Virus record (IMG/VR): IMGVR_UViG_3300031857_000156
Span: 79-64,078 of that record
Source: a virus
Lineage: Duplodnaviria; Caudoviricetes
Direction: 5' to 3' (one strand)
Length of the DNA stretch: 64,000 nucleotides
This document shows, in pieces, positions 1 to 64,000 of the stretch. Every line of letters begins with the position of its first letter. The first letter of the stretch is position 1. The notes under the pieces were generated by a model that was given only the letters and a program-made list of their open reading frames with translations, was not told the origin of the DNA and did not search any database. The translations under genes and the position numbers were made by a program.

Positions 1-80
1 CCGGAGCGGGTGCAGGTGCTGGAGCCGGAGCGGGTGCAGGTGCTGGAGCGGGTGCAGGTGCTGGAGCCGGAGCGGGTGCA
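1..80. repeat. Pro-Ala coding tandem repeat (24-bp unit), shared with the window end
   Basis: Bases 1-39 are identical to 63962-64000; unit CCGGAGCGGGTGCAGGTGCTGGAG. Confidence 0.95.
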
Positions 81-2650
81 AACGGCCTAATTTCAGGAGC
101 TGGGGTTTCCGTTGGCGTTTTAACAGGCGGCGGAGTATAAGGCTCGATAATTGGGGCTGGAGCCGGCGGTTTAATTACAGGCTCGTTTTCAGGAGCAGGC
201 ACTTCTTCCGGCGGAATTACAGGTTCAGAGGGAGCGGGCACTAAATCTGGCTTTGGCTCATTTTCCGGTGCTGGTACATCTTGCGGCAAAATCACAGGCT
301 CGGCAGGAGCCGGTGTTGGCGCGGGTGCTGGAGCGGGTGCTGGAGCGGGTGCTGGAGCAGGCGCGGGCAAGCCAGCGGTGGGTGAAGAAACTATTTTTTG
401 AACATCTTGCGAATATCTATTTAATCTTGCAGTTTCAGCATCGGATTGGTTTGGAGTAAGTATGGGATTTACAACTGTTTCTCCCGACGAAGTTACAGTT
501 AAGGCAATCCCTGCGGAAGCAAGAAGCTGCTGCACGTATGGATTAGACGCAACAACCTGAGCAAATCTCGGATCGTTTGCTGCAAATCTAGCAATCTGTT
601 TTGCTACTTCTGGGGCCGCCCGAGCGGCAGTTTGTGTTGCTGCGCTTGCAGCAAGCGGTAACGCCAAAGCAGGAAGCGCGGCGGTTTGTTCGCCAGAGGT
701 TACATCCTCAAATACTTGACGTGCCATGGCTTCGCCAATGGCTCCAGCTTTTTCCTCATTAGAAAGAGGGCGATCTCCGACGGCAGCCTGAGCTATATTT
801 AATTCATTCTGATAATTTGGGTTTGCTTTTAATTCAGAATCAATTAGTTTATTTGAAACGGTTGCTTGTTTAGAAACATCAGAATTTATTTGAGAGACAG
901 CATTTGCTGCGTTAGCAGCGTCTTCTGGTGTTGCACCAGCACTAATTGCGGATTTGTAAGTTGAACTCCAGAGATTTTCTTCCCCAGTTTTTGTTTCAAA
1001 GCTAGAATTTGCTGCATCAACAATTGTTTTTGCAACTTCGGGGGTTTTTAATTTATCTGCCGCATCTAAAGTTCTTTGTAAACCGTTTGCAGCTGATATA
1101 GCACCCTGGATGTTTCCAGAAGAAATTGCCTCTACAACTCGAGCCGCAGCAGCTGCTGTTTGAAGATCCTGGCTTTTTGTTAATTGGCCTCCTATTTGAG
1201 CAACAGTTGTCCAATCATTTTTTGATACGGCATTTACCAAGTTAGCGGCTCTTGCAATATCTGAAATGTTAATGTTTCCAGAAACATTTATGCTTCCAAC
1301 GCTATTAGAAATTGTTGGGTTATTTATTAAAGAACTTACTACGCCAATTGGATCGTTGTTTTTAACTGCGTTAGCTACGTTTAAAGCGGTAGCTGTATTT
1401 GTGAACCCACCCACGCCGGCCAGTGACGCAAGGCCTCCCAAAACGTTTCCTTGTTTAATAGCTAAGGCCGCGCTTGCAACCTGAGCAAAAGGTTGAACAC
1501 CTGGTATAAAAGAAGCAGCAGCAAGCGCAGTTGATATTAATTGTCCTTGGCCCGTGTCCTCGCCGTAAGTACTAAATTGTACTTTTCCAGTTATAGGGTT
1601 TACAAACATATTGTAACCCGTCATGCCTGGACCGCTGTAAGTTTTACCGATGTCAATTCGATACGGCTCAGTCGCTTGTGTCCAACCCAAAGTTTGTGTT
1701 GGCGTTTTAACTATTTTTCCAACTGACACATCCGGTAAATAGTATTGAGTAAAAAAGTTTCCTTCTTCGTCTCGAATTTGGCGACTTTGAACTTGTTTTA
1801 ACTCTTCAGGAGTTAATTCACGACTAATGCTGCTTCCACCTTCATCACCATAAGGGTTGTACGCCGACACCATGTATTTTGGTGTTGTTGAACCTTCCTC
1901 AAATCTTTGGGACACCGAGCCTTCACGCAGAATATCTTCAAGTTTTAATTGATCAAGATTAGTAATACCTTTGCCAATTAAACCGCGGGCCATATCTAAA
2001 ACAACTTGTTCTCCGGCATTTGGATTTCGACCAAGCAATTTTGTTGCTTCATCATATCCAAAACCTACACTTTCTCCCGTTGTTCCAAAAATTCCTCCAC
2101 GCAACTCTCCAAGGTTTTGGACAATTTGTTGCGCCAATGGCAAAATTACAGTCTTGTCGTATATGTTTCCAGATCTGTCTACTGTTGCCTGTTCTGCAAC
2201 ATTCAATCCGGAATACTGCGGTGTCATGTTTTTTGCAATAAAATATGACGCTTGTTGCTGCGGTGTTAACCCTGTGGCTTTTTCAATGTCGCCAGCAGAT
2301 ACTTTAAATTGAGAAATTGCATTTGCAATTGCTGCAGGATCATTTTGATTTTGTTCAAGAAAATTTTTAATCTGCAGGTTTGTTAAAGGCGCTATTGGAG
2401 CCGGAGCTGGAGTTGGGGTCGGGGCTACGGTCGAAGGCAACCCAGAATAGGTCGGCGTGATGTTTGAGGTTTGAAAATAAGAAGCTTGTTGGGCAGGTGT
2501 GTAGCCCGTGGCCGCAGCAATATCAGACGCGGAAATGCCAAACTGCGCCGCAGCGTTTGAAATAGCTTGCGGGTCAGCTAGGTTTTGGGCGACAAAGTTG
2601 CTAATGTCAGCAGCTGAAAATTGCCCTTGATTTCCGAAAGTTTGGCTCAT
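1..2650 (-). CDS. N-terminal part of a giant putative internal virion/ejection protein, continuing at the other window end
   Basis: ATG at 2650 (MSQTFGNQGQFSAADISNFV...) just downstream of a late-type promoter motif. Absent from the ORF track, consistent with no stop before the edge; I spot-checked both ends only. Ends in PAPAPA repeats in frame with 63171..64000. Confidence 0.85.
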   Translation of the reverse strand, partial: MSQTFGNQGQFSAADISNFVAQNLADPQAISNAAAQFGISASDIAAATGYTPAQQASYFQTSNITPTYSGLPSTVAPTPTPAPAPIAPLTNLQIKNFLEQNQNDPAAIANAISQFKVSAGDIEKATGLTPQQQASYFIAKNMTPQYSGLNVAEQATVDRSGNIYDKTVILPLAQQIVQNLGELRGGIFGTTGESVGFGYDEATKLLGRNPNAGEQVVLDMARGLIGKGITNLDQLKLEDILREGSVSQRFEEGSTTPKYMVSAYNPYGDEGGSSISRELTPEELKQVQSRQIRDEEGNFFTQYYLPDVSVGKIVKTPTQTLGWTQATEPYRIDIGKTYSGPGMTGYNMFVNPITGKVQFSTYGEDTGQGQLISTALAAASFIPGVQPFAQVASAALAIKQGNVLGGLASLAGVGGFTNTATALNVANAVKNNDPIGVVSSLINNPTISNSVGSINVSGNINISDIARAANLVNAVSKNDWTTVAQIGGQLTKSQDLQTAAAAARVVEAISSGNIQGAISAANGLQRTLDAADKLKTPEVAKTIVDAANSSFETKTGEENLWSSTYKSAISAGATPEDAANAANAVSQINSDVSKQATVSNKLIDSELKANPNYQNELNIAQAAVGDRPLSNEEKAGAIGEAMARQVFEDVTSGEQTAALPALALPLAASAATQTAARAAPEVAKQIARFAANDPRFAQVVASNPYVQQLLASAGIALTVTSSGETVVNPILTPNQSDAETARLNRYSQDVQKIVSSPTAGLPAPAPAPAPAPAPAPAPTPAPAEPVILPQDVPAPENEPKPDLVPAPSEPVIPPEEVPAPENEPVIKPPAPAPIIEPYTPPPVKTPTETPAPEIRPFAPAPAPAPAPAPAPAPAPAPAPAPAP

Positions 2651-2662
2651 AGTTCTATATCT

Positions 2663-2673
2663 ACTTATACAAA
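2663..2673 (-). promoter_or_regulatory. Phage middle/late promoter core (TTTGTATAAGT)
   Basis: One of 11 copies of a TTTGYATWAGT-like motif, each just upstream of a gene or RNA in sense orientation. Confidence 0.7.
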
Positions 2674-2678
2674 AAACG

Positions 2679-2933
2679 CTATGATGTCGTCCCGTTAACT
2701 GAGCTTATTACAACCTTTGCCCAGTCTTGCCAAGTATCAAAAGTGTCTGGCCCCGGAAGAGCAAACACCGAAAACGTCGGAAGAGCCGCCATGCTATTGG
2801 CGAAATCTTTCCAGTTTGGCTCAGTGAGGTAAGGCAGCGGCTCCTCGCCAAAATAGTGGATCATGTTGCCGTTCCAGTTTTCCCACGTCATGTCATCGGT
2901 GAGAAATGGGATGCTTTGGTTTATAACGGACAT
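2679..2933 (-). CDS. Hypothetical virion-module protein
   Basis: 84 aa ORF translationally coupled to the upstream tail gene. Confidence 0.7.
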   Translation of the reverse strand: MSVINQSIPFLTDDMTWENWNGNMIHYFGEEPLPYLTEPNWKDFANSMAALPTFSVFALPGPDTFDTWQDWAKVVISSVNGTTS

Positions 2934-5107
2934 TACGGGCGCTCGTCGCCGTACTCGGCAGTAATTAAAACACGGCCCATTTCAAAGTTGCCGTTGACCG
3001 TATTAGAAGAAAACTTAATTTTTGATTCGCGGTTTTCGATTCGCAAATCAACTTTACCGTCATCTGGGCCAAACGTAAATATTGTTGAGTTAGACTGCTC
3101 GCCCCTAGCAAACTTTTTGCCAAGAATTTGCAAAGTCATGTCCCCGGTTTGCAAAAAGTCCGGTTCAATACGGCGAAGGTGAAGTCGCCGATTCACTCCT
3201 TTTGGTGCGTCTTGCGACGGGTCCCCGCCGACCCAGCTTATGTCGCAGGTGGTAATAGAAGCTGGTATAGCAAGCACGCCGTCATCGCTTTGGCTATTAA
3301 CGCTGTATTCTTGCTGCCATATTGTGTAACCATTTCTAACTGGATACACCGCGCTTCCTACAGCGGGCGGCGAAACAAACGCTGCGGTTGCCGTGATTAA
3401 GGTTGCGTTAACTGCTAAGATGTACTCCGCAGTGGCAACTGTGTAATAGTCATCTTGCGGGTTTGTATTAAACTGGAAGTTAGTGCCCGGCGGCAGATTT
3501 GATGTTGCGTCGCCATTTAAATAAAACTGATCGTTGCCCGGGGCTGGCTCTCCGCCAGGGGTTGCGATAATCGTGATTGGCTGGCCGAAGGTAGCAAAGT
3601 ACTCCCAGCCACACCAAATCGGTGTCGGAAACACCTCAGTCGTGTAACCACACGACCTACGCGCTCCGTCAGCCTGACCTGCATCGTACCAGAGCTTATC
3701 TTTAACGTTGTAGATGATCGCGTCCGTGCATTCTGTTGCCGTGCCGCGGGGATAAAAAAACCAAATCTCATTATATCTGGGCACTTTTGTAGCCCAAACT
3801 TTCTGGCGTTGCTCAAAGTTCAGATTGTCGTAGAACCAGTTTATGTTTTTATCGTTGGCTAACACCTGAACCGAGCCGTTGTATAGATAAAAACGGTCAA
3901 CGCCAGCCCAGTAATAAAGACCGTCCATTTCTACGACGGCATTTGATGATAGTATTGAGGTTTGGCTGGAAATGATGTCGTACTTCCAATACTGCTGTGG
4001 ATTGCCAGTAAAAGATACACGAATAAGGCTGTCCGTTGCCCAAAACAATCCTGACGGAGAGTTAGTTCCGCCGCGCACCGGCATGCCCTTTACTATCTTA
4101 CCCGCGGTCATGTTGACCCGGTTAGCCAGCGGACCATTCCAATCGTTAAAGTTTTGGTCCGCGTAGGTTGCTTCGACGTGGTTATTTGCTATAAAACCAT
4201 TTGATCCGTAAACAAAGATAAACGGATACAGCACGCACACGCCGCCGTCTACTTCGATTGGAGCATACGTTGGGTTTGTTCCATAGCTATCTGACAGCGC
4301 GGAAAAACTCCAAGTGTTTCCGGGTCCTGGTAAAATGTTTCCTGCGTACACCGGCGTTGGATTACCGTTGTCAATGTTTTCTAAATTTAATCCTGGATGA
4401 GCAAGGACCTGAAGCGCTCCGCCTTGCGGATTATATTGCATGTCAAATTGCCACAGTATTCTGTCGCTGCCAATTGGAAACGTGCTTGTAGCAATCCAAG
4501 CTGTTGACGGCGCCGATATTGGCATGGCCGGGCTGACTGTAACTGTAGTATAAATGTTAGCCGGAACAGCTACAATATTGTCACTATTCTCGGCATCAAT
4601 TATGTCGCCGGCTTCGCTTAACAAATACTGATTGGCAACATTGGCGTTTGAGGTAACTGCGGTTACCGTGTAAACTTGAGCGCCTGGAGTTTGACTAAAA
4701 ACAATTTTTGTGCCAACTGGAAACTTTGACACAAGATTACCCAGCACAGAAAAACTGCTGGCGTTTGAAAACATAATTGTAAAAGGGGAGTAGCCTACTT
4801 TAATTGTTGCCGGGTAAGGCCCGCTTCCCTGACCAAGTGTAGTGCCAGTAATAAAAGCGTCAACTGTGCTTTGATTACCCACAAACATGTAATTTAAACT
4901 GTTGTAGGCATTAATAATCATGCCTCGAGGAATGCCGCCCGGGTCGCGAAACATCTGCCGATAGCCGCCCATCTTCTTAGGCACGCCGCGCTGAAACCGA
5001 GTCCAAACACCGTCGGTAAACTCTCGCGACTCAAACGTAGTTCCGTCGCGTTTAATGCCAGGCTTTACACCCAGCGTGTAAATCAGCGCAAGGTTTTGGT
5101 CAGCCAT
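2933..5107 (-). CDS. Putative tail nozzle/stabilisation protein (P22 gp10/T7 gp12-like role)
   Basis: 724 aa, beta-rich, positioned between adaptor genes and internal-protein genes; role inferred from synteny. Confidence 0.6.
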   Translation of the reverse strand: MADQNLALIYTLGVKPGIKRDGTTFESREFTDGVWTRFQRGVPKKMGGYRQMFRDPGGIPRGMIINAYNSLNYMFVGNQSTVDAFITGTTLGQGSGPYPATIKVGYSPFTIMFSNASSFSVLGNLVSKFPVGTKIVFSQTPGAQVYTVTAVTSNANVANQYLLSEAGDIIDAENSDNIVAVPANIYTTVTVSPAMPISAPSTAWIATSTFPIGSDRILWQFDMQYNPQGGALQVLAHPGLNLENIDNGNPTPVYAGNILPGPGNTWSFSALSDSYGTNPTYAPIEVDGGVCVLYPFIFVYGSNGFIANNHVEATYADQNFNDWNGPLANRVNMTAGKIVKGMPVRGGTNSPSGLFWATDSLIRVSFTGNPQQYWKYDIISSQTSILSSNAVVEMDGLYYWAGVDRFYLYNGSVQVLANDKNINWFYDNLNFEQRQKVWATKVPRYNEIWFFYPRGTATECTDAIIYNVKDKLWYDAGQADGARRSCGYTTEVFPTPIWCGWEYFATFGQPITIIATPGGEPAPGNDQFYLNGDATSNLPPGTNFQFNTNPQDDYYTVATAEYILAVNATLITATAAFVSPPAVGSAVYPVRNGYTIWQQEYSVNSQSDDGVLAIPASITTCDISWVGGDPSQDAPKGVNRRLHLRRIEPDFLQTGDMTLQILGKKFARGEQSNSTIFTFGPDDGKVDLRIENRESKIKFSSNTVNGNFEMGRVLITAEYGDERP

Positions 5108-5109
5108 TT

Positions 5110-6378
5110 TTAAAACGTGCCGCCGGGAATTAAGCCTGCATTAAATGTTGCGGTGGTTGAGACTTGGGGCGACCCTGGGTTTGTGTTGTTAAAGCGCATC
5201 ATGTCAGCGCCGTTGGTTGCGACACGCATGTCGTTCGTGCCAGCCAAATACAAGCCGGTGTCGGTGTTGCTGGTAAACGTGAAGGACGGAGCAGACACGG
5301 AGCCGTTATCGGCGTAGTAAACGCCGGTCGTGGATTGTGTCAGGATGTACAGGTCCACCCCATCGCTTAACAGGATGGCCGTGACGCCGTTTGCAAAGGA
5401 CACCGGAGCTCCGAGGCCACCATCAATTTGGAAAGTGATTGAATACCCGCTTTGTCCTGTGGCGTTATTGACCACATAAATCTGCGTAATGGCCGGCAGA
5501 GTAACGGCTAGGTTTTGAGTTCGCGTTCCCGATGTCGCAACATAAGTCTGAATGGTCGGCGCAAAAGTAATAAGACTTAATGTGTTTCCAACAATATTAT
5601 CTACGTCGTAAACGGCGGAACTGTACGTAACAACAGACTGACTTGATAAACCTATTGTAAAAAAGTGCCCTGTGTTTTTATTAAGGCAAACAAGCGCAGA
5701 ATCGCCGGGATAAAAAGTAACTGTTGAAGTGCCGTTAATTGTGTTGGCACCTTGAGATGACACTGATAATGATCCAGTGCCTCCGTTGCGGATCATTATG
5801 TACCAGCCTGTGCTTACAGATGCCGCGGTTGGGAGGGTAAACACACCGGCGCCGCCAGTCCAAACATAAGAATAAGCACGAGTAGCTTCATTGAGTGTGG
5901 GGGCTACGGCCGTTTCAATAGTTATTGTGGAGGTTTGCAATAACCCGTTTAGGTTAATTAGCCCGTTGCCGACTAACGACGCAGCATCGGCAGACGACGT
6001 GCCCGTTCCGTAAGTAAAGTTACGATAAACGCCATCGGTTGTTGAATTGTTGGTTAGATAAAAATACCGAGCTTCGCCGGCCGGGATTGATACGGACGGT
6101 GAACCGGATTGCACTTGTACCGTAAAAGTGTTGCTACCAACGTTTCTAAACAGGATGTCTGTACCGACAGACTGCTGATTTCCTGGGGGCAGCGTGATGG
6201 TTAATCCGCCCGTAGTGGCGTTGCAATCCATGATCCGGGCCACTGCCACGGTCGTTCCGCCGGAGACCGTGTAGTCGGGCCAAGATAGCTCTTGGTTGGT
6301 GCCAAATGTTAGGGCACGGTAACTGACGTCTGTAGGCTGTACTACGTCGCCTGTGAATGGTGAAGTGTATGTAGTCAT
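5110..6378 (-). CDS. Tail structural/fibre-like protein
   Basis: 422 aa, T/G/S-rich; C-terminal GSVSAPSFTFTSNTDTGLY fibre-type motif. Confidence 0.6.
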   Translation of the reverse strand: MTTYTSPFTGDVVQPTDVSYRALTFGTNQELSWPDYTVSGGTTVAVARIMDCNATTGGLTITLPPGNQQSVGTDILFRNVGSNTFTVQVQSGSPSVSIPAGEARYFYLTNNSTTDGVYRNFTYGTGTSSADAASLVGNGLINLNGLLQTSTITIETAVAPTLNEATRAYSYVWTGGAGVFTLPTAASVSTGWYIMIRNGGTGSLSVSSQGANTINGTSTVTFYPGDSALVCLNKNTGHFFTIGLSSQSVVTYSSAVYDVDNIVGNTLSLITFAPTIQTYVATSGTRTQNLAVTLPAITQIYVVNNATGQSGYSITFQIDGGLGAPVSFANGVTAILLSDGVDLYILTQSTTGVYYADNGSVSAPSFTFTSNTDTGLYLAGTNDMRVATNGADMMRFNNTNPGSPQVSTTATFNAGLIPGGTF

Positions 6379-7001
6379 TACGGCTCCAACACGTTAGTGT
6401 TGCGGTCGATGTTACGGGAGGCATTTTCTGCCTTGAGCGCGGTCATAGTGGCATCATACATTTGTTTCCAAAGTTGCAACTTGTCCGGACTCTTAAGGTA
6501 AGTCTGAGCTTGCAACAGCGTACCAAACAAAAGTGCCTGCGGCGCTTCGCGTGTTATTAAATTTTCTTGGTTTGTCGAATCCAGTGGCTGGATTCTGCTG
6601 TAGTAAATAATCTCAACCGTGTAGGCCGCGTCCGGAACCGGGGCAAGCATCCAGTGGTTGTAATCATAGTCTGCGTAGTATTTAGGTTGCCCTTGTGCGG
6701 ATTCTCCTTGATACTGCGCCACGTACTCTTGGGAGCGATGCAATACCGGCTCGCCAGCAATCTTCATCGAAACAGTCTTTCTCCAGCGTGCCGGTTTAAC
6801 TAGCACCGAACCTGGATTACCAGACGTTGTGGTTGTAGTAACTACACTTAGTTCCCACAGTGTTTTTACTTGAGCCGCAATCTCTTGCTCGGCCATAGCA
6901 ATCAGACGCGGGATTTGCTCTACAAAAGAGTCATCATCCCGCTCTGAATACCTGATCACGTCTTGGACCAGGCTGTCGTAAGTCATCACATAAGCTGACA
7001 T
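6378..7001 (-). CDS. Putative head-tail adaptor (tail tubular protein A-like)
   Basis: 207 aa with GQPKYYA...LAPVPDAAYTVEIIY motif typical of podoviral adaptors. Confidence 0.65.
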   Translation of the reverse strand: MSAYVMTYDSLVQDVIRYSERDDDSFVEQIPRLIAMAEQEIAAQVKTLWELSVVTTTTTSGNPGSVLVKPARWRKTVSMKIAGEPVLHRSQEYVAQYQGESAQGQPKYYADYDYNHWMLAPVPDAAYTVEIIYYSRIQPLDSTNQENLITREAPQALLFGTLLQAQTYLKSPDKLQLWKQMYDATMTALKAENASRNIDRNTNVLEP

Positions 7002-7004
7002 AAT

Positions 7005-8060
7005 TTACCTGGTGTAGTAATGGATGCTAGGTTGATAGTAGATAGGCGACTTATCGCGCTCTTCGTCTGCCGCCATTTGATACCATTGATCGGCTTGCTT
7101 CTCCAGGTACGCAACTCGATTCATGTCCACGTTTGGTAACTGCAACGCAACTTGGTGTGAGAGCTGTTTTTGGACTGCGCCAATCCAGCGGTTGGGAATG
7201 TACAACTCATTTGTGAGTGTACCAACATCTTGCAGCTGCTTCTCAATGATTAATTGAAAGAGCTGGAAATCATTATTAGGAATCGGCCACAGATACATCT
7301 GCGGCGTGATCTGGCGGTCAAACCAAAACTGCAGCGAGCGCTGACTTTGAAACTGTTTGTTTGGGAGATTCCAATAATCGTCACGGTTTAGCCGCGACAG
7401 AGGAATGTCTTGTTGGGTGTAAGAAAAAGATAGCTGGCGCAACGAGAATGTTGACGCCACGGTTTCACGCAGCCGGTAGAAGTTTCTCAGCGGCGTCGGA
7501 TCGATTGGGAAGTAATACCACTCACGATCTGCCAACGTGATGGTTGGCAGTGTCTCCCGCACCGTCCAGGTAATGCCGTCTTCGCTTGTCTCAAATACAA
7601 AATTATACGTCGAAGCGCCGTAAGCATTAAACCCAATCTGATAAATCCGCTGGCCCTGGGTGTACCCAGCGCCAAAAAAGTTAGCCCCGATTGTAGATGT
7701 GGCAAACGTATCTAGCGAATTATCAAACAGATTACCCGCGTTGGGGTTACTCACCGGCAGCGCTTGGGAGATAGCCGGCGTGTCAATATAACGCCAGTTA
7801 GCCTCGCGCACATCAATGGTGCCCTCTGGCAGCGTGATGATGGTCTGGTCTTTTACAGTCCCAATCAGTTTATTTTCCAGCATCCACAGGTTGACCCCGC
7901 GGTTGGAAAGATTTTGGAGAATGTAAAAGAGCGCCTGTTTGCCGGCGTCAATATACTGAGAAGTTTGCTCTTCGGCAGGCTTGCCCGCCTCTCGAAAAGC
8001 ATACTCAATCAGTTGACCAACGTTTATTTTGGTCTGGTTGGTCGTGCCCGAGTAGGCCAT
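7005..8060 (-). CDS. Putative head-tail connector/adaptor protein
   Basis: 351 aa with adaptor-like YLWPIPN motif and an inserted beta domain; synteny. Confidence 0.55.
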   Translation of the reverse strand: MAYSGTTNQTKINVGQLIEYAFREAGKPAEEQTSQYIDAGKQALFYILQNLSNRGVNLWMLENKLIGTVKDQTIITLPEGTIDVREANWRYIDTPAISQALPVSNPNAGNLFDNSLDTFATSTIGANFFGAGYTQGQRIYQIGFNAYGASTYNFVFETSEDGITWTVRETLPTITLADREWYYFPIDPTPLRNFYRLRETVASTFSLRQLSFSYTQQDIPLSRLNRDDYWNLPNKQFQSQRSLQFWFDRQITPQMYLWPIPNNDFQLFQLIIEKQLQDVGTLTNELYIPNRWIGAVQKQLSHQVALQLPNVDMNRVAYLEKQADQWYQMAADEERDKSPIYYQPSIHYYTR

Positions 8061-8063
8061 GGA

Positions 8064-8243
8064 TTATCTCCCGCGGCCGGCTGCTCGCTTAGGGGCCTGG
8101 GATTTGACGCGCTCGGGAAGGTTCTTTTTGGCGGGGCCTGCTTTTACAAACTCTTTGCCAACTTTTTTGGGAATGCCAATATTGCTTTTACCCGCCGCTG
8201 CGGCGTACATAGCGCGCTGCTGTGCCTTTGATTCGATAGGCAT
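8064..8243 (-). CDS. Small basic protein ([16 protein letters not shown]...)
   Basis: 59 aa ORF read by eye, below the track cutoff; start overlaps the stop of 8243..8869. Confidence 0.7.
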
Positions 8244-8869
8244 TATATCCTCCCTCCCATTGCTCGACCAACCGCTGTAAGGCCTCGCATTAGGTCTTCT
8301 TCAGCACCCATAGGATAAGCGTTGCCCATGCCGCCTGTGGCAGTAGCCGCACCCATACCACCTTGCGAAGCTTCAACCGCCCTAGCGGCGTCTGAAAGCA
8401 GGTTGCTCATGTCGTCTTCTCTACCAGCACGCATCGTCCCGACAGAACTGCCTTCTGCGTACCCAATAGGCTCCTTGGATTTTTTGGCTGCTGCGGACGG
8501 AGCCGACGCCTTAGCAGCCTTTGTCTTTTTTACTTCAGCAACCTTTTTGCGATCTTCTTTGTCCATCTTCATGCTGATCGCGCCGCCGTCTTTCATGGGG
8601 TTGCACAAGCCACCGGTTTTGTATTTATTAACCACGCCGCCGGTCTTTTTGACGCGCCGGCCAGTCTTAAGCTTAAGCTCCGTTTTGCCCTCGCCTTTGT
8701 GCTTGGCGCCCTCGTGCTGGCCGACAGCCTTTTTGATCATCGACTTATCTTTGGCGATGTCCTTGGCCTCTTCCTTTTCCTCAGAGTGTTTTTTACGGGA
8801 GACATAGCCGCCTTCTTTATAACAGCTGATGTCAGACTTCATTTTGACATTTGGTTTAAATCCTTCCAC
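8243..8869 (-). CDS. Lys-rich putative internal head protein with repeated xxGG motifs
   Basis: 208 aa with YKEGG, KKTGG, YKTGG and MKDGG; AGGAG RBS and its own late-type promoter. Confidence 0.7.
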
Positions 8870-8906
8870 GGCAGTGCTCCTTTTAAAAGTTGTGGATTCT
8901 CTTACT

Positions 8907-8917
8907 ACTTATGCAAA
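8907..8917 (-). promoter_or_regulatory. Phage middle/late promoter core (TTTGCATAAGT)
   Basis: Consensus copy upstream of the ATG at 8869. Confidence 0.7.
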
Positions 8918-8935
8918 AAACGGGGCCAAAATAGC

Positions 8936-9412
8936 CTAGCTTAGGTATAGAGCTTTCTCGTCTTTGCGGCGTTTTACCAGGCCCGGCAGCTCCTTGCCGC
9001 CTGCCTTAGTCCACGCCATGAAAGACTCGGCTGCCTCATCAAACTCTCCGCGGTTGTGCTTCATGCGGATGGTTGACCTCTGCAGGTTACCTAGACCAGC
9101 GTTGAAAGCGAATGAAACGAGTGCACCAAAGCGACCAGGAGTAAGGCCATTAGGACATAATCTGAGTACCCCTGTTTCAAACCTTGCCAGATCTTGAGCA
9201 AGAATCTGGTTAACCTCGTCCATGCTGAGGGTTCGGTCCCAGCCGTCGGGGATGGGTAGATTTTTTCTATCCTCAAGCTTTACTCCAATGTGCCGCGGGT
9301 CAATTACATGGCCTACCGCAGTGGTCCAAAGTAGCGCCGGGCAGCGGTAAGGGCGTGTTCGCACGCCCTCGTGATGTTTTATCATCTCGATAACGCGCTG
9401 CTCTACTTTCAT
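8936..9412 (-). CDS. Endolysin, GH24 lysozyme
   Basis: HEGVRTRPYRCPALLWT catalytic region, ALVSFAFNAG and GLVKRRKDE motifs. Confidence 0.92.
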   Translation of the reverse strand: MKVEQRVIEMIKHHEGVRTRPYRCPALLWTTAVGHVIDPRHIGVKLEDRKNLPIPDGWDRTLSMDEVNQILAQDLARFETGVLRLCPNGLTPGRFGALVSFAFNAGLGNLQRSTIRMKHNRGEFDEAAESFMAWTKAGGKELPGLVKRRKDEKALYLS

Positions 9413-9891
9413 TTCTTAAACGACTGAGTGCCAAACCAAAATGCGATTACGGATGAGAATATGATGGCGCTGTCCTCGTCCCATAGCACCTCCATGGCCA
9501 TCTCAAACGGCACTCCCGTCTTCCATGCATAGAAGAACCCAAAAATGTTTACAAAGAGCAGCATCGAGAACATGCCGTAGGTAATTATTGGCCGCACGGA
9601 AGCTCTCAAATTTATCACCCATTGCGATGCGCCCTTGCCAATCTCAATGTCGTGCTTGTAGAGCGCCTCTCGCTCCTGCACCGCGGTCTGCATCGCCACC
9701 TGATCTGTGCGGATCTCCTCGATGCGGGCCTGGGCTACATACCCCGCAGCCAACATCTTTAACTCGCGCTCAGTTTGCATCTGGGCAAGCTCGAGCTCAT
9801 GCTTCTTATCTGAGCGGTCCTGGAAGAAGTCTAAGATCTTGGGCAGACCGCCCATCAGAAAAGATATGAGGGTAGAAAGTAGCGTGATCAT
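9409..9891 (-). CDS. Holin (3TM, gene-transfer-agent type)
   Basis: SVRPIITY and FWFG motifs, transmembrane segments, adjacent to the endolysin. Confidence 0.75.
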   Translation of the reverse strand: MITLLSTLISFLMGGLPKILDFFQDRSDKKHELELAQMQTERELKMLAAGYVAQARIEEIRTDQVAMQTAVQEREALYKHDIEIGKGASQWVINLRASVRPIITYGMFSMLLFVNIFGFFYAWKTGVPFEMAMEVLWDEDSAIIFSSVIAFWFGTQSFKK

Positions 9892-10232
9892 TTAGCGTCT
9901 CCCATGCTGACGGTGTCGTCACCCTTACGTACGGTCACCTTACCGTCCTCAACGTCCACACGCATTGGCGGCTCTTTCTGATCGAGTCTGGCGATTAGGT
10001 TTTGTATTACCTGAAACTCAGGCTTCTCTTCCTTATCCTTGGTGCCGGTAATGCCACCGATCATGGAGATCAGCGCCATGATGACGCCAGAGGCCATGCC
10101 CACGATTGGAGTCAGCGCCTCGGAAGATAGCTGCATGGCCGAGTAGATTACCATGCCAACCATCAGCACAATGGCCGGGATGCCTATGACCCCGATAACC
10201 TTACTTGCCAGTTCCTTTGCAGTCTTTTCCAT
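9888..10232 (-). CDS. Membrane protein of the lysis module
   Basis: Two hydrophobic helices; probable start MEKTAK at 10232, coupled to the upstream stop. Confidence 0.6.
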   Translation of the reverse strand: MEKTAKELASKVIGVIGIPAIVLMVGMVIYSAMQLSSEALTPIVGMASGVIMALISMIGGITGTKDKEEKPEFQVIQNLIARLDQKEPPMRVDVEDGKVTVRKGDDTVSMGDAK

Positions 10233-10690
10233 TACCAGACCTTTGTTATTTTTAGGATTGCGTAAATAATTAGAGCGCTTAGGCCGAGAATAAGCCACTC
10301 GTTTCTTGTGGCCCGCCTGTCTGAGTCGTACTCTTTTTGCAGCTCTTTTCTATCTTTTCTTATTCGATCTTCTAGCGCTTGGACTTCTTGGATGGCGCGC
10401 TTTCCAAACTCTTTTTCTATCTGCTTAAAGGCCTGCTCTTTTTGTCGCCTGATGTCAAAAAGGATTCGGTACTCGTTAATTGCGTCGATGTACATCATGT
10501 CGCCGCGTCGTTGTACCTCTTGCTGTCGGCGGCGCCAGGCGACGCGAGCGCGTGCTTCTTCATCAAGGAAGGTGTTAACCTCCTTGGCGGTCTCCTTTAT
10601 CTCTCGGCCGGCGGCTATTGCCTCCTTGATCCCACCCAAGGCCGATTTGACAACCTGCGACGGATCGCCGGGGTCCGGTAGTTGTGGCAA
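10232..10690 (-). CDS. Coiled-coil protein with C-terminal membrane anchor
   Basis: 152 aa, charged helical body and hydrophobic tail. Confidence 0.65.
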   Translation of the reverse strand: MPQLPDPGDPSQVVKSALGGIKEAIAAGREIKETAKEVNTFLDEEARARVAWRRRQQEVQRRGDMMYIDAINEYRILFDIRRQKEQAFKQIEKEFGKRAIQEVQALEDRIRKDRKELQKEYDSDRRATRNEWLILGLSALIIYAILKITKVW

Positions 10691-10711
10691 GGTGAAGCTC
10701 CATTGTTGTTA

Positions 10712-10933
10712 TTATTTGTCTACTTTGTCATCCAGGCGGTCAAAGATCCTGGTGAGCATGGCCTTAATCTCGTCTATGTCACGCTTGTAGTCGTCCTTTG
10801 TGACGTACAGGAGAGGCATCTCGGCAATCCGGTCCTCGATGCGGATGATGGATTTGGAGAGGCTGTTGACCACCCAGCCGCCAAAGAATCCCGCCAGGCC
10901 CACCGCGATGTTGATAATTGATTGGGTTTCCAT
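10712..10933 (-). CDS. Small membrane protein (holin-like)
   Basis: N-terminal TM helix plus YVTKDDY coiled coil, a common phage lysis-region architecture. Confidence 0.65.
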   Translation of the reverse strand: METQSIINIAVGLAGFFGGWVVNSLSKSIIRIEDRIAEMPLLYVTKDDYKRDIDEIKAMLTRIFDRLDDKVDK

Positions 10934-10955
10934 TATGGTTTCGAGTACTTAGCCT

Positions 10956-11072
10956 TTACTGCCAGACATGCGTCAATATACTCCCACCCTTTTTAAATAC
11001 GCCCTTGCCTTTGAGGACATCGGCTTGAGTTACCTTGCCGTCGCCGGTCAGATCGGGGAAGTCTTTAGCCAT
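10956..11072 (-). CDS. 38-aa peptide with an EF-hand/dockerin-like loop and FKKGG
   Basis: MAKDFPDLTGDGKVTQADVLKGKGVFKKGGSILTHVWQ, preceded by AGGAG. Confidence 0.6.
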   Translation of the reverse strand: MAKDFPDLTGDGKVTQADVLKGKGVFKKGGSILTHVWQ

Positions 11073-11081
11073 GATTTACTC

Positions 11082-11327
11082 CTATGGTTTCGGGTACTTG
11101 GCTTTAACGGCCAAGCAAGCATCTATGTACGCCTGAACCTGTGCCTGATCGCCCTTAACAATGCCATCAAGGTAATCTTTGAAGTTGGGGTATTCGGCAG
11201 CGCGCTGGGCTTTATATCCGTTAGCGGCCTGCTCTGCGGCCCATGCAGCCTCTTCAGCGTCTCGGACGGCTTCTTCTTCTGGTGTAAATGGAATTTTTAC
11301 ACCGTCAACCATGTGATGTCGTGCCAT
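11082..11327 (-). CDS. Tail-fibre chaperone-like protein
   Basis: 81 aa with QRAAEYP...VKAKYPKP motif, directly after a fibre gene. Confidence 0.7.
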   Translation of the reverse strand: MARHHMVDGVKIPFTPEEEAVRDAEEAAWAAEQAANGYKAQRAAEYPNFKDYLDGIVKGDQAQVQAYIDACLAVKAKYPKP

Positions 11328-11337
11328 GATTTATTCC

Positions 11338-12225
11338 TTAACTGTTTGCTACGCCGTAAAGACGAAATGTGCCAGATGTAATGTTTCCTGAACTCATCAA
11401 AAACCTAACTGCATCTACATCTGCTGCGGATAATCTTCTACCCAAACCTTGATCAACTACGAAAATTTGACCAGAATCATCTACACCATTTCCGCTGTAA
11501 CCCACTGAAAAATAAGTTGCATCCGATGGTTTCCACAAATAAATCCAACCATTAAACCCTAATTCATTTGATGCGTTTCCAAGTGAATAAGAAATTCTTA
11601 TGAACGAATCTGTTGAGCCTGTGTTTCCAGAAGCATAACTACCACTTGATAAAATTCCAATACTTTGAATATAGTCATAATCTGATGCACCTGCATCATA
11701 AGATGATCCATTATTAGTTGATGTTCTCATACGCAAAACTGCACCATCAGTAGCAGGCAATGCTTTTACTATTTGAATAGCATAAACATCGTAAGTTGAA
11801 CTAATTCCAGTAAAGTTAATCGTTGCGCTATTTGATGCAGTTTGTGTTGAAATATAAACAAGCGCACCCGATGCTGGCGTAGCAAAACTTAGCGTCCCAG
11901 AGCCGTTAGTCTGAAGCACCTGACCGCTTGTGCCGTCTACGCTAGGCAAGGTGAAGGTGACATTTGACGCAATACTATTTGCCGCTTTCAGCGCGACGTA
12001 GTTGCTGCCGTTGTCTGTGTCCTCTGGCAGGCGAAGTTCTGCGCCTGCGGTAGAGTTGCCTGTTACCGTGAGCGGGGAGGCGATGCCTCCGGAAATACTC
12101 ACGCCGCTCGAGGAGACGGTCAGTTTGGTAGATCCGTCAGCCTGCAGTTCTAACTGGCCGGAGGCGTCCCCGGTCGAGATCAGGCCACCAGATCCGGTAG
12201 ACGTTGCGTTAATAGTTGATGCCAT
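11338..12225 (-). CDS. Tail fibre/receptor-binding protein
   Basis: LPSVDGTSGQVLQTNGSGTLSF fibre motif; C-terminal GNITSGTFRLYGV. Confidence 0.75.
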   Translation of the reverse strand: MASTINATSTGSGGLISTGDASGQLELQADGSTKLTVSSSGVSISGGIASPLTVTGNSTAGAELRLPEDTDNGSNYVALKAANSIASNVTFTLPSVDGTSGQVLQTNGSGTLSFATPASGALVYISTQTASNSATINFTGISSTYDVYAIQIVKALPATDGAVLRMRTSTNNGSSYDAGASDYDYIQSIGILSSGSYASGNTGSTDSFIRISYSLGNASNELGFNGWIYLWKPSDATYFSVGYSGNGVDDSGQIFVVDQGLGRRLSAADVDAVRFLMSSGNITSGTFRLYGVANS

Positions 12226-12258
12226 AATTTACTCCACTAAAATCCAATAAGTTGTTGG

Positions 12259-12624
12259 TTACAACGGTTTTGCAATACCAGAATTTATTAAATTTAACCC
12301 ATTTGGAATTTGATCTGGCATTAGTATTTCTGACTCTTTGCTTTCTGCGTTACGCAAAGCATGTACACAGTAAGCAACGGTATTGTCTTCAAGAGCTTCA
12401 ATAAAGTGCCTTTTTCCGGCTTGGGTTAAAAATATATGAGGGGCTTTAAAAATTGTTTCATTTCCATCAACATTTACCTTTACGGAACCATTAGCTAATA
12501 AAGTTAAATGATCAAAATTGTGAATATGACCTTCGTTTTTATCTCCGGTTTTTGCAAAATACATTTGCCGAATCCATAAGTTTGCTGCAACCGTCATTTT
12601 TGTGTCCGGATAAGCCATTACCAT
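12259..12624 (-). CDS. Cupin-fold protein
   Basis: GHIHNFDHLTLLANGSV...RHFIEALED cupin metal motifs. Confidence 0.8.
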   Translation of the reverse strand: MVMAYPDTKMTVAANLWIRQMYFAKTGDKNEGHIHNFDHLTLLANGSVKVNVDGNETIFKAPHIFLTQAGKRHFIEALEDNTVAYCVHALRNAESKESEILMPDQIPNGLNLINSGIAKPL

Positions 12625-12797
12625 TTACCTTTTGGACATTTTGCTACTTGAAATTGAATTTTTGTTTTTATTGGGCAACCACAAGCTCTACATTGCATGA
12701 CTTTAACAATTGGCATCAGTCTTAATTGATCACATTCCATACAAGTTTTTAACCTTGTTGCTTGTAAATCTTTAACACTAATAATTTGTAAATTCAT
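12618..12797 (-). CDS. Small Cys-rich protein (CxxC...CxxCGC...CPxGKW)
   Basis: 59 aa ORF read by eye: MNLQIISVK...TCMECDQ...QCRACGC...KCPKGKW. Confidence 0.75.
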   Translation of the reverse strand: MNLQIISVKDLQATRLKTCMECDQLRLMPIVKVMQCRACGCPIKTKIQFQVAKCPKGKW

Positions 12798-12800
12798 AAT

Positions 12801-13214
12801 TTATAAATTAGCAATTGGAATTTCTATTGGGTTATTTTGAATAATTCCAAATTCTACTAATACATCTCCAATTTGTTTTTTAAATTGAATTTGTTCCCAC
12901 ATTTCAGAATTTGCTATTACTTCTGGATCAAGTTCTTGAAGTAGTGATTCAGAATTTATTAAAGATTTTCTTGTTGTTGTGTATTCGGTTCCAACAAGAG
13001 GCGAAATGTATGACAGGTCGGCATCTGGAGAGATTTGTGCCGCAATAGCCTCTACGGGAGAAGCAAATTGCTTGATGATATTTTCTAATTCTATTTGGTC
13101 TTTTGGTAATGGGTTAGTTAATTTTATTTGCGCCCAAGACCCATCATCAAAAGTGACATCTACAATTTTTAATTGATCATCAAACTTTGTAATTATATAT
13201 TTCAATTCATTCAT
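12801..13214 (-). CDS. Hypothetical protein in the AT-rich fibre cassette
   Basis: 137 aa ORF coupled to the Gly-rich adhesin gene. Confidence 0.65.
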   Translation of the reverse strand: MNELKYIITKFDDQLKIVDVTFDDGSWAQIKLTNPLPKDQIELENIIKQFASPVEAIAAQISPDADLSYISPLVGTEYTTTRKSLINSESLLQELDPEVIANSEMWEQIQFKKQIGDVLVEFGIIQNNPIEIPIANL

Positions 13215-14140
13215 GCTAATCCTCCGGCTACTGTGCCATTATTGTTTAAAGTTACGCTATTAGATCCTTTAACTAAATATCTGCCAGCGGTTCCAAATGT
13301 AGATCCAGAAGATCCAGCTACTCCACTTCCAGCATTTCCGTTTGCTCCGGTTGACCCAGTTGCTCCGGCGGTTCCCGAATTTCCAAATGTCCCGCCATTT
13401 CCACCTGTTCCACCTGTTCCACCTGTTCCTGCGTTTGTTCCTCCAGCGGCTCCAGCAGACCCACTCAATCCGTTAGATTGAGATTGGCTGTATCCTTGTC
13501 CGGCTCCACCGTTGCCCGCAGCGCCGCCTGCTCCTCCGGATGTGGTAGTTAAGTTGTAGCACCAACCACTAGCGCAGGCGACACCACTTTTTTGTGGAAG
13601 GCAATGTCCTGTCTCGCAAAACGAAAATCCGCCGTTATTACAACCTGCATTGCAGGTTGGCCCATCTGCGCCCGGGTTTCCGTAAGTTTTAGTTTGGCCT
13701 TGTCCTCCGGTTCCACCTGCTCCGCCCTTACCGCCACCGCCACCCCCGCCGCGAATGTTTGCGCCAGAATTGTTGTTGATTACAACAGTTTGGTTTGCAT
13801 AATTAGCGTTAATTGCATCGCCGCCATTACCACCAACTCCACTTGTTCCAGCAGCCCCACCAAAACCATCAATGTTTCCGCTATTGTTAATAGTGATTGT
13901 TGATCCAGTTGGAAATTGACCAACTGTAAGGGCTGTGCTACTTCCAGTTCCACCAACTGTTACGCCAGAGTTGATGTTTAAAATTACATTTTTTGCTTCT
14001 GTTGGCGATCCAGCAGCCGTGAACAAATTGTAATTTGTTGTTGTCGCTGAAAGCGTCAATGTAATTGTTGGAAGCCCATAAGAACCTCCAACAAATGCAC
14101 TAATAATTCCTGTCACGAAACATTCCCCGTAATTACACAA
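13211..14140 (-). CDS. Gly-rich adhesin (T-even gp38-like receptor-recognising protein)
   Basis: INNSGNIDGFGGAAG and IRGGGGGGG polyglycine motifs with a Cys-rich loop; real start probably near 14116. Confidence 0.7.
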   Translation of the reverse strand: MCNYGECFVTGIISAFVGGSYGLPTITLTLSATTTNYNLFTAAGSPTEAKNVILNINSGVTVGGTGSSTALTVGQFPTGSTITINNSGNIDGFGGAAGTSGVGGNGGDAINANYANQTVVINNNSGANIRGGGGGGGKGGAGGTGGQGQTKTYGNPGADGPTCNAGCNNGGFSFCETGHCLPQKSGVACASGWCYNLTTTSGGAGGAAGNGGAGQGYSQSQSNGLSGSAGAAGGTNAGTGGTGGTGGNGGTFGNSGTAGATGSTGANGNAGSGVAGSSGSTFGTAGRYLVKGSNSVTLNNNGTVAGGLA

Positions 14141-14601
14141 ACCGTACCGCTGATAAACAAGATATTAGCCACACCGCGAGTTGCTAAAGTTACCGTTGCT
14201 TTGTCCGCATCTGTTCCACCAATATAAGCGGTTGTAATCGTGCAGGTGATCGTAATGTTGCCTGTAGTGTTGTTAAAAATAACAATTGCATCACCTTCAG
14301 AAAAGGTAGCGTCAGGAATCGTAATCGACCCGCCGGTTCCGACCTGAACATACTTACCCACGTCCCCGGTTGCCAGGGTGTAGGAGCCGGTCTGAGTACC
14401 CACTGCTGGGACATTCAGAAAACCCAGCGTCGAGGTCGTGGTCGGCATCGTGACGGTCACGTTAGACGCAACCGATGCAGGCGCGGTCAGCTCGATGTAG
14501 TTGGTGCCGTTGTCGGTGTCCTCAAACAGCCGAACCCGGCCCTGTGTTGTAGAGGTTCCCTCTACTGAGACTAAACCGTTGCCGTCAATAATTGTGGACA
14601 T
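14113..14601 (-). CDS. Tail-fibre adaptor protein
   Basis: Shares the LxEDTDNGxNY..L.A..S.ASNVT motif with 11338..12225. Confidence 0.65.
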   Translation of the reverse strand: MSTIIDGNGLVSVEGTSTTQGRVRLFEDTDNGTNYIELTAPASVASNVTVTMPTTTSTLGFLNVPAVGTQTGSYTLATGDVGKYVQVGTGGSITIPDATFSEGDAIVIFNNTTGNITITCTITTAYIGGTDADKATVTLATRGVANILFISGTVCVITGNVS

Positions 14602-14604
14602 AAT

Positions 14605-15054
14605 TTACTCCGGTTTCGTGGGCCACGTTACGTTGTGGGGAAAGCCTGCCTGCGCCGGTACATCACGCAGGGCTTGGCAATAATCTTTCCATGCCTGGCT
14701 GGGTGTCATGTCGCTACGGAAGCGCCAGTCGGTATCAGACAGTCTGCGGTTGCGATCTGACCGCACCGATCCGGCCACCTCGACGTCCTTCGCGGCCTTA
14801 CCCTCGTCATCCAGCGTCTGGACGACATACTTGGTGTGCCACTTATTCCCAATCTGCTCGACGCCCTGCCGAGCGACATACTCATACGGGCCGGAGGTTG
14901 AGGGTTGTGGGCCTTCAAAGACCGGATCGACACCGATGGCCTCCATGACCTCGTCGGTCAGCCGGTCAAAGGACGGGCCGTTGTTGTCTTTTAGGTACTG
15001 GCGAAGTTCTGATTCGTACATCACTGCGCCGGTTTGTCTGAGTCTGATTTGCAT
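14605..15054 (-). CDS. Tail-fibre assembly chaperone
   Basis: RNRRLSDTDW...YCQALRDVPAQAGFPHNVTWPTKP motif. Confidence 0.85.
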   Translation of the reverse strand: MQIRLRQTGAVMYESELRQYLKDNNGPSFDRLTDEVMEAIGVDPVFEGPQPSTSGPYEYVARQGVEQIGNKWHTKYVVQTLDDEGKAAKDVEVAGSVRSDRNRRLSDTDWRFRSDMTPSQAWKDYCQALRDVPAQAGFPHNVTWPTKPE

Positions 15055-15062
15055 GATTGTTC

Positions 15063-17060
15063 CTATGCTATTGCAAAAAACAAGAATGTTCCGCCATTTG
15101 CATTTAATGCCGCCGGGGCCGCTGCGGTGACTTGGAACCCGACCGATGTTGTGTCTACATAGTTAGTATTAGTAACTTCAGCCGCAGTGGAATTCAAGAA
15201 CAGGTATGGATCGTTACCTGACGATATGCCTCTGGCTGAGTCGTACACATACCAGTCACCAGTTGAGTCGGTGCGCTTGATAAGCACAAATCTAGCCCCA
15301 CCGGTAAATCCGCAATTTACGGTTTGCAGTGCGCCGGTTCCTGTGTATGAACCTACTTTGCTGACGCCGGATACAGAGGCAAATAGGTATGCAACGTAAG
15401 TATATCCAGAGTTGTTTTGCGCTCCGGTTACAGATGAGTAGCCAGTTGTATTCCCAACATCAAATGTTGTTGAAGTTGCTGCACTTGGCAGACTACTACC
15501 ATTTAATTTTCCAGAGGTGCTATTTAATCTAATGTAAATATCTAATGAGGGTAAAAATACAGCCCAGTTATCTGCATTATTACGGCTCTTAAAAATTAAC
15601 ATTTCCGGTGTAGCGCCAAGATTATGGCTTACATTGTTTGTATTAGCACCATCTCCTGTATAGCAAACCTCATCAAAGAATCCGGGGGCGCGGCGGAATT
15701 GCCAATTGATATAACTATCTCCATTGCCGTTTACAGTACCAGCATCACCAAAAGATTCGCCTGTTTGATTAAATGAAGTAAGCGTTGTTGCGCCAGTTAA
15801 TTCTGCATCGGTCCCAGATGTAATTAAATACTTTGTAGCGCCCCTTAATTTGTCAAATACAACAGATTTGTCATTAAGGTTAGACGGACGATTGCGAGTG
15901 ATCACCAGATCAGGAGGAAACGCCAACCCAGAAATAGAGGCGGTTGCTCCTGTGCCTGTTCTTACAGTTCCTTCGTAAACACTCGTCCCACTCGTAGGAG
16001 TCTTCATCGGCCCACGGCGAATGGCGATGTAGATGTAGGTTGCTCCATTTATATTTGAATACCCGCCAAGCGGGTTAAAACCAGTAGCACTTAATTGACA
16101 AATACCATCAAGGTTTTCTGTCGCACTTGAGTTTGCTTCAAGAACAGCATCATTAGATGCAGCAGAATTTGATGTAACAATCCCGCGCATATTGTCAACC
16201 ATTACCCAAGCACCGTTAGTGGATGAATCACTTCTTTTAATTAATAACCACTGAGGTTCATAGCCGAGAGAAACAAATTTAGAACCGTCAGATGTTCCAT
16301 CGCCCGTGTAACTACCACAACTAACTACATTATCTGATCCAGTTAAGCCAAAGCCACCTGCGTCATGGGCGAATAGGTAGGCTACGTAGGTTGCCCCATT
16401 TATATTCATCGTCGCATTTTGGTTAGTAGCCAGCGTAAAGTTAGTGCTACTAACTGCGCTGATCATCGGGTTTGCCCCGCTATCAGCAGCATCCGTATAG
16501 TTTAGATAGATATTTTTATTGGCAATACTACGATGCCAGCACCACCAATCACCTGTACTGTCGGTGCGCTTGATAATGATAAAGCCGGGGCTGGAGTCAA
16601 GATTGTGGCTGATATTGCGAGGAGCAGAGCCATTACCAGTATAAGTAACTATGTCATAAAACTTTGGCTGCTCGCGGAATGTCCAAGAGACATAGTTTGT
16701 TCCACTTTTATTAACCGCCTCAGTAACAGTATCCGCACCTAGAGTAAATCCGCTTGTTGTAAATCCAGTAAGCGCAGTAGTTCTTGCAAATTGCTGTTGA
16801 GTTAAATTGGTACATATATCAAATGTTGCACCGCGAACGGTGTCATAAACTGATTTATTTGTTCCAACATTTCTTCCACCAAACCACACCATCCCACCTT
16901 TAGTGGACAAATCAATGTTGTTGGTAATGGTTTGTGTCGAACTATTGCCTGTATAAAGGTATGTGCTAAACACATCCTCGATGTATACCGGTGCTGCGGA
17001 CTGGGCAAACTCCCCAAATCCCTGCGCTGATGCTGCTCCTCTTGTGGCGATCAACGGCAT
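15063..17060 (-). CDS. Large tail fibre/receptor-binding protein with repeated YTGxG domains
   Basis: 665 aa, about six repeats of YTG[ND]G...IKRTDS.GDW...YVAYLFA. Confidence 0.8.
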   Translation of the reverse strand: MPLIATRGAASAQGFGEFAQSAAPVYIEDVFSTYLYTGNSSTQTITNNIDLSTKGGMVWFGGRNVGTNKSVYDTVRGATFDICTNLTQQQFARTTALTGFTTSGFTLGADTVTEAVNKSGTNYVSWTFREQPKFYDIVTYTGNGSAPRNISHNLDSSPGFIIIKRTDSTGDWWCWHRSIANKNIYLNYTDAADSGANPMISAVSSTNFTLATNQNATMNINGATYVAYLFAHDAGGFGLTGSDNVVSCGSYTGDGTSDGSKFVSLGYEPQWLLIKRSDSSTNGAWVMVDNMRGIVTSNSAASNDAVLEANSSATENLDGICQLSATGFNPLGGYSNINGATYIYIAIRRGPMKTPTSGTSVYEGTVRTGTGATASISGLAFPPDLVITRNRPSNLNDKSVVFDKLRGATKYLITSGTDAELTGATTLTSFNQTGESFGDAGTVNGNGDSYINWQFRRAPGFFDEVCYTGDGANTNNVSHNLGATPEMLIFKSRNNADNWAVFLPSLDIYIRLNSTSGKLNGSSLPSAATSTTFDVGNTTGYSSVTGAQNNSGYTYVAYLFASVSGVSKVGSYTGTGALQTVNCGFTGGARFVLIKRTDSTGDWYVYDSARGISSGNDPYLFLNSTAAEVTNTNYVDTTSVGFQVTAAAPAALNANGGTFLFFAIA

Positions 17061-17069
17061 CGTTATTCC

Positions 17070-17660
17070 TTAGGCAAACTTAGTCTGAGCGGCAAAGACC
17101 GTAAATGCGGCGTTGCCCGTTTTGATCAATGTATACGTGTAAGCGTCAATGCTGCTGGCGTTACCAGCCGACCACGCCGTCCCACCCTGATACTTGGGCG
17201 TAACACTCGATCCATCGACCTGCACCACATTGTTGTAGTAAGCCGTTGCACCCTGGGTCACAAAGAAGGCCACGGTCAGAGACTCGCCGGTTGCCATCAG
17301 GGTATTCAGGCTAGTGCCGCTTGATCCACGGAAGTTAACCGTCCAGTTGGCCGAGGCGTTTGATGTGTAATACAGCACCGCCTGGGTTGTTACATCGTAG
17401 TTGATCGTGCCGGTGGCTGCCGTAGCCGAGATTGTGGCGGTCTCCAAGACATCGGCAATCTTTGCTCCAGCTACGCTACTTGACCCAGTTAACGTAGCTT
17501 TACCAGAAATTGTTGCACTTCCAGCAAAAGTTGCCGATTGGTCTGTGCCTAATGTTAGTGCTGTAGTCGTTCCGTTGGTCTGTAGAACTAGCTGGCCAGT
17601 TGTATCGCCAGAGCTAACCAGCGCGGTGCCGGAGGTGAGTCCTGCTGCAATCGTACTCAT
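17070..17660 (-). CDS. Tail-fibre adaptor protein
   Basis: N-terminus similar to that of 11338..12225 (SxGDxxGQLxLQxxG). Confidence 0.65.
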   Translation of the reverse strand: MSTIAAGLTSGTALVSSGDTTGQLVLQTNGTTTALTLGTDQSATFAGSATISGKATLTGSSSVAGAKIADVLETATISATAATGTINYDVTTQAVLYYTSNASANWTVNFRGSSGTSLNTLMATGESLTVAFFVTQGATAYYNNVVQVDGSSVTPKYQGGTAWSAGNASSIDAYTYTLIKTGNAAFTVFAAQTKFA

Positions 17661-17670
17661 TCGTTACTCC

Positions 17671-17994
17671 TTAAATTACTACCCAGCGCTGGCCGCTGGA
17701 GACTGTTATCGTGATGCCCGAGCCGACCGTGATGGGCCCAACAGAAAATCCGTTTGTGCCGGCAGGAAATGTGTAGCTCTCTGTTGCCGTCGTTGTGTTT
17801 ACCACAATCGCGCCGCCGGCCTTGTTGCCACTTCCGCCAATTGCCACAACAGTACCGCTGCCGTTTTTTGTGTAAAGTAGTTTATCCGTGACGTTAACTG
17901 CAAGCTCACCCACCAGCAAATTTGCCGCAGACGGTTGCGCTCCAGTTGTCGTGGAGTGATAGGTTTGTATCGGGGTGTAGCCTGCTTGTGCCAT
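17671..17994 (-). CDS. Fibre anchoring protein (Mtd N-terminal-like domain)
   Basis: PSAANLLVGELAVNVTDKLLYTK motif. Confidence 0.6.
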   Translation of the reverse strand: MAQAGYTPIQTYHSTTTGAQPSAANLLVGELAVNVTDKLLYTKNGSGTVVAIGGSGNKAGGAIVVNTTTATESYTFPAGTNGFSVGPITVGSGITITVSSGQRWVVI

Positions 17995-17999
17995 GGTTG

Positions 18000-19046
18000 T
18001 TATGCCTCGTAAAACTTAAGGTTTGTTTTTAATCTTTCTATCTCGGGCGCCATAGCAACTGCTATTCGCCCGTGTTTAATTGCCTCATCTTTTAATTGCA
18101 AATTGTGAGCACTTAATGCCAACAAATCATGCGGTAAATACCCCCACGCTGCCGCGTTGTACGTGTGCTGCGCAAGGTTTTGGGTTATGCTAAGTGCGGT
18201 TTTGACTGCTCCGTAGCATTCTGGCCACAAATCTTTTTTATAGCACCCGTAGGCCAGCTCGTACCAATTTTCTCTGAGCGATGGTTCTTCCGCGCACGCT
18301 ATTCTCAACCACCGCATTCCATCTTGATGCAAATTCTCTAATGACCCGCCAATCATTCTCATGGCGTGGCTTCTTTCAAGAGGCCAAATAGCGCCTTTGA
18401 GTGTCAGATAGCGCTGCAACTCTGACGTAGCCTCTTCCCACATCGCTCTGTAAGTGTACTCACGGCCTAGATAGTACGACATGCGAGAACAGTTGGGGTC
18501 TTCTTGCACGCCGACCTTTAACATCTCTAAATACTGCCCACGAGACTTTGTTGGGTCGGGGTGATGTGACATAAGCACATCGTTTGTCTGCGCGTAAATG
18601 TCTTTGTGTCTTGAGTCTGGAGTAATGTACTCGTGGCACATATACTTCCAGTAATACCCAGACCGAGCATGAATCCTAGACGGATAGAATATTAATCCGT
18701 TGCCAGAATCAAACCCAAAACCCATCCTGGTGTGGCCGTCATTAAATATTTTCTCGACGTAATCTCGCCAGCCTGGTTTTAACACCTCATCCAAATCCAT
18801 CGACACGCACACGTCGACGTCTTTGGGCACTAAAGACAACGCGACATTTCTTGCCGCATCAAAGCGCCAGGGAGACACAAATATCTCGTAAACCTGAGCG
18901 CCGCACTCTTTTGCTACTTCAACGGTCCTATCTTCCGAACCGGTGTCCGCTATTAATATAAGATCTGCATCTTTGGCGGAATCACAAAATCTTTTTACGT
19001 GCTGTTCTTCGTTTTTACTAATTGCATATACAGCAATTTTCATCAA
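18000..19046 (-). CDS. GT2 glycosyltransferase with TPR repeats
   Basis: ISKNEE, DTGSED, FDAARN and DLDE motifs; helical TPR-like C-terminus. Confidence 0.88.
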   Translation of the reverse strand: MMKIAVYAISKNEEQHVKRFCDSAKDADLILIADTGSEDRTVEVAKECGAQVYEIFVSPWRFDAARNVALSLVPKDVDVCVSMDLDEVLKPGWRDYVEKIFNDGHTRMGFGFDSGNGLIFYPSRIHARSGYYWKYMCHEYITPDSRHKDIYAQTNDVLMSHHPDPTKSRGQYLEMLKVGVQEDPNCSRMSYYLGREYTYRAMWEEATSELQRYLTLKGAIWPLERSHAMRMIGGSLENLHQDGMRWLRIACAEEPSLRENWYELAYGCYKKDLWPECYGAVKTALSITQNLAQHTYNAAAWGYLPHDLLALSAHNLQLKDEAIKHGRIAVAMAPEIERLKTNLKFYEA

Positions 19047-19057
19047 ACGCCTCTCTG

Positions 19058-21452
<2,395 letters not shown>

Positions 21453-21453
21453 T

Positions 21454-21966
<513 letters not shown>

Positions 21967-21967
21967 G

Positions 21968-22270
21968 TTACTTTATGCCAGCTTGAATTACAGTCAGCGC
22001 ATCGCCAGACACACCAGCAGTAACCCGAATGGCAGTAAATGGTTGGCCCAAAAAGTCAGGGCCGTTAGGAGCAGCTGTGGGGGCAGTGACCCATGAAAAA
22101 GTCGGAGCAACAAAATTCCCGTTTACAACAGGGAACGGGTCCGTCATGGATACTTGGACAATCCCCGTCCCTGTTGCTGTATAAGACACCATAAACGGCG
22201 CGATGTACTTATCCAGAACTACAGGTTCTGTTGCGCCGCTCACCCCTGCTAATACAGTTGTTTGGCGCAT
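21968..22270 (-). CDS. Hypothetical head-module protein
   Basis: 100 aa, AAGGA RBS. Confidence 0.65.
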
Positions 22271-22282
22271 TTTAGATCCTTA

Positions 22283-22705
22283 TTAGAGCGGAGTTGCGAG
22301 GGTGTTGACAACAGCAACCCAAGGAGCAGCCTGGTTGCCGTTTCCTTTCCATTGCACTACGGAGCTTGGGGGCACTTCGACGCCGGTTACCGAGCCGTTA
22401 ATTGGCTGGCTGCCGTAGCCTTTGAGTGTGCCAGTAACAGCACCTTCGTTAAACACTGCGCCTTGTGCGCCGTCATAACGGGGGTCTGCGGGTTGGGAGG
22501 TTGTCGTAAATGTGCCGCTTTGAACTTGCGGCAGAGTCATCGTTACGGCTGCTGTGGGGCCGCCGTTAGCAGCAGACAGTAGAACGTAACTTCCAGTTGC
22601 ATCGAGATTGGCAGCAGTAACGCCAGCGCCAATGATGTAGGCGGTCGATGCGCCCATGAAGCCGCCAATAGACCGGACTGGGCCGGAGAACGTGGTCATA
22701 GCCAT
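22283..22705 (-). CDS. Putative capsid decoration protein
   Basis: MAMTTFSGPVRS N-terminus, directly downstream of the major capsid gene, with its own promoter. Confidence 0.6.
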   Translation of the reverse strand: MAMTTFSGPVRSIGGFMGASTAYIIGAGVTAANLDATGSYVLLSAANGGPTAAVTMTLPQVQSGTFTTTSQPADPRYDGAQGAVFNEGAVTGTLKGYGSQPINGSVTGVEVPPSSVVQWKGNGNQAAPWVAVVNTLATPL

Positions 22706-22720
22706 TATATTTTTCCTTAT

Positions 22721-22785
22721 CTTAGAGGATGCCCCAAGCCGTCTCTAAGTCGTCAGCTGGGAAGTAACAGCTGTCTGAATGGGGC
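22721..22785 (-). ncRNA. Candidate pseudoknotted 5'-UTR RNA
   Basis: Stem GCCCCA/TGGGGC, hairpin CAGCTG/CAGCTG and crossing stem CTTAGAG/CTCTAAG ending next to the RBS. Confidence 0.5.
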
Positions 22786-22803
22786 GATGATCTTCCTATT
22801 ACC

Positions 22804-22834
22804 ACTTATGCAAAAAAGGGCCTAAATAGGCCCT
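22804..22834 (-). promoter_or_regulatory. Bipartite phage promoter AGGGC-N18-GCATAAGT
   Basis: Exact 18-nt spacing, shared with four other copies. Confidence 0.75.
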
Positions 22835-22839
22835 AATGC

Positions 22840-22868
22840 AAAAAGGCCGGTCTTTCAACCGGCCTTTT
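22840..22868. terminator. Intrinsic terminator after the major capsid gene
   Basis: AAAAAGGCCGGT-loop-ACCGGCCTTTTT, T-tracts on both strands. Confidence 0.85.
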
Positions 22869-22891
22869 TGGTACTACACTTTTAACACCTT

Positions 22892-23809
22892 TTAGACACC
22901 GGCGGTGCCGAAGATGTTCCTTGCGTCATGCCAACCAGTAGCATAGCGCTCAGTTGCCTTGTAGCGCATGCTATCAGTTTCAAAGTCCCCCTCCATAGAT
23001 TTCTCAAGAGGACGACGCATGACCAGCATCAGACCGTTCTCTGCGTCGGTCTGGATCCACCAAGCTTTCGTGGAGCTCAGACGGGTCACAACGTGTGCGC
23101 CCTTCGGAAGCATACCAGTCGACTTGATCGGGTTCAGATCGTTGTCAGCAGTGCCGGAACGAAGAACAGACTTCAGAATAACTTCAGCCTGGAACTCAAG
23201 TGCCGGGGGAACGATAAGCTGCTCTGCCTTCAGACGGATACGCTTACCATTGTTGTCAATGGCTCCGCGAATCTGAATGAGCATCTGCTCAACAGAAGTC
23301 TGCGACAGGTTAGCTGCAGTGGCCAGTGTGTTGCTGTAGGTCAGACCGTTAGCAACGGGGTGATTAGCGTTCACCAGAGTGACGCCATCGCCGCCGACAT
23401 AGCCTGCGGTGAACGCGAAGTTCAGCAGGTTAGCACACAGGGTTTCCTTGGTTTCAATCATGGATTGAGCAAGGTGTTTGGCAAAAGTGCTGCCGATACG
23501 GATATGATCGCCGTCTTCCATCAGCACTTTGGTCAGGGCATAAGCCAGGCCATAGATTTGATAGATGAAGCGGGTGATATACAGCGTACCGCCTTGATCG
23601 TACGAAACCGGGGTTCCGTCGGGCATTGCGGGAGCTGCATTCATACCGAACAGCATTACTTCTTCGTGATAGTTGCGCGGAATGCCTTGGATTTGCTCAA
23701 CAAACCCTTTCCACTCGTCATCACGTTGTTCGTAAACACCATCAAAGACTTCGTTGATAATCGGCTCGACTACCGCACGAAAGTCTGTACTACGCATTGG
23801 GGCTGCCAT
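22892..23809 (-). CDS. Major capsid protein
   Basis: 305 aa; LIVPPAL and DFETDSMRYKATERYATGWHDAR motifs; follows the scaffold genes and precedes a strong terminator. Confidence 0.9.
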   Translation of the reverse strand: MAAPMRSTDFRAVVEPIINEVFDGVYEQRDDEWKGFVEQIQGIPRNYHEEVMLFGMNAAPAMPDGTPVSYDQGGTLYITRFIYQIYGLAYALTKVLMEDGDHIRIGSTFAKHLAQSMIETKETLCANLLNFAFTAGYVGGDGVTLVNANHPVANGLTYSNTLATAANLSQTSVEQMLIQIRGAIDNNGKRIRLKAEQLIVPPALEFQAEVILKSVLRSGTADNDLNPIKSTGMLPKGAHVVTRLSSTKAWWIQTDAENGLMLVMRRPLEKSMEGDFETDSMRYKATERYATGWHDARNIFGTAGV

Positions 23810-23833
23810 TTGCTAGTTTCCTTTCGTTGTTAA

Positions 23834-24502
23834 TTAAGCCTGTGAAGCCTTGGGGGCCACAAACGAGTTATTTGCAATCTTGACTTGCACGATTGTGTAG
23901 GTGTCACCCCACTGGTTTGTTTCACCAGGGGGATAAGCAACTTCACGACCAAGACCGACAACGCGGACTTGACCTTGCGAGCCAGAAGCAACCGGGGTTG
24001 CTGCCAGAGCCGTAGTCGAGAATCCAGCTCCACCATTTCCAATAGACGTGCCGCTTGCGGTTGTGTAACCGGCGGTTGCGCTAAAGTTGTACTGGCGGCC
24101 CAGATAGGCAGTAGTGGCCGAGCCCTCAACTTGAGCCTCGTACACAACTTCCGGATCGGTCCATACCCAGAAAATGATGTCGGTGGAAGCATCTAGCGTG
24201 GCTTTAGAAGCAAACTTAGCCACAGAGCGACGGCCCTGCGAATCAGTAAACTCTACGCCATCAAAGACGCCGAAGACTGGCGACGTGGCTGCTGCCGCAG
24301 CAGCAATCGTCAATTGGCCAGAAGCATTGAGACCTACAGGCTGATACTGATAAAAAGCAGTTGATACACTCAGCGAGTACGGTGCCGTATAAGTACCACT
24401 TCCGGGGCTGAAGGTGTTCGTGCCAACGAAGGCAGTCGCACGGTCCAGGCCACTGGGGTGGTAAATGGGCTTCAGACCAAAGGGTTTAAATGTTGTTGCC
24501 AT
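23834..24502 (-). CDS. Capsid-associated (cement/decoration) protein
   Basis: PFGLKP and VFGVFDGVEFTD motifs, directly upstream of the major capsid gene. Confidence 0.65.
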   Translation of the reverse strand: MATTFKPFGLKPIYHPSGLDRATAFVGTNTFSPGSGTYTAPYSLSVSTAFYQYQPVGLNASGQLTIAAAAAATSPVFGVFDGVEFTDSQGRRSVAKFASKATLDASTDIIFWVWTDPEVVYEAQVEGSATTAYLGRQYNFSATAGYTTASGTSIGNGGAGFSTTALAATPVASGSQGQVRVVGLGREVAYPPGETNQWGDTYTIVQVKIANNSFVAPKASQA

Positions 24503-24530
24503 TTATTTATCCTTTGTTTGTTGAAGAATG

Positions 24531-25082
24531 TTATTCAAAGCGAACGTTAGCATTCGCCCTTGCGATCTCTTTCTCCATTTCCAAAATTCCGCCTTCAAGA
24601 ATTGATCGCCCGCCTTTTCCTTCTTGCGAAGCGCTCCGAACTTGCGCAGTAATATTTTTCTGGTGTTCGAGCGGATCTTCCAGGTGCAGCATGCGCATCA
24701 CTTCTTGATAGATCTCTTCTGGTAATTTGAAAAGGACCATCTCGTTACAACTAACACAGCCTTCAAACTTGCCTGAACTCATCTTGCCTAGCGATTCAAA
24801 GCCCTTGCCTAACTCGGCGGCTTTCACTGGCTCATAGCCTAAAGCTAAACGTTTGTCGATACTGTCGTACTGGTTAGTAGTGCTCAACCAGCACAAATGA
24901 AACCCAGGAATTACATCCTTAGGTATTGTTGGCAGTGCGCTATTCTGCCACTTATCACGAAACGCTTCTAGGCGTTCCCTGCGCTTGACATCTTCTTCGT
25001 TCGCAGTGTTGCGAGTCTTAACCTCATTGACGCGCTCTTCTAGGCGGTCATCTAAGTCACGTTTAATTCTTGCGTTTGCCAT
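24531..25082 (-). CDS. Head morphogenesis protein
   Basis: 183 aa ORF between the scaffold and capsid genes. Confidence 0.6.
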   Translation of the reverse strand: MANARIKRDLDDRLEERVNEVKTRNTANEEDVKRRERLEAFRDKWQNSALPTIPKDVIPGFHLCWLSTTNQYDSIDKRLALGYEPVKAAELGKGFESLGKMSSGKFEGCVSCNEMVLFKLPEEIYQEVMRMLHLEDPLEHQKNITAQVRSASQEGKGGRSILEGGILEMEKEIARANANVRFE

Positions 25083-25084
25083 AA

Positions 25085-26080
25085 TTATCCTCGATTCTGT
25101 CTATCGTACGCGGCGTAAGCCTTAATCATCGCGTTGCGCTTGTTTTGGTCATCCCATGCGCCCGCGTCCTTAATTGCTTGGACACGCTCACGACTTAGCG
25201 TGATTGTGCTGGCGGACTTGGCTGACGGATTGGCTGTTCGACTTGATGCCGTTGGGCTAACCCGTTTAGCGCTTGTCCCCGTCCTTGCTGCGTACCTATG
25301 AGGCAAACGTACAGCCAATCGATTATCCAGTTCGTCCCAATATTCCGGATCCGCTGGGTCCCATCCATCAGCTGCTAAATCTTGGTCGATCACTTTGGCG
25401 ATGCGGCTGTCTGTGTCACGCGCCTGGGGGTCGTACCATTTATTCTTTTGCAACCAACCGGTTGCCAGCTCCTGTACCTCTGATCCCCTTGGAGTTGGCA
25501 CGTTTTGAGCCGGCTGTTTAACCTGCTCCAGTTGTTGCTTTTTATAGGCCTGCATATTGACAAGCCTATTTTTTGCTTCTTGCAACTGCTCCAGATATTC
25601 AACCTGTGCTGCTGCGTCGTTACTCTGTGCTGCCTGTAGCAGCTTCATCTTGGCGTATTCGACCCGAGTTGCCTCGTCCTCGATTGCCTTGTCTACTTGA
25701 GCAAATTGGTAAGATACTGCGGTGTTTTCTACCGCAGCAAGGCGTCTAGCAAGCTCCTCATTTTTACGCTCAAGCGCGCTGATTTTGTGCTTCGCCGACG
25801 CTTCTCTTTGTTTAGCGAGCTCTTTTTTAAGCCTACGCTCTTCCCGACGAGCCTCGCGAATTCTTTGTCGATCTTCGTCGGTCTCTTCATCGTCGTCAGA
25901 TCCGCTCTGAACATCCCCGGACTCTTCCAAATCAGCGTCGTCAGAGGCTTCAGCATCGTCTTCGGTCTCCTTCGCATCAACTTTCTTGTCTTCATCGAAA
26001 GGATCCTCTTCCATCTCCACAGCCGCCATTACTCGACCGTCTTCCAGTTCTTTGACTGGGATATTCTTTTCTTCTGCCAT
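25085..26080 (-). CDS. Putative scaffolding protein
   Basis: Acidic N-terminus, long coiled coil, synteny. Confidence 0.7.
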   Translation of the reverse strand: MAEEKNIPVKELEDGRVMAAVEMEEDPFDEDKKVDAKETEDDAEASDDADLEESGDVQSGSDDDEETDEDRQRIREARREERRLKKELAKQREASAKHKISALERKNEELARRLAAVENTAVSYQFAQVDKAIEDEATRVEYAKMKLLQAAQSNDAAAQVEYLEQLQEAKNRLVNMQAYKKQQLEQVKQPAQNVPTPRGSEVQELATGWLQKNKWYDPQARDTDSRIAKVIDQDLAADGWDPADPEYWDELDNRLAVRLPHRYAARTGTSAKRVSPTASSRTANPSAKSASTITLSRERVQAIKDAGAWDDQNKRNAMIKAYAAYDRQNRG

Positions 26081-26098
26081 ATCTCACCTTATACAAAG

Positions 26099-26539
26099 TT
26101 AATCTACAAAGGCTTTCATGCGCTGGGCATGCTCAAAGCTGCGAATCCGGCTGATTACTTCGCGCGCCTGGATGGTAATAAACACTACCGGAGCGCCCTC
26201 ATCTTCTGGATTCACAACAAACCGGTCGCCGCCATACTTGATGGTTCTTACCAGGTCGCCTACCTTGCACCACGGGCCCTCGGGCCAGGGTTCCAACGTA
26301 TCAGGGCTTTTATATGCCAGGGGACCAATCTGTTTGACTTTGGCAACCGTCTCGTTAAAGCGCAACGTTGCTCTGGTCTCGTCTACAAGAATGATCCCGC
26401 CTTTGCTTGCGGTTTTTTCCCGGCGTAGCTGCACAAGCACGCGGTCGCCGGCTACATCAATCCCAGGGTCTATCTCCGGGAAACACTCGAGCTCGGTTCG
26501 CAAGTCCGGCTCATCTTTTTGCACCAAATCAAATGCCAT
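26099..26539 (-). CDS. groES: Co-chaperonin GroES-like protein
   Basis: GDRVLVQ...TASKGGIIL...KVGDLV...KYGG Cpn10 motifs. Confidence 0.85.
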   Translation of the reverse strand: MAFDLVQKDEPDLRTELECFPEIDPGIDVAGDRVLVQLRREKTASKGGIILVDETRATLRFNETVAKVKQIGPLAYKSPDTLEPWPEGPWCKVGDLVRTIKYGGDRFVVNPEDEGAPVVFITIQAREVISRIRSFEHAQRMKAFVD

Positions 26540-26556
26540 ACGGCAGTCCTCCTAGG

Positions 26557-26748
26557 CTATTCAGCCTCGTCGTTCTCGGTTAAAATGTCATCTATGATGA
26601 CGAGGGCTTTGGTTAAACCCTCTGCTTGACCCACAAGCCTTTGATACTGGTCAAAGCTGTGGATATTCGCTCCAGACGCGATACCCGCGTCCAAAATAAT
26701 TTTTTGTTCTTTGACTCGGCGAATTATCTCGCCGACAATATCTCGCAT
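26557..26748 (-). CDS. Small protein upstream of GroES
   Basis: 63 aa, FDQYQRLVGQAEGL motif. Confidence 0.7.
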   Translation of the reverse strand: MRDIVGEIIRRVKEQKIILDAGIASGANIHSFDQYQRLVGQAEGLTKALVIIDDILTENDEAE

Positions 26749-26754
26749 AAAACA

Positions 26755-26785
26755 ACCTATGCAAGACTTTTTTAATTTACGCCCT
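26755..26785 (-). promoter_or_regulatory. Bipartite phage promoter AGGGC-N18-GCATAGGT
   Basis: Exact spacing; lies only a few nt upstream of the ATG at 26748. Confidence 0.7.
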
Positions 26786-26802
26786 AGACCTTAAAAATTA
26801 CT

Positions 26803-27024
26803 TTAATACTTCGGTCCAAACTGATCGCGGACGTTGCTGTACGGGCCAACCTTGCCGGCGTTTTTCATTTTGGCCTGGGCTGCGCCGCGCTTCCAGTTAT
26901 TGTCCCGGTGCGAGCCTGATGCGCCCGGATCGATGTCCGTTGCGCCGTTGCCGCCGCCATATCCGGGTTTGCCAGTCTCCTGATATGTCTGGCGGAAACC
27001 TTTGAGTTGCTGATCTGATGCCAT
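26803..27024 (-). CDS. Hypothetical protein
   Basis: 73 aa, coupled to the portal stop codon. Confidence 0.6.
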   Translation of the reverse strand: MASDQQLKGFRQTYQETGKPGYGGGNGATDIDPGASGSHRDNNWKRGAAQAKMKNAGKVGPYSNVRDQFGPKY

Positions 27025-29771
27025 TAAACTACTCCTTGTGGTGGTTGTTGTGCTTCTATTTGTTGTTGAACTGCCTGCGCCTGCTGACGAAAGGCCTCTT
27101 GCTCTACCGCGATACCATGCTTGCGGATGTCTGCATCGGCCGTGTTAATTGCGTCAATTGCCGACATGATTTGCTCATTCTCAAGCTGCCGCTGCATGCC
27201 GTCTAGCTGAGCGCCTGTCTGCATGGCCGCGATGCGCTCGCGCGATGCGTTGTTGATGTTAGCCGTGGCAATGTTGGTTGCGTTTTTCTGGCTATCAATT
27301 TGACTCTGGGTCTGGTATTTAGCCATGAGCTCTGTGACCCTCTGCTGCAGCTCGGCAACCTTGATTTCGTAGTCTTGCTTTTGCTGAGCCGCCTGCTGTT
27401 GCATCTTAATCATTGCTTCTTGTGCTTTGCGCTCAGTTTCTGCCATCTGCGTTTTCATCAGCACGTTTGCCGTTGGATCCATCGCCGCGGCCTGCTCCAT
27501 AGCAGCCTGCTTAGCCTGCTGTACCTTCTGCACCAGACCCATAATCGCAGGCTGCGCGCCCTGGAAAGTTGCCTCGGCGTCCTGACTTACCATTTCAGCT
27601 GCCAGAGCCAGTGCCTGCTGATCTTCTAACGTCAGCGGTTTTTCTTCGTGCAGACGGAGCGTGTCCTGTCCGCCGGCTGCCTCGGCCACGTATGCGCGCA
27701 TCGACTGCAGATAGTGCAGTGTCAGGTGCTGCTTGATGTGCTCCAAAGCGATAGGCGCAAATTGCGGCCCGATAAGGGGGCTGCCACCATAATTGGGGTC
27801 CTGAGCATACGCCAAGTGAACCTTGATGTGCGCTAAATGATCCTGATCCGGGTAGGCTGCCGCGGGGCGGCCCATGGACATTGCAACGTTCTCCAGGGCC
27901 GGGTTGGCCTCTTTTATTCCATCTGGATCGGGCAATATCTCGCTAATCGCAGGCACTTTTAGCTGCTTCAGAACGCGCCGGTGGGCAGCGCGAAGATCGT
28001 ACAATTGCGGCGCAGAATTAGCTATTTGCAAAATAGCTTGCGCCTGCGCCAGACGCTGTGTCTCTGAGAATATGTTTGGATCCGACACCGGACGGATGTC
28101 GTTATTTGACGCAAAGTCACGCACTTCAATTTCGGTGCCCGATTGGTTGTCCATCTCCTCCAAATACCAATGATTGATACGAGAAAGGATCTTGAACGAC
28201 TTAGCTTGCGAGCGGTGCAGCCGGGCATGGATGCTTGAGAACACCTTTGCACCTTGCTCAATCAGTGCTTGGGTGGTGCCCACTGGCGTGTTAGCGTTTG
28301 CGTCGCCAATCTTTTCCTCGGCGGTCGTCACCACGCCTTTTGCAGCAGTTGTTAACCATCCAAGGAGGTTGTATAAAACACTCGAGGGTTGGTTAAACGG
28401 CAACGGCATAGCCAACTTGCGGACATCGTCCACACCAGGGGCACCTTCGATCTCTAGAACCTGCGTCGGTTCAATCCGGTCACTTTGGCCAGAGATGCGT
28501 CCACCTTTAAGCTTAAGCATCGTCTGACTGTTGTTAATGTGTGCAGAATCCAACAGAGCGCGAAGAGCGCCAGTAAGGGCGGCAGACAGACCACCAATAA
28601 GATGAGGAAGCCCAATGGCGTACGCACCACGCCACGGGATAAACTTAAACTCAACGATCCAATCGAGCTTTGTAAGTTTTTCATCGCCGGATTCCCAGTT
28701 ACGATAAAGCGACAGCACCTTGTTGCTGCTGTCATCAATGGTCAGAATGTAAGGAGCGCGGCGGCCTTCTGTTTCAGGATCGTCTTCTAAGCGCAAAAAG
28801 CAAGTGATCTCATAAACACGACGGACGTTGTCGATGTTTTTCTGCGGGATTGACCGGCCTTCAATTTTGTTGTTTGCCATGGTTGAGCGCGTTTGTTCAT
28901 CTTGCTCAATACCAGCGGGCGGAATGCTGTCAATGTCACGATAAAGACCCTGATCCGTGCGCTGACGAAACACGTCTTCTGTGATGTCTTGTTGCTCAGT
29001 TACTCGAGGCGAGGTGTAAAAGTTTGTTGTTGAGTAAGGCAGGAAGATGTTGTCAATCGGAATCCACTCGCAAGTGGGCCGAAGCTGTTCATTATCCCAA
29101 CGCCATTTAAAGTACTGCGAGCCGCCAAGTGGAAGCTGCGTAAGGATCTGCTCCATCTCATCACGGTACTCCTCAACCTGCTCTGTAAGCTGCCAGTTAA
29201 GAAACTGTGATTTGCGCTCAGCAACATCTACACGCTTGCGGTCTGCCTCGCCTTTTATTTCCGACTTAACAATCCCTTCAGGCGGGAGTAGCTCTCTTGC
29301 GCTAGACGCCGCAAAGTCGACACAAGCTTCCGCCATAACTGGATGCACAACTTTGGAAGCTCCGTCAAACGTTGCGCCACCAGGCGCGTCTTTGCCAAGT
29401 CCTGTCCTTCGTAGTCCTTCTTCATACTGTTTGTCCCTTTCTTTGCGTGCTTCGCGATCAACAGTGATGTACTCTTGATATTCGTTAGCAAGCGCTTCTA
29501 AGACGCCCTGATCCATCGTTTCAGCCAAGTTTGCATAAAACTCTGGATTTTCGTTGGGGCCTTCTTTTGGTGTGTAATTAATGACCACCGAGCCATCATC
29601 AAGCTCAATGACCTCTTCATCGCTTTCGCCCGGGTCCAAGCCAAGAACTTCTTCAATGTTTTCTATCTCTTGCTCTTGCATCAAAGACTCTTGAAAGTCT
29701 TCGTCTTTTTGCAAGTCAAGAGAAGTTAACGAGGCTCCTTGCTGTATCGGCATTTGGGGCAGTTGCGGCAT
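27024..29771 (-). CDS. Portal protein
   Basis: 915 aa downstream of terL, with a Q/A-rich C-terminal helical barrel as in P22-like portals. Confidence 0.88.
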   Translation of the reverse strand: MPQLPQMPIQQGASLTSLDLQKDEDFQESLMQEQEIENIEEVLGLDPGESDEEVIELDDGSVVINYTPKEGPNENPEFYANLAETMDQGVLEALANEYQEYITVDREARKERDKQYEEGLRRTGLGKDAPGGATFDGASKVVHPVMAEACVDFAASSARELLPPEGIVKSEIKGEADRKRVDVAERKSQFLNWQLTEQVEEYRDEMEQILTQLPLGGSQYFKWRWDNEQLRPTCEWIPIDNIFLPYSTTNFYTSPRVTEQQDITEDVFRQRTDQGLYRDIDSIPPAGIEQDEQTRSTMANNKIEGRSIPQKNIDNVRRVYEITCFLRLEDDPETEGRRAPYILTIDDSSNKVLSLYRNWESGDEKLTKLDWIVEFKFIPWRGAYAIGLPHLIGGLSAALTGALRALLDSAHINNSQTMLKLKGGRISGQSDRIEPTQVLEIEGAPGVDDVRKLAMPLPFNQPSSVLYNLLGWLTTAAKGVVTTAEEKIGDANANTPVGTTQALIEQGAKVFSSIHARLHRSQAKSFKILSRINHWYLEEMDNQSGTEIEVRDFASNNDIRPVSDPNIFSETQRLAQAQAILQIANSAPQLYDLRAAHRRVLKQLKVPAISEILPDPDGIKEANPALENVAMSMGRPAAAYPDQDHLAHIKVHLAYAQDPNYGGSPLIGPQFAPIALEHIKQHLTLHYLQSMRAYVAEAAGGQDTLRLHEEKPLTLEDQQALALAAEMVSQDAEATFQGAQPAIMGLVQKVQQAKQAAMEQAAAMDPTANVLMKTQMAETERKAQEAMIKMQQQAAQQKQDYEIKVAELQQRVTELMAKYQTQSQIDSQKNATNIATANINNASRERIAAMQTGAQLDGMQRQLENEQIMSAIDAINTADADIRKHGIAVEQEAFRQQAQAVQQQIEAQQPPQGVV

Positions 29772-31051
29772 TATTTATAATCTTCCATTACGGATCTGTA
29801 ACCGCCAGATCCAATTGCTGAGGGAGCGGCAGCTAAACCCAAGCCGCCCGCTGCTTGCCGGCCCTTAGATGCTTGGCCGGCAGCACGAGCCATCCGACCA
29901 TACGGCAAAGCAAAAAGATAATTAAAAGGGTCACCTATCAAACTTGCTACGTTAACACCGGTTTGATAGCCACCTCTTTGTGTGTCAAGCTGCGGTATAA
30001 ATCGTCCTTGTGGCGCAGACATATACGTTTCTTCTGACTGCTTAGGCGTATACATGCCGGCCATCTCGCCAAGGTCCATGTAACCCTTAGCTGTTTGCAT
30101 AGGCGCATCACGCATGCCGGACATAAAATCTTTTGCTGCTTGTAGTGTCTGCTGGTACCCGCGCATCTTTTTGGGCGCACGGTTAGCCATCGCCAGCTCA
30201 GCTTCCATGTCGCGCACTGACCTGCCGTCTGCCTTCTTAGGCACTTCACCTTGCAGCAGCATCAATTCATCTTTCAAATACTGCGGGTACTCTGACGGCG
30301 GGCGCTCGAGGTAACGCTCCTCGATGCCTTCCGTTCTCGCGCGCTGCTTCCAGTCTGCCATGCCGCGCGCAGTGGCTGGACGCTCGCCAACAATTGCCTG
30401 TCCCAGCTCGCCGTACTGGTGGCGCGATGGATTAAACTCCGCGATGATCATGTCAAGCTCTTCGTCTGTCGGGAAGCGCTTGTGACGAGAGAAAAAATCT
30501 TGCTTTAATTTATCAATCAGCGGCGTTTTGCCGGCCGACAATTTTGCATTCTCAATTCCCTGCGCCATGCGCGCCATGTAATCCGCGCTTGGGGTGATTG
30601 ACGCTTGACCTTCTACAGGGATTGCTTCTAAGGTGCCAGCTTCTTGCGCCCGCTCGATGTTTTGCATTACGTTTGGGTCGTTGATGTCTTGAACCTTAGG
30701 CTTTAGGTATGTGCCTTTGACCGTGCGCCCAGTCATAGCTTTTGTCAGGAAAGGATCCGGACCCGCGGGGAACATTAGGTTCGGGTCAGTGGCCAACTCG
30801 TGAAATGCGCGCGCCTCTGCCTGCGGTCCAGTACGAAGTGTAGACGATGGCCTTGACAAAGACATGACGTGCTTCTTTAGCTCTTGCACATCAGCTTCAG
30901 GAGGTGCCTTGCCATAGGCTTTTTTGTATCTGGCAATAGCCTTAGCAACCTGCTCGAGCATATCCTTGCCGACAAGCCTTCCTGCGGCCATGGACGGAAT
31001 CCCTGCCATCTCCAGCATCATCTCACGTGGTGACTTAATTGGGTTCATTAT
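29771..31051 (-). CDS. Hypothetical protein between terL and portal (possible internal virion protein)
   Basis: Long ORF with its own promoter; start probably at or near MNPIKSP (about 31048-31051). Confidence 0.65.
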   Translation of the reverse strand: MMNPIKSPREMMLEMAGIPSMAAGRLVGKDMLEQVAKAIARYKKAYGKAPPEADVQELKKHVMSLSRPSSTLRTGPQAEARAFHELATDPNLMFPAGPDPFLTKAMTGRTVKGTYLKPKVQDINDPNVMQNIERAQEAGTLEAIPVEGQASITPSADYMARMAQGIENAKLSAGKTPLIDKLKQDFFSRHKRFPTDEELDMIIAEFNPSRHQYGELGQAIVGERPATARGMADWKQRARTEGIEERYLERPPSEYPQYLKDELMLLQGEVPKKADGRSVRDMEAELAMANRAPKKMRGYQQTLQAAKDFMSGMRDAPMQTAKGYMDLGEMAGMYTPKQSEETYMSAPQGRFIPQLDTQRGGYQTGVNVASLIGDPFNYLFALPYGRMARAAGQASKGRQAAGGLGLAAAPSAIGSGGYRSVMEDYK

Positions 31052-31072
31052 TTTTGGAGTCTCCCTAGCACC

Positions 31073-31103
31073 ACTTATGCACAATAGCCGCTAGGCGCGC
31101 CCT
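31073..31103 (-). promoter_or_regulatory. Bipartite phage promoter AGGGC-N18-GCATAAGT
   Basis: Exact spacing. Confidence 0.75.
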
Positions 31104-32541
31104 ACTGGGCGTACGGGTTGTACCGCTGCTTGCTTTTGTCATCCGCGTAGTCGTAGTCGCGCACCGGCAGGGGGTCCAGCTGTATCCAGCCCGAGTCGCG
31201 CAGCACACGCAAGGCCTGGGATAAGCTGTCCACGTAGTCATCGTGCCCACCAGACTCCGGGAACGCACACACCTGGCGCAGGAAACGCTTTGCCCAGTCA
31301 GCAAACTCCCCATGCTTTTTCACATCCTCCGGCACGTAGACCTTGCCCTTCGCTATAAGCGGAGCCACGATGTTGATACGCTGCACCTTGTCCGCTCGGC
31401 CAGGGTTGTACGCCCTGACCGGCACGCCGGCACCTTGCAGCTCCTGGATTAGCGAGATACCTGCCGACTTATCCTCCATGAGGATTAGGTCTGCCTTTCT
31501 GCCTTTTGCAAAGGTGTTGTCCGCGCCGTACACGACCTCCTTAAAGTCGTTGATTACCTTCTTGCGCAGCTCGGGATATGACAGGTGCGCATCCCACGCA
31601 TCCAGAAGGATGATGCACGTCCCCTTGTCCTGGTTCTCAAACACGCCCCAAACCTCGCAAGCCGTCGGGTCGTTGTGTGTCTTCTCACTCGTTGCCGGGT
31701 CGTATGAGGCGATCACATACTCCAGTGTCGGCGTCTCCTTTTTCATCGGCCACATCTTAAACCACTTGCGCTTCACAATGCCGGCGTCTTCTGGGTTTAG
31801 GATTTCACCATAGATCTCCTGTTTACCCAGGTCAGTGCCTTCGTAGGTCTCAAGCTGCTTGAAAAACGTCGCCGATAGGTTCTGCCTGTTGTCATAAGAC
31901 GAGGCATTTACCATGTACACGTCGCCGCCGACCTTACCCTCGGCCAGATCGACAATTAACTCCTTTGGCTTGGGTGTGGTGGTTATGATCTGCTGCACCC
32001 GGGCTATGCCTTGGTGCTTTAAGCGCAGCGTAAACTGCACCTGGTCGTACGCATCGTCGATGTACTCAAACGCACAGAGCTCATCGAACCAGGCGCCATG
32101 GAACTGCTTACCTCGATACCGCTCTGGCTCGGATCCTGGTATGCCCTGGATGATAGACCCGTTGATTAACGTGATTTCAAAGAGCGACTTGTTGTAATCC
32201 TTGATCAACGAGTGCGGAATGATGTTAAGTAACCCCGAGTCGCCCTCAAAACACGTCGCCCGAATGTCGTTTGACGTCGGCGCGGTCACTAACCAGCGTG
32301 TGTCGGGGTGTTTCCACGCCCGAATCCCAATCCAATGGCTCGCGGTGTGCGTTTTACCTGATCCCCGGCCGGCAAGCATGAGGAAGGTGTCATATTCGCT
32401 GTCCTCCGGCTCTCTTTGGTGTCCAAGCGCGCTTAATTCCCATCGAACCTGCCACAAAGCCGCGTCCAGCTGCGGTTTTGGCCAGTGTTTGTTGTTTTTT
32501 GCAAAATCCGCCAGGATTTTTTCTTGTTTTTTGCTCAACAT
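31102..32541 (-). CDS. terL: Terminase large subunit
   Basis: Walker A AGRGSGKT, Walker B AWFDE, coupling motif TTTP, nuclease YDPA and HDDYVDS. Confidence 0.95.
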   Translation of the reverse strand: MLSKKQEKILADFAKNNKHWPKPQLDAALWQVRWELSALGHQREPEDSEYDTFLMLAGRGSGKTHTASHWIGIRAWKHPDTRWLVTAPTSNDIRATCFEGDSGLLNIIPHSLIKDYNKSLFEITLINGSIIQGIPGSEPERYRGKQFHGAWFDELCAFEYIDDAYDQVQFTLRLKHQGIARVQQIITTTPKPKELIVDLAEGKVGGDVYMVNASSYDNRQNLSATFFKQLETYEGTDLGKQEIYGEILNPEDAGIVKRKWFKMWPMKKETPTLEYVIASYDPATSEKTHNDPTACEVWGVFENQDKGTCIILLDAWDAHLSYPELRKKVINDFKEVVYGADNTFAKGRKADLILMEDKSAGISLIQELQGAGVPVRAYNPGRADKVQRINIVAPLIAKGKVYVPEDVKKHGEFADWAKRFLRQVCAFPESGGHDDYVDSLSQALRVLRDSGWIQLDPLPVRDYDYADDKSKQRYNPYAQ

Positions 32542-33497
32542 ACTGAGATAAATCCCTCACTTGCCAAGAATGGTTTGTCAACAATGACATGAACGCACTG
32601 TTTCGGATCAATTTTCTTGATTTTTTGTATGTACCTGCGCTTTAGGCGCCCGTTTTTGTCTTCCAGCCTGAATGTCAGTCTATAATTCGGCCCAATCTCA
32701 GGCGTGTACAGCATGGTCTTACACCCCAGCGACTCAACCAGCGCCTGGTAGCGCCTAACTGTCGGGTAGTGGGGCTCGTAAATCGCGTATTTCTTCTCGT
32801 GGTTGTCCCACACCACATAAAAGCACGCGTCTATCAGACCCTCCAGCAGCTCCTCCCGTTGCTCGGGCGAGCTCTCCACGTAACTAAACGGCAGAGTCGT
32901 TGGGATGTCTGCGCCGGCAAACAAAAACGTGTCCTTGATCGATGGCCGGAACTCAAACTTAAAGCGGCCCACGTTAAACTGTTTCACCTTCATAAAAAAC
33001 CCGTGCCCGCGGCACCGCTTTCTCACCCGCTCCAGATCCATCTTGCCTACCATGTTCCTGCCTGACGGCCGCAACGACCCCAGCCAGATACCCATCACAT
33101 AGGGCGGCACCGGCAGATCCTTCCACGTGTACTGCAGCGGCTCGCACACTTGTATGGACCAAGTCTCTGGTTCTTTTTTAACCAGCTCGTCCATTGACAA
33201 GAGCTTGATCTTCGAGCGCAGTGGCTTAGAATACTTCTTGCCGCGGTTCTTAACCCACCGCGACAAGTTGTCTCTATACGTCTTATCTTGCAGCGGGAGC
33301 GCCATGTGAGAGTCGCCCTCTAGCCCCAGCCCATCATCAAACGACACCTGATAGCACGCGCTCGGTATGTACTGCTGCACCGATCTCACCGGCTGGGCGC
33401 AGCCCGCTTGGTCAAACACAAGATCTCCAGGGCGCAAGTCGATTGCCCGCCGCCAGCCACTAAGCGTGGGTATTGGCGTTGTCGCTGCTAGTCCCAT
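32535..33497 (-). CDS. Free-standing intein-like protein (HINT plus LAGLIDADG endonuclease)
   Basis: Block A-like GLAATTPIPTLSGW...DLRPGDLVFD; endonuclease blocks PYVMGIWLG and LLEGLIDA; C-terminal CVHVIVD...FLASEGFI; no exteins. Confidence 0.8.
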   Translation of the reverse strand: MGLAATTPIPTLSGWRRAIDLRPGDLVFDQAGCAQPVRSVQQYIPSACYQVSFDDGLGLEGDSHMALPLQDKTYRDNLSRWVKNRGKKYSKPLRSKIKLLSMDELVKKEPETWSIQVCEPLQYTWKDLPVPPYVMGIWLGSLRPSGRNMVGKMDLERVRKRCRGHGFFMKVKQFNVGRFKFEFRPSIKDTFLFAGADIPTTLPFSYVESSPEQREELLEGLIDACFYVVWDNHEKKYAIYEPHYPTVRRYQALVESLGCKTMLYTPEIGPNYRLTFRLEDKNGRLKRRYIQKIKKIDPKQCVHVIVDKPFLASEGFISVC

Positions 33498-33684
33498 GTC
33501 TCTTTGTCTTTTTCCTAGTCCGGTCGTTTAGTAGGGCGCGCTGTGATGCGCCAGGAGACAGCCAAATCTCCTTGAAGTAACCATCGAGCTTGCGCTTATT
33601 GGTGTACGCAAAGAAGATGTAGCCATCCATCCTAAGATCCCCTCTGCGGAATTGGCTGTTTGTTTGTGGGTTAATTCGCTTCAT
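33460..33684 (-). CDS. Small basic protein
   Basis: 74 aa with GGAGG RBS and a promoter motif at 33705-33715. Confidence 0.65.
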   Translation of the reverse strand: MKRINPQTNSQFRRGDLRMDGYIFFAYTNKRKLDGYFKEIWLSPGASQRALLNDRTRKKTKRHGTSSDNANTHA

Positions 33685-33730
33685 ACCAGTGCCTCCATAT
33701 ACCTACTTATACAAAAAATAAATGGGGACA

Positions 33731-33951
33731 GCTGTCAAGGGTTGCGGGGGTTGCGGGGGTCTAAACCAGGTCCCCCTCTCGGTTTATATTTTTTATTTTC
33801 AAAAAAAAAATAAAAGTGAAATAGACCCCCGCAACCCCCGCAACCCTTGACAGCAAAAAAATTTTACCAACAAAATCAATAACTTACAAAAGTGCGGCAT
33901 AGAGAAAAAAGGGCCTCAGACCCTTGACACGACCCCGGCAACCCTTGACAA
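33731..33951. repeat. Origin-like element, copy 1 (33-bp perfect inverted arms around an AT-rich core, extra iterons, IHF-like site)
   Basis: Arms at 33731-33763 and 33822-33854; AATCAATAACTTA at 33874-33886 fits WATCAAN4TTR. Confidence 0.8.
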
Positions 33952-33971
33952 CTTGTCCGCACAAGCAAAAG

Positions 33972-34002
33972 TTATCCAAAGTTATCCACAGAGTTATCCA
34001 CA
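33972..34002 (+). promoter_or_regulatory. Three tandem DnaA boxes
   Basis: TTATCCAAA at 33972, TTATCCACA at 33982 and 33994. Confidence 0.8.
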
Positions 34003-34155
34003 GGTTGCCTATTTTTAGGGTTGTCTCTATACCTGTCTCTATACGCAAAAAAATATAAAAAAAATTGCAAAAACTGTCGATTTGGGGTGGGGCCACCACC
34101 GCCCTCCCCGACAGGACCCGTTCAGGTGGTCCGTCCCTATTTTCGACCCCCGTTA

Positions 34156-34467
34156 TGTTGCAGCGCACCAATTTGCTGCATTGCAGCACCCCCAGTTAGT
34201 GCTCACTAACTTTGTGCAGTGCAACAAGTAAGTGAGCACTAACTAACCTGTATGCGGCAGTGCAACACCCCCAGCGAGCGCACACTAACTTATATGCTGC
34301 AGTGCACCACCCCCAGTGAGCGCTCACTAACATATTGCAGCGCGGCAATTAGGTTAGTGAGCGCACACTAACATGCAGGCAGGCACGCGTCTTGCCTTAG
34401 CAAGAATCATGCCAAGCTGGCCATGCAAGAATCGTGCCAGATTGCCGGCTAAGTTAGTGAGTGCTCG
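34156..34467. repeat. Array of two alternating operator-like motifs plus three sigma54-type sites
   Basis: Six TGnTGCAnnGCAnCA-like and six GTTAGTGAGCGCTCACTAAC-like motifs; GGCAY-N5-TTGC at 34381(+), 34398(-) and 34424(-). Confidence 0.8.
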
Positions 34468-34532
34468 CGAGCGCGAGCTAGACATCTGGGCATAAAGTAA
34501 CCACAACGACAGCAGGGAGAATCCAGCAGGCA

Positions 34533-34560
34533 AAAACCACCCTGAAAAAACCAGTATATT
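34533..34560 (+). promoter_or_regulatory. Early promoter repeat 1
   Basis: AAAACCACCCTGAAAAAACCAG-TATATT; one of five near-identical 28-mers. Confidence 0.8.
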
Positions 34561-34589
34561 GAGACCATTACATAACAGGAGATCTCACC

Positions 34590-34889
34590 ATGGCGGCATC
34601 CCCAGAATTTAAGCTTTACGACGCAGCAGGCACCTATCAGGCAGCCTGCAAACAGCCTGAGCAGGCAGCAGCCCTTGTTTCTTTTTTAGGCGACGGCGCC
34701 ACCATCCGCTACGGCCACACCAAAAAAGACATCGTGTGGACCGAGGGAGTGGACGGCGCAGCTTCCGACTCTTATGACCAAACAGCAAACAAGGTCGTTG
34801 ACCGGCTGTTTGCGCGCAGCGTTGAGCGCCAACGTCAAAGGGATTTTGACCGATGGGGCGGCGAGCGCCGGCTGTATCCCTTAGATTGA
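34590..34889 (+). CDS. Early hypothetical protein
   Basis: AGGAG RBS, first gene after the promoter. Confidence 0.75.
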   Translation: MAASPEFKLYDAAGTYQAACKQPEQAAALVSFLGDGATIRYGHTKKDIVWTEGVDGAASDSYDQTANKVVDRLFARSVERQRQRDFDRWGGERRLYPLD

Positions 34890-34893
34890 CCCA

Positions 34894-34945
34894 GCATCAC
34901 TGATGAGGCCTGAATGGCCGAAACCCCGGCGACGGGGTCTGATGC
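34894..34945 (+). ncRNA. Hammerhead ribozyme, type I (HH1)
   Basis: Stem I GCATCA/TGATGC, core CTGATGA, stem II GGCC/GGCC, GAAA, stem III CCCCG/CGGGG, GTC site; predicted cut after 34939. Confidence 0.93.
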
Positions 34946-34967
34946 AATCACAACAGGAGCACACACC

Positions 34968-35684
34968 ATGCATAAAACGTTACTCACCGTCGACACGAAT
35001 GCCAAGACGGTTAAGGGTCAAAAATACGGGTTCATTACAGGCATTCTGTATATGGCGCCGTCGGATCTGTCGGGCCAGCAATTCTGCCCCATGGCCAAGC
35101 TGGCCGGCTGCGAGGCAGCTTGTTTAAATACAGCCGGCCGCGGCGCCATGTCGTCAGTGCAGCGGGCCCGTCTGTCGAAAGCCCGGTTTTTCATCCAGCA
35201 GCGCGACGATTTCATGGACGTGCTCGCTGCTGACGTAGCCCGGCTGCAGCGCCGCGCTGCCAAGCTTGGCATGACGCCGCTGGTCCGTCTCAACGGCACG
35301 TCTGACATTCGTTGGGAGTCGATCCGCATGCGCGACGGCCGGACAATCTTCGAGGCATTTCCCGGCGTGCAGTTTTACGATTACACGAAGATTGCCAATC
35401 GACGCGACATTCCGGCCAATTACGATCTAACGTTTTCATGGTCCGGCGTCGCAGCATTCGCCGAGTACGGCCGGCGCGCCATCGATGCAGGCATGCGCGT
35501 CGCCGTCGTATTCCAAGACCGTCGCAGCATCCCGGCGTCGTATCTTGGCATGCAGTGCGTCGATGGCGACGACAGCGACATTCGCCACCTTGATCCGCGC
35601 GGCGTCGTCGTAGCGCTGTATGCCAAGGGTAAAGCAAAACGCGACACGTCCGGCTTCGTGATCCCGATCAAGCTTGTGGCGTAA
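34968..35684 (+). CDS. Gp88-like protein (radical-SAM-like Cys motif)
   Basis: CPMA...GCEAACL, RLNGTSDI, FYDYTK and NYDLTFS motifs; ATG at 34968 after AGGAG. Confidence 0.75.
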   Translation: MHKTLLTVDTNAKTVKGQKYGFITGILYMAPSDLSGQQFCPMAKLAGCEAACLNTAGRGAMSSVQRARLSKARFFIQQRDDFMDVLAADVARLQRRAAKLGMTPLVRLNGTSDIRWESIRMRDGRTIFEAFPGVQFYDYTKIANRRDIPANYDLTFSWSGVAAFAEYGRRAIDAGMRVAVVFQDRRSIPASYLGMQCVDGDDSDIRHLDPRGVVVALYAKGKAKRDTSGFVIPIKLVA

Positions 35685-35688
35685 TCCA

Positions 35689-35740
35689 GCATCACTGACG
35701 AGGCCTCGATGGCCGAAACCCCGGAGACGGGGTCTGATGC
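35689..35740 (+). ncRNA. Hammerhead ribozyme, type I (HH2)
   Basis: Same fold, core CTGACGA, differences confined to unpaired positions; predicted cut after 35734. Confidence 0.93.
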
Positions 35741-35762
35741 AATCACAACAGGAGAAAACACC

Positions 35763-35987
35763 ATGGACGACAATTTAGGAATGGCCGGAAAATACAACGT
35801 CTACCGTTGCGAAGATAACGCCGGGTTTTATTTCGAGCACGAGCAGTACGGTGACGAGCGCTCTGTCCGGGTCAACATTGACCCAGCGACCAAGCAGGCC
35901 TTTGACTACGAGGGCATGTACGAGGTCCCCGCGACGTGTTTGGAGTGGCTCCGCGCCAACGGCGTGAACGTCTCAGACGTCGAATAA
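35763..35987 (+). CDS. Early hypothetical protein
   Basis: AGGAG RBS; flanked by HH2 and HH3. Confidence 0.75.
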   Translation: MDDNLGMAGKYNVYRCEDNAGFYFEHEQYGDERSVRVNIDPATKQAFDYEGMYEVPATCLEWLRANGVNVSDVE

Positions 35988-35990
35988 TCA

Positions 35991-36043
35991 GCATCTCTGA
36001 CGATGGGGTGATTCCCCGAAACCCGCGAGAGCGGGTCAGATGC
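35991..36043 (+). ncRNA. Hammerhead ribozyme, type I (HH3)
   Basis: Stems GCATCT/AGATGC, GGGG/CCCC and CCCGC/GCGGG, core CTGACGA(T), GAAA, GTC; compensatory changes in all three stems; predicted cut after 36037. Confidence 0.9.
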
Positions 36044-36071
36044 AAAACCATCCTGAAAAAACCAGTACAAT
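36044..36071 (+). promoter_or_regulatory. Early promoter repeat 2
   Basis: 28-mer ending in TACAAT. Confidence 0.8.
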
Positions 36072-36099
36072 AGCAACACCACAACACGGAGAAAACACC

Positions 36100-36264
36100 A
36101 TGAGCACACCACAAACCCCAATCACTGTCAGCATGCTGTCCGAGTACATCGGCCAGCATTCGGCAGCGAGCTACTCAGCACTCGCGCTACTGGCTGAAAT
36201 TCTGAACGGCGAGATCGATCTAGAGCAGATCCGCCTCGACGTACTCGCGGAGACACAGCCATGA
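36100..36264 (+). CDS. Early hypothetical protein
   Basis: GGAG RBS with the shared ACACCATG leader. Confidence 0.65.
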   Translation: MSTPQTPITVSMLSEYIGQHSAASYSALALLAEILNGEIDLEQIRLDVLAETQP

Positions 36265-36461
36265 ACATCGACACCATCCCGCAGCAAGTAATCCGCCACA
36301 GCAAAGGGCCCGAGGGCTGGGCCCGCGCCACCATGGGCCCGATCGACGGCCGGCACTGGGACGCCACCGATCGGCAGTGGATCCAGTGGCTGCAGGACCA
36401 GGGGCAGGACGTCGTCACGATCGGCGACACCATGTATCAGATCGTCACGCCGCGGGAATAA
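36261..36461 (+). CDS. Early hypothetical protein
   Basis: ATGA-coupled to the upstream gene. Confidence 0.65.
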   Translation: MNIDTIPQQVIRHSKGPEGWARATMGPIDGRHWDATDRQWIQWLQDQGQDVVTIGDTMYQIVTPRE

Positions 36462-36487
36462 AACCACCCTGAAAAAACCAGTATAAT
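36460..36487 (+). promoter_or_regulatory. Early promoter repeat 3
   Basis: 28-mer ending in a perfect TATAAT. Confidence 0.82.
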
Positions 36488-36498
36488 GTAACGATCAC

Positions 36499-36605
36499 GG
36501 AGGCGGGAAAGTGTGGCTTATGACGGTCCGGACAGCGGCGCAGGCATCAGACCCTGCGTTGAAACCCCGGCCGAAGCTGTCGGGATTCACTGCCCGCCCG
36601 CCTCC
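36499..36605 (+). ncRNA. Candidate structured RNA directly after promoter 3
   Basis: Nested stems GGAGGCGGG/CCCGCCTCC, GACAGC/GCTGTC and GGCGCAGG/CCTGCGTT. Confidence 0.6.
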
Positions 36606-36633
36606 ACCATAACCACAACACGGAGCACACACC

Positions 36634-36912
36634 ATGCAAAAAACGTTCTATTTTTACACAGACCCCGGCCACGGCTGGGTCAAGGTGCCAGTCAATCTGC
36701 TGCACACCCTCGGCATCGCCGGCCAAATTTCGCTGTACTCGTATCAGCGCGGCGACTCGGCGTATCTCGAGGAAGACAGCGACGCCTCGCTGTTCCATCG
36801 CGCATTCTTTGATAAGTACGGCGAATTCCCAGTCTACCGGGAGCGCAACAGCGCGCACAATTATTCGCGCATTCGCAATTATGACAATTACAGGAGCAAT
36901 CACAATGGATAA
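36634..36912 (+). CDS. Early hypothetical protein (DPGHGW motif)
   Basis: GGAG RBS; FYTDPGHGW and YLEEDSD motifs. Confidence 0.75.
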   Translation: MQKTFYFYTDPGHGWVKVPVNLLHTLGIAGQISLYSYQRGDSAYLEEDSDASLFHRAFFDKYGEFPVYRERNSAHNYSRIRNYDNYRSNHNG

Positions 36913-37117
36913 GACAATCAACGACATCTTCGATCGATACTTCGCCGACTGCGAGGCCGGCTACATGGAGGCAGAGCGCCGGCGCCTCGAGCGCGCCCGG
37001 CGCCGCGCTGAGCACGACAATAATCTGCACAGCTGCGGATACCCTCCGCCGGCTGTTATCGATTTAGGCTACACCGACTACGCAAAAGACAGCGCAGCCA
37101 GCCTCAACACAGATTAA
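36905..37117 (+). CDS. Early hypothetical protein
   Basis: AGGAG RBS before the ATG at 36905. Confidence 0.6.
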   Translation: MDKTINDIFDRYFADCEAGYMEAERRRLERARRRAEHDNNLHSCGYPPPAVIDLGYTDYAKDSAASLNTD

Positions 37118-37132
37118 ATAGGGTCAGACACC

Positions 37133-37324
37133 ATGAACTTATATCAGCAAATCATCGCCAAGGCCACCGGCCTCACAGACATCGACAAGATCCGCATGGT
37201 GGAGGATTACATGCGACAGATCTACTTTCACTCAACCCTCAATTGGCAGACACAGTCCCAATTAAACCGCGCCGCGAAGGTCTCGGCCATCGAACTAGAG
37301 GCCTCCGGCTGGGATTTTAAATAG
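37133..37324 (+). CDS. Early hypothetical protein
   Basis: 63 aa, ACACCATG start context. Confidence 0.65.
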   Translation: MNLYQQIIAKATGLTDIDKIRMVEDYMRQIYFHSTLNWQTQSQLNRAAKVSAIELEASGWDFK

Positions 37325-37334
37325 GAGCAACACC

Positions 37335-37625
37335 ATGACAACGACACAACAACAGCCCAAGGTTCAGATGCTGGGCATCAAGATCAAGGCCAAGATCAAC
37401 CTTACCGCGGACGACTGGCAGCTGTACAGCGCCATGTCCGGCCGCGAGACGGCAGCCCGGCGCATGAACCGGGCCATTGAGCGCAAGCTGGCCAAGGGCG
37501 AGATCGGGTCCCTGCTGGACGTGCTGCAACCATACGCCAAGTGGGGGGCCATGGACAGCGAAAGCTACCACACGGTGTACGAGATCCTGCGCCGGCTGGG
37601 CCTGGACGACGACAAGTTTATTTAA
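37335..37625 (+). CDS. Early hypothetical protein
   Basis: AGGAG RBS. Confidence 0.7.
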   Translation: MTTTQQQPKVQMLGIKIKAKINLTADDWQLYSAMSGRETAARRMNRAIERKLAKGEIGSLLDVLQPYAKWGAMDSESYHTVYEILRRLGLDDDKFI

Positions 37626-37651
37626 AACCACCCTCAAAAAACCAGTAAGAT
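37624..37651 (+). promoter_or_regulatory. Early promoter repeat 4
   Basis: 28-mer ending in TAAGAT. Confidence 0.78.
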
Positions 37652-37675
37652 ACTAACCACAAAAGGAGCAACACC

Positions 37676-38482
37676 ATGAAACGCTACACACAATCACGCA
37701 ACGCCGACGGGTTTACGATGGACCAGCTACGGGCCGTCGCGCCGTCTATTTTCGCGGAGCAGCCGGCCGGTAAGGTCTCGGAGCGCTACGGGTTCGTGCC
37801 AACCGTCAGCGTCGTCGAGGAGCTACGCGATCGAGGCCTGCGCCCGGTATTCGCGGGTCAGACACTTTCGCGCGACGTTGACAATCGGCCGTTTGCCAAG
37901 CACCTGATCCGATTCCGCCCGACGTATGCGCCCACCATCGCCGAGCAGTCGCTGCCGGAAGTGGTCCTGATGAATTCGCACGACGGCACGAGCGGGTTTA
38001 GACTTTGGATGGGCATATTCAGGATGGTCTGCTGTAACGGCATCATCGTGTCCGACTCGGTCATGGGTCAGGTATCGGTGCCGCACCGTTCCAACGCCGC
38101 GCAAATTGTCGGCGATCGCTCGGTAGACTTTCTTGGCCGCGTCGATCACATCGAGGACCGTGTCCGCCGATTTATGGACCGCGTGCTGTCGCCGCTCGAG
38201 CAGGGCCAGCTTGCGGAGACCGCGGCGCAGCTTCGCTGGGGATCCAACCGGCCTGCGGGCCTGAAAAACGACGCGCTGCTACAGGCACGCCGTTACGAGG
38301 ACGCTGGAGCTTCGCTGTGGCTGACCTTGAACCGCATCCAGGAGAACATCGTGCAGGGCGGCATGTCGCTCGGACGCCAGCGCCGCAGGCATTCGTACAC
38401 CCGCGCGCTGGGATCGGTTAGCGAGAACGCGCGCATCAACGCGCAGCTTTGGGAGGCCGCCGATAAACTGGTGGCAGCGTAG
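37676..38482 (+). CDS. DUF932/DUF945-family protein
   Basis: APSIFA, SERYGFVPT, NSHDGTS, GIFRMVCCNG and NRIQEN motifs. Confidence 0.85.
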   Translation: MKRYTQSRNADGFTMDQLRAVAPSIFAEQPAGKVSERYGFVPTVSVVEELRDRGLRPVFAGQTLSRDVDNRPFAKHLIRFRPTYAPTIAEQSLPEVVLMNSHDGTSGFRLWMGIFRMVCCNGIIVSDSVMGQVSVPHRSNAAQIVGDRSVDFLGRVDHIEDRVRRFMDRVLSPLEQGQLAETAAQLRWGSNRPAGLKNDALLQARRYEDAGASLWLTLNRIQENIVQGGMSLGRQRRRHSYTRALGSVSENARINAQLWEAADKLVAA

Positions 38483-38497
38483 TGCAGGGGGTGGCCA

Positions 38498-38525
38498 AAA
38501 ACCACCCTCAAAAAACCAGTAAGAT
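38498..38525 (+). promoter_or_regulatory. Early promoter repeat 5
   Basis: Identical to repeat 4. Confidence 0.78.
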
Positions 38526-38550
38526 ACTAACCACAACAGGAGCACACACC

Positions 38551-38784
38551 ATGCAAGAAAAGAAACCAGATCCGTATATCCGCATGCTGGGCATGCCGGC
38601 CGAAGATCTGCGCAGGCAGATTGCCCGCCGACTGGACGAGGGCGAGGACCTGACGATGATGATCGCATCGATCCTGTCCGACGCGCAGGAACTTATCCAG
38701 GGCCGCGATCAAACGCGCGCGCTGCAGGCGATCAATCGCGCCAAGTGGATTTTATTCGAGCACCGAGAGGAGACACAGCTATGA
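38551..38784 (+). CDS. Early hypothetical protein
   Basis: AGGAG RBS, ATG at 38551. Confidence 0.7.
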   Translation: MQEKKPDPYIRMLGMPAEDLRRQIARRLDEGEDLTMMIASILSDAQELIQGRDQTRALQAINRAKWILFEHREETQL

Positions 38785-39149
38785 AAAGCTTTTGGAACAA
38801 CGACAGCGATCTGCAGGACGTTGCAGATCGATTGGCAGAGTTAGTGCCGGCCATGGGGGCCGTCGAGCAGCCACGCAAGAACAAGGCGCTCGAGCGATTC
38901 CGTCGCGCATCGAACTGCTATTATGACCTGTACAACAACGGCCTATGCAACCGCAGGCAGGAGTTTTATAGGATTTTCAAGGTCCGCGTGAGCAACTTCT
39001 ACAAGTATAGGTATAGCCACAGCCTGCGCGGCCGCTACCGCGACATTGACTTCGACAGAATCATGCCAGTCGTCGAGCCCATCATGCGCGAAATCGTGAT
39101 AATTGCGGCTAGCGAGCAAGGCATCGAGGTGAAAGAGGCCACAGCATGA
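38781..39149 (+). CDS. Early hypothetical protein (YYDLYNNG motif)
   Basis: ATGA-coupled, AGGAG RBS. Confidence 0.7.
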   Translation: MKSFWNNDSDLQDVADRLAELVPAMGAVEQPRKNKALERFRRASNCYYDLYNNGLCNRRQEFYRIFKVRVSNFYKYRYSHSLRGRYRDIDFDRIMPVVEPIMREIVIIAASEQGIEVKEATA

Positions 39150-39358
39150 CCAAAAAGACAGCCGGCATCCTCGAGGAAGAGCTGCAGCAGCTTTATTCGC
39201 GGCAGGAGGCCCTCGAGGCCTCGATTGACCCTTGGGACCACAAGGCCGCGGTAAAGTGGCAGCAGATCGAAAATAAGATTCAGCAAGTCACAATGCAGAT
39301 CAACATACTCCACATGAAAGAGGCGCAACATGAAAGTGATTCTAACCGTCTGCTATAA
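39146..39358 (+). CDS. Early hypothetical protein
   Basis: Coupled ORF. Confidence 0.6.
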   Translation: MTKKTAGILEEELQQLYSRQEALEASIDPWDHKAAVKWQQIENKIQQVTMQINILHMKEAQHESDSNRLL

Positions 39359-39503
39359 CCCCAACATCGAGCACGACAGCGATGAGGGCAAAAGCATAGT
39401 AGAATTTTATTACCCGCCACACGTAAGGGACGCGCTCATAGAGTTACTGGGCGCCACCAGCGTGCAGGCCGTATCTGTATCAAGCCAGGACGAGGAAGAG
39501 TAA
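39330..39503 (+). CDS. Early hypothetical protein
   Basis: 57 aa ORF read by eye, GAGG RBS. Confidence 0.5.
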   Translation: MKVILTVCYNPNIEHDSDEGKSIVEFYYPPHVRDALIELLGATSVQAVSVSSQDEEE

Positions 39504-39505
39504 CC

Positions 39506-39703
39506 ATGCCAGTGATTATTACAGTAGAGCAATCAGGCCACGATCTATGGGTCTTCGGAGACGAGGGATCAGAGCACAAGGACTACGAAGAGCAGATGTA
39601 CACGCTGCCGCGCTATGGGGAGGCTGTGCTTGCCCGCGACGCTGCGGACGAGTACGCCAACGCATGGGCCGCGGCAGTCGGCGGCACCGTTCAATACAAA
39701 TAA
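39506..39703 (+). CDS. Early hypothetical protein
   Basis: 65 aa, in tandem with neighbours. Confidence 0.6.
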   Translation: MPVIITVEQSGHDLWVFGDEGSEHKDYEEQMYTLPRYGEAVLARDAADEYANAWAAAVGGTVQYK

Positions 39704-39716
39704 AGGAGCAGCACAA

Positions 39717-39935
39717 ATGCACACAAATTCCATTCGCACCAAAAACGGATTTAGCATTTTTGTGACAGTCACGGACCGCGGCTCAGTGCTGTCTTTTTAC
39801 TCAGACGGCATGCACTCGAGCATCACTTTTGATAACGTTGACGCAAGGGCCCTGGCTGAGCGTATAATTAACGCGGTAGACAATCACCAATTAACCACAA
39901 TCAAGGAGCAAGACCATGCAGAACTTCGGAATTAA
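39717..39935 (+). CDS. Early hypothetical protein
   Basis: AAGGAG RBS before the ATG at 39717. Confidence 0.65.
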   Translation: MHTNSIRTKNGFSIFVTVTDRGSVLSFYSDGMHSSITFDNVDARALAERIINAVDNHQLTTIKEQDHAELRN

Positions 39936-40182
39936 AATTGACCCAGTGCAATCCCGCGCGCTGGCCAAGCGCCTCGAAGAGGCAACGGGTTTCGTCACCG
40001 TGACGTTCCTGAAAAAAGACGGCACCATCCGCAAGATGAATTGCCGCATGGGCGTCACAAAGTATCTCAAAGGCGGCGAGTCAAAGCTCAACGCCAACGA
40101 CTACGTGACGGTCTTCGACATGACTAAGAGCTCGTATCGCGCGATCAACCGCGAGACGATACTCGAGGTCAAAGGAATCTAA
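39916..40182 (+). CDS. SH3/WYL-like beta-barrel protein
   Basis: VTFLKKDGTIRKM...VFDM...YRAI motif. Confidence 0.65.
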   Translation: MQNFGIKIDPVQSRALAKRLEEATGFVTVTFLKKDGTIRKMNCRMGVTKYLKGGESKLNANDYVTVFDMTKSSYRAINRETILEVKGI

Positions 40183-40188
40183 TTCGCT

Positions 40189-40214
40189 GCCCCGTTTGCG
40201 AGACGGGGTTTCTT
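40189..40214 (+). terminator. Possible intrinsic terminator
   Basis: CCCCGTTT-GCGA-GACGGGG followed by TTTCTT. Confidence 0.45.
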
Positions 40215-40274
40215 ACGCGCCAGGGGCCTCGCGTGCGAGAATGGCCCCACCAATAACCACAAAGGGATAACACC

Positions 40275-40619
40275 ATGCGCTATTCAGTAACGACTCAGAA
40301 ATCCGAAAACGCCGTGTATGACCGCGACATCGACTGCTACTACATGAAGCAAAACGTCGTCGCGTTCACCGGCCTGTGCCAGGTCCGCGCAGAGCGGGAC
40401 GACTACTTCGGCGGCGAGGACAGTAAGCCGTTTCGATCAAAGGTCCTGCTGGACCCGACATGGCGGCAGCTCTTCGCCATCGCCAAGAAACAGCAGCAGG
40501 CCACAAGGGACGCCCACCACGACTTCTTCGAGGGCTTCTACGACACCGGCAAGGATGATCTGGCGGTGCACCCCAACAACCTGCCGGTGCGCATCATCGA
40601 GCTGGCGCTGGGGTCATAA
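40275..40619 (+). CDS. Hypothetical protein
   Basis: 114 aa with the shared ACCACAA...ACACCATG leader. Confidence 0.7.
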   Translation: MRYSVTTQKSENAVYDRDIDCYYMKQNVVAFTGLCQVRAERDDYFGGEDSKPFRSKVLLDPTWRQLFAIAKKQQQATRDAHHDFFEGFYDTGKDDLAVHPNNLPVRIIELALGS

Positions 40620-40812
40620 GATGCTAAACCTTGTCGAGTACATTCTTTACACATCCGTGACAATTGCAATTCTAATCGCAGCCGTTTCAACTATACTGGA
40701 GATGCTATGAAGATATTAGGTTTTTGCATGATGCTGTTTGGGTTCCTGCTAACCACGCAGGGGACATCGTGGAACGCGCTGATGTTGATGGCCGGCGGAT
40801 GCGCACTAATTT

Positions 40813-41400
40813 ATGGAGCATACCGACTTGAAAAGAGATAGGACAGCGCTGTCAGACTACATCCGGGTGCTGTACAGGCACCCGGTGCTGCCGGTGCAGG
40901 AAGAGGAAAGGCTGTCAGGCATGATACAGGCCGGAGACAACGCAGCGCTGGATAAACTGGTGCGGCACAATCTCCGGTTTGTTATTTCCGTGGTCAAGGA
41001 CATGCCGATTTGGCAGAATGGCTCGGTGCCTTTCGAGGACATTGTGGCCATCGGCAACGAGTCCCTGCTCAAGGCAGCCAGGAAGTGGGTGCCTCGTAAT
41101 GGCGCGAGGTTTGCAACGTACGCTAAGCCATTCATTGTCAAGGGTATCAGGAGGACCCTTGATAATGAATGGTCAATGATCCGCGTGCCGGTAAACATCC
41201 TCGAAGAGATACGCCGCATGAAGTATCTCGAGCGGGTTTTATCGCAAGAGCTCAGACGCGAGCCAACGCAGGCCGAGCTTGCCAATCGAATGAAAGTGCA
41301 CGAGAGCCGGATAGTCGAGCTGCAAAACTTACTGACTCTCGAGCCAGTATCGCTTGAGGCATACAATCAGGAGAAATTCCACGAGGAGAGCGAAGAATGA
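40813..41400 (+). CDS. Sigma70-family factor with regions 1.2, 2 and 3 only
   Basis: LSDYIR...EEERL (1.2), HNLRFV...RFATYA (2), IRVP...REPTQAELA...PVSLE (3); stops before region 4. Confidence 0.88.
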   Translation: MEHTDLKRDRTALSDYIRVLYRHPVLPVQEEERLSGMIQAGDNAALDKLVRHNLRFVISVVKDMPIWQNGSVPFEDIVAIGNESLLKAARKWVPRNGARFATYAKPFIVKGIRRTLDNEWSMIRVPVNILEEIRRMKYLERVLSQELRREPTQAELANRMKVHESRIVELQNLLTLEPVSLEAYNQEKFHEESEE

Positions 41401-41600
41401 CACCGATCCAAAAAGAGGTGTTCGATGAGCTGGGAAACCTAAAGCTTATCGAGGTGATCGACTCAGAGACCAGCCAACACATGGCTGACTTTCTGTGGGA
41501 TCCAAACGATGATCAGACCCCTGAGAATCGTAATAAGTTTAGAGACTGGGTTACTAACTGGGTGAATACCCGAATGAAAGGAAAGCAAAATGGAAACTAG
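41397..41600 (+). CDS. Hypothetical protein
   Basis: ATGA-coupled to the sigma gene. Confidence 0.65.
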   Translation: MTPIQKEVFDELGNLKLIEVIDSETSQHMADFLWDPNDDQTPENRNKFRDWVTNWVNTRMKGKQNGN

Positions 41601-41748
41601 GCAAGAACTAATCCTGAAATTTATGCTGGCTTTGGCCAGCTCAACCGAGGTCACGAGGATGTTTGCGCAGAATGACAGCTACCTCGTAGCCAATCGAGTG
41701 TACCTCAATGCGGCAAAACTTGCCGATCAGTACCTCGACCAAATCTAA
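41590..41748 (+). CDS. Hypothetical protein
   Basis: 52 aa ORF read by eye, AAGGA RBS. Confidence 0.55.
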   Translation: METRQELILKFMLALASSTEVTRMFAQNDSYLVANRVYLNAAKLADQYLDQI

Positions 41749-41752
41749 TGTA

Positions 41753-41771
41753 AATGAGAATCATTCGCATT
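41753..41771. promoter_or_regulatory. Fur-box-like site
   Basis: AATGAGAATCATTCGCATT resembles the Fur consensus. Confidence 0.55.
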
Positions 41772-41989
41772 TGTCAGGGGTTGCCGGGGTCGTGTCAGGG
41801 ATATGGACACGAGTTTCCATATACCACGCCCTCTGCAACCCATTGATTTAATTGATGAAAAAATTTGCTGTCAAGGGTTGCGGGGGTAGCGGGGGTCTAT
41901 TTCACTTTTATTTTTTATTTTTTAAAAAGAAAAATAAATTTAAGAGGGAAGTAGGTTTAGACCCCCGCAACCCCCGCAACCCTTGACAG
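41771..41989. repeat. Origin-like element, copy 2 (inverted relative to copy 1)
   Basis: Same palindromic arms at 41867-41899 and 41958-41989, AT-rich core, IHF-like site at 41836-41848; abuts the primase gene. Confidence 0.8.
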
Positions 41990-42029
41990 AGTTAAAGTAA
42001 AACTTTAAGTTTGTATTAGTAGAGGAACC

Positions 42030-44336
42030 ATGACCAGACCAACAGCACTACAAGTAAAATTCGACAACATACCCATGACCCTGAAGATGATTCCGCGGTG
42101 GGTTGTGTGGCAGTTTGTCGAGGTGGAAAATGGGGATGCCCGCAAATGGGCCAAAATTCCCCTACAAGCCGCTACTGGGCTTCGGGCTAGTAGCACCAAC
42201 CCCGACACCTGGGCGGACTTCCTAACAGCCCAAAAAGCCTATTTGACGGGCAAGTACGACGGCATCGGATTTGTCTTCATAAATTCTGACAATCTGATAG
42301 GCATCGACTTGGACGATTGTTTGGACGCAAATGGGCAAGTCACAACCGAAGACGCAGCCACGATGCTCGAGAATATCGACGGCTACGCTGAGAGGAGCCC
42401 ATCAGCGACGGGCGTGAAGATCTTCACCAGGACCGCGCTGCAGTCAGCGCACGTTGACCACGCCAAAGGCCTGGAGATCTACCCACACGCACGTTACTTC
42501 ACAGTGACGGGCCATCACATCCAGGGTGCCATACCCGAGCATGAAATTGATCTGTCCCCATTTATTCCACCCCGCACGATCCATAGATCGGGGGACGACT
42601 TTGCGGACTACACCCCGCCGGTGGACGACTATGACCTGGCGCGGGTGGAGCGGGAGATCCTCACCCACCTGCCGCCCGACTGCGGTTACACGGACTGGCT
42701 GACGGTGGGCATGGCGATGCATCACCAGTTCCAGGGCTCGGACGATGCGCTCGAGATGTGGGACAACTGGTCCTACCAAAATGGGGACTGTCCCTCGTAC
42801 TCGCCCAACGAGTGCCGGCGCAAGTGGGCGACGTTCTCCAAAAAGGGAGGGGCGACGCTGCGCTCGCTGATCTTCAAAATCAACCAGACAAAAAAGCAGG
42901 AGGCCCTAGCCCGCGGCGAGATCGTGCTAGATCAGGCCCCGCTGGACCACGCTCGCAACTTCTTGGAGGCTAACCACACAACCGAGGAGGGCGTGCGGCT
43001 GGTGCACTACGCGGAGGACTACTTCGTGCACAGGGCCACGCACTACGAGGAGGTGGAGGAGGCGACAATCCGTTCGCAGCTGTACAAGTTTTTGGACAAG
43101 TGCAAAAAGACGGACCGCAGGGGCAATCTCGTGCCGTTTATGCCGACGCCGGCGACTGTCACGGCCGCGCTCGATGCGACAAAGGCGCTCACGCACCTTG
43201 AGAACCACGCCAACACCAAGCCGCCGGTGTGGCTGGACGGCTACGCGCAGGGCAAGCCCGCGGCGTCAAAGCTCATCAGCGTCAAGAACGGCCTCTTCCA
43301 CCTGGAGGAGTCGGTGCTGCTGCCGCACAGTCTGGGGTTTTTTACGCAAAACAGTCTGCCGTTTGACTATGACCCGTACGCCAAATGTCCGACGTGGGAG
43401 ATGTTCCTCACGCAGATATGGGGCCACGATCAGGAGTCAATCGACACGCTGCAGGAGATCTTCGGCTACGTGCTGTCGGGAGACACGCGCCAGCAGAAAT
43501 TTTTTAACGTCATCGGTCCGCGCCGCTCAGGCAAGGGCACGATCAACAAGGTGCTGGTGGAGCTGCTCGGGCAGCACAACACCGTGGCGCCGGAATTAGG
43601 AGAACTTTGTGATACTTTCGGTCTTCAGCCTTGGCTGGGCAAGCTGCTCGCTAGTTTTACGGACGCAAGAGCACCGGAACGCAATCGAAGTGCTGTTGTC
43701 TCTCAGCTTTTACGGATTGTAGGGGGCGACACAGTCACGGTGAACCGCAAAAACAAAGAGGCCTGGAACGGCTATTTGCCAACGCGGATCATCGTGTACT
43801 CCAACGAGGTGTTGCAGCTGACAGAAAACAGCAACGCGCTGACTGGTCGCATGATCGTGCTCAAGATGACGCAGTCGTTTTACGGCAAAGAGGATACCGA
43901 GCTTGCATCTAAGCTGATGAAAGAGCTCTCGGGCATCTTTAATTGGAGCATGGTGGGCCTGCGCCGGCGGATGGAGCGCGGGGGCCATTTCCTGCAGCCA
44001 ACAAGTGGCGTGGACTTGCTCGAGATCATGGAGGATCTATCCAATCCGATCAATTTGTTTTACCGTGATGTCCTAATCGAGGACCCGGAGGGCACGGTGG
44101 ACAAAGACGATCTGTTTAAGGTCTTCAAAAAATGGTCACAGGAAAAGGGCATGCACCCCGGCACTGATCTGTCGTTCAAACGTAAATTCCTGGCAGCAAC
44201 GCAGGATAAGCCGATCTCAACCGCTGTCTCGAGGGTTGAGGGCCGACGGGAGAACGTGTACCGTGGCGTCAAGCTCACGGACAAGGCGCAGGGTTTCGTC
44301 AACAGTTTGAGTGAATTTAACGAAAGGATTTTCTGA
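42030..44336 (+). CDS. Primase-polymerase / PriCT-2 / D5-like SF3 helicase
   Basis: IGIDLDD and ERSPSATGVK (AEP), WLTVGMAMH...WDNWS (PriCT-2), Walker A GPRRSGKGT. Confidence 0.9.
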   Translation: MTRPTALQVKFDNIPMTLKMIPRWVVWQFVEVENGDARKWAKIPLQAATGLRASSTNPDTWADFLTAQKAYLTGKYDGIGFVFINSDNLIGIDLDDCLDANGQVTTEDAATMLENIDGYAERSPSATGVKIFTRTALQSAHVDHAKGLEIYPHARYFTVTGHHIQGAIPEHEIDLSPFIPPRTIHRSGDDFADYTPPVDDYDLARVEREILTHLPPDCGYTDWLTVGMAMHHQFQGSDDALEMWDNWSYQNGDCPSYSPNECRRKWATFSKKGGATLRSLIFKINQTKKQEALARGEIVLDQAPLDHARNFLEANHTTEEGVRLVHYAEDYFVHRATHYEEVEEATIRSQLYKFLDKCKKTDRRGNLVPFMPTPATVTAALDATKALTHLENHANTKPPVWLDGYAQGKPAASKLISVKNGLFHLEESVLLPHSLGFFTQNSLPFDYDPYAKCPTWEMFLTQIWGHDQESIDTLQEIFGYVLSGDTRQQKFFNVIGPRRSGKGTINKVLVELLGQHNTVAPELGELCDTFGLQPWLGKLLASFTDARAPERNRSAVVSQLLRIVGGDTVTVNRKNKEAWNGYLPTRIIVYSNEVLQLTENSNALTGRMIVLKMTQSFYGKEDTELASKLMKELSGIFNWSMVGLRRRMERGGHFLQPTSGVDLLEIMEDLSNPINLFYRDVLIEDPEGTVDKDDLFKVFKKWSQEKGMHPGTDLSFKRKFLAATQDKPISTAVSRVEGRRENVYRGVKLTDKAQGFVNSLSEFNERIF

Positions 44337-44560
44337 TGGAGACATGGGCAAAACCTGATCGGTGGGTCAAAATTGTTGCCACCAAAAAGCTGGGCTGCAT
44401 TCGTGCTGTTGATGAAAGAGGCCGACTGTCGATTGCAATCCCAAGCGAAAACGATTGGCCGTTTCCGACACGCGTATTTTGCGACATCGATAGCGTCGTG
44501 CCGGTAGGGGCTCCCAAAAAACCAAAGGTTGTGCATAACTTTGAGGAGGCGTTACTGTGA
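44336..44560 (+). CDS. Hypothetical protein
   Basis: Coupled ORF. Confidence 0.6.
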   Translation: METWAKPDRWVKIVATKKLGCIRAVDERGRLSIAIPSENDWPFPTRVFCDIDSVVPVGAPKKPKVVHNFEEALL

Positions 44561-45138
44561 ATGATTTTGACAAAGTGCTCGAGGACATCACACCGCGGTG
44601 TGTAGACATGCATCAGCATTTCCCCACGCTGCGTCGGCTGGCTAGCGAATGTGAGTCGTTCGTGGAGATGGGCGTGCGCGGGGCGTGCTCGGTGTGGGCG
44701 CTTGCTGCGGGGCTGGCTGAATCGCCGGCACCCAAAAAGTGGATGATCTACTTGGACATTGGTAACTGCAGGAGTCAGCTTCTCGAAGATACATGTGCAA
44801 AATACAACATCGACGCGCAGTGGATGCAGCACGACAGCCGCACCGTGTCTACGCCGCCAACAGACCTGTTGATGGTTGACACGCTGCACACTTACGGGCA
44901 GCTGGTGACCGAGCTTTTGCACCACCACCAGTGGGTAAACAAGTACATTGTCATGCACGACACCGAGGCGCCGTGGGGCATGCAAAACGAAGCCAACGAC
45001 GGATCGGCTAAGCAAGGTCTGCGTGCCGCGGTGCTGGATTTTTTGCTGATGTTCCCCAAAGAATGGGGCGTAAAAGAGCACCATTCTAATAGCCATGGAT
45101 TAACTATATTGGAGAGAAAAAATGCAAAAAGAACTTGA
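44557..45138 (+). CDS. Class I SAM-dependent methyltransferase (Methyltransf_24-like)
   Basis: VEMGVRGACS, DLLMVDTLHTY and IVMHDT motifs. Confidence 0.8.
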   Translation: MNDFDKVLEDITPRCVDMHQHFPTLRRLASECESFVEMGVRGACSVWALAAGLAESPAPKKWMIYLDIGNCRSQLLEDTCAKYNIDAQWMQHDSRTVSTPPTDLLMVDTLHTYGQLVTELLHHHQWVNKYIVMHDTEAPWGMQNEANDGSAKQGLRAAVLDFLLMFPKEWGVKEHHSNSHGLTILERKNAKRT

Positions 45139-45316
45139 ACAATTTAGACGGATTGTTAACAACGTGTGGGCGCGCTCGCTTGCAGCCATGATCGCTGTTG
45201 TAATCGGATTTGTATCGGGCATGCTGAGCGCGCAGTGGCGCATCATGGACGACTGCAAATTTATCAATAGCTTTCGGGTCGATAATCACGCATTCGCCTG
45301 CCAGCGCCGCATATGA
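45122..45316 (+). CDS. Small membrane protein
   Basis: TM helix and a Cys pair. Confidence 0.55.
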   Translation: MQKELEQFRRIVNNVWARSLAAMIAVVIGFVSGMLSAQWRIMDDCKFINSFRVDNHAFACQRRI

Positions 45317-45513
45317 AAAAGCCCCTACGGTTTGTAATTGAAACTGTGTTCTTGGCCGCTTTCTTGTTTGTTATGTTTGCATGGGGCATGCAACACGGCA
45401 AACGAGAAGCCCTGAAGACCGCGCTTTCGACTAACCCGGTGTCCGAAGAGCTCGAGATGGTTTGTCTCAGTATTTGGGCCACCGAACAAAACAAAAAGGT
45501 AAACCCAAAATGA
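45313..45513 (+). CDS. Small membrane protein
   Basis: TM helix, ATGA-coupled. Confidence 0.55.
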   Translation: MKKPLRFVIETVFLAAFLFVMFAWGMQHGKREALKTALSTNPVSEELEMVCLSIWATEQNKKVNPK

Positions 45514-45606
45514 CCGTCATCGTGTTACACGCCAAAAGTTTAGATCCGATATTCTTTGCGCTGTTTGCTATCGGGGTTGCAATGTTTGCTACATGGAGGA
45601 GCTACC

Positions 45607-45924
45607 GTGAAGATAAAAGTGAGTGGCGTTCCCTACGAGGTTGATAGTGAAAATTTAACGCAGGAGAGCAAAGTGAGCGACGGGGGCAAAGGCTCGGCGC
45701 CCAGGCCGATAGAAGATTGGGCGCGCTTTGAGAAGAACTGGGACGAGATATTTAAACCAGAAGTAAAGTCGCCATGCGTCGAGGTTTGCTTTTTAAACTT
45801 CGAGCAGGGCATGTGCATGGGCTGCAAACGCACACTGAATGAAATAGAAAACTGGTCTACGATGAACACAGAAGAAAAACGCGCGCTCATCGAGGCGTTG
45901 AAAACTAGGGAGCTTCATGGGTAA
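45607..45924 (+). CDS. Protein with a C-terminal DUF1289-like Cys domain
   Basis: SPCVEVC...CMGCKRTLNEIENW; GTG start after GGAGG. Confidence 0.7.
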   Translation: MKIKVSGVPYEVDSENLTQESKVSDGGKGSAPRPIEDWARFEKNWDEIFKPEVKSPCVEVCFLNFEQGMCMGCKRTLNEIENWSTMNTEEKRALIEALKTRELHG

Positions 45925-46498
45925 AAACTGGGGGTACTATCACGTCGACTGCGGCCACTTTCCGGCCGAGATAAAGCTGTGCTTTTCCAACGAGATGTTC
46001 CAGCGTGTGCTGCTCGATCACGGCATCACGGTCAAGGCCACCGCGCTGGATGAAGGCATAGCGGAGACGCACTATCTTACCGATGGCAAGATGGGCGTGA
46101 TTGTTATGGTGTTTGACTTAAAAGAATGCATCGACGAGGACCCGGCCTATCTAGCCGGAGTCATCGCGCACGAGGCCACACATTGCGTGTGCCGCGTGTT
46201 TGAGCACATTGGGGAAGAGCCAGACGAAATTGGCGAAGAGTCCCGCGCGTACCTCACCGAGCACATTGTGAAACAAATCACAACAGGCGTACGCATGGAG
46301 ATGGAAAAGAATGTTAGAAAAACAGATAGAGCAGTACCTGGGGAAAAAGGTAAAGGAAAACGGGGGGCTGAGCCTAAAGTGGATCAGCACAATAACGGGG
46401 GTGCCGGACCGAATAGTGTTCCTAAACCAAAAGATCCATCTGGTGGAGCTAAAAACAAGCGGCGGCGTATTGTCGGAAAGACAAAAGATAGTCTTTAA
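45917..46498 (+). CDS. HExxH (zincin-like) protein
   Basis: IAHEATH plus a downstream EESRAY; C-terminal tail overlaps the next gene. Confidence 0.6.
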   Translation: MGKNWGYYHVDCGHFPAEIKLCFSNEMFQRVLLDHGITVKATALDEGIAETHYLTDGKMGVIVMVFDLKECIDEDPAYLAGVIAHEATHCVCRVFEHIGEEPDEIGEESRAYLTEHIVKQITTGVRMEMEKNVRKTDRAVPGEKGKGKRGAEPKVDQHNNGGAGPNSVPKPKDPSGGAKNKRRRIVGKTKDSL

Positions 46499-46571
46499 AC
46501 AATTAGAACAACAGGGCTATCCAGTAACAATTTTGCGAAGCAAGGAGGAAGTTGATGGCTTTGTCACTTGA
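46311..46571 (+). CDS. VRR-NUC nuclease
   Basis: EKQIE...GVPDRI...VELK...LSERQ motifs. Confidence 0.88.
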   Translation: MLEKQIEQYLGKKVKENGGLSLKWISTITGVPDRIVFLNQKIHLVELKTSGGVLSERQKIVFKQLEQQGYPVTILRSKEEVDGFVT

Positions 46572-47007
46572 AAAACAATTGATGCGTAATTTTTTGTCTA
46601 ATGCAAAAAGAAGAGCAAAAAGAAAAAATTTACCATTTAATCTTGACAAAGACTATTTAAAATCCATCGTTCAGACACATTGCCCGGTATTTAAAACATC
46701 GTTTGTATGGGAGTGTTCTGGGCTTGGTAAAGGATTTACAAAGCCAAATTCCCCATCACTTGATCGAATTATTCCTGAGCTCGGTTATGTGAAGGGAAAT
46801 ATGGTTTTTATTTCGCACCTTGCCAATAAAATAAAACAAGATGCAACCGAAAAAGAATTGTATGCCGTAGCCGATTGGCTGCACGATAAACGCAAAGAGG
46901 TGTTAAATGCTTTTAAAGACAAATCTACATCCCTACCAGACTCGCCTGATACACCAGGCAGAAAAACTGCCGCACGTTGGCCTTTTCCTGGAGCCGGGCC
47001 TGGGTAA
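46552..47007 (+). CDS. HNH-like endonuclease
   Basis: CPVF...SPSLDRIIPELGYVKGN...ISHLANKIK; AT-rich. Confidence 0.75.
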   Translation: MMALSLEKQLMRNFLSNAKRRAKRKNLPFNLDKDYLKSIVQTHCPVFKTSFVWECSGLGKGFTKPNSPSLDRIIPELGYVKGNMVFISHLANKIKQDATEKELYAVADWLHDKRKEVLNAFKDKSTSLPDSPDTPGRKTAARWPFPGAGPG

Positions 47008-48241
47008 ATCGGTCACGGCATTAACTATTTTTACAGAAAGCAAACCAGGACGGACCCTGGTGGTTGCGCCTAAACGTGTTGCTGAATCTGTATGGGCGCA
47101 GGAATGTCAGAAGTGGGAGCATTTAAAAGATTTAAAAGTCACAAAGATCATGGGCACGCCGCGGGAGCGCCTGCTGGCATTGCACGGAAAATACGACATT
47201 TACATTATAAATGTCGACAATTTAGCGTGGCTTGTCGACAACTGGATACCAGGCAAATTTGATTATTTAATTATTGATGAAAGCTCTCGATTCAAAGACC
47301 CGAGCACAAAACGATTTAAAGCGCTTAAAACTGTGCTGAAGTCTTTCAAGCGCCGCATCATCACCACCGGCACGCCCACACCGCAAGGCCTTGGAGATCT
47401 GTGGTCTCAGGTGGCTATTCTTGATCTTGGTTCTAGGCTAGAAACAAGCCTTACAAAGTTTCGAGATAAATATATGCATGCCACCGAGCGCAATCGGCAC
47501 ACCAACGTGGTGTACAAATGGGAAGTGCGCCCCAATATGGACAAAGTAATTACAGACAAAATATCGGACATTTGTTTTAGTTTAAAAGCGGAAGATTATT
47601 TGACGCTACCCAAGCTGACAAATCTCTACCACAAAATAGAGCTTGAGTCGGACACAATGGAAAAGTATAAATATCTCAAAAAGGAGATGGTCAGTGAGAT
47701 CGATGGTCAGCAAATTACGGCGGTTACGGCGGCGGCGCTTGTCAATAAGCTTTTACAGTTTACCAGTGGCACCCTTTACACCGAAGACAACGGTCGTGCG
47801 TTCGCACACTCAGCCAAGATTGAATTTCTGGAGTCGCTTGTTGAAGAAAACAGCGCCCCGACTTTGGTCTTTTATCACTATAAATCGGCGTTAGAAAAGC
47901 TGCGGGAAACTTTTCCGGAGGCCGAGTTACTAACAGACGACAACATAGAAGGGTGGAGAGATGGCAAAATCAAGATGATGCTAGCGCATCCGCAGTCAGG
48001 AGGCATTGGATTAAACCTACAGTGCAACGTAGGCGATGTGGCGCAGTGTGTTTGGTACGACTTACCTTGGAGCTCAGAAAACTACATCCAGGCCAACGCG
48101 CGCATTTACCGGCAGGGACAAACAAAGCCGGTGATCATTCATCATCTGATGATTAAAAAGACAATCGACGAGCAAGTTATAAAAGTGCTGGAGGGTAAGA
48201 TCAGCCTGCAAGACGCGCTCATGGATTCATTAAAAATATGA
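46907..48241 (+). CDS. SNF2-family helicase
   Basis: PYQ, PGLGKS, IIDESS, TGTP, GIGLNLQ and QANARIYRQGQ motifs. Confidence 0.93.
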   Translation: MLLKTNLHPYQTRLIHQAEKLPHVGLFLEPGLGKSVTALTIFTESKPGRTLVVAPKRVAESVWAQECQKWEHLKDLKVTKIMGTPRERLLALHGKYDIYIINVDNLAWLVDNWIPGKFDYLIIDESSRFKDPSTKRFKALKTVLKSFKRRIITTGTPTPQGLGDLWSQVAILDLGSRLETSLTKFRDKYMHATERNRHTNVVYKWEVRPNMDKVITDKISDICFSLKAEDYLTLPKLTNLYHKIELESDTMEKYKYLKKEMVSEIDGQQITAVTAAALVNKLLQFTSGTLYTEDNGRAFAHSAKIEFLESLVEENSAPTLVFYHYKSALEKLRETFPEAELLTDDNIEGWRDGKIKMMLAHPQSGGIGLNLQCNVGDVAQCVWYDLPWSSENYIQANARIYRQGQTKPVIIHHLMIKKTIDEQVIKVLEGKISLQDALMDSLKI

Positions 48242-48546
48242 ATGTAATAAAATATAAAAAGAACGCAGCAGCCCCTCGTTTGTCCGACGAAGAGCCGGAT
48301 CTGATGGAGCAGGAGGATGTCGAGGGGATAACGATCACGCAGGGGGATGGATGGCTGCCGTGGACTCACGATGACTTAATTGATATACGTCGCGTCATAG
48401 ACGAACGTATGCCAATTAAGCAACGTGAAATCATGGAAGCTTTTCTGATGGGCAACACAGCCGCGGACTTGGGGGTGACAGAGAAGTACTGGCGCTATCA
48501 CTTCAAACGCGCGGTGGAGATTATTAAAAAGGAGCTGGGGGTATGA
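48238..48546 (+). CDS. Stand-alone sigma region 4-like HTH protein
   Basis: RMPIKQREIM...GNTAADLGVT...HFKRAVEIIKKELG resembles sigma70 region 4. Confidence 0.55.
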   Translation: MNVIKYKKNAAAPRLSDEEPDLMEQEDVEGITITQGDGWLPWTHDDLIDIRRVIDERMPIKQREIMEAFLMGNTAADLGVTEKYWRYHFKRAVEIIKKELGV

Positions 48547-48791
48547 AACATTACAGCAGGCTAACGGAATTGGAAACTGTTTTTATAGACTTGGATATGA
48601 TTGTCTCTACCATGCGCGCTATTTCCGGCGGCGTCGAGGAAATCAACATGCGCGACACGGTAAACACGATGTATTTTTTGACAGATCAAATTGAAAAAGT
48701 TTCTAATCAAGGGATGGATTGTTTCCAAATACTTTTTGAGGAAATAAAAAATGAAAAGCCAGAAAAAAAGCCCGTTCGCAAAGCCAAATAG
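48543..48791 (+). CDS. Hypothetical protein
   Basis: Coupled ORF. Confidence 0.6.
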   Translation: MKHYSRLTELETVFIDLDMIVSTMRAISGGVEEINMRDTVNTMYFLTDQIEKVSNQGMDCFQILFEEIKNEKPEKKPVRKAK

Positions 48792-49014
48792 GTTTGATTT
48801 AGAGCAGGCGCTTCTGGTTTTGTGGGGGTCTGCAGAAGACGTAATGTTGTTTTTCGAGCACTACTATGAGCATCACGAATCCATGTCCGCGGATGATGTG
48901 GCAAACACGCTGCTGGGGTTGCATCAGCTAATCCACATGCGCGGACAAAAAGCCTTTAACATTTTTGAAAGTCTTGTACATGAAAATCCCAAAAAATCTG
49001 TTGACACCATTTAA
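48751..49014 (+). CDS. Hypothetical protein (RFDLEQ motif)
   Basis: 87 aa, GAGG RBS. Confidence 0.65.
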   Translation: MKSQKKSPFAKPNRFDLEQALLVLWGSAEDVMLFFEHYYEHHESMSADDVANTLLGLHQLIHMRGQKAFNIFESLVHENPKKSVDTI

Positions 49015-49127
49015 AAACCCTTTTGTTGAAGCCAAGCGCCAGGAGCTGGCCATAGCAATGACAAAGAAAATGATTAACGAGGCCATAAAGGACGGCAAAG
49101 GTCTGGCCAAACAACGTGATGAAATGC

Positions 49128-49158
49128 AGGGCAAAAAGCCTAAAGATTCTGCATAAGT
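49128..49158 (+). promoter_or_regulatory. Bipartite phage promoter AGGGC-N18-GCATAAGT
   Basis: Exact spacing; upstream of the ncRNA region. Confidence 0.75.
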
Positions 49159-49249
49159 AGTAGTAAGCACGTCGGGAGACGCCCTACTACCCCGGACGCC
49201 TCTAATGGGTTGCGACTACGCGGCCGGGCGCACCACCGGGGACCCCTAT

Positions 49250-49330
49250 GGGGTTGGAATAGTTTCGACGTGGGCCAAGGCCTAAGCGGCAACCTTGCGG
49301 ACCTGGGTGCGATTCCCAGCAACTCCACCA
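49250..49330 (+). ncRNA. Mini-tmRNA (tRNA-like domain only)
   Basis: GGGGTTG/CAACTCC-A-CCA acceptor with G3:U70, stemless D-loop ending TTCGAC, GGAC linker, T arm CTGGG-TGCGATT-CCCAG; only about 30 nt between the halves. Confidence 0.85.
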
Positions 49331-49337
49331 AAACATT

Positions 49338-49440
49338 GCCGGGGAAACCGGGGAAACCGGTGACATTTTTGATCATTGTAAATTTGAAATCTTATTTTTT
49401 AGTAATGAAAAAATACCCCGGTTTTACCGGTTTGCCCGGC
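49338..49440. repeat. Third iteron-like palindrome around an AT-rich core
   Basis: CCGGGGAAACCGGGGAAACCGG ... CCGGTTTTACCGGTTTGCCCGG. Confidence 0.6.
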
Positions 49441-49457
49441 GCGTGAAAGGAAACACT

Positions 49458-49646
49458 ATGGAAGACTTCAAAACATTGCCCAAGATGGCAACCGGAGGCT
49501 CCGCAAAGCCTGGCCTGTACGCCAACATCCACGCCAAGCAAGAGCGCATCAAGCGCGGCTCTGGCGAGAAGATGCGTAAGCCCGGCTCCCCTGGCGCCCC
49601 GACAGCTAAGGCATTCAGAGAGTCTGCCAAAACCGCTAAGAAGTGA
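49458..49646 (+). CDS. Small basic protein with MATGG motif
   Basis: PGLYANIHAK...KMRKPGSPGAPT; AAGGA RBS. Confidence 0.7.
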   Translation: MEDFKTLPKMATGGSAKPGLYANIHAKQERIKRGSGEKMRKPGSPGAPTAKAFRESAKTAKK

Positions 49647-50311
49647 CGGCCATAGCAATAGCCAGCACCAGCGGCCAATGCCTGCCGGTGCTGCTAAAGT
49701 CTATTGAGTGTTATGTCCCTAACGATGTGGACGTGTACATCTCATCGGCTTTCGATGTGCAAATGCCAGACCGCCGTGTTGTGTGCATGCCCAACACAGC
49801 GACCAACTTTGGCGACGCGTACAACAAGGTAGTCAAAGTCGCGTTCATGGAGCACGACCTTTTGGTCGTGTCCAACGATGACGTGGTGCTAACGCCGACC
49901 AGCTACGACAAGCTGATGGCTGACTACCGGCTGCTGAGCGAGCAGCACAAGGTAGGCTGGGTAGCAGCAAAATGCGACTACGCCAGGCCAGCCCAAAACA
50001 TCCGGTCTTACAAACAACTAAACGGGCCGCGGTTTCAGGAAGAAGATTGGATTTATGAATGCCAGGTAGTGGCCCCGATCTTCGGTGTAATTAGCCGAGC
50101 CGCATGGCAGGACTATGATCCGATCAATTGGTTCAGTGATGATGTCCAGTGTTACGAGCTTGTTAAGCAAGGCTATAAAAATTTTGTTTCACGCTGTTAC
50201 GTGCACCACGTGGGCAGCCAAACAGTAGGCGAGGACTTTACGAAGTGCAGACAAGAGGCAGAGCCTTGGCTAAAGGCAAACAGGCCCGAATATCATAAAC
50301 TTTGGTACTAA
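49643..50311 (+). CDS. GT2-like glycosyltransferase
   Basis: NFGDAYN, SNDDV, FSDD and YVHHVGSQT motifs. Confidence 0.8.
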   Translation: MTAIAIASTSGQCLPVLLKSIECYVPNDVDVYISSAFDVQMPDRRVVCMPNTATNFGDAYNKVVKVAFMEHDLLVVSNDDVVLTPTSYDKLMADYRLLSEQHKVGWVAAKCDYARPAQNIRSYKQLNGPRFQEEDWIYECQVVAPIFGVISRAAWQDYDPINWFSDDVQCYELVKQGYKNFVSRCYVHHVGSQTVGEDFTKCRQEAEPWLKANRPEYHKLWY

Positions 50312-50313
50312 CC

Positions 50314-50703
50314 ATGGCAAAATCAAAACACGAATTTAAACCAGAGATGTGCGATACGCTCATCGAAATGGGCAAGACCGGGGCATCACAAAAGATGATG
50401 TGGTCCGCGCTCGGCATCTCCGCCGGCGTGGCAGAGACCTGGAAGAAAAAGTATCCTGACTTCGCCGACGCGCTCGGTGTTGCGCTCGTCCACAGCCAAG
50501 CATACTGGGAGCGCGAGATGTTGGCCAACGTGGGCAACAAGGCATTTAACTCCCGCATCGCGGAGATCGCGCTGCGCGGCCAGTTTCCGGCCGACTACAA
50601 AGAGACCCGGGACCAGAAGCTCGAGGTCAAGGCCGACGTGGTGGTGGACTTCTCCGGCGCTGTCAATGACCTGATCAAAAGTCTAAAGGCCGCAAAAGAG
50701 TAA
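50314..50703 (+). CDS. Putative terminase small subunit
   Basis: N-terminal HTH (LGIS...ETWKKKYPDFADA), helical core and beta tail. Confidence 0.6.
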   Translation: MAKSKHEFKPEMCDTLIEMGKTGASQKMMWSALGISAGVAETWKKKYPDFADALGVALVHSQAYWEREMLANVGNKAFNSRIAEIALRGQFPADYKETRDQKLEVKADVVVDFSGAVNDLIKSLKAAKE

Positions 50704-50729
50704 CCGGGAAAGTTACGGCTGTAACCAAA

Positions 50730-50760
50730 AGGGCACTTTTCAGTGCCCTTTTGCATTAGT
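50730..50760 (+). promoter_or_regulatory. Bipartite phage promoter AGGGC-N18-GCATTAGT, overlapping a terminator-like hairpin
   Basis: AAAAGGGCAC-TTTTCA-GTGCCCTTTT followed by GCATTAGT. Confidence 0.7.
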
Positions 50761-50797
50761 GGGAATACTACTAACCCGCCTTACCAGGAGAACCGCC

Positions 50798-51931
50798 TTG
50801 ACTGCGCACGCTATTCTTTCGGCATCTGCCTCCAAACGCTGGCTTACGTGCCAGCCCTCGGCCCGACTCGAGGCCAGCCTACCAGAACCCCCTCGCCGAT
50901 CCGGCGACTTCGACTACAGCCAAGAGGGCACCATGGCCCACACCCTGGCTGAGATAAAGCTTCGCCACCACTTTGGACAAATTGGGATTGAAGAATATGA
51001 ACGCGAATACGAAATCATCAAAAACACGCCGTACTACAACGAAGAGTTCGAGCACTACGTCGACGACTACGTCCTCTACGTTCGTAGCCAGATTGGCGAG
51101 GGCGATCAGCCATTCTTTGAGCAGCGTGTGGATTTTTCTGACTTCGTGCCTGACGGATTTGGTACTGCGGATGTCATTATTATTTCCAAGCACTCAATCC
51201 GAGTCATTGACCTCAAGTTCGGAAAAGGCATCTTCGTCGAAGCCAAAGACAACCCGCAGCTCAGGCTCTACGCGCTCGGCGCGTACTGCAAGTTCAAAGA
51301 CGACTACCCGGACCTCAAAGAAGTCCACTACACGATCCACCAGCCAAGGGTAGAGAACATTTCCACCGACGGCACAACCGTCACAAAGCTGCTGGATTGG
51401 GCGCAGTATTTTGTAAAGCCAAAAGCCAAGCGCGCATGGGCGGGCACCGGCGAGTTCATCCCCGGCGAGCACTGCCAGTTTTGCCGCGCCAAAAGTACAT
51501 GCAGGGCCCGCAGCGACTTTGTCAACGAGGTGGCTAAGCTCGAGTTTAGAGAGCCGGCGCTGCTGACTGATGAGGAGCTCGAGCTGGTGTTCTCCCGAGC
51601 AGGCGATCTGAAATCTTGGGTGAGCGATGTTGAAGGCTACTTCACCGAGCGCGCAATCAAAGACAACCTAGTGCCGGCCGGATATAAGTTAGTGAGTACT
51701 CGCACACATCGTAAGATCTCAGATCAGCCGCTTGCAGCCCAGGTTCTTTTGGAGAATAATTTTAAAGAGGACGACATCTGGGAGCCGCGGACTTTGAGAT
51801 CGATTGCACAGCTTGAAAAGCTGGCTAAAAAGGGCCATGTGGCCTCGCTACTGGGTGGGCTGATCGTCAGACCTGAAGGCGGCCAGAAGCTCGTCAAAGA
51901 CCAAAATTTAGCCGCCGAGGACTTTAAATGA
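50798..51931 (+). CDS. DUF2800 Cas4-like PD-(D/E)XK nuclease
   Basis: HAILSAS...W..C, GTMAH, FGTAD, IDLKFG, QLRLYALG and HCQFCRAK..C motifs; TTG start after AGGAG. Confidence 0.88.
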   Translation: MTAHAILSASASKRWLTCQPSARLEASLPEPPRRSGDFDYSQEGTMAHTLAEIKLRHHFGQIGIEEYEREYEIIKNTPYYNEEFEHYVDDYVLYVRSQIGEGDQPFFEQRVDFSDFVPDGFGTADVIIISKHSIRVIDLKFGKGIFVEAKDNPQLRLYALGAYCKFKDDYPDLKEVHYTIHQPRVENISTDGTTVTKLLDWAQYFVKPKAKRAWAGTGEFIPGEHCQFCRAKSTCRARSDFVNEVAKLEFREPALLTDEELELVFSRAGDLKSWVSDVEGYFTERAIKDNLVPAGYKLVSTRTHRKISDQPLAAQVLLENNFKEDDIWEPRTLRSIAQLEKLAKKGHVASLLGGLIVRPEGGQKLVKDQNLAAEDFK

Positions 51932-52060
51932 GCCCGCAGCTGTTTCTCAGCATGGTGGGGCTGATGTATATCGCCACCTGCTTGTCTTACTTTAAGATCC
52001 GTCGCATAGGCATGATGGTGGCTTTTATTGGTTATACTATCGGACAGATCGGTTTGATAA

Positions 52061-52342
52061 TTGATGCCTATGAGATGGGCGGCGATGATAGTAGTTGAGC
52101 AGGGCAAAAAGTTTGAAGTGCCTGATAACATGATTGAAAATTACAAGAGTGATTTTCAGGATATGAAAATTAAGCACGACAGAGAGACGCTGACATTTTT
52201 TAGAAACGCGGTAATAATTATGTTGGCAATGGCCAAACAAGACGCCGGACGCTTGAAAGACCCTGACTTTGTTGGGGATATTATTAGGGCCCTTGCGGTG
52301 CGCGAGGCTTTAAAGCAGACTAACATGCTGTACGATGCGTAA
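52061..52342 (+). CDS. Hypothetical protein
   Basis: ORF in operon orientation; start uncertain. Confidence 0.55.
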   Translation: MMPMRWAAMIVVEQGKKFEVPDNMIENYKSDFQDMKIKHDRETLTFFRNAVIIMLAMAKQDAGRLKDPDFVGDIIRALAVREALKQTNMLYDA

Positions 52343-52374
52343 TTCCATATCGTGCAACAAAAAAGTATGCAGTT

Positions 52375-52385
52375 TTTGCATAAGT
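52375..52385 (+). promoter_or_regulatory. Phage middle/late promoter core (TTTGCATAAGT)
   Basis: Consensus copy upstream of the SSB gene. Confidence 0.7.
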
Positions 52386-52448
52386 AGTAGTACGGGATTA
52401 AAGAGCTAACCCGATAAATCAGCTCAAACGTCTAACAAGGAAGCCAAG

Positions 52449-52961
52449 ATGGCAAAAGCAATCAAAGTAGTAACAGGCAAGGTTCGTTTCTCTTACGCTC
52501 ATGTGTTTCAGCCCCAGACTCCCAACGAGGGCGGCACACCAAAGTACTCCGTGTCTTTGATCATTCCAAAGAGCGACAAAGAAACCATCGAGAAGATCAA
52601 CAAGGCTGTTGAAGAGGCAAAGAAAGAGTACGCCACCATCTGGGGCGGCACTGTTCCTAAAGGCCTCAAAGGCGGTCTGCGCGATGGTGACGCTGAGAAA
52701 GACGATCCTGCTTATGAAAATTCGTACTTCATCAATGCAAACTCCACGCAAAAACCTGGAGTCGTTGACGCGGATCTAAATCCGATCATGGATGTGTCGG
52801 AGTTTTACTCCGGCTGCTTTGGTCGCGCTTCGATCAGTTTTTACGGCTACAACAGCAACGGCTCTAAAGGCGTTGGCTGCGGTTTGAATAACGTCCAGAA
52901 ACTCGAAGACGGTGAAAAGCTTGGTGGTGCTACAAGCGCAACCGTGGATTTTGCGATTTAA
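52449..52961 (+). CDS. DUF2815 single-stranded DNA-binding protein
   Basis: VRFSYA, KYSVSLIIPK, LRDGD, YSGC and GLNNVQK..DGEKLGG motifs. Confidence 0.9.
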   Translation: MAKAIKVVTGKVRFSYAHVFQPQTPNEGGTPKYSVSLIIPKSDKETIEKINKAVEEAKKEYATIWGGTVPKGLKGGLRDGDAEKDDPAYENSYFINANSTQKPGVVDADLNPIMDVSEFYSGCFGRASISFYGYNSNGSKGVGCGLNNVQKLEDGEKLGGATSATVDFAI

Positions 52962-53056
52962 AAGACTAACCCCTGCAATCCGCGCTGCCATTTTTCGTGG
53001 CGCGCGGCTCGCTTCTGTACAGGAGAAAAAATTGAAAGTTAAAAAGGCAGAAAAAA

Positions 53057-53391
53057 TGAGTTTTTATCGATTCTTCCCCAACAACCAAAACTTTGTAGTC
53101 GCTTCGGGCGAAGCTCGTAGTCCTACAGATTTTTGGATGTCACTGGACTTTGGTGATGGTTCAGAAAAAGCCTCATTTTCATTCGGTGATTGGAACAATA
53201 AGGCTTCCATGGAATTGCTCAAGAGCATGCAACGTGCTGTTGAGGAAGCGATGGAGTTCTATGAGAAAGCCCTTAACCTGCCCCCGGTTACCAAAAATCT
53301 CTCCAAAGATTATGATAGTATGCTAAGCAGCCTTAAGCCCGTGGCTCCCAAAAAGAGGCCCGCGGTCAAGAAAGCAAAAGCTAAGTCGTAA
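53057..53391 (+). CDS. Hypothetical protein
   Basis: Probable start at or near MSFYRF; exact start uncertain. Confidence 0.55.
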
Positions 53392-53407
53392 TTCTTTTCT
53401 GCAGTAA

Positions 53408-53478
53408 GCCGTCTTCGTCTAACAATTAAGTGTCCCGGGCTACCCGGGAAGATGTGGTGTGAGAATCCCACAGGCGGC
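53408..53478 (+). ncRNA. Degenerate tRNA-like element followed by a T tract
   Basis: GCCGTCT/AGGCGGC acceptor-like stem, TCCCG-GGCTACC-CGGGA arm, GTGG..TGAGAAT-CCCAC arm; no CCA. Confidence 0.45.
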
Positions 53479-53514
53479 TTTTTTTACTTCACCATTTACC
53501 AAAAAGAAAAATAC

Positions 53515-55380
53515 ATGGACCAGTATCAAGAATACATCGCAGCAAGCCGTTACGCCCGTTACATCGACGAAAAGGGAAGACGCGAGAATTGGAGCGAAAC
53601 GGTGTGGCGTTATGTTGACTACATCTTTTCACGCACGCCGGCAATTGCAGAAAACCAAGATTTAAAACACCGCGTTTACAGTTCGATCTATGAATTAAAA
53701 GTTATGCCGTCCATGCGTGCTGTGATGACGGCAGGAAAGAGTGCAGATCGTGACAATACCTGTGTCTATAATTGTTCATATCTCCCCGTCGACGATCCGA
53801 AGTCTTTCGACGAAGCTATGTTCATCCTGCTCTGCGGTACTGGTGTCGGGTTCAGTGTTGAATCCAAATATGTTACTCAGCTGCCCGAGGTGCCGGAAAA
53901 ACTTTTTAACAGCGACCACGTCATCTCGGTCCACGACTCAAAAGAAGGCTGGGCGAAAGCGCTAAGGTTGTTAATCGCTCACCTGTATGCCGGCGAGATC
54001 CCGAAGTGGGATGTCTCGAGCGTCAGGCCCGCGGGCGCCAGACTTAAAACATTTGGTGGCCGCGCATCGGGGCCCGAACCCCTGGTTGATTTGTTCCAGT
54101 TTGTTGTCAACACATTCAAGCACGCGACGGGCCGCAAGCTAAACTCGCTTGAGTGCCATGATGTTATGTGTAAAATTGGTGAGGTTGTAGTCGTTGGTGG
54201 CGTGCGTCGCTCCGCCATGATCTCTCTGTCTGATCTCGATGACGAAAGGATTCGCCATGCCAAAGCTGGTCCTTGGTGGGAAACTGCTCCCCATCGTGCA
54301 CTCGCCAACAATAGCGCGGTTTACAATGAGACTCCGACGGTTGGAAAGTTCATGGAAGAGTGGCTGTCCTTATACAACTCACATTCTGGCGAACGAGGAA
54401 TTTTTAATCGTGAGGCTGCGCGTAAGACCGTTGCAAAATATGGGCATCGCGATCCCGACCATGAGTTTGGAACAAACCCCTGCTCTGAAATTATTCTTCG
54501 ACCGTATCAGTTCTGTAATCTCACAGAGGTTGTCGTTCGTGCAGATGACACGATTGATACGCTTAAAGATAAAGTGGAGCTGGCTACGATTCTTGGCACA
54601 ATCCAGGCCACGTTTACAAAGTTCCCGTATCTCCGTAAAGTCTGGCAGCGCAACACCGAAGAAGAAAGATTGTTAGGTGTTTCGCTAACAGGCATCTATG
54701 ACAATGACATGATGGTGCAGGGCAAAGAGGATGTGTTGTCCGTCTTGCGCGAGCATGCCAGAAAGGTAAATGACGAATATGCCACGCTCCTCGGAATACC
54801 TAAATCTGCTGCTATCACTTGTGTTAAGCCATCAGGAACAGTATCACAGCTTGTCGATTCAGCTTCTGGAATACACCCAAGACACTCCAAATATTACATC
54901 CGAAGAGTACGAGGAGATAAAAAAGATCCTCTTACATCTTTCCTCGTCGGACAAGGAGTTCCATCAGAAGATTGCGTCTATAAGCCGACCCAGACTACGG
55001 TGTTTAGTTTTCCCCAAAAGGCCCCCGCTGGGGTTGTCAGATCAGATGTGACGCCGATCTCCCACCTGGAAAACTGGCTGCGCTATCAGCGGCACTGGTG
55101 TGAACACAAGCCGTCTGTTACAATCTCTGTCGAAGAGAAAGACTGGCCGACGGTTGGCGCGTGGGTCTGGGAACACTTTGATGAGATCTCCGGCGTATCG
55201 TTTTTGCCGTATGATGGTGGCACGTATCGTCAGGCACCCTATGAGGAGTGTACTGAAGAGGAATACAACCAGCTAAAAGCTAAGATGCCAACGCTGGATT
55301 GGAGTAAGTTTCGTGAAGAGACGGACAACGTCGAGGGAGCTCAAATGCTTGCCTGCGTTTCCGGAGTCTGCGAAATATAG
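53515..55380 (+). CDS. nrdJ: Class II (B12-dependent) ribonucleotide reductase
   Basis: MPSMR, YNC, GGVRRSA, TNPCSEI, FCNL, VKPSGT and C-terminal CVSGVC; no small subunit gene recognised. Confidence 0.93.
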   Translation: MDQYQEYIAASRYARYIDEKGRRENWSETVWRYVDYIFSRTPAIAENQDLKHRVYSSIYELKVMPSMRAVMTAGKSADRDNTCVYNCSYLPVDDPKSFDEAMFILLCGTGVGFSVESKYVTQLPEVPEKLFNSDHVISVHDSKEGWAKALRLLIAHLYAGEIPKWDVSSVRPAGARLKTFGGRASGPEPLVDLFQFVVNTFKHATGRKLNSLECHDVMCKIGEVVVVGGVRRSAMISLSDLDDERIRHAKAGPWWETAPHRALANNSAVYNETPTVGKFMEEWLSLYNSHSGERGIFNREAARKTVAKYGHRDPDHEFGTNPCSEIILRPYQFCNLTEVVVRADDTIDTLKDKVELATILGTIQATFTKFPYLRKVWQRNTEEERLLGVSLTGIYDNDMMVQGKEDVLSVLREHARKVNDEYATLLGIPKSAAITCVKPSGTVSQLVDSASGIHPRHSKYYIRRVRGDKKDPLTSFLVGQGVPSEDCVYKPTQTTVFSFPQKAPAGVVRSDVTPISHLENWLRYQRHWCEHKPSVTISVEEKDWPTVGAWVWEHFDEISGVSFLPYDGGTYRQAPYEECTEEEYNQLKAKMPTLDWSKFREETDNVEGAQMLACVSGVCEI

Positions 55381-55408
55381 TTTTGTGGTGCATGGTGAGT
55401 AGTACTTA

Positions 55409-55502
55409 TAGGGGGCGTCAGGCAGGCATCAGAGGATGTGGCAAGCGGAGTATTTTCCTGCCTTCATAACCGCAAGTAGTAGCCACCAAATCTGGCCCCC
55501 TA
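55409..55502 (+). ncRNA. Candidate pseudoknotted ncRNA between nrdJ and the polymerase gene
   Basis: Nested stems TAGGGGGC/GCCCCCTA, CAGA/TCTG, GTGGC/GCCAC, GCGG/CCGC; crossing AGGCAGG/CCTGCCT; followed by a T tract. Confidence 0.65.
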
Positions 55503-55545
55503 CTTTTTTAACCGCCGATACGTCGGCTTGCCTTAGGAGCACAGC

Positions 55546-57444
55546 ATGTCAATTACAGCATCAATCGACTTCGAGACCCGCAGCACTGTAGACCTACCAG
55601 ACTTTGGTTTGGATAAGTACTGCAAGGATCGCACTACCGAAGTCATCTGCATGGCGTATTCGATTGACGGAAACGCCGTCCGCATTTGGACACCGGACCA
55701 AATGCCTCCCGAGTGGCTCTTTGACCCCGAGACAAAATTCACCGCATGGAATGCGGCGTTCGAGGCCAACATCATGCGCCACGTTCTCAAGATCCCCGTC
55801 GCTTGGAGTCAATTCATAGACAGCATGGCCCTAGCCGCGGCCAACAATCTTCCACAATCATTGGAAGAGTGTGCGCTCGTGCTAAAAGTGACCGATCAAA
55901 AAGATCCCACCGGCAAGCGGCTCATTCAAAAACTCTCCAAACCAAAACGCAACGGGGAGTTTGAAAAGGATTCTCTCTTGCTCGCGCAGATGTATGAGTA
56001 CTGTAAGCAGGACGTGCGCACCGAGATGGCCGTGGCACGCGAGCTACGCGCGCTGACGGATAGAGAGCAGCGTGTGTGGGAGATAACGCAGATGATTAAC
56101 GACCGCGGCGTGCCAGTCGATCCTGCCGAGCTTAATCATGCGATTGCCGCCGTGACAATTAACAAGGCGCAAATTAACTCGGAGATCACTGCGCTGACCG
56201 GCGGCATCACGGCCAATCAGCCGGCGAAGTTAGCTGAGATCCTCCGGGCCTCTGGGGTCGCCGTCGATGACCTTACCGCTGAGACGGTCAGCAAACTCCT
56301 TGCTAGTTCCGATACACCAAAGCAGGTCCGGCGGATTTTGGAGCTGCGGCGGCTCGGTTCGCTCACCAGCGTAGCCAAGTATGAAAAGATGCTCGAGGTT
56401 CAAGTCGGCGGCCGTATCCGCAACACGCTCGTCTACCACGGCGCCAGCACCGGCCGCTTCGCTTCCAGGGGCGGGCTTAATCTTCAAAACCTGGCCAGGC
56501 CAACATTGGACGATAAGGCCATAGAGGAGGCCGTAGAGCGGATCTTAGTGCTGGGTAGAGGCGGCACCATGGACGAGCTATCCAGCCTCGTACGGAGCGC
56601 CATAAAGGCTCCTAGCGGGTATGTTTTTGTGGACGCTGATTTCTCAAGTATAGAGAACAGGGTCGCGTCCTGGATTGCCGGCCAGAATGACAAGGTGGAG
56701 CTTTTCCGTCAGGGCTTAGATGAATACAAGACGTTTGCCGCTAATAGCCTGTATGGGGTGCCGTACGAGGAAGTTACCAAAGAGATGCGGCAGGTGTCTA
56801 AGTCGGCCGTTCTCGGGTGCATGTTTGGGCAGGGTTCCCGCGGGCTGGTTGAGTATGCTGAGGGGATGGGTGTCACACTAAGCGAAGCCCAGAGCGAGAG
56901 GGCTGTTAAAGCTTACCGCCAGGAGTACCACATGGTTAAGTCCACTTGGTACGATTACGAAACTTGTGCGGTACAAGCTATACAGAATCCTGGCGAGGGC
57001 GTTAAGTCAGGCAGAGTGGCGTTTAAGGTTGCCAAGCACGCACTGTGGATGCAGCTACCCAGCGGGCGGCTTATCTGCTGGCGGGATCCAAAGGTCGAGG
57101 ACCAGCTGACTCCCTGGGGCGAAATGAGGCCCGGGGTCACTGTTTTCAACCAAAACACTTTTACTAGGAAGTGGGGTCGAAACAAGCTTATTGGATCGAG
57201 TATATTTCAGAGTGCTGTGCAGGCTACTGCCAGGGATATGCTTACCGAGGCTATGCTTGCGCTTGACGAAAAAGGATTTGAAGTGGTCAACAGCGTTCAC
57301 GATGAGGTTCTCCTGTTGGTTAAGCAGGCAGATGCAGAGTCCGCCTTGGGACGGGCGATCGATTTAATGACCACTCCTCCCAAATGGGCTCCTGATTTTC
57401 CTCTAGCCGCTGAGGGCTGGCACGGCAAGCGCTACCGCAAGTAG
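55546..57444 (+). CDS. polA: Family A DNA polymerase
   Basis: Exonuclease IDFET, WNAAFE and YCKQDV; TGRFAS; motif A DFSSIENR; motif B RQVSK; motif C VHDE. Confidence 0.93.
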   Translation: MSITASIDFETRSTVDLPDFGLDKYCKDRTTEVICMAYSIDGNAVRIWTPDQMPPEWLFDPETKFTAWNAAFEANIMRHVLKIPVAWSQFIDSMALAAANNLPQSLEECALVLKVTDQKDPTGKRLIQKLSKPKRNGEFEKDSLLLAQMYEYCKQDVRTEMAVARELRALTDREQRVWEITQMINDRGVPVDPAELNHAIAAVTINKAQINSEITALTGGITANQPAKLAEILRASGVAVDDLTAETVSKLLASSDTPKQVRRILELRRLGSLTSVAKYEKMLEVQVGGRIRNTLVYHGASTGRFASRGGLNLQNLARPTLDDKAIEEAVERILVLGRGGTMDELSSLVRSAIKAPSGYVFVDADFSSIENRVASWIAGQNDKVELFRQGLDEYKTFAANSLYGVPYEEVTKEMRQVSKSAVLGCMFGQGSRGLVEYAEGMGVTLSEAQSERAVKAYRQEYHMVKSTWYDYETCAVQAIQNPGEGVKSGRVAFKVAKHALWMQLPSGRLICWRDPKVEDQLTPWGEMRPGVTVFNQNTFTRKWGRNKLIGSSIFQSAVQATARDMLTEAMLALDEKGFEVVNSVHDEVLLLVKQADAESALGRAIDLMTTPPKWAPDFPLAAEGWHGKRYRK

Positions 57445-57445
57445 G

Positions 57446-58627
57446 CTAACAGTTCCAGGCCCGCAGCGATTTGTTAATGCGGCTATCGGGATCGTTAGCC
57501 GTTTTGGCAGACGTAAGTTTCTTCTTCATGCCCGTCATCCGGGCACAGAATGACTTCTTGCGCGGGCCTCCCTCCGGCTGGGGACGCTTCAATGTGCCGC
57601 CGGTCTCTGCCTTATAAGATGCCCGTCCCTTGGCGTTTAGCCCGCCCTCTGGGTTCTTGCCCTCTTTGCGCTGCCATGCAGGCGTCTTGCCGCCTTCTTT
57701 GCGCTCAATTATCTGAGAGGACACAACATCGAGCGGGCTTAGCTCGCGCGCCTGCGTGGTGACATACTCGCGATTAAGCTGATCAATTGGCAGTGAGTGG
57801 CCATACCTGCGGCCGGCAAACGGATCCACCAGGACGGTCTCTAGGCCGGGCCTCTGACCCGTCTGCGCTGCCCGCTTGTCGGCGTAGTACTCAGCCACCC
57901 GACGCTGCGGTGACACAAAGACGCGCTCTTTATCTGGCGCGCCAGCAAAGCCGCGGTACATTTGCTGCAGCATTTTGGCAGTGTGCCCACCGCCGGCCAT
58001 CTCTTCTACCTCGCCGCCTTCTGCCTTCTTGCGGATCATGGCGCCAGCCGGGCCCAAGCCCAGTCGCTCGATGTCATAACCCTGGCCTAGCATATAACGG
58101 AGGTACTCCTGCAGCTCTGCCGGCGTGAAGCCTTTTTGGTAGGTGTCGCGCGATGTGATGATGGATGTCGGCTCGGGACCAGGGCGGCCCGTGGCTTTCA
58201 TAACATCACCGCCGCGGGTTGTAATTATGCCAAGACCACCCGGCTCCATGACCCGGCCGATATCTCTCACAATCTCGTCTCTAGCCTCTCTGGGAACCAC
58301 GTTCAAAACATTGAGGTTTGTAAGCCGATTGTAGGCGTCTGAAGGGATTTCACTGGCCTGCGAATAGGTAGGCGACCACCCACGCGCAAACGGCTCATAG
58401 GTCTCGTATTGACCTGGCATAGCCTGCGCGCCTTTTCCAAGGCCTGCACCATAGTCAAGCCCGCGACCCATGGCACCGCGCTGGGCAAAAACGTCCGCTG
58501 CCTTTTGGTAGGTAGGCAACGTGCCGGGGATCTGGGTGCGAGCTGCGTTGGCAGCGGGCGGAAGTTCCGCTTGTTTTCCTTGCGCAACAAGCTTAATTAA
58601 AGCATCTAATCCGCTTTTTGTTTTCAT
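57446..58627 (-). CDS. Polyvalent protein: methyltransferase, ART-like domain and basic DUF6321-like domain
   Basis: LDYGAGLG...NVLNVV; YRG...FVSP...AEYYA; TPAWQRKEGKNPEGGLN...SFCARM. Confidence 0.7.
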   Translation of the reverse strand: MKTKSGLDALIKLVAQGKQAELPPAANAARTQIPGTLPTYQKAADVFAQRGAMGRGLDYGAGLGKGAQAMPGQYETYEPFARGWSPTYSQASEIPSDAYNRLTNLNVLNVVPREARDEIVRDIGRVMEPGGLGIITTRGGDVMKATGRPGPEPTSIITSRDTYQKGFTPAELQEYLRYMLGQGYDIERLGLGPAGAMIRKKAEGGEVEEMAGGGHTAKMLQQMYRGFAGAPDKERVFVSPQRRVAEYYADKRAAQTGQRPGLETVLVDPFAGRRYGHSLPIDQLNREYVTTQARELSPLDVVSSQIIERKEGGKTPAWQRKEGKNPEGGLNAKGRASYKAETGGTLKRPQPEGGPRKKSFCARMTGMKKKLTSAKTANDPDSRINKSLRAWNC

Positions 58628-60453
58628 ATATGCGCCAATCCACCGGATTTATAACCAGCATCTTCTAATTTTCTTAATAGCTCTTGGCTAAGAAATGCGT
58701 TTGGTTTTCCATGACCGCCTTTTACGCCCCTCATAAATTCCATGTACCCTGGTTGGCGGCCAGTAAAATCTTTCACTTGCTCGATCCAGTTACCTAACAT
58801 CAATTCTTTAGGAACCGGACTAAAAGCAACACCTTTATCTTCCCCTTTTAGAATATAGGGAAAAGCTGAGTGAAGATCTGGTCTGTAATCCGTATCGCCA
58901 GTTAAAGAAAAAAGTCGAGTACCAACAGAATGAGTTGGTTGCCCTAATGCCATTGGATCAGTCATTTCTTTCATAATACCAGGGTAATCAAATATCTGAC
59001 CTTTACGACCACCAACGCCTTCTCCGCCAATAACTTCACTAATTGCTGCTCTACGATCAAAAGTATTGCCCATCTGTTTTAACATTTCCGGATTTGCAAC
59101 ATCCAAACCAGAAAGTTTTAAAGCAGAGTATTTTTTGTAATCTGAAAGCCTTTTGTTCATGGCCTCTCTTAGCTCTGGGGGCAACTTTCCCATAGCTGCT
59201 TGACGAGAAAATTCATCTGTCAACATGTCGTAAACATGTTGATTAGATCTGTGTTGCGCTTCTGAACCAATAAAGGGAGACCAAATAATTTTATCTTCTG
59301 GGAATCGTTTGTTTATATTTGTTATTGAAGTGGCTTTTGGTTTTGACGCAACACCCCAAGCGGCTTTTGCTTCTGCATACCGTGGATCTTCTAATTGAAA
59401 TTTAGAAAAACCCGGGCCTCCTAAATCGCCGCCCGTGGATCGCATGCGATCTGATTCCGTTACGTATAGATACTTATCTGCGTGTGGCCCCAAAGCCTCA
59501 CTTGCTTTTACGACTTTTGTTTGCTTTGGGGCGAAAAACTTTTTTGCAGAATCTAAACCTCCAACTACGGCTTTTCCTCTAGCATAGCCCACTGGGCCGC
59601 CCATGGCCATGGGGTTATTCACGCCGCCGGTTTCTTCTTTTTTATCTTCCATCATATTAAGCAACAGCGGTGCGCCAGCAGCCAAGGCTGTGCCCCCGAT
59701 GCGGGTGATTGGGTGTGGGATGAAGGATAAAACGGAACCTAACGCGCCAAGCCCGCTAATGACCCCGCCGCTTACATCACCCTCACGCAGCCGGTTTATA
59801 GCATCAGTAGCCTGAAAGCCGGTGCTTGCGCCGGCAACTCCCCGGGCCGCCCAAGCCGGGAATTTACTTGCCGCGCCCTCAACTGCTCGCACAGCCGCCT
59901 GGCCCGCGGGAGGCAGCTTTTGTGAGAGCGGTGCATTCTTTGCCCGCATGCGAGCTTCCATTTCCTCGCGAGCTTTTTGCTCTTGGTAATCGGCAATTGT
60001 TAGCGGTTTGTCTTTGGTAATGGTTTTTGAAATCTTACCTTCACCAATTGGTTTACGCTGCTCTTTAAACTCTTCAACAACTTCGCGAACAGTTTCTCCT
60101 GGCCCTGCGCCGTACCCAGTTTTAGCTATGTACTTCTGACCGGGTGCTCGAGGGTCTACCGCCGCAGCTCCGGGCGAACCGCCAGGGATTTGCAAAGCTC
60201 TGCGGCCGGCCTCAGTGACCATGGGGCCTAAAGTTAAACCACCCACCGCGCCAACGCCGCCCCACAGCAAAGGATCTTGCGCAGACAGACCAAGCTTGTC
60301 AGCCATTTGGCTAATAAAAGGTTGCGAAGACATCTGCGCGGCAATACTTTCTACCGTTTTTTGTTGCTGGTCTGGAGGCAGATTGGCAAAGCTGTCATCT
60401 ACTTCGACAATGCGGCCGTTAATTTCTAATTTCATTATGGCACCACCCTCCAC
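58624..60453 (-). CDS. Putative internal virion protein with an appended lower-GC C-terminal domain
   Basis: 609 aa; start probably MKLEING; hydrophobic G/A-rich segments. Confidence 0.65.
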   Translation of the reverse strand: MEGGAIMKLEINGRIVEVDDSFANLPPDQQQKTVESIAAQMSSQPFISQMADKLGLSAQDPLLWGGVGAVGGLTLGPMVTEAGRRALQIPGGSPGAAAVDPRAPGQKYIAKTGYGAGPGETVREVVEEFKEQRKPIGEGKISKTITKDKPLTIADYQEQKAREEMEARMRAKNAPLSQKLPPAGQAAVRAVEGAASKFPAWAARGVAGASTGFQATDAINRLREGDVSGGVISGLGALGSVLSFIPHPITRIGGTALAAGAPLLLNMMEDKKEETGGVNNPMAMGGPVGYARGKAVVGGLDSAKKFFAPKQTKVVKASEALGPHADKYLYVTESDRMRSTGGDLGGPGFSKFQLEDPRYAEAKAAWGVASKPKATSITNINKRFPEDKIIWSPFIGSEAQHRSNQHVYDMLTDEFSRQAAMGKLPPELREAMNKRLSDYKKYSALKLSGLDVANPEMLKQMGNTFDRRAAISEVIGGEGVGGRKGQIFDYPGIMKEMTDPMALGQPTHSVGTRLFSLTGDTDYRPDLHSAFPYILKGEDKGVAFSPVPKELMLGNWIEQVKDFTGRQPGYMEFMRGVKGGHGKPNAFLSQELLRKLEDAGYKSGGLAHI

Positions 60454-62339
60454 TTTAACCCGCCGGGGGTTGTTCCCGATTTCGGCGCGCCGGCTGGCGG
60501 CTGTGCGGGAAAGGTAACTTTCTCTCGCTGGATTTGACGAAGCCGATCTTCGTAAGCTTTGACAGCATTCTTATACTGGTCTGTTGCTTTAAACTGCGAG
60601 TAAGTCATGCTTTCTGGTTTACTTCTATACATCTCTCCAAGCTTTTGATCCAGCTCGGCTCTAGCCAGCAAACTTTGTTGGATCTTAACAATGTTTGCTG
60701 GTGTTGAACGAATTGAGCCGGCAACCTGTTGCAAGAGCGTACGTTCAAACTCAGTAACCTGGCCCTGGCCTTTAATAATTGTAGACAGGTGAAAAGCGGT
60801 CTTTTCAAGCAGCGTTTTTAGACGGTCACGAGCTTCAATATCCTCTGGACTGGTGCCTGGCCTTGCTCTGAAGATTGCCTCGTCAAGGTCCTTCATGCCA
60901 ATAGAATGACCACCGCTGATTGACATTCCTGATTGCAATAGTACTGAAAGCGCACTGGCCACACCTTGGTTTTGCAAGATGCCAACCACTTGCGGCCGCC
61001 GTGTTGTAATGTCAATAACTTCTCTAGCTGTTTCTGCACGATCAATAGCGACAGGGGCTTCAGTGGCTGTTAAGAAAGATTCAAATTGCTTTGTTTCTTT
61101 TTCAGCCATTCCTTTAAGCTGTTCTTTTTGTGCTTCCATACGAGCTCGAGCTTCTGGCAGTGTCGGTCTTGTTGGGGGTTCTGTAGGAGCCTGTGCAACC
61201 TGGATGGGTTCTTGCGGCGCTGCGGGGGCCTGCCCAGAAACAGGAACCATACCCTCGTTTGCTGCGGTAAATGCTCTTTGCCGGACATTTAATGGATAGC
61301 TATTAAATCTCTCCGCGATGTCTGCCCTGCGTAATGTGTCGCGCGGGTCTACACCCATAGACTTCATCTGATTTTCTAAACCGGCAATCTGCTGCTCAGT
61401 TAGATTTTCAAATTTAAACTGATCCGCTGTTGTGGTTTCGGGCCGAGGTAAAGGCGGGAGAGCAGCAGGACCAGCAGCCGGAGTTGGGGCGGCACCCGCA
61501 GCCGGAACAGGGGCAGGACCAGCAGCGGGCATAGGACCCGCAGCCGGAACAGGGGCAGGACCAGCAGCGGGCATAGGACCCGCAGCCGGAACAGGGGCAG
61601 GACCAGCAGCCGGAGTTGGGGCCGGGGTTGCAGTTCTAGCCGGGCCTGCTGCAGGAGGAACAATAACTCCTTGACCGCTCTCTGCCATACGTCGAGCAGT
61701 TAGTGGATCAACAATTTCAATTCTGCCATCGGGCAACACAACCTCAATGTTGCGTGCATACGTTGCAGGATTGGTTGTAAACTTAAGTTCTTCACCAATT
61801 TTTGTTTTACGGTAGTTATCTAAAATGGCTTGGGCGCCGGCAATGTCGCCCATGCCCATTTTTTCATTTATGGCTTGTAAAACTTCGGCCGGCAGTTGAC
61901 CGACACCGGGAACTGCTACAGCGCCGGGAGCGCCGGGAGCGCCGGGACGGCCCAACCCCTGCAAAAATTCTGCTTGTTTGGCAAGCTGCTGTTGCTGTGC
62001 TTTGGCCGAGGCAATTTGAGAGCGCATTTGGAATAGCTCTGCTGCGCGATCTTCTTTTTCTTGCGCGCGTCGACGCACTGTCTCAAGCGTAGTGCCGGGT
62101 TGGCTCGTGCCTCCCCATGCCAAGACATCTTTGATGTACTCTTGAAACGGGCTCTGAGCGGCTATGCGCTGTTGATAAATGCGCTCCATATCTTCCAAAA
62201 TGGAAGCTGGCAAAACACCAGTGGTTGGAGCCACAGGCAAGGTGTACCGCGCGCCTTTTGCTGGCGCCACAGGTTTACCTTGAATTATCGGTTGCTGCTC
62301 AGGCTCTTGTGGGAGGCCGCCCGTAATTTGATCAGCCAT
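60435..62339 (-). CDS. Putative internal virion/ejection protein
   Basis: 634 aa, Q/A/P-rich, PAAG repeats at about 61466-61625; synteny. Confidence 0.65.
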   Translation of the reverse strand: MADQITGGLPQEPEQQPIIQGKPVAPAKGARYTLPVAPTTGVLPASILEDMERIYQQRIAAQSPFQEYIKDVLAWGGTSQPGTTLETVRRRAQEKEDRAAELFQMRSQIASAKAQQQQLAKQAEFLQGLGRPGAPGAPGAVAVPGVGQLPAEVLQAINEKMGMGDIAGAQAILDNYRKTKIGEELKFTTNPATYARNIEVVLPDGRIEIVDPLTARRMAESGQGVIVPPAAGPARTATPAPTPAAGPAPVPAAGPMPAAGPAPVPAAGPMPAAGPAPVPAAGAAPTPAAGPAALPPLPRPETTTADQFKFENLTEQQIAGLENQMKSMGVDPRDTLRRADIAERFNSYPLNVRQRAFTAANEGMVPVSGQAPAAPQEPIQVAQAPTEPPTRPTLPEARARMEAQKEQLKGMAEKETKQFESFLTATEAPVAIDRAETAREVIDITTRRPQVVGILQNQGVASALSVLLQSGMSISGGHSIGMKDLDEAIFRARPGTSPEDIEARDRLKTLLEKTAFHLSTIIKGQGQVTEFERTLLQQVAGSIRSTPANIVKIQQSLLARAELDQKLGEMYRSKPESMTYSQFKATDQYKNAVKAYEDRLRQIQREKVTFPAQPPAGAPKSGTTPGGLKWRVVP

Positions 62340-63170
62340 TATTCTCCCTCGCTTGTCCCATAAACTGGCGGGTAGGAACTGCCGCCTGAGCTGCCTGAGC
62401 TACCAGAACCAAGGCTTTTTACCCAATCATACACACCGGATAAACCTCCTTTGATGTTGCTCAATTGTGTTGGTAGACCCCCAATAAGCGTGCCCAAGCC
62501 CCCTAATTGCCCAAGCAAACTAAGTTCTTTTGTTTGCTCAGTTGTTTTACCGGTGTAAGGACCAAGTCGACCAAAAATATTAGCTAAATTGACCAGGTTT
62601 GTATAGGGATAACCTTGCTCAAACGTGCCGGTTTCAAGCGCACCTTTAGCTATTTGAGATCCAAGCGTCCCAAGACCTTGACCAGCCTGAACGCCCGTTT
62701 GTTGCGCTTGCAACGCCGCGGACATTTGTTTTTGAAATAAGTCAGATGCAGCAGCAGCGCGAGCGCGCTGTAGCGCAGATAAATTCATGCTGCTACCAAA
62801 ACCGCCGCCAGCGATAGATTTTGCTGTTTCCGCCGCACCAATTTCTGGCAAAATTTGGTTTAAGTAATCTTGTTGTGCACCAAATAGACCGCCAAGAGGA
62901 GTAGAAACATTTGGACGCACCGTCGTTTTGCCGGCAGCATCAGTGCTTGTAATCCAAGGATTAGCAGCTCCTGACCCAATTGCCTGCAGCGTGCTTTGAG
63001 CAGAAGAAAACGGCCCCTGAGCACCAAACACATCAATGGCTTTTTGTGCCGTGGTTTGGCCAATAGCGGGGGTTTTTGCCTCCTGTGCGCTCTTTACTAG
63101 GCTTTCTTGAGCACCAGTGAACCAAGAAGGCATTGTCTCCTTGGTTAGCGCTTTGTCAGTTAAAAATTCA

Positions 63171-63184
<14 letters not shown>
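62339..63184 (-). CDS. Putative DNA pilot/ejection protein
   Basis: G/A/Q-rich with GGGFGSS motif and a C-terminal SLLGQLGGLG. Confidence 0.65.

Positions 63185-64000
<816 letters not shown>

Follow-up and report, generated by a model that had tools for sequence, protein, structure and literature searches.

The window analysed here is a 64-kb stretch (bases 79-64078) of a single 64,078-bp viral contig, which represents an uncultured freshwater phage and is graded 100% complete with direct terminal repeats in the IMG/VR record. Both contig ends fall within the Gly/Ala-coding tandem repeat of a gene and are therefore assembly ends rather than physical termini. Leftward genes (1-33684) include the portal and the large terminase, the latter in two pieces. 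Rightward genes (34590-57444) encode GP88-like and DUF932 proteins, an SNF2 helicase, an exonuclease, a gp2.5-type single-stranded DNA-binding protein, ribonucleotide reductase, a family A polymerase, a primase-helicase with PriCT_2, D5_N and DUF5906 domains, and a sigma factor possessing regions 2 and 3 only. The region under study (33972-34467) lies within a 905-bp gene-free gap (33685-34589) at the divide between these late (minus) and early (plus) genes. Among isolates, the Riverwalk cluster of Caulobacter phages is closest (portal identity 50%). DNA of this phage is present in 20 sequencing runs from 16 studies, mostly of freshwater or lakes, and no RNA sequencing run is among the runs listed.

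The gap region had no blastn match among 50,697 phage records, a tRNA scan of the sequence found none, and a search of the gap with Rfam models returned generic hairpin (miRNA-model) matches at the inverted repeats only, all far under the gathering scores. Its layout is shared by eleven related contigs. The closest of these, the IMG/VR contig L004, is 91% identical over the gap (mean alignment column identity) as against 83% protein identity of the terminase piece, and contigs further removed (68-77% identity over the stretches that match) preserve this arrangement of the parts. Indels of one and two bases, at 34057 and 34152, and an insertion of 33 bases distinguish close strains and L004 from the phage; such changes argue against small ORFs crossing the region, and the relatives at 68-77% identity retain the motifs and not any reading frame. 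The initial annotation had described this DNA as apparently non-coding and as carrying three DnaA boxes, six motifs of a first type alternating at a period of roughly 40 bp with six palindromes, and three σ54-like sites, two on the minus strand and one on the plus strand. The indels and the conservation of motifs rather than frames bear out the first of these statements, and each of the site classes was recovered where it had been placed (Table 1), in numbers that were compared with those in 1000 dinucleotide-preserving shuffles of 33972-34467.

Table 1. Features of the gene-free gap and the second copy of its border element
Feature	Coordinates	Strand	Context
Phage-specific middle/late promoter motif, TTTTTGYATAAGTAG type	33703..33713	-	Directly 5' of first leftward gene (start 33684)
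Perfect 33-nt inverted repeat of GC-rich 9-mers, GCGGGGGTT / AACCCCCGC, with 58-nt AT-rich spacer	33731..33854		Left border of early module
IHF consensus match, AATCAATAACTTA (WATCAANNNNTTR)	33874..33886	+	Just left of DnaA boxes
Two ACCCTTGACA repeats, module B of border element	33920..33950	+	
Three direct DnaA boxes: TTATCCAAA (33972), TTATCCACA (33982), TTATCCACA (33994)	33972..34002	+	
Clade-specific repeat, TGTCTCTATAC x2	34022..34044	+	
AT-rich tract, candidate unwinding element	34045..34075		Conserved in relatives
G/C-run block (GGGGTGGGGCC...CCCTCCCC)	34076..34150		
Six TGC-N3-GCA dyads alternating with palindromes	34156..34348		Cores near 34159, 34177, 34215, 34256, 34298, 34335
Six SlmA-binding-site-like palindromes, 12-mers at 34195, 34232, 34274, 34316, 34357, 34457	34195..34468		20-bp consensus GTTAGTGAGCGCTCACTAAC
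σ54-type -24/-12 element, AGGCACGCGTCTTGCC	34381..34396	+	Minus-strand reading also possible; GG-N10-GC kept
Two σ54-type elements, TGGCATGATTCTTGCT and TGGCACGATTCTTGCA, 25 bp apart	34399..34414, 34424..34440	-	
Candidate early σ70-type promoter, AAAACCACCCTGAAAAAACCAGTATATTG, -10 TATATT at 34555-34560	34546..34566	+	Before first early gene (ATG 34590)
Inverted second copy of 220-bp border element (inverted repeat, IHF site, module B)	41770..41990		Directly 5' of primase-helicase gene

The outer parts of the gap hold promoters and a border element. The TTTTTGYATAAGTAG motif is found at eight places when one mismatch is allowed, and six of these lie in gaps before correctly stranded genes (2661, 8905 and 33703 on the minus strand; 42012, 49150 and 52377 on the plus strand). 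The candidate early promoter recurs at 36473, with a perfect TATAAT, before the gene at 36513, and the early region of L004 contains two more copies. Since the late and early operons thus have their own promoters, the repeats and σ54-like sites between them are not needed as main promoters. The arms of the 33-nt inverted repeat are 100% complementary and have a predicted fold of -85.2 kcal/mol (z = -11.3); relative to L004 there is one compensatory change, affecting both arms, and the 9-mer arrays also occur in relatives. The second copy of the border element is 84% identical to 33731-33953 in reverse orientation, and the two mirrored elements bracket a 7.8-kb early module. Matches to the IHF consensus number three in the window against about two expected by chance; two of them are mirrored in the border-element copies (33874 on the plus strand, 41836 on the minus strand), and four relatives (L317, L432, L300 and L283) have a match at the equivalent position. 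Reading the TTGACA of the border repeats as a -35 box was rejected, since relatives do not conserve the sequence and its spacings are unsuitable. The IHF consensus at 33874, the flanking inverted repeat and the SlmA-site match of the palindromes had all been overlooked in the initial annotation.

Between the left border element and the palindromes lies a cluster of DnaA boxes adjoining an AT tract. The cluster consists of two exact 9-mers, which are the only copies of TTATCCACA in the whole window, and a third box with one mismatch; at this tolerance the shuffle mean was 0.10 and no shuffle reached three. Three boxes on this side were found only in this phage and L004 among the loci compared. 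Eight relatives instead have one DnaA box, in the same sequence context (AGTTATCCACAGG), on the right-hand side of the σ54 triple, at +106 to +135 in seven loci and at +65 in L231, where the first minus-strand site is unmatched. The neighbouring TCTCTATAC is retained at the same position in relatives.

The six palindromes to the right follow each other at 37, 42, 42, 41 and 100 bp, and the half-site CACTAAC occurs eight times in the region, compared with nine times in the other 63.5 kb of the window and a shuffle mean of 0.09 (none of 1000 shuffles reached eight). Judged by published base rules, they match the binding site of SlmA, an identification that is new here. SlmA is described as a TetR-family nucleoid-occlusion factor that antagonises FtsZ when DNA-bound (PMC3020112, PMC3573117), so that the TetR-operator-like symmetry attributed to the palindromes in the initial annotation was a fair description. 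Its 12-bp palindrome is reported as GTGAGTACTCAC, with G, T, A and G required at half-site positions 1, 2, 4 and 5, any purine tolerated at position 3 and any pyrimidine at position 6 (PMC3020112); the consensus oligonucleotide is given as AAGTAAGTGAGCGCTCACTTACGT, and the SlmA-binding site (SBS) SBS17 contains GTTAGTGA (PMC4423959). By these rules, which may not be those of the host of this phage, the palindrome at 34316 scores 12/12, those at 34195, 34232, 34357 and 34457 score 11/12, and that at 34274 scores 10/12. Outside the array, which spans 274 bp, the remaining 63.7 kb contain only two further 11/12 sites. Over 20 bp, agreement with the E. coli SBS consensus oligonucleotide extends to 17 of 20 positions for the sites at 34228 and 34353 and to 16 of 20 for that at 34312. 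Thus the palindromes resemble the chromosomal sites described for E. coli in the core GTGAG(C/T)(G/A)CTCAC, in the outer GT(A/T)A and in the tolerated positions (PMC3020112, PMC3573117). They differ in arrangement: the E. coli sites are scattered, with 24-52 reported over 4.6 Mb (PMC3573117), whereas the phage has six in 274 bp, held in a 41-42 bp phase and alternating with a second dyad, and encodes no SlmA of its own. A TetR_N profile search of the phage (E <= 0.1) found no TetR-type protein.

Arrays of this kind extend beyond the immediate relatives. All 11 related loci examined carry two to six SlmA-type sites, nearly all within about 225 bp to the left of the σ54 triple; the Caulobacter relative RW, the MW202545 locus and phage YuA had no SlmA-type array. 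A complete scan of IMG/VR for two exact GTGAGYRCTCAC sites 18-48 bp apart identified 55 viral contigs, with arrays of up to seven sites. Grouped by shared ORFs, these contigs represent at least three gene contexts: the wider clade of this phage (16 loci), a second group of 16 loci whose small terminase is of the Sf6 type and whose large terminase differs, and 23 others. A G-run block similar to that at 34076-34150, followed by an AT tract, adjoins the arrays in contigs of different gene content (for example L580 and L582). The outer four bases, which were left free in the search, read G-T-(T/A)-A in all three sets, like the 20-bp E. coli consensus, with frequencies of 0.60-0.81 for G at -4 and 0.69-0.87 for A at -1. 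That phages with different genes retain a 20-bp site suggests that it is read by a conserved host protein. Of the 400 genomes sampled from the class, 82 had an SlmA equivalog, a Ferrovum and a Usitatibacter genome among them; in a control set of 14 genomes E. coli alone had one above the cut-off, and Caulobacter had none above it. At least one exact 12-mer occurred in 27 of the 82 SlmA-positive genomes and in 57 of 319 others, an approximately two-fold difference by hand count, with the unpublished G145 and the unscored G252 counted among the 319, and a reversed control pattern of the 12-mer was present in 17 of the 82. No sampled genome had more than three exact SlmA-type sites, so that their density in the phage is higher by orders of magnitude. 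Full-text searches of the literature, whose coverage is incomplete, returned no description of phage-borne SlmA arrays.

The dyads that alternate with the palindromes have a narrower distribution. The pattern TGNTGCANNGCA gives six matches over both strands at four places (34156, 34174/34177, 34215 and 34295/34298), against a shuffle mean of 0.03 and with no shuffle reaching six; with one deviation allowed, the TGC-N3-GCA dyad occupies six places, a count likewise reached in none of the 1000 shuffles. Across the clade, in 36 unique contexts, the dyad starts either 17-19 nt before the start of a SlmA-type site (19 occurrences) or 20-24 nt after it (14 occurrences). It is confined to the clade of this phage and absent from the other groups with SlmA-type arrays, suggesting a reader that is probably specific to the clade or to its host, PhaR being one candidate. 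A resemblance to the PhaR/PhbF site had been noted in the initial annotation and taken as a sign of a PHA-storing proteobacterial host. The consensus quoted there agrees with that reported for PhbF/PhaR, TG[N]TGC[N]3GCAA or CTGC[N]3GCAG (PMC3206438); the phage motif has the same TGC-N3-GCA core, the copy at 34175-34187 fits CTGC-N3-GCAG, and one copy fits TGNTGC-N3-GCAA. The resemblance to PhaR sites is weak, however. A single exact copy of the PhbF pattern is present in the region, with 11 matches over both strands when up to one mismatch is allowed (0.38 in shuffles); the shared core has only six fixed bases, the match is low in information, and the motif is limited to one clade. Because the resemblance is weak, a PHA-storing host does not follow from it, and that claim is not supported. 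An NtrC-site reading of the dyads was also rejected, since the half-sites are everted relative to the NtrC consensus.

At the right end of the array, the minus-strand element at 34424-34440 is a perfect match to YTGGCACG-N4-TTGCW and the sole one in the window, and that at 34399-34414 deviates at one position; GGCA-N7-TGC sites number four, compared with a shuffle mean of 0.26 and with no shuffle reaching four. In 10 loci of relatives, about seven of them distinct, the plus-strand site stands between the two minus-strand sites (offsets 0, +23 to +44 and +41 to +62), whereas in this phage it lies 18 bp to the left of the first minus-strand site. Tandem copies of the 15-mer TGGCAYGATTCTTGC (2-9 copies, periods of 17-60 bp) were found in at least 118 metagenome stretches, about seven of which belong to relatives of this phage. 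The flanks, which the search left unconstrained, fit the σ54 consensus among the matches listed, 90% of 233 contexts having Y before the 15-mer and 86% having W behind it. When the spacer was left free, tandem TGGCACG-N4-TTGC appeared in at least 122 viral stretches, the commonest spacers being ATTC (30), CTTC (24) and GTTC (19). A 596-Gb genome collection yielded 82 tandem σ54-type stretches, against about two expected with equal base frequencies; these are spread over many phyla and many lie on short MAG contigs, and they are therefore not usable as a test of σ54 dependence. No neighbouring gene is common to the arrays, the largest neighbour family being represented at 20 of 235 loci. Neither the 15-mer nor tandem σ54-type arrays in phages were found in full-text literature searches of incomplete coverage.

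The reading that we favour, tentatively and at somewhat less than even confidence, is that the gap constitutes a cis-acting hub of candidate sites for host proteins, in which an array of SlmA sites is combined with an origin-like DnaA/IHF part and with σ54 elements. That the motifs resemble binding sites of host, not phage, proteins, as the initial annotation had suggested, is indicated by their consensus matches, by their recurrence beside different genes, and by the lack in the phage of a TetR-type protein and of a σ54 activator. Host SlmA would bind the six sites at 34195-34468, which are four helical turns apart and alternate with the clade dyad; the DNA-bound protein, which breaks up FtsZ polymers, would then shut down host division while copies of the phage genome accumulate throughout the cell. 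The segment at 33874-34150, comprising the IHF site, the three DnaA boxes, the AT tract and the G/C block, would provide an origin-like or DnaA-titrating layout, and the three -24/-12 elements at 34381-34440 would hold σ54 RNA polymerase in closed complexes. From the sites themselves we infer a host that possesses SlmA, DnaA, IHF and σ54, that these proteins bind here, and that binding has such consequences; the set would narrow the host to SlmA-bearing gamma- or betaproteobacteria. For 34195-34468, a SlmA-mediated division block, or a shielding of replicating phage DNA from septation, appears the most likely role. The σ54 sites may serve as promoters, as origin-activating promoters or as traps for σ54 polymerase, and the roles of decoy and of sensor of host state proposed in the initial annotation may apply, falling partly within the hub reading. 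A more far-reaching version, in which the gap would be a protein-free takeover device that joins the SlmA division block to a datA-like draining or inactivation of DnaA by the cluster of IHF site and DnaA boxes and to the trapping of σ54 polymerase in dead-end closed complexes, and would exemplify a general and undescribed phage strategy, is doubtful; similar modules (SlmA arrays, tandem σ54 arrays and DnaA clusters) are present in more than 100 uncultured phage contigs.

Phages can halt division of their hosts through small proteins, Kil and T7 gp0.4 among them. If the SlmA reading is true, division would here be stopped by an array of DNA sites that borrows host SlmA, a different principle and one invisible to gene-based annotation. 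The proposed effect would be analogous to that reported for a multicopy plasmid with tandem SlmA sites, which blocks division of E. coli (PMC3573117), and with this precedent the idea is directly testable with a cloned 330-bp fragment. Several observations count against it. The interleaved TGC-N3-GCA dyad is unexplained by SlmA, a phage regulator of unrecognised fold could read the same palindrome, and exact 12-mers are only about twice as frequent in SlmA-positive genomes as in others. In addition, the arrays of two phage groups lie within a few hundred bp of terminase genes, which would also fit a packaging site.

An alternative that we consider unlikely, though less so than the others, is a replication origin. 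DnaA, IHF and an AT-rich opening region would act together with the ~40-bp composite repeats, which would be iterons of a phage initiator, most likely the P4-alpha/D5-like primase-helicase, and the σ54 elements would activate or prime replication. Iteron origins such as those of pSC101, P1 and RK2 combine DnaA boxes, IHF, an AT tract and repeats, and promoters at the T7 and T4 origins provide transcriptional activation or an RNA primer. By analogy, the composition of the gap agrees with that of pSC101, P1 oriR and RK2 oriV, and also with E. coli datA, in its cluster of DnaA boxes, IHF site, AT tract and repeat array. The phage encodes a primase-helicase with PriCT_2, D5_N and DUF5906 domains, and exact DnaA boxes are enriched near tandem σ54-type arrays of other contigs (37 against 1.8 expected at 116 loci and 10 against 1.8 at 119 loci; control, 3 against 1.7), an association that offers a second lead, on replication or transcription start in uncultured phages. 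The gap departs from the known iteron origins and datA in that no initiator gene adjoins the repeats, and the first early gene varies among relatives; in that the repeats are palindromes of a host type, common to phages with different neighbouring genes, rather than lineage-specific direct repeats; and in that the DnaA box switches sides of the array among relatives, which would be odd if the geometry of the origin were fixed. The cumulative GC-skew minimum lies close by, at 36-38 kb, but it coincides with the gene strand switch and so provides no independent evidence of an origin. The region could well be the origin or contain it, which is compatible with a SlmA array in the right half.

A packaging region of the pac or cosB type, with sites bound by the small terminase subunit aided by IHF and with packaging starting nearby, is quite improbable. 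As in lambda cosB, where the small terminase subunit acts with IHF, an IHF-consensus site is present, and the region lies 500-750 bp upstream of terminase genes. The arrays of the second group precede the gene of the Sf6-type small terminase by about 165 bp and that of the large terminase by about 550 bp, and the neighbour families of σ54-type arrays include large terminases, at 15 and at 7 loci, and a small terminase, at 7 loci. Nearness to terminase is weak evidence, however, since terminase genes often open the late operon beside the main control gap. Different terminases, moreover, are not expected to read one 20-bp palindrome, and this phage is without a recognisable small terminase.

Somewhat less probable again is a σ54 enhancer-promoter unit, in which the palindromes and dyads would be the sites of a host enhancer-binding protein that fires the plus-strand element toward the early genes and the minus-strand elements leftward, so that early transcription would follow the state of the host. 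The perfect -24/-12 match and the conservation of the triple favour such a unit, as does the location of the repeats, which precede the plus-strand element by 20-260 bp, as is typical of enhancers. The use of host σ54 by a phage would have a precedent in phage YuA, for which -24/-12 promoters are annotated (GenBank AM749441) and for which a preprint reports σ54 dependence, with one σ54-like promoter detected by cappable-seq (bioRxiv 10.1101/2023.10.13.562163). In YuA, however, these are single promoters before structural genes, whereas here three overlapping elements occupy both strands of a non-coding hub, and the minus-strand ones have no gene within 700 bp downstream, facing non-coding DNA that ends in the -85 kcal/mol hairpin. 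A Sigma54_activat domain search of the phage found no activator gene, although the host may supply an activator; the early genes have their own repeated σ70-type promoter and the late genes a phage-sigma promoter, and periods of 17-29 bp in arrays elsewhere are too dense for independent promoters. As to array orientation, the 148 arrays outside genes, by crude ORF calls, comprise 56 with co-directional downstream genes, 35 with convergent ones and 57 at gene-free loci; a further 125 arrays fell within the ORF calls.

Finally, the proposal in the initial annotation that the region lies near the first-injected genome end, where abundant host proteins would protect the DNA or pull it in, is very improbable: the bracketing of the early module by mirrored 220-bp elements with very strong hairpins would suit stepwise entry, for which the T5 injection-stop region and the T7 early promoters are the systems of comparison, but the contig ends are assembly ends, the two reads of the one raw-read run show no pile-up of molecule ends, and σ54 polymerase, being unable to transcribe without an activator, cannot pull DNA in.

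Relative to this phage, L004 has an exact inversion of a 21-bp piece that carries one dyad and lies between two palindromes of opposite orientation, and the inverted form co-occurs with other strain variants in one lake sample (two reads of a raw-read run).

A 7.8-kb early gene module is flanked on both sides by copies of a 220-bp element that are arranged in mirror orientation and comprise a perfect 33-nt inverted repeat built from GC 9-mers, an IHF site, and ACCCTTGACA repeats. Relative to L004, the closest related IMG/VR contig, the inverted repeat bears one base change, compensated in both arms. This element may function as a bidirectional terminator or insulator, as an origin used by the SF3-type primase-helicase, or as an entry stop. 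A separate conserved motif is positioned immediately ahead of middle and late genes, and is probably the promoter recognized by the phage's own sigma factor (window 40813-41400), which possesses regions 2 and 3 and no recognizable region 4.

Positions of the border element and the conserved promoter-like motif in the window
Feature	Position	Strand or orientation
220-bp element	33731-33953 and 41770-41990	mirror orientation
TTTTTG(T/C)ATAAGTAG	2661, 8905, 33703	minus
TTTTTG(T/C)ATAAGTAG	42012, 49150, 52377	plus

Within the late/early gap, one TGC-N6-GCA dyad is exactly inverted with respect to L004 (21 bp, window 34332-34352); it is flanked by two SlmA-type palindromes of opposite orientation, and both the inverted and non-inverted forms are found together in one lake metagenome. 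A single SlmA-type site, GTTAGTGAGTACTCGC, satisfying 11 of the 12 base rules, also occurs within the exonuclease gene (51688-51703). In phage contigs of other groups (L580, L582, L576, L578, and L591), a G-run block (such as GGGGGGTGGGGGG) and an AT tract come after the SlmA-type array, an order that resembles the window. This recurrence suggests that a module of several parts, beyond the site alone, is common to the window and these groups. The equivalent gap of the Caulobacter phage RW (L002 2810-2880) contains neither SlmA-type sites nor an exact DnaA box; it carries two palindromic GGCAC-N5/6-(G/A)TGCC sites in tandem, both of which also satisfy GG-N10-GC.

The contig start (genome bases 1-120) and the contig end (the final 120 bases) both lie inside a perfect 42-base tandem repeat encoding a Gly/Ala-rich protein, and the assembled copy number of this repeat is therefore probably not reliable. 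The large terminase gene is split into pieces (window 31102-33684). One ORF in this region (32535-33497), whose start is overlapped by a conserved 74-aa ORF (33460-33684), matches intein-bearing terminase profiles only and appears to be an intein or a homing insertion. The terminase of RW is likewise split, with a methyltransferase gene between its pieces.

Tandem sigma54-consensus sites were observed in well over 100 metagenome and IMG/VR phage contigs (L249-L486), in 2-9 copies with a period of 17-60 bp, on both strands in some. The adjoining genes differ between contigs, and several arrays (e.g., L320, L266, L280, and L277) lie beside clustered exact DnaA boxes (3-6 per cluster) and IHF consensus sites.

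Follow-up and report, generated by a model that had tools for sequence, protein, structure and literature searches.

The flanking of single genes by hammerhead ribozymes has been described in phages since 2011, and the locus analysed here is a new example of this arrangement, not a new kind. The closest described systems come from Perreault 2011 (PMC3088659), whose account of bacterial arrays reports that triple arrays from three bacteria were cleaved in vitro, one of them also in E. coli. The same account describes the 'HHphage' hammerhead of the haloviruses HF1 and HF2, which precedes the start codon of an early gene by 13 nt; the transcript is polycistronic, and a 5′ end of it has been mapped within 3 nt of the hammerhead cut (Perreault 2011). 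The function of phage hammerheads is called 'largely elusive' in a 2019 review, and what they are for is a question that the present locus does not answer. The original prediction for this DNA had taken the gene-flanking arrangement itself as the point of interest; that arrangement, however, is already published and common.

Three type I hammerheads and their gene context

The window, that is, the whole 64,000-nt stretch of DNA that was analysed, is a phage contig that is complete at 64 kb and carries terminal repeats and a terminase, and its sole DNA match in the phage collection is a Mesorhizobium phage with 75% identity over 120 nt. The features of the locus are as follows.

34533-34571, + strand: promoter-like repeat D1 ahead of gene A, with AACCACCCTGAAAAAACCAGTA and a TAnnnT hexamer; putative function
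34590-34889, + strand: gene A, 99 aa, first gene of the unit, with HH1 after its stop codon (ORF list)
34892-34946, + strand: HH1, type I hammerhead, predicted cut 34939/34940 (sequence, MFE fold, R2 model at 79.1 bits)
34940-34967, + strand: predicted 28-nt leader of the GP88 message, containing the ribosome binding site (RBS) AGGAG (repeats D3, D5 and D10)
34968-35684, + strand: GP88-family gene, 238 aa, between HH1 and HH2 (Pfam PF17338, E 6.2e-41; phrog_1617, E 1.7e-70)
35687-35741, + strand: HH2, type I hammerhead, predicted cut 35734/35735 (sequence, repeat D5, fold, model at 76.3 bits)
35735-35762, + strand: predicted HH2 leader, 28 nt, same as the HH1 leader
35763-35987, + strand: gene C, 74 aa, conserved, between HH2 and HH3
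35989-36044, + strand: HH3, type I hammerhead, predicted cut 36037/36038 (sequence, covariation, fold, model at 73.9 bits)
36044-36082, + strand: second copy of D1, adjoining HH3 on its 3′ side, with 28 nt from the end of its hexamer to the ATG of gene D
36100-36264, + strand: gene D, 54 aa, first gene past HH3 and the promoter-like motif (ORF, with an RBS recognised by eye)

The three hammerhead motifs are genuine at the level of sequence and fold. As had been claimed for them, all three are complete, with the full core and 16 of 16 stem pairs in every copy, and since stem I is open and carries the 5′ and 3′ ends while stems II and III are closed by loops, the topology is type I throughout. 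In HH1, stem I is formed by GCAUCA and UGAUGC, stem II by GGCC and GGCC followed by GAA, and stem III by ACCCCG and CGGGGU, the core is CUGAUGA and C17 corresponds to position 34939. The stems of HH2 equal those of HH1, the core is CUGACGA (position 7 is free) and C17 is at 35734; HH3 likewise has the core CUGACGA, with stem I GCAUCU/AGAUGC, stem II GGGG/CCCC, stem III ACCCGC/GCGGGU and C17 at 36037. The loops closing stem II are UGAAU, UCGAU and UGAUU, and those closing stem III are GCGA, GAGA and GAGA, in HH1, HH2 and HH3, respectively. The residues of the core filter of Perreault 2011, C3 U4 G5 A6 N7 G8 A9, are found in HH1-HH3, as are G12 A13 A14, the A15.1-U16.1 pair and H17, which is C17 in all three copies. 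Neither a mispair adjacent to the core (1.1-2.1, 10.1-11.1, 15.1-16.1) nor an insertion in the core is present in HH1 and HH2, and HH3 carries one additional U between A9 and G10.1. All pairs of HH3 form if this U is read as a bulge, and a U-C mispair results if it is read as position 10.1; the HH3 core thus lies outside the strict consensus and would fail the strict filter of Perreault 2011. The HH3-type variant, with the additional U and the GGGG/CCCC stem, recurs in at least four other loci (L004/L123, L127, L271 and L272).

The placement of the motifs relative to the genes likewise follows the original prediction, which put each of them a few nucleotides after a stop codon: stem I begins 4, 4 and 3 nt past the last nucleotide of the preceding stop codon, which is 34889, 35684 and 35987, respectively. 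The predicted cuts lie 28 nt before the ATG at 34968 (HH1), 28 nt before that at 35763 (HH2) and 62 nt before that at 36100 (HH3), so that the 28 nt foreseen for the first two agree by coordinates, and the predicted cut sites return the same unit lengths of 795 and 303 nt. The copies themselves are spaced by 795 and 302 nt, all between + strand genes, and HH1 and HH2 share 93% identity across 80 nt, a stretch that takes in the leader as far as the ATG (repeat D5).

The stems of the three copies covary, with both sides changed in 5 of the 16 pairs and 48 of 48 cells paired, a level reached by none of 500 shuffles, which bears out the compensatory stem changes that had been noticed in HH3. When six copies from relatives are added (10 alignment rows), 12 of the 16 pairs are doubly changed and 148 of 148 cells are paired, a result favoured by the fitting of the relatives' alignment to the covariance model. 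Minimum free energy folding returns the hammerhead structure for each copy, with energies of -24.9 to -25.6 kcal/mol and a z of -3.4 to -3.8. A pseudoknot between loop II and the flank was sought by eye in nine copies and no consistent covarying pairing was seen; stem I of HH1 is extendable by 4 bp (GAUU/AAUC), an extension missing in HH2 and HH3. Since stem I is only 6 bp long and no covarying loop-flank contact was seen, activity at cellular Mg2+ is an assumption, and with the stop codons 3-4 nt ahead of stem I, terminating ribosomes could disturb the folding of the ribozymes.

The model listed above as R2 is a covariance model built for this hammerhead subfamily, which gives HH1-HH3 scores of 74-79 bits, with E values of roughly 1e-22 to 1e-24, and, with filters off, finds no fourth copy in the window, the next-best site reaching 10.9 bits (E 0.77). 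The public models behave differently. An Infernal search with hammerhead models had been named as a check on the original prediction, and this check did not succeed, as no gathering score was reached in the window by RF00163, RF00008, RF02275-RF02277 or RF03152; the sole result of the whole-window Rfam search at that threshold is a tmRNA-like match. In a permissive search, RF03152 (the RAGATH-1 hammerhead) scores 19.0-24.8 bits on HH1 and HH2, with 20.9-24.8 bits for HH1, against a gathering score of 56.3, RF02275 (Hammerhead_HH9) scores at best 15.1 bits on the same copies against 52, and no Rfam hammerhead model matches HH3. A 'Zeta-pan' match at 36049-36058, which is truncated and 10 nt long, was set aside as a local match due to chance. 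With a loose core pattern there are 5 matches in the window where 7.6 are expected; being not above chance, they are not counted as evidence.

Among the genes of the locus, gene A has no Pfam or PHROG family above threshold and no homologue in the fetched loci, and gene D has no Pfam or PHROG family. Gene C has seven homologues, mostly of 74-75 aa and 69-99% identical, and in 3 of 3 related loci a hammerhead is located directly 3′ of it. The five copies of the promoter-like repeat D1 lie between 34533 and 38536, without exception on the + strand, against a chance expectation of 0, and the pairing of a hammerhead with a D1-like motif directly after it is also found in L008 and L147. A simple scan of 33400-39000 found no intrinsic-terminator-like sites on the + strand. 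Each gene of this mosaic array is preceded by either a hammerhead or the repeated promoter-like motif, and, judging from sequence, D1 probably serves as a promoter and the genes are presumably expressed early.

Distribution and placement of the subfamily

The same hammerhead family is found with our model as 115 matches in 80 other viral contigs, and 53 matches come from 67 loci of prokaryote genomes. Its members have a stem I of 6 bp, with conserved A-G...C-A on either side, and a stem II of 4 bp closed by a U-N-A-N-U loop. This abundant and well-defined type I subfamily is missed by the curated Rfam models, and standard annotation will overlook it. Two to five copies are present in 21 of the 80 loci, invariably on one strand, with a spacing of 176-1841 nt and a single gap of 7018 nt. 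The syntenic relative L147 has five copies in 2 kb, two of which flank a GP88 gene in the same hammerhead-GP88-hammerhead order as in the window; however, within the fetched flanks only 3 of 80 GP88-bearing loci have a hammerhead of the family near GP88, so the ribozymes are not tied to that gene.

The placement of the ribozymes, on the other hand, is rather constant. When intercistronic sense placement is defined by an upstream ORF that ends at the ribozyme and a downstream ORF that begins 8-80 nt past the cut, it is observed in 90 of the 107 matches with enough flank, but, when the orientation is flipped as a control, in only 8 of 109. The distance from the predicted cut to the start codon has a median of 26 nt and falls within 18-40 nt in 80 of 94 members. 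A sense cut some 26 nt ahead of the following start codon constitutes a concrete and testable design rule, and such constancy argues for the production of translatable single-gene messages.

The unpaired core nucleotides (CUGANGA, GAAA and H17) are invariant in nearly all 115 relatives, although the stems vary freely; the family core was partly fixed by the search pattern, which did not apply to the window copies and the protein-homology matches. This invariance makes it very unlikely that the motifs are inactive relics, or structural hairpins that do not cleave and act solely in 3′ stabilisation or pausing, although each motif, at about -25 kcal/mol, could shield a 3′ end by itself and although 4 of the 18 consensus hammerheads assayed in Perreault 2011 (PMC3088659) showed no activity in vitro.

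DNA of this phage is present at freshwater sites. Among 20 sequencing runs with sequence of the window, those labelled as RNA contain only about 0.05 of its words. Four RNA-labelled sequencing runs, two of them probably DNA, gave contigs only, mostly from relatives below 95% identity, and neither an accumulation of read starts or ends nor a junction was seen; these data speak neither for nor against cleavage. One 312-nt contig from a metatranscriptome run spans an HH3-like motif that is uncut, for which DNA carry-over or origin from a relative is possible.

Proposed processing of the transcript

From sequence, the three hammerheads are predicted to cut one rightward transcript into single-gene messages, a reading to which we assign a probability of roughly 75%. 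Self-processing into units of 795 and 303 nt appears to be the most likely of the readings considered and is preferred on account of the triple arrays cleaved in Perreault 2011 and of the family-wide placement. The transcription unit probably begins at the promoter-like motif at 34533 and would run rightward. The ribozymes, which would be constitutive, are expected to fold during RNA synthesis and to cleave site-specifically after C17 at 34939, 35734 and 36037. Four products would result, namely gene A with the body of HH1 at its 3′ end, the 795-nt GP88 message, the 303-nt gene C message and the downstream RNA. As a consequence of the type I topology, the entire folded ribozyme would stay on the upstream product, which would end in a 2′,3′-cyclic phosphate, and the downstream product would have a 5′-OH and a short unstructured 28-nt leader that bears the ribosome binding site. 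Such a leader would be approximately as long as those expected from the phage's own promoter-like motifs, and HH3 would end the unit just ahead of the next of these motifs. The likely effect of cleavage on gene expression is that the stability and translation of neighbouring early genes would be uncoupled.

The fate of the cleavage products is a separate matter, and the earlier suggestion that the 5′-OH ends would stabilise the messages is not safe. In the treatment of glmS in the 2019 review, this ribozyme is the only well-understood bacterial self-cleaving one, and its cleavage is followed by RNase degradation, which together lower expression. By that precedent, the outcome of 5′-OH ends would depend on the RNases of the host. 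The glmS message is degraded by RNase J1, which acts on the 5′-OH end, and Alphaproteobacteria possess RNase J. With the Mesorhizobium phage as the one DNA match among collected phages, the cut might mark the downstream message for rapid 5′-to-3′ degradation in an RNase J host, which may shorten or grade the expression of the distal early genes. We regard such a decay trigger as distinctly unlikely, since a constant distance of 25-30 nt from cut to start codon, together with an intact RBS, in 80 of 94 members looks made for translatable messages and not for destruction.

Circular messages had also been suggested, the ends of the 795-nt unit pairing, rebuilding a hammerhead and becoming ligated. 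Stem I is indeed identical in HH1 and HH2, so that the ends of this unit match in 6 of 6 pairs, and across the family adjacent tandem pairs are cross-compatible in stem I in 17 of 32 cases, compared to 5.3% of random pairs from different loci. In the tandem pairs, however, cross-compatibility extends to stem II (12 of 32, 17% in random pairs) and to stem III (14 of 32, 10% in random pairs), and pairs compatible in stem I only (four) are not commoner than those compatible in stem III only (four), so that this compatibility across all stems is explained by shared ancestry through duplication. The 303-nt unit would moreover carry a U-U mismatch at 1.1-2.1, the pair adjoining the cut, the complete phage genome contains no genes of the RtcB or RNA_ligase families, and, in the product analyses described in Perreault 2011 (PMC3088659), circular or spliced products were sought and none detected. 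The circular mRNA idea is accordingly unsupported, and we consider it extremely improbable.

A further reading concerns the DNA more than the RNA, namely that the hammerhead and leader module persists mainly as a marker or mediator of early-gene exchange by recombination between related phages. HH1 and HH2 with their leaders, the two copies of the 80-nt repeat, flank one gene, and in the few relatives covered by the comparison different genes are found between the hammerheads, with L147 sharing only GP88 among the hammerhead-flanked genes. L271 has gene C at 99% identity in another setting, as the first gene past the regulatory region, with a hammerhead of a different variant and other genes after it; the block of 93% identity between the window and L271 runs from 35754, within the shared leader, to a point within the hammerhead. 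In addition, all three frames are closed by stops in 67 of 115 family members, compared to 13 of 115 reverse complements and 497 of 2300 shuffles, although the three copies in the window close only one or two frames. Mosaic boundaries at conserved intergenic sequence are, however, expected in any phage, and the invariant catalytic core together with covarying stems across more than 100 copies indicates selection on the RNA fold, not DNA homology alone. Exchange as the main reason for the persistence of the module thus appears unlikely. It would be compatible with cleavage, as the cut would give each acquired gene its own short leader.

That the hammerhead and leader form the junction of a 'plug-and-play' array of early-gene cassettes is likewise a tentative and rather doubtful proposal. 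Were it true, a 55-nt element would end upstream translation, as the many family members with all three frames closed suggest, cut the transcript and supply a short leader like that of a promoter; through its repeats, related phages would cross over and swap small early genes, perhaps with anti-defence roles, and the hammerheads and the promoter-like motif would be interchangeable means of giving each cassette a 5′ end.

Comparison with known systems

The overall organisation of the locus resembles that of the prophage arrays described in Perreault 2011 (PMC3088659), where hammerheads on one strand likewise flank single phage genes or short blocks, the intervening genes vary and the proposed role is the processing of transcripts into gene-length mRNAs. 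The window also shows the clustered gene-flanking arrangement, with three coding-strand copies close together in phage DNA. The arrays reported there belong to prophages of cultured bacteria, whereas the present one is in an uncultivated complete 64-kb phage contig with terminal repeats and is known from its sequence, and each of its three hammerheads is of type I, with stem I fixed at 6 bp and a stem II of 4 bp. The subfamily pattern, applied to 67 genome stretches, has no match in Agrobacterium, Azorhizobium or Clostridium scindens, and the experimentally tested examples are therefore probably of other subtypes.

In RiboJ-type insulators, self-cleavage produces a defined 5′-OH leader and makes downstream translation independent of the upstream sequence, with the ribozyme and an added hairpin remaining on the downstream RNA. 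In contrast, the type I topology at this locus would keep the ribozyme with the upstream RNA, the downstream leader would retain just 6 nt of stem I, and the element is a natural one, not a member of an engineered family. In RF03152, the core, stem I and stem III of HH1 and HH2 align to the RAGATH-1 model, but only model positions 26-77 of 77 match, and HH1 and HH2 are without the additional 5′ part of RAGATH-1.

The additional U of HH3 has a counterpart in the (+) hammerhead of CChMVd, where trans-cleavage was 3-4 fold faster with a U inserted between A9 and G10.1, as the summary in PMC3705267 of De la Pena and Flores 2001 states. The insertion is at exactly the same place; the CChMVd ribozyme, as given there, is a type III viroid ribozyme with a natural A insert, whereas HH3 is a type I phage ribozyme with a natural U. 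The likeness to glmS, to the extent that the 2019 review treats it, is that of a bacterial mRNA-borne ribozyme whose cut alters the fate of the downstream message, although glmS has another fold, is metabolite-dependent and triggers decay, and the hammerheads described here have no ligand-sensing part.

Finally, the HF1/HF2 hammerhead, as described in Perreault 2011, belongs to an archaeal virus and occurs there once, with a variant core, whereas the window contains three copies located 28-62 nt before the start codons. The present analysis adds that the ribozymes sit in a mosaic early-gene array in which they alternate with a promoter-like motif, an alternation that would allow ribozyme-made and promoter-made 5′ ends to be compared within one phage.

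Architecture and fold of the three ribozymes

The contig, drawn from a viral-contig collection, is the genome of a complete uncultivated phage (64,078 bp with direct terminal repeats), in which the genes of the window run rightward from approximately 34500 on. The hammerheads HH1, HH2 and HH3, numbered in order along the + strand, measure 55–56 nt each and occupy three successive intergenic gaps.

Terminase and hammerheads of the window (coordinates, strand, description)
31102-32541, minus strand, large terminase
34892-34946, + strand, HH1, in a gap between + strand genes
35687-35741, + strand, HH2, in a gap between + strand genes
35989-36044, + strand, HH3, in a gap between + strand genes

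All three copies share one order of elements, namely a 6-bp stem I formed by both ends, CUGANGA, a 4-bp stem II with a 5-nt loop, GAA, a 6-bp stem III with an A-U pair first and a GNRA-type cap, and GUC, which is the architecture of a type I hammerhead. The core and stems recognized in the original prediction are present in each copy, and the cuts predicted here, after 34939, 35734 and 36037 in HH1, HH2 and HH3, respectively, are identical to those it had placed. Stem I begins 4, 4 and 3 nt after the end of the stop codon, and the next ATG lies 28 nt (34968), 28 nt (35763) and 62 nt (36100) past the cut.

A loose core pattern alone does not rise above chance in the window, with 5 matches against 7.6 expected. 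The three copies have 48 pair cells in total, every one filled by a standard pair, and in HH3 two-sided changes keep 5 of the 16 pairs, one in stem I and two each in stems II and III; this level of pairing and covariation is matched by none of 500 shuffles, and slid controls are only 26–40% paired, which upholds the compensatory changes earlier claimed for HH3. The hammerhead fold is also the minimum-free-energy fold of each copy. Under a covariance model of nine family members, HH1, HH2 and HH3 score 79.1, 76.3 and 73.9 bits, respectively, and with all filters off nothing else in the 64-kb window exceeds 10.9 bits.

Public hammerhead models, the check that the original prediction had proposed, bring no confirmation: at the gathering score Rfam reports zero hammerheads in the window, and in permissive searches HH1 and HH2 match RAGATH-1-hammerhead at 19.0–24.8 bits (cut-off 56.3) and Hammerhead_HH9 at 15.1 bits (cut-off 52), with no hammerhead match for HH3. 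Class membership was therefore judged by the explicit filter in the accessible text of Perreault et al. 2011 (PMC3088659), all points of which HH1 and HH2 pass, the sole deviation of HH3 being an extra U between A9 and G10.1. This variant, with a GGGG/CCCC stem II, is found again in at least four other loci, and in the CChMVd hammerhead a U at the same site is described in a review as raising the trans-cleavage rate 3–4 fold (PMC3705267). HH3 is likely an active variant. The subfamily exposes a gap in Rfam coverage, which is of modest added interest.

Relatives, placement and mosaicism

Related hammerheads accompany GP88 homologues in only three of 80 loci compared (three copies in L004, two in L008 and one in L061), and when these are added, two-sided changes are seen in 12 of 16 pairs of an alignment fitted to the model. 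The subfamily pattern matches at least 120 stretches of viral contigs and 67 stretches in prokaryote assemblies (one genome per species); the covariance model confirms 115 matches in the 80 viral loci listed and 53 in the 67 genome loci, the latter including several arrays in Nitrosopumilus, Verrucomicrobia, Chloroflexota-like and Streptomycetaceae assemblies. Several positions not imposed by the search pattern are nearly invariant among the 115 viral matches: A (113) and G (107) 5′ of stem I, C (106) and A (113) 3′ of it, and A at the center of loop II (103). Across the family the lengths of stems I and II are nearly constant and that of stem III is variable, which suggests that loop II and the end of stem I meet in a defined tertiary contact; no covarying pseudoknot was found.

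Placement was scored by two ORFs, one upstream (50 codons or more) that ends at the ribozyme and one downstream (40 codons or more) that starts 8–80 nt past the cut. Both are present for 90 of 107 family matches with enough flank, compared with 8 of 109 in flipped orientation. The median distance from cut to start codon is 26 nt, and 80 of 94 values lie between 18 and 40 nt, a constancy of modest added interest. In the alignment of the 115 matches (loci L084–L163) the upstream stop codon is frequently within the ribozyme itself, as UAG at positions 1–3, UAA in stem I, the UGA of the CUGA core, or UGA or UAA in loop II. All three frames are closed by 67 of the 115 ribozymes versus 13 of their reverse complements, and HH1–HH3 each close one or two frames only.

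Arrays of two to five copies, on a single strand every time, occur in 21 of the 80 loci at spacings of 176–1841 nt, plus one gap of 7018 nt, and the spacings in the window, 795 and 302 nt, are typical of them. The viral contig L147 carries five subfamily hammerheads in 2 kb (6082–8008, minus strand), and larger arrays of three to five copies per locus are found in L243, L247, L233, L269 and L223; assemblies with such numbers are labelled Promineifilaceae, Streptomycetaceae, unclassified bacterium and Nitrosopumilus, which is archaeal.

Downstream, L147 shares synteny with the window, and it likewise carries GP88 between two hammerheads; the window lacks counterparts of its three other hammerhead-flanked genes. 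Gene C, judged by its 7 homologues, mostly of 74–75 aa, is a real conserved gene. In three related loci it has a hammerhead directly 3′ and a regulatory region or promoter-like motif, with no hammerhead, upstream, and the downstream genes differ. A DNA block of 93% identity between the window and L271 runs from 35754, in the common leader, into the hammerhead, where it ends. Because of this mosaic pattern the hammerhead module might be taken as a cassette junction, a reading that we consider doubtful. The mosaicism fits the remark, in the available text of Perreault et al. 2011, that the flanked genes "are not constant" (PMC3088659), and its cassette-like character is of modest added interest.

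Promoter-like motifs and neighboring elements

The window has five copies of a 22-nt motif, AACCACCCTGAAAAAACCAGTA, each followed by a TAnnnT hexamer. All are on the + strand and fall within 34533-38536, in the presumed early block, for which the chance expectation is zero; the rest of the window has none.

Copies of the promoter-like motif (coordinates, strand)
34533-34571, + strand
36044-36082, + strand
36460-36498, + strand
37624-37662, + strand
38498-38536, + strand

The hexamer ends 24–29 nt before a start codon in all five copies, and the motif core is also present in the relatives L008, L113, L147 and L273; these sites are probably phage-specific promoters. One copy lies ahead of gene A and another adjoins the last base of HH3, and all three hammerheads therefore fall within one motif-to-motif unit (motif, gene A, HH1, GP88, HH2, gene C, HH3, motif, gene D). 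In L008 and L147, too, the hammerhead downstream of GP88 has the motif immediately 3′ of it. The leaders downstream of HH1 and HH2 match that of the motif copy at 38498 (window repeats D3 and D10), and thus each gene would receive a similar short leader, whether by initiation or by ribozyme cleavage. A simple scan for + strand terminator-like sites found none between 33400 and 39000. The alternation of motif and ribozyme is a further point of modest interest.

Upstream of the first motif, operator-like repeats at 34171-34372 (66-nt D9 twice and 17-nt D15 three times, including the palindrome-like AGTGAGCGCTCACT) are the best conserved part of the region at the DNA level in L004, L008, L147, L271, L272 and L273. 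The window has two copies, at 33731-33853 and 41867-41989, of a GC-rich inverted repeat (GCTGTCAAGGGTTGCGGGGG... / ...CCCCCGCAACCCTTGACAG) with a very AT-rich core (repeats D7, D8, D13 and D14); they lie 8136 nt apart and bound the hammerhead-bearing block. The inverted repeat contains TTGACA, and one copy gives the best + strand promoter-like match. Near-identical DNA to 34400-36500 (at least half of sampled words) is present in 16 sequencing runs, X1–X16, of which four may be the source sample and twelve, from several studies, carry the labels lake water, freshwater or fungus metagenome; this is only a lead on the phage habitat.

Elsewhere in the window, an 81-nt element at 49250-49330 (+ strand) exceeds the Rfam tmRNA gathering score (53.3 versus 47 bits) with tRNA-like ends only (acceptor stem, T arm and encoded CCA), 19 nt replacing the 312-nt tmRNA middle and the third acceptor pair being G-U by eye. 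ARAGORN calls it neither tRNA nor tmRNA, and GGGGAAACCGG repeats and an AT-rich stretch lie 3′ of it. Possible explanations are a phage mimic of tmRNA ends and a relic of an attachment site.

Probable processing of the transcript and comparison with known arrays

Most likely the transcript cuts itself at the three sites into single-gene messages, among them units of 795 nt (GP88) and 303 nt (gene C). The type I topology would leave the folded ribozyme on the upstream message, at its 3′ end, and the downstream message would carry six stem I nucleotides only, then an unstructured leader with the ribosome binding site. The sequence, fold, covariation and placement are demonstrated directly, and from them we infer cleavage of HH1–HH3, the promoters, early timing and any effect on stability or translation; for other arrays, hammerhead cleavage in vitro and in E. 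coli is described in the accessible text of Perreault et al. 2011 (PMC3088659). The original prediction proposed that the single-gene units could be stabilized by their 5′-OH ends or ligated into circular mRNAs. Such stabilization cannot be assumed and would depend on the RNases of the host: according to a 2019 review, glmS cleavage leads to degradation by cellular RNases.

As for circles, the ends of the 795-nt unit are predicted to be able to rebuild a hammerhead, since stem I is common to HH1 and HH2, and a hammerhead rebuilt from the 303-nt unit would carry a U-U mismatch adjoining the cut. Of 32 adjacent pairs in the family, 17 are cross-compatible in stem I, with a similar likeness in stems II and III, as expected of recent duplicates. 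Neither RtcB nor an RNA_ligase family gene is encoded in the complete phage genome, and circular or spliced products were sought and none detected in the experiments covered by the accessible text of Perreault et al. 2011 (PMC3088659). The mismatch, the duplicate-like stems, the lack of a ligase gene and that published result together argue against circular mRNAs.

A limited search of the later functional literature found no study settling the role of phage hammerheads, and the 2019 review, in the part available, restates the processing hypothesis and calls their function unresolved. The gene-flanking arrangement that the original prediction singled out as its point of interest is present; however, judging from the available text of Perreault et al. 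2011 (PMC3088659), it has been in print since that year, and the window locus is a real, tidy example of this known arrangement.

Follow-up and report, generated by a model that had tools for sequence, protein, structure and literature searches.

The 64-kb window, by which we mean the whole stretch of DNA analysed here, comes from an uncultured lake phage. On its plus strand lie two genes that an earlier note, made from the letters of the sequence, had put forward as the two parts of a candidate split sigma factor. The larger (40813..41400) encodes a truncated sigma-70-family factor of 195 aa, and the smaller (48238..48546) a 102-aa protein that is a candidate second subunit. They are accompanied by two classes of promoter-like sites, one with and one without an upstream RGGGC element.

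The 195-aa protein is a member of the sigma-70 family in which a short acidic tail follows regions 2 and 3, with no region 4. Its matches to Sigma70_r2 (residues 49-118, E 3e-8, 33.8 bits) and Sigma70_r3 (residues 131-183, E 8.5e-8, 32.6 bits, profile positions 1-52 of 78) exceed the Pfam cut-offs of 24 and 25.3 bits, respectively, and no Pfam match to region 4 was found in it. It also matches PHROG 351, 'RNA polymerase sigma factor' (E 7.9e-27), and positions 2-136 of the 238 in the NCBIfam RpoD_Cterm profile (E 1.1e-27). The AlphaFold2 model (mean pLDDT 80.9) is confident over approximately residues 10-178, with a disordered tail at 180-195, and its best Foldseek matches are sigma-S and sigma-A (E 5.9e-9, TM 0.69). 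Aligned with full-length sigma factors, the protein ends about 12 residues past the 'SLD/SLE' motif, at the point where region 3.2 and region 4 follow in its full-length relatives. These results bear out the earlier claim that the gene carries regions 2 and 3 and stops before region 4. Region 1.2, which had been claimed as well, is supported in part: the N-terminus can be aligned with the same part of full-length sigma factors and the region 1.2 model PF00140 is precomputed on several homologues, but the window protein itself has no Pfam match to this region. PF04545 (Sigma70_r4) found no match across the 64,078-base record, in a search that returned matches in all 14 of 14 control genomes. 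Among the sigma relatives listed, 112 of 120 are 116-201 aa long and lack region 4, and within the range of 107-342 aa region 4 is present only in relatives of 40% identity or less.

The 102-aa protein has no Pfam, PHROG or NCBIfam match, and belongs to a conserved family of proteins of about 100 aa, with 157 relatives. In its AlphaFold2 model, residues 1-38 are disordered and residues 40-102 are confident (mean pLDDT of 81-96 in blocks of ten residues). The confident part contains a predicted four-helix domain with sigma-4 topology (residues 44-102, 48367..48543, plus strand), whose helices span residues 44-56, 60-70, 75-78 and 82-100. The last two form a helix-turn-helix (HTH), with the motif T-E-K-Y-W-R-Y-H in the recognition helix. 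The disordered part (pLDDT below 50) includes an invariant acidic motif, P-R-L-S-D-E-E-x-D-x-x-E (residues 13-24, 48274..48309, plus strand). R14, L15, S16, D17, E18, D21 and E24 are invariant among 36 sequences, and D21 and E24 remain so in a 34-sequence alignment that includes distant clades. This is probably a docking motif. The acidic N-terminal linker and the shortened first HTH helix noticed from the sequence are thus both recovered, the latter as the four-residue helix 75-78 of the AlphaFold2 model.

Comparisons of the predicted structure point consistently to sigma region 4. Each of the ten best Foldseek matches was either a SigL or SigD domain that binds the -35 element or an initiation complex of SigL; probabilities reached 0.99, and target TM-scores were 0.48-0.72 for isolated domains. 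The ten best VIA-align matches, with ECF sigma region 4 among them, had Z-scores of 9.1-8.0. By the tool's own warning, values below 8 may reflect no more than a common arrangement, and four-helix HTH domains are widespread. Within these ten, DNA-bound region 4 of E. coli sigma-E superposed on the model over 61 residues with rmsd 2.9 and Z 8.8; for isolated region-4 domains and sigma-L in complex (ranks 2-4 and 6-8), rmsd was 1.9-2.9 over 57-61 residues. Judged by title, 47 of the 50 best VIA-align matches were sigma factors or sigma complexes, two were unclear and one, at rank 50, was a LuxR-type protein. We conclude that the predicted fold of residues 44-102 resembles that of sigma region 4, in keeping with the earlier reading of this gene as an isolated region 4.

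Sequence comparisons were less decisive. The window protein had no match above threshold to the Sigma70_r4 or r4_2 models, and profile searches against solved structures, of the kind the earlier note had suggested, returned nothing significant. GerE was among the best matches there, at a non-significant E of 0.3. In the wider family, Sigma70_r4_2 was the most frequent Pfam family among sub-threshold matches, reaching 10 of 34 members (best E 0.0043). One member, P0265, gave an NCBIfam match to SigH models that falls short of the curated cut-off (E 9e-6); it runs from the N-terminal motif to the protein end and covers the C-terminal half of the profile (positions 123-207 of 218). The sole hhalign alignment of the 102-aa protein to full-length sigma factors placed residues 45-102 on region 4 (E 0.086, probability 0.67). 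LuxR/GerE-type regulators resemble it as small four-helix HTH proteins. LuxR-type proteins usually have an added C-terminal dimerisation helix and bind palindromes. By contrast, the modelled 102-aa protein has its recognition helix at the very end and one more helix ahead of the HTH, as in sigma-4 topology, and its presumed DNA element, RGGGC, is not an inverted repeat. A fused form of the sigma and the small protein was not found among 1.84 billion representatives or among the listed sigma relatives. Of the 34 clusters among those representatives that match the small protein, all but two are of 33-129 aa; the exceptions are a repeat protein of 739 aa and a protein of 229 aa whose similarity is confined to the N-terminal part.

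The promoter-like sites share the core TG[CT]AT[AT]AGT, which looks like an extended -10 element. The window has 10 copies of it, where simple letter shuffles give 1.7. The AGGGC-containing promoter of the earlier note is well supported: AGGGC-N17-TGCAT occurs five times in the window, where 0.18 would be expected. Among 246 unique exact-core sites in the window and its relatives, 106 have RGGGC at exactly -22 (AGGGC in 79, GGGGC in 27), while AGGGC occurs at most twice at any other offset. The element is not a by-product of hairpins, because the spacer contains no complementary GCCC in 100 of the 106 sites. The remaining 140 core sites, five of them in the window, lack RGGGC. Orthologous sites in relatives keep their class although their spacers diverge. 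The bipartite promoter RGGGC-N17-TGCATWAGT is thus a genuine element with rigid spacing, and orthologous sites preserve it. Being non-palindromic as well, its RGGGC element fits a monomeric reader such as sigma-4.

Two of the bipartite promoters in the window lie on the plus strand. The first to follow the sigma-4-like gene (AGGGC-N17-TGCATAAGT, 49128..49158) has an orthologous site of the AGGGC type in 10 of the 12 relatives having a site; in the other (AGGGC-N17-TGCATTAGT, 50730..50760), AGGGC doubles as the 5' arm of a terminator-like hairpin. On the minus strand, AGGGC-N17-TGCATAAGT is found in the structural module (31073..31103) and again at 22804..22834, where AGGGC falls within a hairpin, and AGGGC-N17-TGCATAGGT (26755..26785) has a degenerate core. 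The core-only promoter TGTATTAGT (42012..42020, plus strand) precedes the primase gene and heads the operon that includes the sigma-4-like gene; its ortholog lacks RGGGC in all eight of the relatives where it was detected. Another core-only site, TGCATAAGT, lies at 52377..52385 on the plus strand. Three are on the minus strand: TGTATAAGT at the head of the packaging and structural block (33705..33713), TGCATAAGT at 8907..8915 and TGTATAAGT at 2663..2671.

The two genes lie 6.8 kb apart in different operons, with the sigma gene in the early block, the small gene behind the core-only promoter at 42012 and the first AGGGC-type promoter, at 49128, a short way downstream of the small gene, a layout also seen in relatives. 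In the window, the 102-aa ORF overlaps the stop codon of an SNF2 helicase gene; the small gene follows such a gene in 70 of 80 loci sampled, in a block with primase, VRR-NUC nuclease and exonuclease genes. Co-occurrence across relatives, as the two-gene reading would have it, is strict wherever the available sequence is long enough. The truncated sigma was present in 18 of 18 loci with at least about 9.5 kb upstream of the small gene, and the small gene in 39 of the 40 sigma loci for which 9.9 kb or more of downstream sequence was available, the sole miss being a record that ends too early. Sigma identity across these loci falls to 46%. Both genes are absent from Caulobacter phage RW and MW202545.1, which are relatives in the structural module (portal identity 50-53%). 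However, the primase and SNF2 genes co-occur with the pair just as well, because all the relatives are syntenic, so that a shared core genome could account for the co-inheritance. In one subclade, a paralogue of the small gene is located 0.5-0.9 kb upstream of the sigma gene.

Judged by domain content and predicted fold, region 2 and region 4 functions thus reside on two separate, co-inherited polypeptides. A sigma without a -35-reading domain, a separate protein with that predicted fold and a matching two-part motif together suggest that the phage probably makes a two-subunit sigma factor from its 195-aa and 102-aa proteins. The 195-aa protein (regions 1.2-2-3) would attach to the core RNA polymerase of the host in the way common to region 2 of all sigma factors, and would read the -10-like core TGYATWAGT. 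The 102-aa protein would stand in for the absent domain 4 in trans, with its four helices placed on the beta-flap tip and reading the -35-like RGGGC(G), 17 bases upstream of the core. Its acidic N-terminal motif may serve as an anchor on RNA polymerase or on the large subunit, in place of the region 3.2 linker. We link RGGGC to the 102-aa protein for one reason, that no other domain 4 was found; the reader of this element could be another phage protein.

Certain features of the promoters would also fit a truncated sigma that is self-sufficient at its core element, in the manner of extended -10 promoters, with the 102-aa protein acting as a separate sigma-4-like HTH factor instead of a stoichiometric subunit. 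Such a factor could be a class-II-type activator at RGGGC, or a beta-flap decoy that silences -35-dependent host promoters. More than half of the core sites lack RGGGC and some of them head late blocks, so the large subunit may work alone; sigma-70 without region 4 reportedly works at extended -10 promoters. The placement of the two genes in different operons points the same way, as do the stand-alone small sigma-4-like or HTH proteins found in viruses and Bacillota (Atlas neighbours HTH_38, HTH_50 and Sigma70_r4, scores 0.91-0.93). In addition, T4 gp33 is described as a phage protein that holds the beta-flap tip without reading DNA (PMC7892883). Nevertheless, a holoenzyme formed with this sigma would have its flap tip and -35 position unoccupied for want of a domain 4, while RGGGC has the rigid spacing and lack of symmetry expected for a sigma-4 monomer. 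The strict co-inheritance and the paralogue adjoining the sigma gene also argue against independent roles, and we consider a self-sufficient sigma fairly unlikely.

The position of the small gene, overlapping or closely following the SNF2 helicase gene among replication and recombination functions, would suit an HTH protein of that module with no promoter role, as would the lack of a significant sequence match to sigma factors. RGGGC would then be read by another factor, or would not be a protein-binding site. We find this quite improbable: nearly all the neighbours by structure are sigma region 4 and not replication proteins, the subclade paralogue lies beside the sigma gene instead of SNF2, and a conserved -35-like element needs a reader, for which the sigma has no domain. 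It is barely credible that the sigma gene has decayed to a remnant and that the small ORF is unrelated or arose by chance. The small ORF's lack of family matches is all that speaks for it, and the conservation data already contradict it, as both families are of constant length (at least 112 sigma relatives of 116-201 aa, and the relatives of the small protein), have many invariant residues and occur on hundreds of viral contigs.

T4, SPO1, SigO-RsoA and Tn916 already provide examples of split sigma factors. In Bacillus subtilis SigO-RsoA (YvrI-YvrHa), as described in PMC7826278, and in Tn916 Sig7-Sig8, as described in bioRxiv 10.64898/2026.10.01.756105, two polypeptides share the sigma functions and jointly recognize -10 and -35 elements. 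Those systems are ECF-like, with region 2 on the small protein and region 4 on the larger one. The phage pair differs in that its large protein is RpoD/RpoS-like with regions 1.2-3 and its small one consists of a linker and region 4, so that the cut falls after region 3; the distance between the two genes is a further difference. We found no sequence kinship to either system in a comparison by family models, in which none of their Pfam or NCBIfam families matched. SPO1 gp33/gp34 is cited as an early split sigma (bioRxiv 10.64898/2026.10.01.756105), and the Bacillus phage pair is similar by description, two phage proteins jointly directing late transcription. T4 gp55 and gp33, with the gp45 clamp, are similar in combining a region-2-type factor without domain 4 and a small phage protein on the beta-flap tip, although gp33 is described as structurally unrelated to sigma region 4 (PMC7892883). 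The phage pair differs from that of T4 in the predicted sigma-4-like fold of its small protein, in promoters with a fixed -35-like element, and in a large subunit that keeps region 3. Late promoters of T4 lack a -35 element and depend on the sliding clamp. We rejected a T4 gp55/gp33-type late system for the phage pair, given the sigma-4-like fold of the model and the -35-like element at 106 of the 246 core sites.

If the phage does use a two-subunit sigma, the small subunit would appear later and open the RGGGC-type promoters, because the gene for the large subunit belongs to the early block and that for the small one to an operon headed by a core-only promoter. The earlier note had proposed such a switch through later expression of the sigma-4 piece. 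The order of genes and promoters fits, but the switch is not clean, because the core-only promoters at 33713, 8915 and 2671 also head late-gene blocks. Possible, if on the doubtful side, is a fuller scheme in which domain 4 is a free, separately timed specificity subunit and the split sigma drives a feed-forward switch from middle to late genes. Sigma(1.2-3) would be made first and would fire promoters without a -35 element, one of which would express the linker-plus-sigma-4 protein; this protein would then dock through its acidic motif and convert the same holoenzyme to RGGGC-dependent promoters. Were this so, the two sigma-4-like paralogues of the subclade would serve as domain-4 modules exchanged on a single sigma core. 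Two copies of the small gene are present in all four of the subclade records with enough sequence.

The ORF at 40813-41400 (+) encodes a 195-aa protein that matches Sigma70_r2 and Sigma70_r3 above the Pfam cut-offs and has no Pfam match to region 4. It also matches PHROG 351 ("sigma factor", E 7.9e-27), and its match to the NCBIfam model RpoD_Cterm (E 1.1e-27) extends no further than position 136 of the 238-position profile. An AlphaFold2 model is confident over approximately residues 10-178, with a disordered acidic tail, and sigma-S and sigma-A from initiation complexes are its closest structures (E 5.9e-9). The nearest full-length relatives found by BLASTP are 286-333 aa long and 34-40% identical, one of them named Bacteroidales RpoD/SigA. 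Aligned with these, the phage protein ends about 12 residues past the SLD-type motif, beyond which the full-length proteins have the region 3.2 linker followed by region 4. Among the 120 listed relatives, 112 are 116-201 aa long and without a region-4 domain, which occurs only in eight distant full-length proteins; judging from these sequences, truncation is a trait of the family and no accident. Searching the whole genome with Sigma70_r4 gave no matches, while the same search matched 14 of 14 control genomes. Pfam matches, alignment and genome-wide null together bear out an earlier note that had read this ORF as a sigma factor with regions 2 and 3, ending before region 4. Residue E131, nearly invariant in the alignment of the phage sigma, aligns with E458 of E. 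coli sigma-70, the glutamate in contact with the extended -10 TG.

A second ORF, at 48238-48546 (+), encodes 102 aa, and its start overlaps the stop codon of an SNF2 helicase gene (46907-48241, +) in an ATGA overlap. Its product has no Pfam, PHROG or NCBIfam match and belongs to a family of approximately 100-residue proteins with 157 relatives. The JGI name "sigma24 family protein" is attached to one of the 120 listed relatives, all other names given being "hypothetical protein". The family alignment contains an invariant N-terminal motif (R14, L15, S16, D17, E18, D21 and E24), a conserved G-W-L-P-W, and a C-terminal block resembling the region 4.2 helix-turn-helix (HTH; M-P-x-K-Q-R-E-I ... 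G-V-T-E-K-Y-W-R-Y-H). In the predicted structure, residues 1-38 are disordered and 40-102 confident (mean pLDDT of 81-96 in 10-residue blocks); its helices span 44-56, 60-70, 75-78 and 82-100. The acidic N-terminal linker and shortened first HTH helix described in the earlier note are both visible in alignment and model.

Foldseek returned nothing at E 0.001 or better for this model; its top 10 rows were all -35-binding domains of M. tuberculosis SigL or SigD, or the SigL initiation complex, at probabilities of at most 0.99. Realignment with VIA-align gave Z 9.1-8.0 across the top 10 rows, values that are middling by that program's own warning, and the sigma-4 case rests on the uniformity of the matches, not on the score. 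Individual superpositions included E. coli sigma-E region 4 on -35 DNA (Z 8.8, rmsd 2.9, 61 residues) and SigD region 4 (Z 8.3, rmsd 2.2, 57 residues, 32% identity). By title, 47 of the 50 listed VIA-align rows were sigma factors or sigma-containing complexes, two were unclear and one was the LuxR-type El222. The predicted model has a sigma-4 topology, unlike LuxR/GerE: an extra helix precedes the HTH, and the chain ends at the recognition helix. With 47 of 50 rows being sigma, the sigma-4 fold proposed for this ORF holds at the level of a predicted model.

Sequence comparisons point weakly in the same direction as the structure. Sigma70_r4_2 was matched below threshold by 10 of 34 family members (best E 0.0043), and P0265, a distant member of the family, aligned with SigH models from its N-terminal motif through its end (E 9e-6; profile positions 123-207 of 218), a span comprising the linker and region 4. 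A single hhalign alignment to full-length sigma factors placed residues 45-102 on region 4 at a non-significant E of 0.086. Among the language-model neighbours were small viral and Bacillota proteins with Sigma70_r4, r4_2 or HTH_50. Profile searches against the sequences of solved structures, using three alignments (A1, A6 and A8) and P0265, found nothing significant, the best match being GerE (E 0.3).

The virus record, 64,078 bases from lake water, has direct terminal repeats, and the window is almost the whole of it. Packaging, head and tail genes (terminase, portal, major-head-like protein, tail fibres) occupy about 2.6-34.5 kb (-), and early and replication genes (D5-type primase, VRR-NUC, SNF2 helicase, exonuclease, ribonucleotide reductase, DNA polymerase) occupy 34.6-57.4 kb (+). 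In the GenBank phage collection, the window had no nucleotide match and the small protein none by tblastn. The best "phage" match to the sigma is probably bacterial, being a full-length RpoD of 377 aa on a faecal contig. By portal protein, the nearest named relatives are Caulobacter phages RW, KcrB, RLK and GB2A and an uncultured spring phage (50-53% identity).

Repeat searches and pattern scans revealed a promoter core, TGYATWAGT, usually preceded by a T run. It occurs 10 times in the window, as compared to 1.7 in simple letter shuffles, and nine of the 10 copies stand in front of genes. The earlier note had proposed a bipartite promoter with AGGGC. On its own, AGGGC shows no enrichment in the window (112 matches vs 138 expected), nor does AGGGC-N17-TGCAT with one mismatch (seven vs 5.6 by chance), whereas the exact AGGGC-N17-TGCAT is found five times against 0.18 expected, a count reached by no shuffle. 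Only the exact pattern is informative, and in this form the bipartite promoter stands. Stronger evidence than this window count comes from the comparative offset test, covering 246 unique exact-core sites from the window and all fetched relatives. At exactly -22, 79 of these sites have AGGGC and 27 have GGGGC (together RGGGC); at other offsets within the 45 bases upstream of the core, AGGGC occurs at most twice each. The resulting consensus is T-A-G-G-G-C-G-g-A-a-A, about 10 variable bases, T-T-T and the core.

RGGGC is not a palindrome. Taking the TG of the core as the extended -10 dinucleotide would place RGGGC within 1-2 bases of the canonical -35 position, a geometry that rests on the sigma-70 model. 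We also considered whether AGGGC arises merely as part of terminator hairpins. Of the five window sites, two are hairpins, but a complementary GCCC was present in the spacer at only six of the 106 RGGGC sites; the explanation thus holds for at most those six, and the element is not a hairpin by-product. Promoter class is kept at orthologous sites despite diverging spacers: RGGGC is absent from the primase promoter in all eight loci where that promoter was detected, and the first promoter past the small gene is of the AGGGC type in 10 of 12 loci with a site.

In the L174-L179 group (e.g., L176 5630), a lysine replaces the glutamate in the recognition helix of the small protein (V-T-K-K-Y-W-R-Y-H), and CGGGC replaces RGGGC at -22 in six of six sites. 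This may reflect protein-DNA covariation; the loci are near-identical contigs and represent one event at most. Some relatives have a core-only promoter (one without RGGGC) for the small gene itself (L040 9983, L042 9641, L072 9983, L195 16756, L197 18741), whose spacer contains one or two copies of GCCCT, the reverse complement of AGGGC; these could serve autoregulation by the gene's product. Many relatives (L110, L112, L115, L117-L119, L124, L141, L143, L148, L155, L195, L197 and L211) have a palindromic operator-like motif, ATTTCACA-N2-GTGAAAT, that overlaps the primase promoter at its -35 region; the window does not contain this motif, which a dimeric regulator probably binds. A second -35 class serving two paralogues of the small protein was unsupported, because its candidate motif, ATTTCACA..TGTGAAAT, is this palindromic operator and is also present in loci that yielded no second paralogue.

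The two genes are inherited together. Searching from the small protein, we found a relative encoded on 515 viral stretches and fetched 80; a truncated sigma lay within the flank in 16 of the 18 loci having about 9.5 kb or more upstream of the small gene, and just outside it in the remaining two. The search from the sigma found 205 stretches, of which 80 were fetched, and 40 of these loci had at least 9.9 kb downstream. The small gene lies 6.0-9.7 kb downstream of the sigma in 33 of the 40; two others are contigs already known with the small gene, four carry it just past the flank, and the last is uninformative, its record stopping about 10.3 kb downstream. Sigma identity among the co-occurrence loci falls as low as 46%. 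Both genes are absent from the two closest GenBank relatives by portal. The earlier note had named co-occurrence across relatives as a check, and the pair is indeed found together, with the caveat that all these phages are syntenic and their primase and SNF2 genes accompany the pair equally faithfully, so part of the signal is shared ancestry.

No fusion of sigma and small protein was present among the 34 clusters matched by the small-protein profile in 1.84 billion representatives. These clusters are 33-129 aa in size with two exceptions, one a repeat protein of 739 aa, the other a protein of 229 aa that has only its N-terminal part in common with the small protein. In one subclade, a diverged paralogue of the small gene lies 0.5-0.9 kb upstream of the sigma gene, and two copies were found in all four subclade records with enough sequence (L195, L197 and the records behind L194 and L196; G008, G009, G011 and G012). 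The sigma-side copy there has a C-terminal extension, the other occupying the usual site after SNF2. The SNF2 gene (+), translationally coupled to the small gene in the window, precedes it in 70 of 80 sampled relatives. E. coli RapA is an SNF2 ATPase associated with RNA polymerase, and a tie of the phage helicase to transcription is conceivable.

We consider it fairly probable that the 195-aa and 102-aa proteins form a two-subunit sigma factor. The early block (34.5-41.7 kb), with its five TATAAT-ending repeats, would presumably be served by the host holoenzyme. The truncated sigma gene is part of this block, and its product would redirect core polymerase to the TGYATWAGT core, including the core-only promoter at 42012 that heads an operon spanning primase, SNF2 and the small gene. 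The small protein might then bind the polymerase, placing its sigma-4-like fold at the flap tip while its acidic motif replaces the absent 3.2 linker, and add recognition of RGGGC; this would activate the promoters at 49128 and 50730 as well as those at 31103, 26785 and 22834 (-). Domain content, predicted fold, co-inheritance and promoter structure lend partial support to the earlier proposal that the two proteins read the bipartite promoter as one sigma; every binding step and the timing are what we infer. The accompanying proposal of a temporal switch from core-only to AGGGC promoters needs weakening: late blocks, too, are headed by core-only promoters (33713, 8915 and 2671), which leaves no room for an all-or-none switch.

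In the main rival reading, the sigma acts by itself, and the 102-aa protein is a separate factor with a sigma-4-like fold, either an activator or a decoy that binds the flap. We regard this as possible but clearly the less likely reading; it differs from a two-subunit sigma mostly in stoichiometry and dependence. A replication role unrelated to promoters would fit the position of the small gene after SNF2, but would fit neither the fold, nor the paralogue beside the sigma gene, nor the orphan -35-like element, and seems very improbable. Conservation rules out a pseudogene or a chance ORF.

Sigma factors are normally single chains, in which a linker through the polymerase fixes the distance between domains 2 and 4. 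To our knowledge, the few known two-piece sigmas are either ECF-like (SigO-RsoA, Tn916 Sig7-8) or involve a non-sigma co-activator (T4 gp33). SigO-RsoA is described as a split sigma (PMC7826278), and a preprint describes Tn916 Sig7-Sig8 as another and cites SPO1 gp33/gp34 and T4 gp55/gp33 as split sigmas (bioRxiv 10.64898/2026.10.01.756105). T4 gp33 is described as gripping the flap tip and as structurally unrelated to region 4 (PMC7892883). Our literature search turned up known split sigmas and no account of this phage group or of the pairing of a sigma(1.2-3) with a separate sigma-4. Split sigmas as such are thus already established; the present case differs in that the cut falls after region 3 of an RpoD/RpoS-like sigma, the small subunit consists of a linker and a predicted DNA-reading sigma-4-like domain, a -35-like element is conserved, and the two genes are separated.

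If our reading is true, a widespread freshwater phage group cuts an RpoD-like sigma after region 3 and supplies domain 4 in trans, and the covalent 3.2 linker would be dispensable for -35-dependent initiation. Such phages would offer a natural system for studying the recruitment of a linker-free domain 4, as well as orthogonal promoter and sigma parts for synthetic biology. A split sigma could also serve as a simple means of timing the expression of phage genes. Given the clear bipartite consensus and the small sizes of the proteins, the idea is directly testable in vitro.

Several other sequence features were observed. A promoter-like 39-base repeat stands in front of small early genes in five copies (+; 34533-34571, 36044-36082, 36460-36498, 37624-37662 and 38498-38536). 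It consists of AAAACCACCCTGAAAAAACCAG followed by TATAAT-like hexamers, and has no recognisable TTGACA-type -35 at 17-base spacing, with about 22 bases upstream of the -10 being conserved. Just upstream of the primase promoter lies a 30-base G+C-rich inverted repeat (arms 41870-41899 and 41958-41987, +) with an A+T-rich centre, possibly an origin, bidirectional terminator or regulatory module; a copy of its right arm ending in TTGACAG (about 33714-33760, -) precedes the core-only promoter at 33713. Collagen-like 9-base periodic repeats occur within tail-fibre genes at 19058-21106 (-) and 13211-14140 (-). Finally, G+C-rich 6- and 12-base tandem repeats (GGTGCAGGTGCTGGAGCC-like) at 1-120 and 63812-64000 adjoin the terminal repeats of the record.
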